From assembly GCF_000734015.1 (NCBI RefSeq), contig NZ_CP008796.1, positions 630,001 to 662,000 of the forward strand: a stretch of 32,000 nt of DNA, given 5' to 3'. Under the pieces are notes generated by a model. That model was given only the letters and a program-made list of their open reading frames with translations. It had not been told where the DNA came from and ran no database searches. Positions 1 to 32,000 of the stretch are shown piece by piece; within the stretch, counting starts at the first letter, position 1, and every line of letters starts with the position of its first letter. Origin of the DNA: Thermodesulfobacterium commune DSM 2178 (GTDB lineage: Bacteria; Desulfobacterota; Thermodesulfobacteria; Thermodesulfobacteriales; Thermodesulfobacteriaceae). The position numbers were made by a program, and so were the translations under genes.

Positions 1-589
1 AGGTGGAAAGAGGTTTGGTAGGATAAAAAGAAGTGGCAGAAGCAACCCCAAAGGTTCCAACATATCTATCAAGTATCTTAGCCCCAAAGGCCTGGCAAAT
101 GTCTTCTATAAGTAAAATCCCTTTTTCTTGGCAAAACACTTCAATCCTTTCTAAATCAGCAGGAATACCAAATAAACTTACTACTATAGCTCCAGAGACC
201 TTTTTACCTCGTTTCGTAAGATAAAGATAAGCCTCTTTTAACGTTTCTAAGGAAACATTAAAGTTAGATTCTTCTATGTCAACAAAATAAGGAATAAGTC
301 CAGCCCGTACTACTACCTCAGAAGTAGCAATAAAAGTAAAAGATGGTACTAACACATAACTTCCCTGAGGTAGGTCTAAGGCCTTGAGTATTAAGTATAA
401 CCCCTCTGTCCCTGAAGAAACTCCTATAGCATAAGGAATATCTAAAAAAGAAGCTAAAGTTCTTTCTATTTCTTTTGTATAAGGTCCATTCAAATAAACC
501 CCACTTCTTAAAACGTTAATAACTTCTTTCTCTATCTCTTGTCCATATTTTTGATATCCTCTTTTCAGGTCCAAAAAAGGAATCTCCAT
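1..589 (-). CDS. DegT/DnrJ/EryC1/StrS-family PLP-dependent sugar aminotransferase, N-terminal part (3' end runs off the window)
   Basis: The minus-strand frame is open from ATG 589-587 (RBS GGGGAG upstream) to the window edge. Translation MEIPFLDLKRGYQKYGQEIEKEVINVLRSGVYLNGPYTKEIE..GVSSGTEGLYL..SFTFIATSEVV.. matches the family N-terminus. It is absent from the ORF track because there is no stop in the window. Confidence 0.8.
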   Translation of the reverse strand, partial: MEIPFLDLKRGYQKYGQEIEKEVINVLRSGVYLNGPYTKEIERTLASFLDIPYAIGVSSGTEGLYLILKALDLPQGSYVLVPSFTFIATSEVVVRAGLIPYFVDIEESNFNVSLETLKEAYLYLTKRGKKVSGAIVVSLFGIPADLERIEVFCQEKGILLIEDICQAFGAKILDRYVGTFGVASATSFYPTKPLST

Positions 590-688
590 TTTTTCTCCCC
601 TTTACTTAAAAATCTTAGTTATTATACTTTATCTGATTAAATTAAACAACCCTTGACTAAACAATCCCAAAAATCTTGACTTTACTTA

Positions 689-1483
689 ATGAAAAGGTTA
701 CTTTTTTACCGGAGAGGAGGATTAGGTGATACCCTTCTTACGTTTCCGGTTCTTGAGGTTTTAAAAAGTCAAGGTTATAAAATAACTGTCATAGGGGTTA
801 AAGCCTATTATCAGTTAGCTCAAAAAGTAGGATGGGTAGACGAGATCTATGAGGACCTTTATCCGCAGGTGTTAAACCAACCCTATGATTTAAAAATTTT
901 CTTCTCTAAAACAGAAGGGTTCGACCCTTTCCCTTCAGAAAGGATATGGCTGGTAGACTATTACTTTAGTTGTTTAAACCTACCTAAAAAGTTTTCTCAA
1001 ATTTTACCTGTCGAAGGATCAACTGAAAGCATACTAAAAAACAAGGTAGTTCTTCATCCAGGAAGTGGTTCCTCTAAAAAAATCCCTGATTTTTTGCTTT
1101 TTTCGATGATAGAAAAATTTTTAAAAGAAAAAAAATTTGACTATATTTACATAGTAGGAGAGGCTGACAAGTGGATAAAGGATTTTACCTCAAATTTTTG
1201 GGAAGTAGAGGACATTGAGGTTTTAGCTAAGGCTTTAAAAACCGCTCGAGGGTTTATAGGGCTTGACAGTGGGATATCACACTTGGCAAGTTATTTAGGA
1301 GTAAAAAGTTTTATCTTTTTTGGCCCCACAGACCATATTGTATGGCGTCCGATAGGCCCTAAACATACCGTCATAACCTTAGGGTTAAAATGTAGTCCTT
1401 GTTTTCCTAAGACCTGTTCTGAAAGGCCTTGCTTAGAGCCTCAAAATTTGTTTTTCAAATTTTTAGAAAAGGTAGTTTTATAG
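689..1483 (+). CDS. Glycosyltransferase family 9 (ADP-heptose:LPS heptosyltransferase-like)
   Basis: 264-aa ORF. The motifs RRGGLGDTLLTFPVL and GLDSGISHLASYLGVKSFIFFGPTD are typical of GT9. It is divergent from the DegT gene. Confidence 0.7.
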   Translation: MKRLLFYRRGGLGDTLLTFPVLEVLKSQGYKITVIGVKAYYQLAQKVGWVDEIYEDLYPQVLNQPYDLKIFFSKTEGFDPFPSERIWLVDYYFSCLNLPKKFSQILPVEGSTESILKNKVVLHPGSGSSKKIPDFLLFSMIEKFLKEKKFDYIYIVGEADKWIKDFTSNFWEVEDIEVLAKALKTARGFIGLDSGISHLASYLGVKSFIFFGPTDHIVWRPIGPKHTVITLGLKCSPCFPKTCSERPCLEPQNLFFKFLEKVVL

Positions 1484-1577
1484 GGATTTTTAAAATAATT
1501 TTATTTATTTTTTCTATTAGATGGTTTAGGCTAAGGTGTTAAACTTAGAAATTTGAAAAAATTTTAAAAGGGGGCAT

Positions 1578-2198
1578 ATGATGAAAACGTTAGATGTAAA
1601 AGGGCTTCCCTGTCCTCAACCTGTTATTCAAACAAAAGATTTTTTAGAAAGTTTAGAAGAGGGAGAGGTTTTTCAGATAGTTTTAGATAGTCAAACGTCA
1701 GCTAATAATGTAAAAAAATTTTTAAATTCCCAGGGACACAAAATCATTTCTGAGGTAGAAAAAGGAGAAGAAATTTTATTGGTGGTAGAAAAAAAAGGTT
1801 CTGAAGTAAAGGTAAAAGATGAAGAGCTTGCTCATTTTTCATGCGAAACAAATTTAGAAAAAAAAGAGCTTTTTGTTATTCTAACCAATGATGTAATCGG
1901 TAAAGATGAGGCTTTAGGTAAGATATTGATAAAAGGCTTTTTTGAGACCATGCTTGTACAAAACCTTTTACCAGACAGAATGTTTTTTATGAACAAAGGG
2001 GTATTTTTAACTACAAAGGACGAAGAAATAATATCTTTACTAAATGAGATTGAGAAAAAAGGGGTTGAAATCTATTCTTGTGGTACCTGTTTAAAATACT
2101 ATGGTTTAGAAGATCAACTCAAAGTCGGGAAAAGAGGTGGCACAGACATCTACTTAGAAGGGATGTTTTATTTCAAAAAAACCGTTTGGATAGGTTAA
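1578..2198 (+). CDS. yedF: Sulfurtransferase-like selenium metabolism protein YedF (TusA/SirA-like N-domain with CPxP plus DsrE-like C-domain)
   Basis: The N-terminus LDVKGLPCPQPVIQTKD carries the TusA CPxP motif. The C-terminal half (FVILTNDVIGKDEALG..SCGTCLKYYGL) is DsrE-like. RBS AAGGGGG lies upstream; the start could be 1578 or 1581. Confidence 0.75.
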   Translation: MMKTLDVKGLPCPQPVIQTKDFLESLEEGEVFQIVLDSQTSANNVKKFLNSQGHKIISEVEKGEEILLVVEKKGSEVKVKDEELAHFSCETNLEKKELFVILTNDVIGKDEALGKILIKGFFETMLVQNLLPDRMFFMNKGVFLTTKDEEIISLLNEIEKKGVEIYSCGTCLKYYGLEDQLKVGKRGGTDIYLEGMFYFKKTVWIG

Positions 2199-2216
2199 AT
2201 TACCTCTAAAAAGGCC

Positions 2217-2245
2217 TTGACAACCTTGGTAAAGATGTTTAAATA
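2217..2245 (+). promoter_or_regulatory. Candidate sigma70 promoter for the tRNA-Met / small ORF / tRNA-Cys / queDE unit
   Basis: TTGACA (2217-2222), a 17-nt spacer, then TAAATA (2240-2245). It lies 22 nt upstream of tRNA-Met. Confidence 0.4.
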
Positions 2246-2267
2246 ATATAAAAAACTTGTTAAATAT

Positions 2268-2341
2268 GGCGGCGTAGCTCAACAGGTTAGAGCATGTGGC
2301 TCATATCCACAGGGTTGGGGGTTCGAGTCCCTCCGCCGCCA
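2268..2341 (+). tRNA. tRNA-Met (anticodon CAT), elongator type; a lysidine-modified tRNA-Ile2 cannot be excluded
   Basis: Hand-folded cloverleaf: acceptor GGCGGCG/CGCCGCC, anticodon arm TGTGG-CTCATAT-CCACA, T-arm GGGGG-TTCGAGT-CCCTC, discriminator A. The 1:72 pair is G-C, so it is not an initiator. CCA is not encoded. Confidence 0.9.
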
Positions 2342-2368
2342 CTAAATTAAATCCCTTGAGGAAAGGCT

Positions 2369-2575
2369 ATGAAGGATAAGATTGAGGTAAAAAAGATTGC
2401 CACTCCTCAAGAAGCAGCCCAGCTTCTTAGGCAAATTGCCGAGGAAGTAGAACAAGGTAAGGTAAAGATTGAACAGGTGGAAATAGATTTGCCTGCCAAT
2501 TTTGAATGTGAACTGAAGTATAAGGTTAAAGAAGACAAAAAAGAATTTGAAATAGAGTTTACTTGGAGGAGTTAA
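2369..2575 (+). CDS. Small acidic protein resembling the amphi-Trp domain family
   Basis: 68-aa ORF with RBS GAGGAAAGG. The layout is an N-terminal helix (PQEAAQLLRQIAEEVEQGKVKI) followed by alternating charged beta-like segments ending in EFEIEFTWRS. The family assignment is from memory of the amphi-Trp signature. Confidence 0.55.
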   Translation: MKDKIEVKKIATPQEAAQLLRQIAEEVEQGKVKIEQVEIDLPANFECELKYKVKEDKKEFEIEFTWRS

Positions 2576-2584
2576 GTTTTAGCT

Positions 2585-2656
2585 GGCGGCGTAGCCAAGC
2601 GGTAAGGCGACGGCCTGCAAAGCCGTGAATCCGGGGTTCGAATCCCCGCGCCGCCT
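2585..2656 (+). tRNA. tRNA-Cys (anticodon GCA)
   Basis: Acceptor GGCGGCG/CGCCGCC, anticodon arm ACGGC-CTGCAAA-GCCGT, T-arm CGGGG-TTCGAAT-CCCCG. The discriminator is T, which is the U73 identity element of tRNA-Cys. Confidence 0.9.
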
Positions 2657-2680
2657 TTACTTTTTATATCACTTTTAATT

Positions 2681-3055
2681 ATGTTCAGATTAAAAGTACA
2701 AGATTCTTTTTCTTCAGCCCACTTCTTAAGAAACTACGAAGGTCCATGTGAAAAACTTCATGGACATAATTGGAAGGTAGAGGTGGTAGTAGAAGGAGAA
2801 CGTTTAAACGAGCTTGATATGCTCATCGATTTCAAAGAGCTAAAAAAAGCCCTAAAAGAAACTTTGAAAAGCTTAGACCATCGTCTTTTAAACGACCTCC
2901 CCTATTTTTTGGAGGTTAACCCTTCATCTGAAAGGATTGCCCAATATATCTTTCAAGACCTCAAGAAAAAACTTTCTTTATATACAAACTTAAAGATTAA
3001 AGAAGTAACTGTTTTTGAAACAGAAAAGGCCTGTGCCACCTACTTTGAACCTTAA
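2681..3055 (+). CDS. queD: 6-carboxy-5,6,7,8-tetrahydropterin synthase
   Basis: 124 aa. FSSAHFL..CEKLHGHNWKVEV is the QueD/PTPS zinc-site signature. It is adjacent to queE. Confidence 0.9.
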   Translation: MFRLKVQDSFSSAHFLRNYEGPCEKLHGHNWKVEVVVEGERLNELDMLIDFKELKKALKETLKSLDHRLLNDLPYFLEVNPSSERIAQYIFQDLKKKLSLYTNLKIKEVTVFETEKACATYFEP

Positions 3056-3683
3056 AATCTCTGAGACCTTTTTCTCTATCCAAGGGGAAGGTCCTTTTGC
3101 AGGTTATCCTACGTTTTTTGTAAGACTTTTTGGGTGTAACCTAAAATGTACATGGTGTGATACCCTTTATGCAAGAGAAAGTGATAAATACCAAAGCATA
3201 ACCTTAGAAGAGATAATTAAGTTATGGGAAAACCACTATTCTTCAATCCCCTACATCGCTATCACAGGTGGTGAACCCTTGCTTCAACCAGAAGTCTATC
3301 CTTTAATAGATAGGTTTTTGAATAAAAAATGTATAGTTTGCATAGAAACCAACGGAAGCCTCTCTCTTAAGCACCTTCCTCCTCAAGTGATTAAAGTTAT
3401 GGACCTAAAAACTCCCTCTTCTGGAATGGCAGACCACAATCTATATGAAAACATCGACTTTCTTAGCTCAAAGGACGTCATAAAGTTTGTAATACAAGAC
3501 AGAAAAGATTTCGAGTTTGCTTTAGATAAAATTAAAACTTTTGACCTTATCTCTAAAACCCAAGTGTATTTTTCTCCGGTATTTGAAAAGCTTTCTCCTA
3601 AAGAACTGGCGAACTGGCTTTTAGAAGTTAAACTACCTATAAGATTACAAATTCAACTGCACAAACTTTTAAACTTAAAATAA
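3015..3683 (+). CDS. queE: 7-carboxy-7-deazaguanine synthase (radical SAM)
   Basis: ISETFFSIQGEGPFAGYPTFFVRLFGCNLKCTWCDT is the QueE N-terminus with a CX3CX2C-like cluster motif. The start is uncertain: the track start at 3015 is TTG, and the in-frame TTG at 3045 (MNLKISETFFSIQGEG) looks more typical. Confidence 0.88.
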   Translation: MKQKRPVPPTLNLKISETFFSIQGEGPFAGYPTFFVRLFGCNLKCTWCDTLYARESDKYQSITLEEIIKLWENHYSSIPYIAITGGEPLLQPEVYPLIDRFLNKKCIVCIETNGSLSLKHLPPQVIKVMDLKTPSSGMADHNLYENIDFLSSKDVIKFVIQDRKDFEFALDKIKTFDLISKTQVYFSPVFEKLSPKELANWLLEVKLPIRLQIQLHKLLNLK

Positions 3684-3719
3684 ATCTATACGATTTAAAT
3701 TGTAGATTTTATTTTTTTG
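3684..3719 (+). terminator. Possible intrinsic terminator after queE
   Basis: ATCTATA (3684-3690) pairs with TGTAGAT (3701-3707) at 6 of 7 positions and is followed by a T-run (3708-3719). The stem is AT-rich and weak. Confidence 0.35.
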
Positions 3720-3735
3720 TGTTAAAATAATCACT

Positions 3736-4689
3736 ATGAAAGAACAAGATTTAAATGTCTTAGAACAAGAAACAACCGAAGTTTTATCTCAACTTCCCGC
3801 AATCGTCGAAGAAAGTCTCCCCGCTAAATTTGACCCTCTCCAAAAATATCTGAAAGAAATCAGTAAATATCCGGTACTTACCAGAGAGGAAGAAGAACAG
3901 ATAGCTAAAGCTTATTATGAAACTAAGGACCCTCGATTAGCTTATAAATTGGTGGTCTCAAATCTTAAATTAGTGGTAAAAATAGCCTTAGAATTTCAGA
4001 AATTTTGGGCTCACAACTTCTTAGACCTTATCCAAGAGGGTAATCTTGGGTTACTTCAAGCGGTAAAAAAATTTGACCCTTATAAAGGGGTTAAATTTTC
4101 TTATTATGCCTCTTTCTGGATAAAAGCTTACATTCTTAAATACATTATGGATAATTGGAAACTTGTTAAAATGGGAACTACACAAGCTCAAAGAAAATTA
4201 TTTTATAAACTTCGCAAGGAAAAAGAAAAACTTGCAGCCTTAGGTTTTGAGCCAACTTCTGTAGAGATAGCTAAACGTTTAGGAGTTAAAGAAAAAGAAG
4301 TAGAAGAAATGGAACAGAGAATGTTTTCTCAAGACCTAAGTCTTGAAGCACCGATAGGGTACGACTCTGAAGATACCTTAGCCAGTTTTCTTAAAGATCA
4401 TAGACCTACTCCGGAAGAAATCTATGCCAAAGAAGAAATGCTTTCAAAGTTTAAAAAGCTTTTAAAAGAGTTTGCCCAAACGCTGTCTGGCAAAGATTAT
4501 GTTATCTTTCACGAAAGACTATTTACCGAAAACCCTAAAACTTTGAATGAACTTTCTCAAAAGTTAGGGATTTCTAAGGAAAGGGTTAGACAAATAGAAG
4601 AAAAAGTTATTAAAAACCTTAAAAAATTTCTTGAAGAGAGGCTACCTGATGTTCAATACTACACCCTGGCACTTCCAGAAAATCTTTAG
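3736..4689 (+). CDS. rpoH: RNA polymerase sigma factor, sigma-70 family, RpoH-like (sigma-32)
   Basis: 317 aa. Region 2 reads DLIQEGNLGLLQAVKKFDPYKGVKFSYYASFWIKAYI. An RpoH-box-like segment TTQAQRKLFYKLRKEK is present. The region 4 HTH reads LNELSQKLGISKERVRQIEEKV. Confidence 0.75.
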   Translation: MKEQDLNVLEQETTEVLSQLPAIVEESLPAKFDPLQKYLKEISKYPVLTREEEEQIAKAYYETKDPRLAYKLVVSNLKLVVKIALEFQKFWAHNFLDLIQEGNLGLLQAVKKFDPYKGVKFSYYASFWIKAYILKYIMDNWKLVKMGTTQAQRKLFYKLRKEKEKLAALGFEPTSVEIAKRLGVKEKEVEEMEQRMFSQDLSLEAPIGYDSEDTLASFLKDHRPTPEEIYAKEEMLSKFKKLLKEFAQTLSGKDYVIFHERLFTENPKTLNELSQKLGISKERVRQIEEKVIKNLKKFLEERLPDVQYYTLALPENL

Positions 4690-6235
4690 TTTATCTCTGA
4701 TATTTGTTCTCTTCTGTCTTTTTATTCCTGCCTGCTCCTTTGCTTCTAATCACAAAGGCTTAGCTTATTACTACTTTCTTTTAGCCTTAAGACAGGAAAA
4801 CCCAGAAAAAACAGAACAATATCTAAAAAAAGCCATAAAACTTGACAAAAAAAGCCTTTATCTACAAAAACAGTTAATTTTATACTATCTTCAAAACAAA
4901 AAGTTTAAACAGGCAGAGAGTTTAGCTAAAAATCTTCTTTCTGAGTATCCCGATGAAAAAGAACTTACCTTAATTTTAGCCAAAATTTATCTTTTTGAAG
5001 ATAGACCTTATAAGGCAGCTAACCTACTTGAAAACCTCCTGGAAAAAGAACCTAAAAATGAAGAGATTTTAAGTTTATTGATAAACATTTATCTTGAAAA
5101 AAAAGACTGGAATTCTGCTTTATCTCACTTAGAAAAATTACTAAAAATAGACCCTAATAACTATGTTGCTTGGTTGTTTAAAGGTAGGGTTTTAAAGGAA
5201 TTAAAGAGACTGAAAGAAGCTAAAGAAGCTTATCTAAATGCTTTAAAAAATTCTTCTGATAACAGAATGATTTTGATTGAACTCCTAAAATTTTTAGAAG
5301 AAAATAAAGAAGACCAACAGTTAGAAGAGATTTTAAAGGTGCTTATTCAAAAATATCCTACAGATGAGAACCTTATCAAGCTCTTGTTAGGTTTTTATGT
5401 AGAAAAAGGAGACTGGCAAAACTCTGAAAAACTTCTCAAAGACATTCCAGAAGGTCTAAAAGATAAACCTGAAATGCTTTTTTTCTTAGGATTTTGTTTA
5501 GAGAATCAAAAGAAAATAGACGAGGCTTTGGAAATTTATAAAAAAATTTTGCCTAAGAATGAATGGGGATTAGAGGCTTCTAAGAGAATAGTTTTAATCT
5601 TGAGAAAAAAGGATAGAAAACAAGCTTTAGATTATTTCAAAACCTTAGAAGAAAAAACCAAAAAAGATAAATCATGGTATAAGCTGTTGATAAGCTCAGC
5701 TGAGGCCTTAGATCTTTGTGAAAAAGGGGTGCAATATGGAGAAGAAGCCTTCAAATTATATCCAGATGAATTAGAGATAATCCTTAGTTTAGCCTCTAAC
5801 TATGCCTGTTTAGAAAACTATCAAAAGGTCTTAGACCTTACGCTTCCATGGTTAAGTAAAATGCCAGAAAATCCTCATGTTTTAAATTTTGTGGGATATA
5901 GTTATGTAGAATTAGGGAAAAATCTTGAAGAGGCAGAAAAACTACTTCTAAAAGCCTTACAGTTTAAGCCTAATGACCCTTACATCCTTGATAGTTTAGG
6001 CTGGTGTTATTATAAAATGGGGAAAATTGACCTCGCTTACCAGTATTTAGAAAAGGCAGTAAACAACTTATCTGAGGAAGAAGCTGTTATCCTAGAGCAT
6101 TTAGCTGACCTGTTGGTAGTGAAAAAGGAAACATCAAAGGCTTGTAATCTTTATAAAAGAGCCCTAAATGCCTCCTTTCATCTCAGAGATACTGAAAGGA
6201 TAAAAAATAAAATAAAAACCTTAGGTTGTGAATAA
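4649..6235 (+). CDS. TPR-repeat lipoprotein
   Basis: The track ORF begins at TTG 4631. ATG 4649 with RBS GAGAGG is the more plausible start. Signal peptide plus lipobox ..LFCLFIPAC. Many TPR-like repeats follow (AxxYLxKAIKLDP-type). It overlaps the end of rpoH. Confidence 0.75.
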   Translation: MFNTTPWHFQKIFSLSLIFVLFCLFIPACSFASNHKGLAYYYFLLALRQENPEKTEQYLKKAIKLDKKSLYLQKQLILYYLQNKKFKQAESLAKNLLSEYPDEKELTLILAKIYLFEDRPYKAANLLENLLEKEPKNEEILSLLINIYLEKKDWNSALSHLEKLLKIDPNNYVAWLFKGRVLKELKRLKEAKEAYLNALKNSSDNRMILIELLKFLEENKEDQQLEEILKVLIQKYPTDENLIKLLLGFYVEKGDWQNSEKLLKDIPEGLKDKPEMLFFLGFCLENQKKIDEALEIYKKILPKNEWGLEASKRIVLILRKKDRKQALDYFKTLEEKTKKDKSWYKLLISSAEALDLCEKGVQYGEEAFKLYPDELEIILSLASNYACLENYQKVLDLTLPWLSKMPENPHVLNFVGYSYVELGKNLEEAEKLLLKALQFKPNDPYILDSLGWCYYKMGKIDLAYQYLEKAVNNLSEEEAVILEHLADLLVVKKETSKACNLYKRALNASFHLRDTERIKNKIKTLGCE

Positions 6236-6830
6236 AGCTTCTGCTCTAACTAAAGTTATCTTTTGGTTACACTTACCCTTTTTCTTGGTTGCTTGTAGTA
6301 AAAAACCTGTCTATTTTTTGTCTGAAACCCTATCTGATAGCATCTACACCGGGAACGTATGGATTACGATAGAGATTAATCAAAGAGAAAAACAAGAAAT
6401 TAATACAGTTTACGGAGATTTTCAGTTAAGTGCTAAGTTTTTTTATCTAAGGCTAAAAGACCCCTTTGGGACAACTTTAGGGGTTTTGGTTTGGAATACA
6501 GAGGAAAAAGAACAAATAAAAATATACGACATATACCATCAAAAAATACTGGTTATTTCTTTTTCTAAAGGTTTTAATCCTAAAGACCTTCCTCAACATT
6601 TTTTGGGAATAAAAGAACAGGAAAAAACATGGGAAGTTCCTAATCATGGTATTATAAAATATAGTTTTGACAAAAATTCTGGACAAGGAAAAGTTAAGTT
6701 TGAAGTGAAAGGTTTTGAAGTATCTTGGAAGTTTAGAAGTTTAAACTCTGTAAACAAACTCCTTTGGGACCCTGCGTTGTATCAAAAACTTTTAGAAAAA
6801 GAGGCTCAAAAAGAATTAATTCAGTTTTGA
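6228..6830 (+). CDS. Hypothetical lipoprotein
   Basis: GTG start overlapping the TPR gene stop. The signal peptide carries lipobox FFLVAC. No domain was recognised from sequence; a LolB-like role is only a guess from size and context. Confidence 0.5.
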   Translation: MNKASALTKVIFWLHLPFFLVACSKKPVYFLSETLSDSIYTGNVWITIEINQREKQEINTVYGDFQLSAKFFYLRLKDPFGTTLGVLVWNTEEKEQIKIYDIYHQKILVISFSKGFNPKDLPQHFLGIKEQEKTWEVPNHGIIKYSFDKNSGQGKVKFEVKGFEVSWKFRSLNSVNKLLWDPALYQKLLEKEAQKELIQF

Positions 6831-6997
6831 TTTTTCCTTTTTGATAGGTCTAATTTTTATCAAAACTTCTTCGACCGTTTGGGGACTAGCCTTTAAAATT
6901 TTAATTTCTAAATTATCATAATAAATTACCTCCCCTTCTCCTGGAATTTTTCCTGTAACAGAATAAATAAAACCATTTAAAGTCTCATAATCTCCTG
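6816..6997 (-). pseudogene. Detached C-terminal fragment (CorC_HlyC transporter-associated domain) of the CNNM/CBS gene split by the IS256 element
   Basis: Minus-strand translation is (D)YETLNGFIYSVTGKIPGEGEVIYYDNLEIKILKASPQTVEEVLIKIRPIKKEKSKLN* with stop at 6818-6816. It is in frame with 8337-9407 once the IS and one TSD copy are removed. It is homologous to the C-terminus of paralog 9404-10669 (ILNGFLLSLFKEIPKEGQAIVYGGYRFTVKRV..). Confidence 0.85.
6990..6997. repeat. Left copy of the 8-bp target-site duplication ATCTCCTG
   Basis: It is identical to 8337-8344. The two copies flank the IS256-family element exactly where the host reading frame is interrupted. Confidence 0.85.
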
Positions 6998-8336
6998 GGG
7001 AGTAGAATATAAATTGTGTCTTTTAATAAAATATTTTAGAGGCATAATAAAAATTTTTAATATTTTTTAAATTAATGATAACATAAAACCTAAAAGACTA
7101 AACTAACCAGGAGGTCTGTAAAATGAAAAACTTAGACTTAGATTTAGAAAAAGTTTTAAGTGAAATCTCAAAAATTGAATCAAAAGAGGGTATCAAAATG
7201 GCTGCTGCACTCCTCTTAAACGCTCTCATGAAAAAAGAAAGAGAAATATTCCTTAGAGATAGTATTGATAATAAAGCTAATGGTTACTATGAAAGACAAC
7301 TTGCCTGTTTCTTAGGTAACCTTGGTATCTCTGTCCCAAGAGATAGAAAATCTGAATTCAGACCTGCTATTCTTCCTCCTGAATGGCAAAAAGCTGATGA
7401 ATCTTTCCAGGACTTTATCCTTAACCTCGTTCTCCAAAGCTACTCCCCCAATAAAATCAAAGCCCTCTTGCAATCTATGAAACTTCCCTACTCTCCAGAA
7501 CAAATAGAAGAAATTAAAGAAGAATTGTATAACCAAGCCAAAGAATTAAAAACCAAAGAATTGCCAGAAAATTTGTTTGCTATGTTTATAGACGCTTATC
7601 ATACTCAGATAAAAGATACCGAAGCCAACAGAATCAGAAAAGCAGTTATTTATAATATCATCGGAATAGATATGGAGGGAAGAAAAAATTTACTTTCTTA
7701 TTACATTTATTTTGGTTCAGAGACGAAGGAGGACTGGCTCCAGATACTTAATGATTTGATAAAGAGGGGAGTTAAGAGGGTTATGGTAATAGTGAGTGAT
7801 GATTTTCCTGGCCTTGCTCAAGCCATAAAAGCCCTTTTTCCTGAGACAGATCATCAGCTTTGTTTTGTACACATGCAAAGGAACATCAACAGGAACATGT
7901 CTAAGCAGGATGCTAAAAAATTTTATGAGGAGTTAAGCATTATAAAGAGGATAGAGGAGTATGAGAGGGCCTTAATTAGATTTGAGGAATTATGTAAGAG
8001 TTATGAGAAGAAGTATCCAGCTTATATAAAGGGACTTTTGAAAAAGAAGGAGCATTATTTTGTTTATAAGAAATATCCTGAGGGGGTGAGGAGGTATATA
8101 TACACGACGAATGTGGTTGAGAATATAAATAGCAGGATAGAGCTGATAAGGGTAAATACAGGGGGATATTTTCAATCAATCAAGACAGCAGAGGTTGCGA
8201 TATACATAACAGTAAGTCGGATTCAGAAAACGAGATGGCAAAAACCACTTCCTTTAATTAAGTCTGCTTTATACGAATTGAGGCAAATGTTTGTAAAGAG
8301 ATTTTATAAGGAGACACAATTCTCTTGACAAGTGTC
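6998..8336 (+). mobile_element. IS256-family insertion sequence (1339 bp), apparently intact
   Basis: It is bounded by the 8-bp direct repeat ATCTCCTG. The imperfect terminal inverted repeats share the core AATTGTGTCT (7012-7021 versus the reverse complement of 8312-8321). It carries a single 401-aa Mutator-type transposase ORF. Confidence 0.85.
7123..8328 (+). CDS. IS256-family (Mutator-type) DDE transposase
   Basis: 401 aa with RBS AGGAGG. Motifs FIDAYHTQIKD, VMVIVSDDFPGL, QLCFVHMQRN and YTTNVVENINSRIE are typical of Transposase_mut/IS256. Confidence 0.9.
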   Translation: MKNLDLDLEKVLSEISKIESKEGIKMAAALLLNALMKKEREIFLRDSIDNKANGYYERQLACFLGNLGISVPRDRKSEFRPAILPPEWQKADESFQDFILNLVLQSYSPNKIKALLQSMKLPYSPEQIEEIKEELYNQAKELKTKELPENLFAMFIDAYHTQIKDTEANRIRKAVIYNIIGIDMEGRKNLLSYYIYFGSETKEDWLQILNDLIKRGVKRVMVIVSDDFPGLAQAIKALFPETDHQLCFVHMQRNINRNMSKQDAKKFYEELSIIKRIEEYERALIRFEELCKSYEKKYPAYIKGLLKKKEHYFVYKKYPEGVRRYIYTTNVVENINSRIELIRVNTGGYFQSIKTAEVAIYITVSRIQKTRWQKPLPLIKSALYELRQMFVKRFYKETQFS

Positions 8337-8344
8337 ATCTCCTG
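8337..8344. repeat. Right copy of the 8-bp target-site duplication ATCTCCTG
   Basis: Identical to 6990-6997. Confidence 0.85.
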
Positions 8345-15554: not shown

Positions 15555-16364
15555 CTATCCTATCGACAATAAAACTTCAAAGCTTTTTACTGCATAATAA
15601 GTAGATTCTAAGAAAGCAGTAGCTCCAGGTTTTCTTGCAAAACCTCCTTTCCCTACGTAACAACTTATAATAAATTCTTTAGTTTGATTTAAGTTTTCAG
15701 GCTTAATTTCTAATAAAGAGTAAATTTTTAATGCATAAAAAGTATTTTCTAAGTAAGAGGTGGTGCCAGGATAGAATCCATAACCTCCATCTGGATTAAA
15801 ATCTTCCTTAAGCCATTTTAATACCTCTTGAATAGGGAAAGACCTATCAACCTGATAGTTTTTCCAAAGCCAAACTAACTGATAAGCCTCTTTTATGTTT
15901 TCTAAACCCCAAGTTAGATTAAAATTTAACTCTATTTCCTCCAGATCGAGACTTCTAAGTGATTTTAATATATAGAAAACTTTTTCTAACTCATGGTTTT
16001 TTTGACTAAAAGAACAGAATAACTCTTTACATCTGTTTTTTAAGAAATATAACGATTTATCATCTTGTAGATTTTGAATTATTTTTATAAGATAGTAAAT
16101 CATTTTATAAGAATGGATTGCATATTTTATAATATTAACCACATTTTTTCTTGACCAAAGTTTTAACCTCTGATCGATTAAAAGTTTAGAGTTAATGGAA
16201 GGATCGAATTTTTCTAAAGCTTTAAGAATTTCTAAGGCATAATACGTATCTTCTATGGTAGGGGGAAGATAAGGGGTTGCTCCAAAACCCCCGTTTTCTC
16301 TTTTTCTCATTTTTACAAACTGATATACCTGTTTCCAAATATTTTCTTTTAAAGAAATTTTCAT
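15555..16364 (-). CDS. Prenyltransferase/squalene-oxidase-repeat-like (alpha-alpha toroid) protein
   Basis: 269 aa with a reiterated motif: NGGFGATPYLPPTIEDTYYALEIL, PDGGYGFYPGTTSYLENTFYALKIY and GKGGFARKPGATAFLESTYYAVKSF. Function unknown. Confidence 0.6.
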   Translation of the reverse strand: MKISLKENIWKQVYQFVKMRKRENGGFGATPYLPPTIEDTYYALEILKALEKFDPSINSKLLIDQRLKLWSRKNVVNIIKYAIHSYKMIYYLIKIIQNLQDDKSLYFLKNRCKELFCSFSQKNHELEKVFYILKSLRSLDLEEIELNFNLTWGLENIKEAYQLVWLWKNYQVDRSFPIQEVLKWLKEDFNPDGGYGFYPGTTSYLENTFYALKIYSLLEIKPENLNQTKEFIISCYVGKGGFARKPGATAFLESTYYAVKSFEVLLSIG

Positions 16365-16518
16365 ACTATCTTAATTAAAAAATTTTTTAAAAATTATATT
16401 TCCACAGGACGACCTTGTCCAGGTTTTTCCTTTGTAGTAAAAAATAAAATTTTTACCGTTATTTAATATTTTTTTAGGGTTTTAATTTTATTTTTGAAGA
16501 AAAATTTTAATCTATCTT

Positions 16519-16559
16519 TACAAATTGTAAGTTTTTGTTAGTATAAAATTTATTATACT
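16519..16559. promoter_or_regulatory. Two palindromes in the nikR upstream region (candidate operator sites)
   Basis: TACAA-A-TTGTA (16519-16529) and AGTATAA-N6-TTATACT (16540-16559). They lie just upstream of a possible TTGATA -35 box (16562-16567). Confidence 0.2.
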
Positions 16560-16615
16560 TGTTGATAAATTTGAATAAATAAGCTACATAAATCTTAATA
16601 AAAAGGGGGAATATT

Positions 16616-17038
16616 ATGGAAGAGTTAGCACGTTTTGGAATTTCTATTCCTAAGGAGTTACTCAAAGCCTTCGATGACTATATAGAACGTAAACATTATG
16701 CCAACCGTTCTGAAGCTATCAGAGACCTTATTCGTCAGAAACTAGTAGAAGAAGAGTGGAAAGAGTCTAAAGAAGAAGTAGTGGGGGTGATTACCTACCT
16801 TTATGACCATCACAAAAGGGAGCTTACCGATAAATTAGTAGATATTCAACACGAGTATTATGAAAAAATTATTACAACCCAACACCTTCACGTAGACCAC
16901 CACAGATGCTTAGAAATAATTTTGGTTAGAGGTAAGGCTAACGAGATCAAGGATTTAGCAGATAAAATTCAATCCCAAAAAGGTGTACTTCATCTAAACT
17001 TAGCTCTAACTACTTTAGGAAAAAGTATTCCTTCTTAA
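16616..17038 (+). CDS. nikR: Nickel-responsive transcriptional regulator NikR
   Basis: 140 aa. The ribbon-helix-helix N-terminus reads RFGISIPKELLKAFDDYIERKHYANRSEAIRDLIR. The C-terminal metal-binding domain is His/Cys-rich (YDHHKREL..HLHVDHHRCLEIILVRG). Confidence 0.88.
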   Translation: MEELARFGISIPKELLKAFDDYIERKHYANRSEAIRDLIRQKLVEEEWKESKEEVVGVITYLYDHHKRELTDKLVDIQHEYYEKIITTQHLHVDHHRCLEIILVRGKANEIKDLADKIQSQKGVLHLNLALTTLGKSIPS

Positions 17039-17146
17039 TTTTTTTATTTTATTTTTGTGAAATTTTTATTTTATTTATTGTCTTTTAGTGTTTTTTTTAT
17101 ATTCTCTTTTTTTCAGAGTATTTGAGAAATTAGGTGGAGGAATTTT

Positions 17147-18763
17147 ATGCAAAAAGAGTTACAATATTATTATGAAGTAGTTAGAAATTTTAAGCTACAG
17201 GTTCCTGAAAAATTTTCATTTCCTTTAGACGTGTTTGACAAATGGGGTAGCCTTCCTGCATTAATTTGGACAGATGGTAAAGAAGTAAAAAGATTTACTT
17301 TTGAAGAGCTCACTGCTCTTTCAAGTAAATTGGCAGGAGGTTTAAAAAATTTAGGTATAGGTAAGGGGGACAATGTTTTAATGTTTTTACCTAACAGATA
17401 TGAATGGTGGATTACAGTATTAGCTTTAATGAGACTAAACGCGGTTATTGTTCCTTCTACCGTGATGTTAACGGCAAAAGATCTAGAATATAGACTTAAA
17501 TCTTTAGAAATTAAGGCTATCATTTCAGATGAAGAAAATGCTAAAAAAGTAGAAGAAGCAGTGAACCTCACCAATTCCAAAGCTATTCTTATTAACATCG
17601 ATGATATTCCTGGCTGGGAAAAGTATAGTGAGCTTTTTAAGTTTGACCCTTTTGTAGGAGAAAGGACTTTTTCAGAAGATACTTCTATCATCTTTTTTAC
17701 TTCAGGCACTACAGGACCACCTAAAATGGTAAGACATACTCAAGTTTCCTATCCTTTAGCCCATGTTATTACTGGAAAGTTTTGGTTAAACCTAAAGCCT
17801 GGTATAATACACTGGAATCTATCTGATACAGGGTGGGCTAAGGCTGCTTGGTCAAGTCTTTTTGGCCCATGGAATACAGGAGCAACCGTTTTTGTAAGGC
17901 GTAGAGGGAAAAAGTTTACTCCTGATATTATGATAGAAACATTGAAAAAATTTGAAGTAACCTCCTTATGTGCTCCGCCTACCGTTTACAGAATGTTAAT
18001 CAAAGAAGTTCCCTTAAAAGAACTTTCTTTCCCTACAGTTAATCATTTTGTTTCAGCAGGAGAACCGCTTAATCCAGAAGTAATAGACATATGGAAAGAA
18101 ATTACTGGGAAGTATATTTATAACGGTTATGGGCAAACAGAAACAGTTAATACCATAGCTATGTTTCCTTTTATTCCTATGCGTAAAGGTGCTATGGGAC
18201 TTCCTACTCCTGGTTTTGAGGTAGAAATAGTAGATGACAACGGAAAAATTTTAAAACCCTATGAAGAAGGCAACATAGCCATCAAAGTCTTTCCTGAGAG
18301 ACCTGTGGGGCTTTTTAAGGAGTACATAAATGATGAAAAAGAAATGGCAGCTGCCTTTAAAGGTGAATGGTATTTCACCAGAGATAGAGGATATAAAGAT
18401 GAGGACGGCTACTTTTGGTTTTTAGGAAGAGAAGATGATATAATCATAAGCTCAGGATACAGGATTTCTCCTTTTGAAGTAGAAAGTGTTCTTATCAAAC
18501 ACCCGGCAGTAAAAGAATGTGCTGTAGTAGCAAGCCCTGATGAAATAAGGGGAGAGGTGGTCAAAGCCTTTATCGTTTTAAAAGATGGTTTCAAACCTTC
18601 TCCTGAATTAATAAAAGAATTGCAAAATTTTGTGAAAACAGAAACCGCTCCTTACAAATATCCACGTAAGATTGAGTTTGTAGAGGAGCTTCCTAAAACT
18701 GTTAGCGGGAAGATCAAACGAAAAGAATTAAAGTTAAAAGAATTTGGACTTTGGCCTAAATAA
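17147..18763 (+). CDS. AMP-forming acyl-CoA synthetase (ANL superfamily, medium-chain/acetate-type)
   Basis: 538 aa. AMP-binding motifs IIFFTSGTTGPPKMV, YGQTE, TRDRGYKDEDGYFWFLGREDD and the C-terminal SGKIKR are present. Confidence 0.85.
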   Translation: MQKELQYYYEVVRNFKLQVPEKFSFPLDVFDKWGSLPALIWTDGKEVKRFTFEELTALSSKLAGGLKNLGIGKGDNVLMFLPNRYEWWITVLALMRLNAVIVPSTVMLTAKDLEYRLKSLEIKAIISDEENAKKVEEAVNLTNSKAILINIDDIPGWEKYSELFKFDPFVGERTFSEDTSIIFFTSGTTGPPKMVRHTQVSYPLAHVITGKFWLNLKPGIIHWNLSDTGWAKAAWSSLFGPWNTGATVFVRRRGKKFTPDIMIETLKKFEVTSLCAPPTVYRMLIKEVPLKELSFPTVNHFVSAGEPLNPEVIDIWKEITGKYIYNGYGQTETVNTIAMFPFIPMRKGAMGLPTPGFEVEIVDDNGKILKPYEEGNIAIKVFPERPVGLFKEYINDEKEMAAAFKGEWYFTRDRGYKDEDGYFWFLGREDDIIISSGYRISPFEVESVLIKHPAVKECAVVASPDEIRGEVVKAFIVLKDGFKPSPELIKELQNFVKTETAPYKYPRKIEFVEELPKTVSGKIKRKELKLKEFGLWPK

Positions 18764-18778
18764 AAGTTACTTTAAAAG

Positions 18779-18812
18779 GCTTGCTTAGGGGGCATAGTTC
18801 CTCTAAGCAAGC
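18779..18812. terminator. Hairpin with a perfect 10-bp stem between convergent genes (possible bidirectional terminator)
   Basis: GCTTGCTTAG (18779-18788) pairs with CTAAGCAAGC (18803-18812) around a 14-nt loop. The right arm overlaps the last codons of rnr. There is no strong T-tract on either side. Confidence 0.35.
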
Positions 18813-20950
18813 ACAAAATTAATATAAAACCTTCTTAAATCTACCTCTTTTACTCTGACTGTTACAGATTGTCCTATTTGAAAAACCTTGCCTGTTTTCT
18901 GTCCTATCAAAGCAATTCCTTTTTCATCTAACACATAAAAATCATCTTCAAGATCGACTACCCTAACCACTCCACTTACCATATACTCTAACAGGTCTAC
19001 AAAAAAACCAAAAGCAGTAACTCCAGTAATAATTCCGTTAAAAGTCATTCCTATCTTATCCTTCATGAAGAAACATTGAAATCTCTTTAAAACCTCTCTT
19101 TCTGCTTCTTCGGCGGTTCTTTCTTTCTCAGAGAGATGTTTACCCATTTTTTCTAATTCTTCTTCTTTGTAAACAGGTTTTTTTCTTTTTAAAGCAGCTT
19201 TTAAAGTTCTGTGTACTACTAAGTCTGGGTATCTCCTTATAGGAGAGGTAAAATGACAGTAACAGGTAGAGGCTAAACCAAAGTGACCTAGGTTTTCAGG
19301 TGTATATTTAGCCTGTTTTAAGGACCTTAACAGTAGATGATTGAAAAGATAAGCATAAGGTTTTCCGCTAAACTGAGAGATCAATCGTTGAAAAAACTGA
19401 GGAGTTACTTCCTCTGGAAAAGTTACTTCTATTCCATAAGAAAGGAAAATTTCAGACAATTGTTTTAATTTGTTTATGTCCGGTGTTTCATGAACTCTAT
19501 ATAAAAATGGATAGCCCTTTTGAGTTAAAAAACTTGCCACCGCTTCATTAGCTGCGATCATAAAATCTTCTATCAACATATGAGCTAAATTGCGCTCTCT
19601 TTTTACTATGTTTTCAACCTCTCCTTTGATGTTAATTATTATTTCTGGCTCAGGCAAATCAAAATCTAAACTACCTCTTTTTAGTCTTTTTTCTCTCAAA
19701 ATAAAGGCAAGCTCAGCTGCGGTATCGAGCATAGGATAAAGGTCTTGATATTTTTCAATAGTTTCTTGGTCGTGATCAACGACCATCTTTTTTACCTCTG
19801 TATAGGTCAGCCGAGCATGGGAATGAATTACTCCTTCATAAAATTTTTGGTTAGCCACCTCTCCATCGTGACTAAAATCTATCTCTACTATCATAGCTAA
19901 TCTGTCTACATTAGGATTTAAACTGCATAAATGATTGGAAAGTTTTTCGTGAAACATCGGAATAACCATTGTAGGAAAATAAACACTAGTTCCCCTAAGA
20001 TAGGCTTCTTGATCTAAAAAAGAACCTTTTTTTACATAATGAGCTACATCAGCAATAGCTACCCAAAGTTTATAGCCTTTTTTAGTCTTTTGAACACAAA
20101 CTGCATCGTCAAAATCCCTTGCGTTTTCACCATCTATAGTTACAAACGGAATTTTAGTCAAATCTGTTCTACCTTTTTTATCTTCTAATATAACTTCTTC
20201 AGGTAACTTTTGGAGTTCAGCCATCAATTCTTCGGTCCATAAATGAGGAAGGTCATAAGTATATACTACGGCCCAGGTATGAGATTCGAGATTAAGAGGG
20301 TCTCCCAAATCTTTAATTATCTCCCCTACCGGAAATCCATACTCTGAGGTAGGTTGAATAATCTTTGCGACTACTAAATGGTTTACTTGAGCTTTGTTAA
20401 GCCTTTTTTTTGGGATATAAATCTCAAAAGGTATTCTTGGATCTTCTGGCTCTACAAAATAAGCTTTTTTTCTCTTTACTAAGTATCCCACTAAATTTTT
20501 TCTTTTTCTTTCAACTACTTCGATAATCCTGCCTTCAGGACCTTTTAAACTTACCCTATCTATCCTAACTAACACTATGTCTCCATCTAAAGCTTTTCCT
20601 ATAAAACGAGGAGGGATAAAAATACGCTCTTTTTCTGTCTCTACAAAGCCATAGCCATCAGGATGAACCCTTAACCTTCCTTTTAAAAAGGACACCTGCT
20701 CTGGAAGTGCATACTTTCTCTTCTTTAATTTGATAACCTTATTTTGGGCCTCTAAAAATTTCAAAACCTCTCGAACTTTCGGTCTTTTTTCTTTTGGAAG
20801 ATTTAGAAGATGGTAAATCTCTCTTAATAACAAAGGCTTTTTCACTGATTTTAATAAGTTAAGAAGGTCATCTTGAAGTTTATCTTTGAAATGGTGAATT
20901 TTATTACCTTTTTTTTTAGTTAAACCTTTCTTATTCTTTTTAGAAGGCAT
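18803..20950 (-). CDS. rnr: Ribonuclease R (3'-5' exoribonuclease, RNB family)
   Basis: 715 aa. It has a basic N-terminus, cold-shock/OB domains and an RNB catalytic core (..VTIDGENARDFDDAV..HFGLAS..YCHFTSPIRRYPDLVVHR..). The C-terminal S1 domain reads (GIITGVTAFGFFVDL). Confidence 0.92.
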   Translation of the reverse strand: MPSKKNKKGLTKKKGNKIHHFKDKLQDDLLNLLKSVKKPLLLREIYHLLNLPKEKRPKVREVLKFLEAQNKVIKLKKRKYALPEQVSFLKGRLRVHPDGYGFVETEKERIFIPPRFIGKALDGDIVLVRIDRVSLKGPEGRIIEVVERKRKNLVGYLVKRKKAYFVEPEDPRIPFEIYIPKKRLNKAQVNHLVVAKIIQPTSEYGFPVGEIIKDLGDPLNLESHTWAVVYTYDLPHLWTEELMAELQKLPEEVILEDKKGRTDLTKIPFVTIDGENARDFDDAVCVQKTKKGYKLWVAIADVAHYVKKGSFLDQEAYLRGTSVYFPTMVIPMFHEKLSNHLCSLNPNVDRLAMIVEIDFSHDGEVANQKFYEGVIHSHARLTYTEVKKMVVDHDQETIEKYQDLYPMLDTAAELAFILREKRLKRGSLDFDLPEPEIIINIKGEVENIVKRERNLAHMLIEDFMIAANEAVASFLTQKGYPFLYRVHETPDINKLKQLSEIFLSYGIEVTFPEEVTPQFFQRLISQFSGKPYAYLFNHLLLRSLKQAKYTPENLGHFGLASTCYCHFTSPIRRYPDLVVHRTLKAALKRKKPVYKEEELEKMGKHLSEKERTAEEAEREVLKRFQCFFMKDKIGMTFNGIITGVTAFGFFVDLLEYMVSGVVRVVDLEDDFYVLDEKGIALIGQKTGKVFQIGQSVTVRVKEVDLRRFYINFVLA

Positions 20951-20955
20951 TTAGA

Positions 20956-21237
20956 TTACTTAAGGTTTAAATACTGAATAGCTTTTTCTAAGTCTTCTTC
21001 AGGCACGGTTACATGAAGACCTGACTTTGGGCCTTTTCTTATATAAAACCTTAACTCTTCTGCTGTTTTGATGTTTTTCTCCTTTACTATGTTAGGTAGA
21101 CTCCTACTTCCTTTATGACATTTTAAACATTTAAAATCTTCAGCGGCAAGTTCTAATTTATGATAGGAATAAGCAACCAAAAGACTGCCTAAAAAGATAA
21201 CAGGTAAAATGCTAATATCATAAAATCTAACTTTCAT
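20956..21237 (-). CDS. Small membrane-anchored protein with a single CXXCH motif (putative monoheme c-type cytochrome)
   Basis: 93 aa. It has an N-terminal hydrophobic anchor (ISILPVIFLGSLLVAYS) and the motif FKCLKCHKG. It lies 5 nt upstream of rnr on the same strand. Confidence 0.5.
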   Translation of the reverse strand: MKVRFYDISILPVIFLGSLLVAYSYHKLELAAEDFKCLKCHKGSRSLPNIVKEKNIKTAEELRFYIRKGPKSGLHVTVPEEDLEKAIQYLNLK

Positions 21238-21287
21238 AACCTTTCCTCAAAAATTTGTCTACACATCTAAGACTTCTTTTAATTTTT

Positions 21288-21316
21288 ATACTATAACATA
21301 TAAAAATTTTTGTCAA
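21288..21316 (-). promoter_or_regulatory. Candidate sigma70 promoter for the cytochrome-like gene and rnr
   Basis: On the minus strand: TTGACA (21316-21311), a 17-nt spacer, then TAGTAT (21293-21288). Confidence 0.45.
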
Positions 21317-21534
21317 CTCTCTCCTATGAAGAATGTGTTCGGAAATTCTTTCTACTAATTTTTACATAACTATTTTCTTCCTAATCCCTTTTGCCCCTTT
21401 TAAAATATAAAATTTTAAATTTTCATGAAACAAAAGATGATTGTTTTTTGTTAACTCTCTATTTTACTATAGAATAATTTGTTAACGAATCATAGACAAA
21501 AGGAAATTTTAAAAACATCCTCTACAGGTTAATA

Positions 21535-21562
21535 TTGACACAGAATAAAAAAATTGTATGAT
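21535..21562 (+). promoter_or_regulatory. Candidate sigma70 promoter for gatB-mtnA-rex
   Basis: TTGACA (21535-21540), a 16-nt spacer, then TATGAT (21557-21562). It lies 45 nt upstream of the gatB ATG. Confidence 0.45.
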
Positions 21563-21606
21563 AATTTTTATATTTTCATTATCAACTTCCGTTAAAGGGG
21601 TGGTTT

Positions 21607-23037
21607 ATGGAATTTGAGGCAGTAATCGGGTTAGAAGTTCATGCTCAGCTTAACACTAAAACTAAGATGTTTTGTTCATGTTCAACCAAGTTTGGTAATC
21701 CACCTAATACACAAATTTGTCCAATATGTACAGGGCAGCCAGGGGTACTTCCAGTAATCAATAAAAGGGCTGTAGAATTTGCCATAAAATTAGGTTTAGC
21801 CCTTGGTTGTAAAATCAACAAAACCTCTGTGATGGCTCGTAAAAACTATTTTTATCCAGACCTACCCAAAGGATATCAAATCTCTCAGTACGAACTTCCC
21901 ATAGCTGAAGGCGGAGAAATAGAAATAGAGATAAATGGGACAAGGAAAATCATACCCTTAGTTAGAATTCATATGGAAGAAGATGCGGGTAAACTAATCC
22001 ATGATGAGAAACAACCCTTTTCTTATGTAGATTTTAACCGGTGTGGAACCCCACTTTTAGAAATAGTAAGTGCTCCTGCTATTTCTTCCCCTGAAGAAGC
22101 AGTAGCTTATCTCAAAACTTTGAGAAGGATTTTAAGATATTTAGGTATTTGTGATGGAAACATGGAAGAAGGAAGTTTAAGATGTGATGCTAATGTTTCG
22201 GTTCGACCTAAAGGAAGTGACAAATTTGGCACAAAAGTAGAACTAAAAAACATGAACTCTTTTAAACATGTAGAAAAAGCTTTATCCTATGAAATAAAAA
22301 GACAAATAGGATTACTCCTAGAAGGTAAAACTATAGTTCAAGAAACCAGACTTTATGATGAAGCTACGCAAACTACTCATCCCATGAGAGGAAAAGAAGA
22401 AGCTCATGACTACTGCTATTTTCCTGACCCTGACCTGATAGAAATCCAGATTGATGATGACATGTTACAAAAGGTAAAGAATGAACTTCCAGAACTCCCT
22501 CATGTGAAAAAACAGAGATTTTTAACTCAATACCAACTTACTTCTTATGAAGTAGAAATTTTGACAGAGGAAAGAGATTTTGCTGAATTTTTTGAAAAAA
22601 CCTTAGAAATTTATCCTAACCCAAAGATGGTTTCTAATTTTATGTTAACAGAAGTTTTGCGTTATTTAAATCGAGACAACATATCCATTACTCAGTCAAA
22701 ACTTACTCCCGAAAACTTAGCTCAACTTCTTAAGTTGGTTGAAGATAACCTTATTTCTATAACCATAGCCAAACAAGTCTTTCCAGAGGTTTACGAAAAA
22801 GGTGTTGATCCTAAAAAATTGGTAGAAGAAAAAGGGTTAATTCAAGAAAGTTCAGAAGAAAAATTAAAAATCATCTGCGAAGAAGTACTCCGAGAAAACC
22901 CTGCAGAGGTGGAAAAATATAAAGCAGGAAAGAAAGGATTACTTGGTTTCTTTGTAGGACAAGTTTTAAAGAAAACTCAAGGAAAAGCCAATCCTAAAGT
23001 AGTTAATAAACTTTTAGAGGAGTTGTTAGAAAAATGA
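21607..23037 (+). CDS. gatB: Asp-tRNA(Asn)/Glu-tRNA(Gln) amidotransferase subunit B
   Basis: 476 aa. MEFEAVIGLEVHAQLNTKTKMFCSCS..NTQICPICTGQPGVLPV.. is the canonical GatB N-terminus. Confidence 0.93.
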   Translation: MEFEAVIGLEVHAQLNTKTKMFCSCSTKFGNPPNTQICPICTGQPGVLPVINKRAVEFAIKLGLALGCKINKTSVMARKNYFYPDLPKGYQISQYELPIAEGGEIEIEINGTRKIIPLVRIHMEEDAGKLIHDEKQPFSYVDFNRCGTPLLEIVSAPAISSPEEAVAYLKTLRRILRYLGICDGNMEEGSLRCDANVSVRPKGSDKFGTKVELKNMNSFKHVEKALSYEIKRQIGLLLEGKTIVQETRLYDEATQTTHPMRGKEEAHDYCYFPDPDLIEIQIDDDMLQKVKNELPELPHVKKQRFLTQYQLTSYEVEILTEERDFAEFFEKTLEIYPNPKMVSNFMLTEVLRYLNRDNISITQSKLTPENLAQLLKLVEDNLISITIAKQVFPEVYEKGVDPKKLVEEKGLIQESSEEKLKIICEEVLRENPAEVEKYKAGKKGLLGFFVGQVLKKTQGKANPKVVNKLLEELLEK

Positions 23038-24164
23038 AAAAGAAAAAAAACAATATAAAAGTCCCAGCTCAAACAGATGTAATCCAAGCCTGGATTTGGA
23101 ATGAAAAAGGACTTTTTTTATTAGACCAAAGAAAGCTTCCTTTAGAAGAAAAATATGTTTTTTGTAACACCATAAATAAAGTTAGAAAAGCTATCAAAGA
23201 GTTAGTAGTAAGAGGAGCTCCTGCTATCGGAATATGTGCTGCCATAGGATTCACCATAGGGTTTAAAAACTTTTTAGAAAAAACTAGGACTAAAAAATTT
23301 TCTATCCAACGTATCAGCGAAGAGATAGGAAAGCTTAGTCTACTTTTAGAAACAGCAAGACCTACAGCTGTTAACCTTAAGTGGGCTGTAAACAGAATGA
23401 AAGGGGTTTGTGAAAAATTTCTTAAAGAGGTTGAAAAACAACCAATAACATTAAAAACTTTAACAAAGCTTTATTCTATTTTAGAAAAAGAAGCTTTAAA
23501 AATTTGGGAAGAAGACATAGAGGGAAATCTATCTATGGCAACCTTTGGGAAAGATCTTATTCCTGAGGGAGGGGTTCTTACTCATTGTAATACCGGAGCG
23601 TTAGCTACTGGAGGTTATGGAACAGCCTTAGGGGTGATAAGAGAGGCTTATAAACATAAAAAAATCTTTGTGTTTGTAGATGAAACAAGACCTTTTTTAC
23701 AAGGGGCAAGACTTACTGCTTGGGAGCTTAGTAAGCTTAACATACCTTATGCTATCATCACAGACAACTCAGCGGGGTATCTTATCAAAAAAGGAGAAGT
23801 TAAAGCTATCATAGTAGGGGCTGACAGGATAGCTTTAAACGGAGATACAGCTAATAAAATAGGAACCTACAGTTTAGCTGTTCTTGCCCATTACCATAAA
23901 ATACCCTTTTTTGTTGCTGCTCCATCCTCTACATTTGATCTAGAAATCTCCTCAGGAGAAGAAATCCCTATAGAAAAAAGGCCTTCGAAAGAGGTACTGT
24001 CTTGTGGAAAAACAAGGGTTGCTCCTTTAAATGCTAAGGCTTATAACTTTGCCTTTGACATAACACCAGGGAATTTAATTACAGCTATCATTACAGAAAA
24101 AGGGGTGATATATCCTCCTTACAGCCAAAATATACCAAAAATCATAAAAAGGAATGAAAATTAA
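23034..24164 (+). CDS. mtnA: S-methyl-5-thioribose-1-phosphate isomerase (eIF-2B alpha/beta/delta-like family)
   Basis: 376 aa. ..LVVRGAPAIGICAA..TARPTAVNL..THCNTGALATGGYGTALGVIR..ETRPFLQGARLTAWEL..GADRIALNGDTANKIGTY... The ATGA start overlaps the gatB stop. Confidence 0.85.
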   Translation: MKKKKNNIKVPAQTDVIQAWIWNEKGLFLLDQRKLPLEEKYVFCNTINKVRKAIKELVVRGAPAIGICAAIGFTIGFKNFLEKTRTKKFSIQRISEEIGKLSLLLETARPTAVNLKWAVNRMKGVCEKFLKEVEKQPITLKTLTKLYSILEKEALKIWEEDIEGNLSMATFGKDLIPEGGVLTHCNTGALATGGYGTALGVIREAYKHKKIFVFVDETRPFLQGARLTAWELSKLNIPYAIITDNSAGYLIKKGEVKAIIVGADRIALNGDTANKIGTYSLAVLAHYHKIPFFVAAPSSTFDLEISSGEEIPIEKRPSKEVLSCGKTRVAPLNAKAYNFAFDITPGNLITAIITEKGVIYPPYSQNIPKIIKRNEN

Positions 24165-24777
24165 GGACCTACCAGAAAATACCTTAGAAAGACTGATTTT
24201 TTATCTTAAAATCCTTGAAAATCTTGAGGATAAAGGTATCGGTTCTCTTTCTTCTGAAGAATTGGCAGAACTTGCTGGAGTAACCTCTGCTCAACTAAGA
24301 AAAGACTTAAACTTTTTAGGAAGCCTTGGCACTAAAGGTGTAGGCTATAACGTTAAAACTTTAAAGTTTAATCTAAAAAAATTTTTAGGACTTTCCCAAG
24401 AATGGAACCTAATATTAGGAGGTATCTCTCCTTTAGGAATATTTCTTTTAGAAAATAAAGAACTTCAGAAAGAAGGTTTCTACTTTATGGCAGCCTTTGA
24501 TATCAGAGAGGAACACATAGGAAGGATCTACAATGGAATTTCTGTTTACAACTTGGAGCAGGTTTCCTATGTTTTTAAAGCGATTAAGGTAGACATAGGA
24601 GTTATTACAGCAGAAGAAAACGCAGAAGTTTACATAAAAACTTTTTTGGACCATGGATTAAAAGCTATTTTAAACCTAACAAAAATCCCATTTTTTTCCA
24701 GGAATGATTCAGTTCGGATAGAAAACCTTTCGTTTAGCTTAGGTTTAACTAAATTATCTTATTTTTTAAGTAGATAA
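24154..24777 (+). CDS. rex: Redox-sensing transcriptional repressor Rex (with an atypical dinucleotide-binding loop)
   Basis: 207 aa. The winged-helix N-terminus reads LERLIFYLKILENL..SSEELAELAGVTSAQLRKDLNFLGSLGTKGVGYNV. The Rossmann loop reads GISPLG instead of GxGxxG. Confidence 0.8.
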   Translation: MKIKDLPENTLERLIFYLKILENLEDKGIGSLSSEELAELAGVTSAQLRKDLNFLGSLGTKGVGYNVKTLKFNLKKFLGLSQEWNLILGGISPLGIFLLENKELQKEGFYFMAAFDIREEHIGRIYNGISVYNLEQVSYVFKAIKVDIGVITAEENAEVYIKTFLDHGLKAILNLTKIPFFSRNDSVRIENLSFSLGLTKLSYFLSR

Positions 24778-24809
24778 AAATTTTAATCGTAACCGTAAAA
24801 GGAGTTAAT

Positions 24810-25250
24810 ATGAAGGTAGAGGTATGGAAAAAAGATGAAAGAGCAAAACTTCCTGAAAGAAGCACCGAAGGTTCAGTAGGATATGATATTTTTGCTTTGG
24901 AGGATTTAGAGATTTTACCAGGAGAATTTAAACTTATAAGAACAGGTTTAGTAATGAAAGCCCCCTACCCTTATGCCCTTTTAATTTTTCCTCGTTCTTC
25001 TCTTTTTAAAAATAAAGGACTTATCTTTCCAAACTCAGCAGGAATTATTGACTTTGATTATTGTGGGGCTGATGATGAAATAAAGATACCTGTAGTCAAC
25101 ATAACTCAAAAAGCCGCTTTTATTAAAGCTCATGAGAAGATAGCTCAAGCCATATTTATCCAAGTGGGATTTCCTGAAATAGTAGAAATTAAAGAACCAC
25201 CTCAAAAAACTTCCAGAGGTGGTTTTGGGTCAACAGGTGGCTACAGATGA
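24810..25250 (+). CDS. dut: dUTP diphosphatase
   Basis: 146 aa. Motifs GSVGYDIFA, FPRSSL, AGIIDFDY and the C-terminal RGGFGSTG are present. Confidence 0.88.
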   Translation: MKVEVWKKDERAKLPERSTEGSVGYDIFALEDLEILPGEFKLIRTGLVMKAPYPYALLIFPRSSLFKNKGLIFPNSAGIIDFDYCGADDEIKIPVVNITQKAAFIKAHEKIAQAIFIQVGFPEIVEIKEPPQKTSRGGFGSTGGYR

Positions 25251-26194
25251 GGCTTTCGGATTTAAGACAACTTCAAAAAGATTTTATTTCTGTAGTAGTT
25301 AAAAATTCTGATATTAAAGCTATAACAGATTTTCTCTTCTTTAGCTATTTAGGAGCAAGAATATGTTACGCCTCTTCCCATCCTTTGGCTCTTTTTTCTG
25401 AAGAAAAGTTTAAAAACTTTGAGACCTTTAAAAATTTTCTTCTTCATCTAAAAAAATTGGAACATTACAGTGTTTTTGCCCATACTCCAGTTTTCGTCAA
25501 CACAGAAAACATAAAAGTTGAAGAAAAACTTCTTCTCGCACAGATTTACTTTAAGGTATTTTGGGATGAATCTAAAAAACAAGCCTTATTTAATCTTAGA
25601 CATCTTGCAGAAAATCTTTCAGAGGAACAATTTGCTAAACTAATAGAAAATCCTCCTGACTTAACCTCGATTGAGATTGTTTATTTTAAAAATAACCAAA
25701 ACTTATATCAAGGTCCTCTTTTAGAGTTCCCTAACCATCTTCTTGAAGAAGACCGTACAAACTTTTTTGCCGTCCCTGAAGTCATTATCATAAAACAACT
25801 GAAACCTTATCCCTTTAACTGGATTGGAGTAATCGTTCATAATTTTTCAAGAATCTTTAGTCATCAGTTCGTAAGGCACACCTGGCTTAATTTCAATCAG
25901 CGTTCTCATAGGTATACTGAAGTAGACAAATTTATCGTACCTAAAAATTTTAACGACTACCATGTTAAAACCTACCAAGAAATTATAAAATATACGATGA
26001 AGTATTACAGAGATTTTATGAAAGACCTAAAAAAAGAGAGTGCAAGGTTTTTAGTTCCTCAAGGTGTAACTACCACTCTTTTAGCCACCGGGCCAGAATT
26101 CGTATGGGAAGATTTTATCAACAAAAGGGCGATACCCCAAGCTCAAGAAGAAATAAAAACTTTAGCATTTCTTTTAAAAGAACATCTTTTATGA
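25247..26194 (+). CDS. thyX: FAD-dependent thymidylate synthase ThyX, divergent (RHT variant of the RHR motif, with an internal insertion)
   Basis: 315 aa. [16 protein letters not shown] aligns to the ThyX signature RHRx7SxRY. The later segment [29 protein letters not shown] matches the ThyX C-terminal half. The ATGA start overlaps dut. Confidence 0.7.
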
Positions 26195-26431
26195 ATCATT
26201 AGAACTTTTTTGAGAACCCTCTTCTTTAGAATTACTTTTCTGGCCTTTTTCTTTACGGGCATAATCTGTAACATACCATCCAGAACCTTTTAAAATAAAC
26301 CCAGTATTTCCGATAAGCCTTCTTAACTCGCCTCCACATTTTTCGCAAGTTCTAAGAGGGTCTTCAGTAATTTTTTGCCAAACCTCAAACTTATGTCCGC
26401 AAGCTAAACATTCATATTCATAAATAGCCAT
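26189..26431 (-). CDS. FmdB-family zinc-ribbon protein (CxxC..CxxC)
   Basis: [39 protein letters not shown]. The preferred start is ATG 26431 with RBS GAAGGAGGAG; the track start at 26461 adds 10 unlikely residues. Confidence 0.8.
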
Positions 26432-26553
26432 AAGCACTCCTCCTTCTTCAAAAGAATACAAAAATTTATTGATGAACTTACAGAAAAAATTCGTTTGAAA
26501 AATATAATACCGACTGGTAATTTTTAAAGAGGATTAAAGTTAAAAATTAAAAG

Positions 26554-27081
26554 CTATTTTTTTACCAAAGGAGCCAAGATGGTTATCAGTTGTTTCCCCT
26601 CTAACTTAGGAGGACTTTCCACCTGAGCCTTATCCTTTACTGCCTCAAAAATAGCCTGCAAAACCTTATCTGCCATTTCAGGATGAGCTATCTCTCTTCC
26701 TTTAAAAACAATCCTTACCTTTACTTTATTTTTGTCTTCTAAGAACCTGATAATATGTTTAATTTTTACTTCCAAATCATGCTTATCTGTTTTAGGACTA
26801 AGTTTAATTTCTTTGGTTTCAATCTGAACCTGTTTCTTTTTAGCTTCTTTAGCTTTTTTAGCCTCTTGATATAAAAATTCTCCAAAATCCATTATTTTAC
26901 ATACAGGAGGATTAGCAGTAGGTGCTATTTCTACCAGGTCTAAACCATAATCTTCGGCATATCTTAACGCTTCGGTTAACGACACAATACCTATCTGTTT
27001 ACCATCTGGACCTATCAGTCTTACTTCTTTAGCTTTAATCTGTTCATTAACCCGATACTTTTTCTTCAAGTCTTTTTGCAT
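26554..27081 (-). CDS. infC: Translation initiation factor IF-3
   Basis: 175 aa. RVNEQIKAKEVRLIGPDGKQIGIVSLTEALRYAEDYGLDLVEIAPTANPPVCKIMDFG. It lies downstream of thrS, which is the conserved arrangement. Confidence 0.92.
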   Translation of the reverse strand: MQKDLKKKYRVNEQIKAKEVRLIGPDGKQIGIVSLTEALRYAEDYGLDLVEIAPTANPPVCKIMDFGEFLYQEAKKAKEAKKKQVQIETKEIKLSPKTDKHDLEVKIKHIIRFLEDKNKVKVRIVFKGREIAHPEMADKVLQAIFEAVKDKAQVESPPKLEGKQLITILAPLVKK

Positions 27082-27155
27082 ACTACAACTTTCCTCCTAA
27101 GTGAATTTTAATTTTTGGAGATGTTAAAACCTTAACTTTATGACGAAGAGAAAAC

Positions 27156-29099
27156 TTAAGACCTTTCATTAAGTTGATAATAAGGCTGATTTTCAGTTTT
27201 TAATTTAGAGATAAGATCTTCCAAGGAAAGGTTGTTTAAAACCTCTCCTGTACGTGACCTAAGGCTTACCACTTGATTTTCTTCCTCTTTATCTCCAAGG
27301 ATTACCATGTAAGGCACTTTTTCTTGTTGAGCTATCCTTATTTTATAGTTAAGTTTCTCACTTCTAAAATCTCTTTCTACTCTAAAACCAGCGTTTTCTA
27401 AAGCTTGAGCTACTTTTTCTGCATAAGGTATAGTTCTATCAGTGATAGTTAAAACCTTTACCTGTACAGGTGAGATCCAGAAAGGGAAAGCACCTGCATA
27501 GTTTTCTATCAAAATCCCTAAAAATCTTTCTAAAGACCCTAATAAAGCTCTATGCACCATAATAGGACGATAGAATTTATTGTCTTCTCCTACGTAGACC
27601 AAATCAAATCTTTCAGGCAGGTTAAAATCGACCTGAATGGTAGAACATTGCCAAAAACGACCCAGAACATCCTTAATCTTAAGGTCTATCTTAGGCCCGT
27701 AAAAAACCCCCTCTCCTGGGTCTATCTCATAAGACAATCCTTTTTTTTCTAAGGCTTTTTTAAGGGCTTCCTCTGCTTTATCCCAAACTTTAGGATCTCC
27801 TACAAACTTTTCAGGTCTGGTAGAAACAAAAATCTTATATTCATGGAAACCAAATACCTTCAAGAAATAAATCACCAAATCAAGAACGTTGGTCAGTTCC
27901 TCTTCAAGCTGATCCTCTCGACAAAAGATATGGGCGTCATCCTGAGTAAATCCCCTAACCCTTAAAAGGCCATGTAAAACCCCACTTCTTTCAAAACGAT
28001 ATACGGTGCCAAGCTCACAAAAACGTATAGGAAATTCTCGGTAGCTCCTTCTTTTTTGGTTATAGACGTATATATGAAAAGGACAGTTCATCGGTTTTAA
28101 CTGATAGGCTCTATTTTCAAGCTCCATAGGAGGAAACATATTTTCTGCATAAAAATCTAAATGTCCAGAAACCTTCCATAGGTCTCTTAAAGCTATATGA
28201 GGGGTATATAATAACTGATACCCTCGCTTAAAATGTTCCTCTTTCCAAAAATTTTCTATCAAGTTTCTAACAACCGCCCCCTTAGGTAACCATATAACTA
28301 ATCCAGGGCCTATCTCTTCTTCTATCGTAAAAAGCTCAAGCTCTTTTCCTAACTTCCTGTGGTCTCTCTTTTTGATTTCTTCAAGTCTTTTCAGATGTTC
28401 CTCAAGCTCTTCTTTACTAAAGAAAGCAGTTCCATAAATACGCCATAACATAGGATTTTTTTCATCGCCTCTCCAATAAGCACCAGATACAGATAGGAGC
28501 TTTACGGCCTTAATGTCTCCTGTTGAAAGAACGTGGGGACCTTTACAAAAGTCTACAAAATCTCCTTGAGAATAAATAGAAACTGTATCTTCGTTAATCT
28601 CTTTTATAAGTTCAAGTTTAAACTCTTCTTTTAACGAAGAAAACAACTTTTCAGCTTCCTCTTTACTAATCTCCCTTCTTTCTAACGGTAATCTTTTTTG
28701 AATGATTTCCTTAACTTTTTTTTCTATTTTCTCCAGGTCTTCCTCATTAAAAGGTCTTGTATAATAGATATCATAGTAAAAACCATCTTCTATCGCAGGG
28801 CCTATACCCAACTTTGCCTCTGGAAAAAGTTCCTTTACTGCTTGAGCAAGCACATGGGAAGCGGTATGTCTCAAAAACCATAAAGCTTCCTTGTCGTCAG
28901 GATAGATAGGAATAAGCTCCACCAACTCACCGTTTCCCAAAGAGCTGGTAACAGGAGTATGCCAATCTAAGTACTCTTCTTGAAACTTAAAACCTACAGG
29001 AAGTTTTTTGACAACTTTTTTGATTTCAGATAAAATTCTTTTTAAAGGTTGACCTGGCTGAAGGTCAAACTCCCCGATGTCCTGAATAACTATTTTCAA
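27156..29099 (-). CDS. thrS: Threonine--tRNA ligase
   Basis: 647 aa with a TTG start. It has the TGS, editing, class II catalytic and anticodon-binding domains (..HRKLGKELELF..FRFERSGVLHGLLRVRGFTQDDAHIF..). Confidence 0.93.
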   Translation of the reverse strand: MKIVIQDIGEFDLQPGQPLKRILSEIKKVVKKLPVGFKFQEEYLDWHTPVTSSLGNGELVELIPIYPDDKEALWFLRHTASHVLAQAVKELFPEAKLGIGPAIEDGFYYDIYYTRPFNEEDLEKIEKKVKEIIQKRLPLERREISKEEAEKLFSSLKEEFKLELIKEINEDTVSIYSQGDFVDFCKGPHVLSTGDIKAVKLLSVSGAYWRGDEKNPMLWRIYGTAFFSKEELEEHLKRLEEIKKRDHRKLGKELELFTIEEEIGPGLVIWLPKGAVVRNLIENFWKEEHFKRGYQLLYTPHIALRDLWKVSGHLDFYAENMFPPMELENRAYQLKPMNCPFHIYVYNQKRRSYREFPIRFCELGTVYRFERSGVLHGLLRVRGFTQDDAHIFCREDQLEEELTNVLDLVIYFLKVFGFHEYKIFVSTRPEKFVGDPKVWDKAEEALKKALEKKGLSYEIDPGEGVFYGPKIDLKIKDVLGRFWQCSTIQVDFNLPERFDLVYVGEDNKFYRPIMVHRALLGSLERFLGILIENYAGAFPFWISPVQVKVLTITDRTIPYAEKVAQALENAGFRVERDFRSEKLNYKIRIAQQEKVPYMVILGDKEEENQVVSLRSRTGEVLNNLSLEDLISKLKTENQPYYQLNERS

Positions 29100-29135
29100 A
29101 CCTAAACCCTTTTCTCCTCAAGGTTTCAACAAAAA

Positions 29136-29210
29136 TGGTAGGCGCGGGCGGGATCGAACCGCCGACCTCTTGCGCGTCAAGCAAGCGCTCTCCCACTGAG
29201 CTACGCGCCT
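29136..29210 (-). tRNA. tRNA-Val (anticodon GAC), CCA encoded
   Basis: Minus strand: AGGCGCG-TA-GCTCAGTGGGAGAGC-G-CTTGC-TTGACGC-GCAAG-AGGTC-GGCGG-TTCGATC-CCGCC-CGCGCCT-A-CCA. Confidence 0.9.
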
Positions 29211-29228
29211 ACAGTTTAATTAATCCTT

Positions 29229-29256
29229 AAAATAACAAAATTTTGGTTTATGTCAA
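29229..29256 (-). promoter_or_regulatory. Candidate sigma70 promoter for tRNA-Val-thrS-infC
   Basis: On the minus strand: TTGACA (29256-29251), a 16-nt spacer, then TATTTT (29234-29229). It lies about 19 nt upstream of the tRNA 5' end. Confidence 0.4.
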
Positions 29257-29373
29257 GGTAAAAAATAAAAATGTACCAAAAAATTTTAGCCTGTTTATAC
29301 AATTTTAACGTCCCCCTCTGGATTTTGTCATAAAGGATTGTATTTTTAAAATAAAAAACACGGAGGTGAAAAC

Positions 29374-30396
29374 TTGAAAGCTTATAAACTATCTTTTATA
29401 GCCAAACAAATAAACGGAGAACTGATAGGAGAAGACCTTGAGATAACAGGTGTTAATGCCATTCCTCTTGCTAAAGAAGATGAATTAATTTTTATAGACT
29501 CTTTAAAAAAAGTACCTCAGGCTAAAGCCTCTAAAGCAAAGGCTGTGCTTTGTCCTAAAGGTTTGGCCAATCAATTAGAAGAAAAATCTGTGGTCGAGGT
29601 AAAGGAGGTTAGGTTAGCCTTTGCTAAGATTACTGAACTTTTTAAAAAAGAACCTGCTATAAGATGGGGAATAAGTGAAAAGGCATTTATAGAAGATGGG
29701 GTAGAAATAGAAGAACCGGTTGCTATTTACCCTAATGTATACATACAAACTGGAGCAAAAATAAAAAAAGGGGTGGTCCTTTATCCAGGAGTTTTTGTAG
29801 GGTCCTTTTGTGAAATCGGAGAAAACACCGTAGTTTATCCTAACACCGTGCTATACCCCTATTCTAAAATAGGAAAAAATTGCATCATCCATGCAGGGGT
29901 CGTCATAGGAGCTGATGGTTTTGGTTTTGCTCAGGAACCTTTAGATGAAGGCTATAAAAACGTTAAAATCCATCATTTTGGAGGAGTCTTGATAGAAGAT
30001 GATGTTGAAATAGGTGCTAATTCTACAGTTGATAGGGCTGTTTTTGGGTTTACTGTTATCGGAGAAGGAACTAAAATTGACAATTCTGTCCAAGTTGGGC
30101 ATAACGTTAAAGTAGGAAAACAAAACATTTTAGTTTCTCATACTGCTATAGGAGGGAGTGCTGTTTTAGAAGATTTTGTGATGATCGCAGGACAGGTGGG
30201 AATAGCTCCTTCAGCTAAAATTGGTAAAGGCGCAAGAGTAGCAGCTAAATCAGGGGTTGTAGGGGAAGTCCCTCCTAACACCGAGGTGGCAGGAATACCT
30301 GCTATAAAGGCAAATGTATGGAAAAGAGCTATAATTATTTTTGAAAAGCTTCCTGAACTATACAAAGAGCTTAAAAAATTCCTAAAGACTTTTTAG
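29374..30396 (+). CDS. lpxD: UDP-3-O-(3-hydroxyacyl)glucosamine N-acyltransferase
   Basis: 340 aa with a TTG start. It has an LpxD N-terminal domain and left-handed beta-helix hexapeptide repeats (..GADGFGFA..IEDDVEIGANSTVDRA..GHNVKVG..). Confidence 0.9.
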   Translation: MKAYKLSFIAKQINGELIGEDLEITGVNAIPLAKEDELIFIDSLKKVPQAKASKAKAVLCPKGLANQLEEKSVVEVKEVRLAFAKITELFKKEPAIRWGISEKAFIEDGVEIEEPVAIYPNVYIQTGAKIKKGVVLYPGVFVGSFCEIGENTVVYPNTVLYPYSKIGKNCIIHAGVVIGADGFGFAQEPLDEGYKNVKIHHFGGVLIEDDVEIGANSTVDRAVFGFTVIGEGTKIDNSVQVGHNVKVGKQNILVSHTAIGGSAVLEDFVMIAGQVGIAPSAKIGKGARVAAKSGVVGEVPPNTEVAGIPAIKANVWKRAIIIFEKLPELYKELKKFLKTF

Positions 30397-30589
30397 TTTC
30401 TTCCACAATCCTGTGGACGTCTCCTAAACATCAGGTCTTTTTGGGATTTTTAAGATGACATTCACATTGGCCCTTTCTTTTTTTATCCATGATAAACTCT
30501 AAAATTTCAGAACGTCCTTGGTTTTCTTTTACATCTCTTACGATATCCTCTTTAGTAAAACCAAAACAATAACACACCAGTTCTTCCAT
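30371..30589 (-). CDS. Candidate small selenoprotein (72 aa, Sec at codon 53) with a CxC..CxC..UC metal/redox motif, BFD-like/CopZ-N-terminal-like
   Basis: ATG 30589 with RBS GGAGAG. There are 52 codons, then TGA (30433-30431), then 19 more open codons to TAA (30373-30371). The product is MEELVCYCFGFTKEDIVRDVKENQGRSEILEFIMDKKRKGQCECHLKNPKKT-U-CLGDVHRIVEETKKSLGIF. A SECIS-like hairpin lies directly downstream of the TGA. It is missing from the ORF track because the TGA-terminated part falls below the length cutoff. Confidence 0.6.
30392..30428 (-). promoter_or_regulatory. SECIS-like stem-loop immediately 3' of the in-frame UGA
   Basis: Minus-strand RNA: UGA-UG-UUUAG-GAGACG-UCCACA-GGAU-UGUGGA-AGAAA-CUAAA. 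The upper stem has 6 perfect bp (30417-30412 with 30407-30402). The lower stem has 5 bp. The apical loop GGAU starts 19 nt after the UGA. Confidence 0.5.
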
Positions 30590-30613
30590 ATCTTTTATCT
30601 CTCCTTTTTCTCC

Positions 30614-31132
30614 TTATTTCACCATATAAACCTTTTTATCGCAGAAAACAAAAAATCTTCCTGTTTTATGTAAGGGTAACTTCCAAAACTCTTTAAAACC
30701 TTCTTCGTCAAAATCTTTAGCCTCCCAAAACAAAACCTCTCCTATGTAAAAAACATGATCTCCTACCTCGATGCCCTCTAACACTTTACATTCAAAAGTT
30801 GCCATACTCTTCTCTAACAAAGGTAACTTAAAGTTAGGACTTGGTTTAGTTTTTATGGCAAATTTTTTAATTTTATCGATTTCTCTTCCCTTGACAGAAC
30901 CTACTTTAAAAATAAGCTCATAATCTTCTGTTATATTTACCGAAAAAGCTTGATACTTATCGATAAGCTCTTTTGTATAATGTTTAGTTGCACAGGCAAA
31001 ACCTATGGTAGGAGGTTCTACAGAGATAGGAGTTATCCAGGAACAAGCCATAAGATTAGTTTTTCCTTGTTCTACATTTCCGCTTCCTACAATTACAGCC
31101 GGTCTTGGATGAAGAGCCCTGTAAAATTTCAT
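30614..31132 (-). CDS. Flavin reductase-like FMN-binding domain protein
   Basis: 172 aa. RPAVIVGSGNVEQGKTNLMACSWITPISVEPPTIGFAC.. and ..GDHVFYIGEV are typical of the Flavin_Reduct fold. It lies 24 nt upstream of the small Sec-candidate ORF. Confidence 0.8.
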   Translation of the reverse strand: MKFYRALHPRPAVIVGSGNVEQGKTNLMACSWITPISVEPPTIGFACATKHYTKELIDKYQAFSVNITEDYELIFKVGSVKGREIDKIKKFAIKTKPSPNFKLPLLEKSMATFECKVLEGIEVGDHVFYIGEVLFWEAKDFDEEGFKEFWKLPLHKTGRFFVFCDKKVYMVK

Positions 31133-31324
31133 ATTTAGCCCCCTTTAGTTTTTTAAGCTTATATTTTAAACACTGGTTATTTTATCTTACCAAAATAAAA
31201 AAACAATAACTAACCCACCGGGTCCTCAAACCTGATTTTTTTTGCTATTTATTATTGACAAAAAAAATTTTTAAGCTACTTTTCTACTATTAATTATAAA
31301 AAAACAACATTTAGAGGTAAATCC

Positions 31325-32000
31325 ATGTTAGTAAAAGACGTGATGATCGATGACGTCTTTAAGGTTGACCCTGAAAGTAGCCTATTAGAATTGGTTTCTT
31401 GTTTTATAGATAAAGAGATCGGAAGTGTGGTTGTAGTAGATCAACAACAAGAACCCATCCAGATTATTACTCTAAGAGACCTGCCTAAAATTTTCTTATT
31501 TGCCCCAACACCTTCTAACGTAGAAGAAATTCTCCAGACTTTAGGTAAAGACAAGAAATCTCTTATAACTGTTAAAGTTGGAATGCCCCTTATAGAAGCC
31601 ATAAACCTTATGGCCAGGTTTAACATAAGCCATCTTCCGGTAGTTGATGATAATTCTAAACTGGTAGGTCTTCTAAGCTTAAAAGACATAATAAAGTCTG
31701 TACCTAGCATGATGTATATAGACCATCTTACTGGGCTAAACAACAGACTTTACCTCGATTTACTAATCCCTAAACTTAAAAGAACTAAAGGTCCTATTGG
31801 TTTTATTATGGCAGACATAGACAACTTTAAAAACATAAACGACCTCTATGGACATCTGATAGGAGATGAAGTTTTAAAGGTAGTTGCCCAAACCTTGAGA
31901 AAAAACGTAAAAATAAGTGATGAGGTTATAAGATACGGAGGAGAAGAATTTCTAATCATCCTATACAGGTGTGATTTAGATAAGGTAAAAATGGTGGGAG
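31325..32000 (+). CDS. CBS-pair plus GGDEF diguanylate cyclase (3' end runs off the window)
   Basis: ATG 31325. The CBS pair reads MLVKDVMIDDVFKV..ISHLPVVDDNSKLVGLLSLKDII. The GGDEF domain follows (DHLTGLNNRLY..IMADIDNFKNINDLYGHLIGDEVL..RYGGEEFLII). The frame is open to the window edge. Confidence 0.88.
   Translation, partial: MLVKDVMIDDVFKVDPESSLLELVSCFIDKEIGSVVVVDQQQEPIQIITLRDLPKIFLFAPTPSNVEEILQTLGKDKKSLITVKVGMPLIEAINLMARFNISHLPVVDDNSKLVGLLSLKDIIKSVPSMMYIDHLTGLNNRLYLDLLIPKLKRTKGPIGFIMADIDNFKNINDLYGHLIGDEVLKVVAQTLRKNVKISDEVIRYGGEEFLIILYRCDLDKVKMVG

Follow-up and report, generated by a model that had tools for sequence, protein, structure and literature searches.

A short CopZ-like gene of Thermodesulfobacterium commune with an in-frame UGA very probably encodes a 72-residue selenoprotein

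Among the small BFD-like, (2Fe-2S)-binding proteins, 'form 1' of the CopZ family, recognised by the motif GxUC, has been catalogued as a selenoprotein family (2016 Table S3; PMC9312934; PMC13188914), and 12 genes of this form were counted in 2016. The GOS paper, which reviews cite for the form 1 family, contains no mention of it under any name searched. In this study we analysed a 32,000-nt stretch of the Thermodesulfobacterium commune DSM 2178 genome (hereafter, the window), and we consider it highly likely that the minus-strand region 30589-30371 is a genuine selenoprotein gene encoding a 72-residue form 1 member of the short BFD-like/CopZ-N-terminal-like [2Fe-2S] family. Like form 1, it combines a small BFD-like/CopZ-like domain with an in-frame UGA directly before a Cys codon and a SECIS-like element immediately downstream. 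It differs in having Lys in place of Gly two residues before the predicted Sec (K-T-U-C), while the U-C itself matches, and in being paired with a flavin reductase gene. The form 1 reference was WP_245779778.1, to which the window copy was likened by motif and description; the form 1 domain (cd10141, CopZ-like/BFD-like [2Fe-2S]) was supported via NF047645, the family profile and fold matches. The call of a selenoprotein is founded on the conservation of the TGA and of the tail behind it, the alignment with Cys forms, the hairpin, the literature on the genus and the family, and the presence of YedF. An earlier note had described the gene as an unannotated small selenoprotein candidate; 'unannotated' holds true for this lineage but not for the family.

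The best curated-model match of the window protein was NF047645 CopZ_Nterm_CC ('putative iron-sulfur cluster-binding metallochaperone', E=5e-15), a model that was matched by all 46 short-form sequences tested. The score of 55.9 bits was below the cutoff of 100 and the match spanned model positions 85-137 of 138, this partial coverage being due to the short form having no zinc-binding half; in addition, the window protein has Sec where the CC pair has its first Cys. NF045877 CopZ_Nterm_CU ('Csac_0668 family 2Fe-2S cluster-binding (seleno)protein', form 2) belongs to the same superfamily and has Sec in the same dipeptide, but in the order C-U (Sec second), whereas the window has U-C (Sec first). 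The window protein scored 22 bits against this model (cutoff 190) and has no counterpart of its N-terminal ~98 positions. Bfd proteins (PF04324 Fer2_BFD) were the top fold matches of the model of the window protein, with TM values of 0.51-0.62, and the CxC at the domain start fitted the Pfam profile over profile positions 1-20 only, at 16.6-18.7 bits, which is under the Pfam gathering score of 26. However, the second motif of the window protein is CxC-x8-UC and not CxxC, and there is no bacterioferritin neighbour.

The family profile also linked the protein to the long forms (zf_CopZ + Fer2_BFD) and to PDB entry 2HU9, the N-terminal domain (Zn + [2Fe-2S]) of the Archaeoglobus fulgidus copper chaperone CopZ, the C-terminal subdomain of which is homologous to the window protein. 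When searched against PDB sequences, the family profile itself gave no match, and only the long Cys form P0094 reached 2HU9 (E=1.8e-17). In the alignment through P0094, C6, C8, C44, U53 and C54 of the window protein correspond to Cys75, Cys77, Cys109, Cys118 and Cys119, so that U53-C54 falls on C118-C119. Compared with 2HU9, the window protein lacks the N-terminal zinc ribbon (zf_CopZ, PF18423) and the fused CXXC chaperone domain, and has an extra invariant C42 (Gly106 in 2HU9) and Sec for Cys118.

The gene starts with an ATG at 30589, 9 nt downstream of the Shine-Dalgarno sequence AGGAGAG (30599-30605), and 52 sense codons run up to the TGA at 30433-30431. Behind the TGA the frame continues with the TGT codon of Cys54 (30428-30430), which directly follows the predicted Sec codon, is invariant in the family and equals Cys119 of the A. 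fulgidus CopZ N-terminal domain, and with 18 further sense codons (CLGDVHRIVEETKKSLGIF), ending with Phe72 and a TAA at 30373-30371. The ORF 24 nt after the flavin reductase gene, its ribosome-binding site and the 19 open codons beyond the TGA were all present as the earlier note had reported. Two assemblies made from this strain carry the small gene with a 1-nt deletion that shifts its frame; at the A-run concerned (30484-30478; raw data SRR23823819 and SRR23823833), this may be a real frameshift or a homopolymer error. TGA closes 6 of the 29 long ORFs in the window, and a reassigned genetic code was ruled out on these grounds.

One alternative is that translation stops at the TGA in the ordinary way and that the 52-residue product is functional, the conservation behind it coming from the 3' end of lpxD and from a transcript-end hairpin between convergent genes. 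This reading agrees with the gene callers and GenBank, which both annotate a 52-residue product ending at the TGA, and with the other ORFs of the window, in which TGA serves as a normal stop. Taken alone, 19 open codons beyond a stop are unremarkable. To assess the homologues, we used an exhaustive HMMER search in which the query was the pre-TGA 52 aa only and representatives were taken at 50 % identity. Among the ~150 small relatives detected, 117 stop exactly at the TGA position, 10 continue as CC-LGxV and 7 as WC-LxDV; in the last group the "W" is probably a TGA translated as Trp. The earlier note was correct that such relatives are labelled BFD-like or CopZ-N-terminal-like and carry Cys-Cys at this position; the 10 Cys-Cys homologues and Cys118 of 2HU9 align with the TGA. 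These Cys forms carry a sense codon here and need the tail, which argues against an ordinary stop. When the 72-aa product was used as the query of a word-indexed protein search, only three close relatives came up, all truncated.

The genome scan for loci was conducted with an alignment of 11 closer sequences; close Thermodesulfobacterium genomes were absent from the 80 loci returned, and the orthologues from this genus were taken via exact-protein look-ups. In all of the 85 loci examined, the TGA is followed by TGY and by an in-frame CL(G/A/S)DV(R/H)xVVD tail. For the CLGDV tail, as for the other refuting tests put forward in the earlier note, the outcome was thus favourable, in the case of the Sec machinery by way of the listing of the genus. 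These loci come from Desulfobacterota, Nitrospirota, Synergistota, Fibrobacterota, Dehalococcoidales, KSB1 and Ectothiorhodospira, and lie in unrelated genomic contexts. The TGA is invariant across 81 distinct genomic sequences. The second Thermodesulfobacterium lineage keeps both TGA and tail at ~85 % overall identity, and between the two lineages the tail is better conserved than the upstream ORF. In addition, the tail shows codon-position periodicity (entropy 0.68/0.66/1.21), and in the AF2 model (pLDDT 91.3) it forms a confident helix. Six Cys/Sec positions are invariant (C6, C8, C42, C44, U53 and C54), two of which lie outside the 52-residue form. The residues before the pair vary: K-T-U-C in the window, G-T-U-C in the TA1 orthologue and G-(R/K/T)-U-C in most members. 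A single narrow peptide pattern retrieved 209 genomic loci.

The convergent lpxD gene (29374-30396, plus strand) shares its last 26 nt with the read-through gene, which it overlaps at the 3' end, in agreement with the earlier note, and the syntenic 340-aa gene in locus L001 was identified as LpxD by PF04613. This overlap favours the ordinary stop, as does the weak z-score of the hairpin described below. However, lpxD does not reach the conserved upper hairpin or most of the tail, and none of the 85 homologous loci has an lpxD neighbour, which rules out the lpxD overlap as the source of the conservation. Taking these data together with the codon periodicity, the tail helix and the two invariant Cys/Sec residues, we find it very unlikely that the TGA serves as an ordinary stop. 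Read-through of codon 53 as selenocysteine almost certainly accounts better for the sequence.

The predicted Sec codon is followed by a two-tier hairpin, which folded as claimed in the earlier note. The upper tier (30402-30417) is a 6-bp stem, UCCACA/UGUGGA (30417-30412 with 30407-30402), closed by the loop GGAU (30411-30408), which starts 19 nt past the UGA; in the lower tier (30392-30428), UUUAG (30428-30424) pairs with CUAAA (30396-30392). The hairpin agrees with all four published bSECIS criteria (GGAU loop, 6-bp stem, 19-nt spacing and MFE of -12.5 to -14.2 kcal/mol). The fold energy is not exceptional, as 21 of 200 shuffled sequences folded equally well (z = -1.3). For a single sequence, neither this value nor the length of the open frame is beyond chance; what makes them significant is the comparative data alone.

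In 66 of the 81 loci the loop begins 18-19 nt after the UGA, and at fixed offset the family hairpin is 89.9 % paired, in comparison to 29-55 % in slid controls. Pair 26-35 is unbroken throughout (GU 46, GC 20, AU 15), and there is some covariation, with pairs 26-35 and 28-33 varying on one or both sides while pairing is kept. Third codon positions are more constrained in the stem (0.85 bits) than outside it (1.52). The position and pairing are thus kept in orthologous and in distant loci. The lower tier is kept in both Thermodesulfobacterium lineages but not family-wide. The conserved peptide dictates part of the hairpin. Three short Cys-form genes (L093, L095 and L096), which may be recent Sec-to-Cys conversions, retain the same hairpin; its occurrence is therefore not restricted to genes with a UGA, and as a control the Cys forms gave no clean separation between Sec and Cys genes. 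An Rfam search with the hairpin gave sub-threshold noise only. The suggestion that the SECIS is partly embedded in lpxD antisense sequence applies to the lower stem alone, and there only to its 3' strand; the conserved upper hairpin is outside lpxD.

It might also be argued that the UGA is decoded otherwise than as Sec, by near-cognate Trp or Cys read-through or other recoding, with the hairpin acting as a stimulator only. In favour of this reading, selA, selB, selD and tRNA-Sec were found neither in the 32-kb window nor in 10 kb of upstream sequence, and selD was not found beside YedF, upstream of the window. The Sec trait therefore rests on the genus-level literature, in which the list of Sec-utilising organisms includes four strains of Thermodesulfobacterium (Peng 2016 Table S2). 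The database translations with W at this position could also be taken to favour such decoding, but are most simply explained as code-4 calling artefacts. Against it, relatives have an aligned Cys here, which is the classic Sec/Cys signature, the hairpin fits the SelB-type bSECIS geometry, and both the genus and the family are catalogued as Sec-using. YedF, a selenium-metabolism marker that lies outside the locus (1578-2198, plus strand), was confirmed where the earlier note had placed it (TIGR03527, 215.4 bits against a cutoff of 110). We therefore regard decoding other than by Sec as very improbable. Finally, a decaying pseudogene, in which this lineage has lost a Cys codon TGY to TGA and still keeps a tail that is yet to drift, is extremely unlikely: TGT and TGC are one substitution from TGA and frameshifted copies occur in the two assemblies mentioned, but a TGA common to two Thermodesulfobacterium lineages differing at ~15 % of ORF positions, and to all 81 distinct loci in several phyla, cannot be reconciled with recent nonsense mutations that arose independently, and between the two lineages conservation is higher in the tail than in the ORF in front of it.

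As for the genomic neighbourhood, a co-directional flavin reductase gene (PF01613 family; 30614-31132, minus strand) ends 24 nt upstream of the small gene, with no terminator-like site between the two genes. A promoter-like site, TTTACC-17-TATAAT (31293-31321, minus strand), lies upstream of the flavin reductase gene and is a consensus match only (10/12). The flavin reductase is a probable operon partner, as the earlier note had proposed, but in this genus only; the pairing is specific to Thermodesulfobacterium, and none of the other 80 loci showed it. In other lineages, arsenic/metal-resistance and thiol-redox (thioredoxin/CcdA) genes are linked to the gene in 24 of the 80 loci.

The small gene is probably co-transcribed with the upstream flavin reductase gene, and its translation starts from the AUG at 30589. 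By the established bacterial mechanism, the hairpin located 16-33 nt downstream of the UGA, within the coding sequence, would act as a bacterial SECIS recruiting SelB-GTP-Sec-tRNA(Sec); Sec would be inserted at UGA codon 53 and translation would proceed to the UAA. The 19-residue tail would then form an integral C-terminal helix. Judging by homology to the A. fulgidus CopZ N-terminal domain and Bfd, the [2Fe-2S] cluster may be held by four of the residues C6, C8, C42, C44, U53 and C54; for 2HU9 we presume the cluster-ligand assignment. Sec53 may adjoin the cluster and, with C54 or C42 as the partner thiol, make up a redox-active Se-S couple or else a binding site for a thiophilic metal or metalloid. 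The 'U-C redox pair' of the earlier note is an interpretation, as by homology Cys54 may be a [2Fe-2S] ligand instead of a redox partner. We can only speculate that in Thermodesulfobacterium the flavin reductase might serve as the electron donor (NAD(P)H to flavin to [2Fe-2S]/Se), and that in other lineages the same module might work alongside the arsenic/metal-resistance and thioredoxin/CcdA genes. A wider proposal, which we find conceivable but doubtful, is that Sec53 lies in or touches the [2Fe-2S] centre of an uncharacterised Se-Fe-S module, a small selenoprotein acting as a reductase or chaperone for arsenic or other thiophilic metals, with electrons from the flavin reductase in Thermodesulfobacterium and from thioredoxin/CcdA elsewhere, and that the family is far larger than 12 genes, given the 209 loci, with most members misannotated as ~52-residue stubs.

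If the gene is read as proposed, the annotation of a 52-residue 'BFD-like (2Fe-2S) protein' would be corrected to a 72-residue selenoprotein, since the truncated form misses a structural helix along with two of the invariant Cys/Sec residues. The same truncation is found in most database entries, as 117 of the ~149 representatives (50 % identity) end at the Sec codon, and some other entries carry a spurious Trp at the Sec position. Consequently, incomplete sequences underlie the domain models of the family and the functional inference. The flavin reductase pairing, and the recurrent association with genes for arsenic/metal resistance and thiol redox, provide leads on what selenium may do beside a putative iron-sulfur site.

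The small gene (30371-30589, minus strand) begins with an ATG at 30589, preceded at a 9-nt spacer by AGGAGAG (30605-30599), and lies 24 nt downstream of the stop codon of a flavin-reductase-family gene (30614-31132, minus strand; 172 aa; PF01613 in syntenic loci and weak NCBIfam flavin-reductase matches). After 52 codons the ORF reaches an in-frame TGA (30433-30431), beyond which the frame continues as TGT-TTA-GGA-GAC-GTC... for 19 sense codons, encoding the peptide CLGDVHRIVEETKKSLGIF, up to a TAA (30373-30371); the read-through gene shares 26 nt with the convergent lpxD (29374-30396, plus strand). Thus, the sequence bore out the layout described in the earlier note, including the good ribosome-binding site and the 24-nt distance to the flavin-reductase-like gene. 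Frames staying open for 19 codons past a stop are common, and these single-locus features are not significant alone. A reassigned genetic code was ruled out, since TGA is the normal terminator of 6 of the 29 long ORFs in the window and the code is therefore standard.

To look beyond the window, we searched a set holding a single genome for each GTDB species for the pattern L[VI]CYCFG[YF][ST], which matched 209 loci, 80 of which were examined as DNA. These came from Desulfobacterota, Nitrospirota/Thermodesulfovibrio, Synergistaceae, Fibrobacterota, Dehalococcoidales and KSB1, and also included Ectothiorhodospira shaposhnikovii and Desulfovibrio desulfuricans. When loci matching the motif were counted together with the window and its orthologues, TGA was present at the Sec position in 85 of 85, followed by TGC (49) or TGT (36), and all 85 carried the in-frame tail C-L-(G/A/S)-D-V-(R/H)-(R/Q)-V-(V/A)-(D/E), so that the tail proposed earlier is indeed conserved. 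A freshwater metagenome locus (L007), for example, reads ...GGC AGA TGA TGC CTC GGA GAT GTC CGC CGT GCC GCG GAC.... The tail entropy was 0.68, 0.66 and 1.21 bits at the first, second and third codon positions, i.e., the variation was mostly at third positions, as translated sequence would show. The full-length alignment showed no variation at six positions: C6, C8, C42, C44, U53 and C54.

An exhaustive HMMER search of 1.84 billion representatives, using as a query only the 52 residues before the TGA, yielded 253 matches at E <= 1e-3. Among the approximately 149 small proteins in this set, 117 have their last residue immediately ahead of the TGA position (...[NH]P-x-x-[RKT]), 10 read on as Cys-Cys-L-(G/A)-x-V... 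and 7 as Trp-Cys-L-x-D-V.... Because the query ended before the TGA, tail conservation and the occurrence of Cys at the TGA position in relatives represent independent evidence, and the expectation that homologues extend past this point with a Cys there held for the 10 Cys-Cys forms. The Trp is most simply explained by TGA having been translated under code-4 gene calling; in public collections it occurs at the Sec position in the homologues P0017, P0022, P0039, P0045, P0068, P0080 and P0110. Putative forms with Arg (P0172, P0175 and P0054) or Leu (P0166) at this position are also listed there; the codons CGA and TTA are each one nucleotide away from TGA.

Exact-protein look-up identified one orthologous locus as CP043908.1 of Thermodesulfobacterium sp. 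TA1. The order GGDEF gene, flavin reductase, small gene, lpxD (convergent) and thrS is kept in Thermodesulfobacterium. The TA1-lineage ORF differs from that of the window at about 15 % of positions and yet retains both the TGA-TGT codon pair and the tail, with only 4 changes in the 57 nt 3' of the TGA. In GenBank the TA1 gene is a 52-aa 'BFD-like (2Fe-2S) protein' and is therefore cut at the TGA. We also observed that the A-run at 30478-30484 of the small gene, A7 in the window, is A6 in two same-strain Logan assemblies with a 100 % identical flavin reductase (L005 8707-8871 and L006 4572-4736), where the frameshift gives a 54-aa product (P0003); this could reflect a true frameshift/phase variant or a mistake in assembling the homopolymer.

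The post-UGA RNA of the window was predicted to fold, as the earlier note had suggested, into a two-tier hairpin with the upper stem UCCACA/UGUGGA and the G-containing loop GGAU starting 19 nt past the UGA. Its fold z-score (-1.3) is not significant alone. However, the minimum-energy fold placed an apical loop 18-19 nt past the UGA in 66 of the 81 distinct sequences. In an ungapped alignment, a 7-bp helix (nt 16-22 with 27-33, the U of UGA being 1) had 89.9 % of cells paired, whereas only 29-55 % were paired in a control with the 3' arm slid by 1-3 nt. One pair was never broken (G-U, 46; G-C, 20; A-U, 15), another changed from C-G (40) to A-U (5, including the window), and double-sided changes occurred at three pairs. 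The third-codon-position entropy was 0.85 bits inside the stem versus 1.52 outside; the stronger constraint inside the stem indicates selection on the hairpin RNA itself, beyond that on the peptide. Published bSECIS criteria (PMC13188914) are a loop of 3-9 nt, an upper stem of 4-16 bp, a G at loop position 1 or 2, a spacing of 16-37 nt and an MFE <= -7.5 kcal/mol. The window hairpin, with loop 4, stem 6, GG, spacing 19 and an MFE of -12.5 to -14.2 kcal/mol, agrees with all of these values; hairpin position and pairing are conserved at orthologous and distant loci. No Rfam family matched the hairpin. Of the hairpin, just the 3' arm of the lower stem lies in the lpxD antisense sequence proposed to embed it, and this arm is not conserved.

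The hairpin was also kept in three short Cys-form genes with TGT/TGC at the Sec position (L093 512-721, 7/7 pairs; L095 1501-1713, 7/7; L096 202-438, 6/7), and therefore it is not by itself diagnostic of Sec. In these genes it may be a fossil SECIS left by a recent Sec-to-Cys conversion. In the long-type Cys form L097 the hairpin is gone (1/7 pairs). At this locus (187-1740) a zf_CopZ ORF (94 aa) overlaps a separately called BFD-like Cys-form ORF (79 aa) directly 3' of fragmented Pyr_redox_2/Pyr_redox_dim ORFs, which gives the impression that frameshifts or assembly errors have broken up a long-form gene and a flavoprotein disulfide reductase.

The tRNAs of the window are tRNA-Met, tRNA-Cys and tRNA-Val, with no tRNA-Sec in the 32 kb, and no sel genes were found in the window or 10 kb upstream. 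Four Thermodesulfobacterium strains, with 3-5 known selenoproteins each, are on the list of Sec-utilising organisms (Peng et al. 2016, Table S2). YedF, pointed out earlier as a selenium-metabolism marker, is indeed encoded in the window (1578-2198, plus strand; TusA and DsrE-like domains; TIGR03527). It is followed by tRNA-Met (2268-2342) and tRNA-Cys (2585-2656), the whole group spanning 1578-2656; neither yedE nor selD was found near it in the window or 10 kb upstream (contigs L089-L092). Elsewhere in the window, an IS256-family transposase gene (7123-8328, plus strand) adjoins a CNNM/CorC-family gene (8304-9407, minus strand) of 367 aa. Because the sister contigs L089-L092 are without the IS and carry an intact 413-aa gene, their comparison suggests that a strain-specific insertion shortened it.

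The small-gene product matched Pfam Fer2_BFD below threshold, NF045877 ('Csac_0668 family 2Fe-2S cluster-binding (seleno)protein') weakly and NF047645 ('CopZ_Nterm_CC, putative iron-sulfur cluster-binding metallochaperone') at E=5e-15, the latter match being confined to the model's C-terminal half and lying far under the curated cutoff; 46 of 46 family members tested matched NF047645 likewise. No curated model dedicated to the short U-C form emerged from the Pfam and NCBIfam matches obtained. About 2,600 relatives were retrieved with a profile, among them long forms of 155-161 aa with zf_CopZ (PF18423) and Fer2_BFD. One of these, the Cys form P0094, matched the A. fulgidus CopZ Zn/[2Fe-2S] N-terminal domain (PDB 2HU9, E=1.8e-17). 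BFD-like or CopZ N-terminal-like relatives with Cys-Cys at this position, as described in the earlier note, do exist. Through P0094, Cys75, Cys77, Cys109, Cys118 and Cys119 of 2HU9 correspond to C6, C8, C44, U53 and C54 of the window, whereas C42 has no counterpart. Sazinsky and co-workers reportedly assigned, in 2007, Cys75, 77, 109 and 119 as the cluster ligands. On that assignment, Cys54 would be a cluster ligand and Sec53 would sit beside the cluster. A Cys form with 52 % identity was modelled confidently by AlphaFold (pLDDT 91.3). In this model the tail beyond the Sec position formed an integral C-terminal helix, and the best PDB fold matches were Bfd ferredoxins (TM 0.51-0.62, with weak E-values).

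Among the loci compared, the flavin reductase adjoined the small gene in Thermodesulfobacterium only; a promoter-like site (consensus match only) lies 5' of the flavin reductase gene, and no terminator-like site was found between the two genes. In 24 of the 80 other loci the same-strand neighbours were of metal/arsenic or thiol-redox type (Acr3, ArsP-type permease, LMW-PTP ArsC, ArsR, ArsA/ArsD, thioredoxins, CcdA/DsbD_TM, TauE, CDF or MerR), the remaining neighbourhoods being diverse; a P-type ATPase precedes one Cys form. The U-C gene was located inside arsenic/metal-resistance and thiol-redox clusters in approximately 30 % of genomic loci (L007, L012, L015-L018, L020-L022, L024, L026, L035, L039, L044, L045, L052, L054, L070 and L073, with the gene near position 4000 in most), with Acr3-Trx-[gene]-CcdA and ArsC-ArsP permease-[gene]-TauE-Thioredoxin_3 as recurrent orders. 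Most economically, the product would serve, as a small [2Fe-2S]/Se module, in redox chemistry or in the handling of thiophilic metal(loid)s.

Peng et al. 2016 catalogued a selenoprotein form with the motif GxUC and also a second form, the Csac_0668 family, with the motif CU. The motif is G-T-U-C in the TA1 orthologue and K-T-U-C in the window, which shares the U-C and has Lys in place of the Gly. The small gene is thus very probably a member of a catalogued, functionally uncharacterised selenoprotein family. Two reviews (PMC13188914 and PMC9312934) cite a 2008 GOS paper (PMC2398784) as the source of CopZ-family (2Fe-2S) selenoproteins; the text of PMC2398784 makes no mention of 2Fe-2S, BFD or copper chaperone. 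The selenoprotein reading of the small gene is almost certainly correct and the kind of protein is already known rather than new, while the annotation in the Thermodesulfobacterium lineage, a 52-aa ORF instead of the read-through gene, would accordingly be wrong. What remains of interest is the scale of the truncated annotation, the role of Sec beside the Fe-S site, and the linkages with arsenic/metal genes and flavin reductase.
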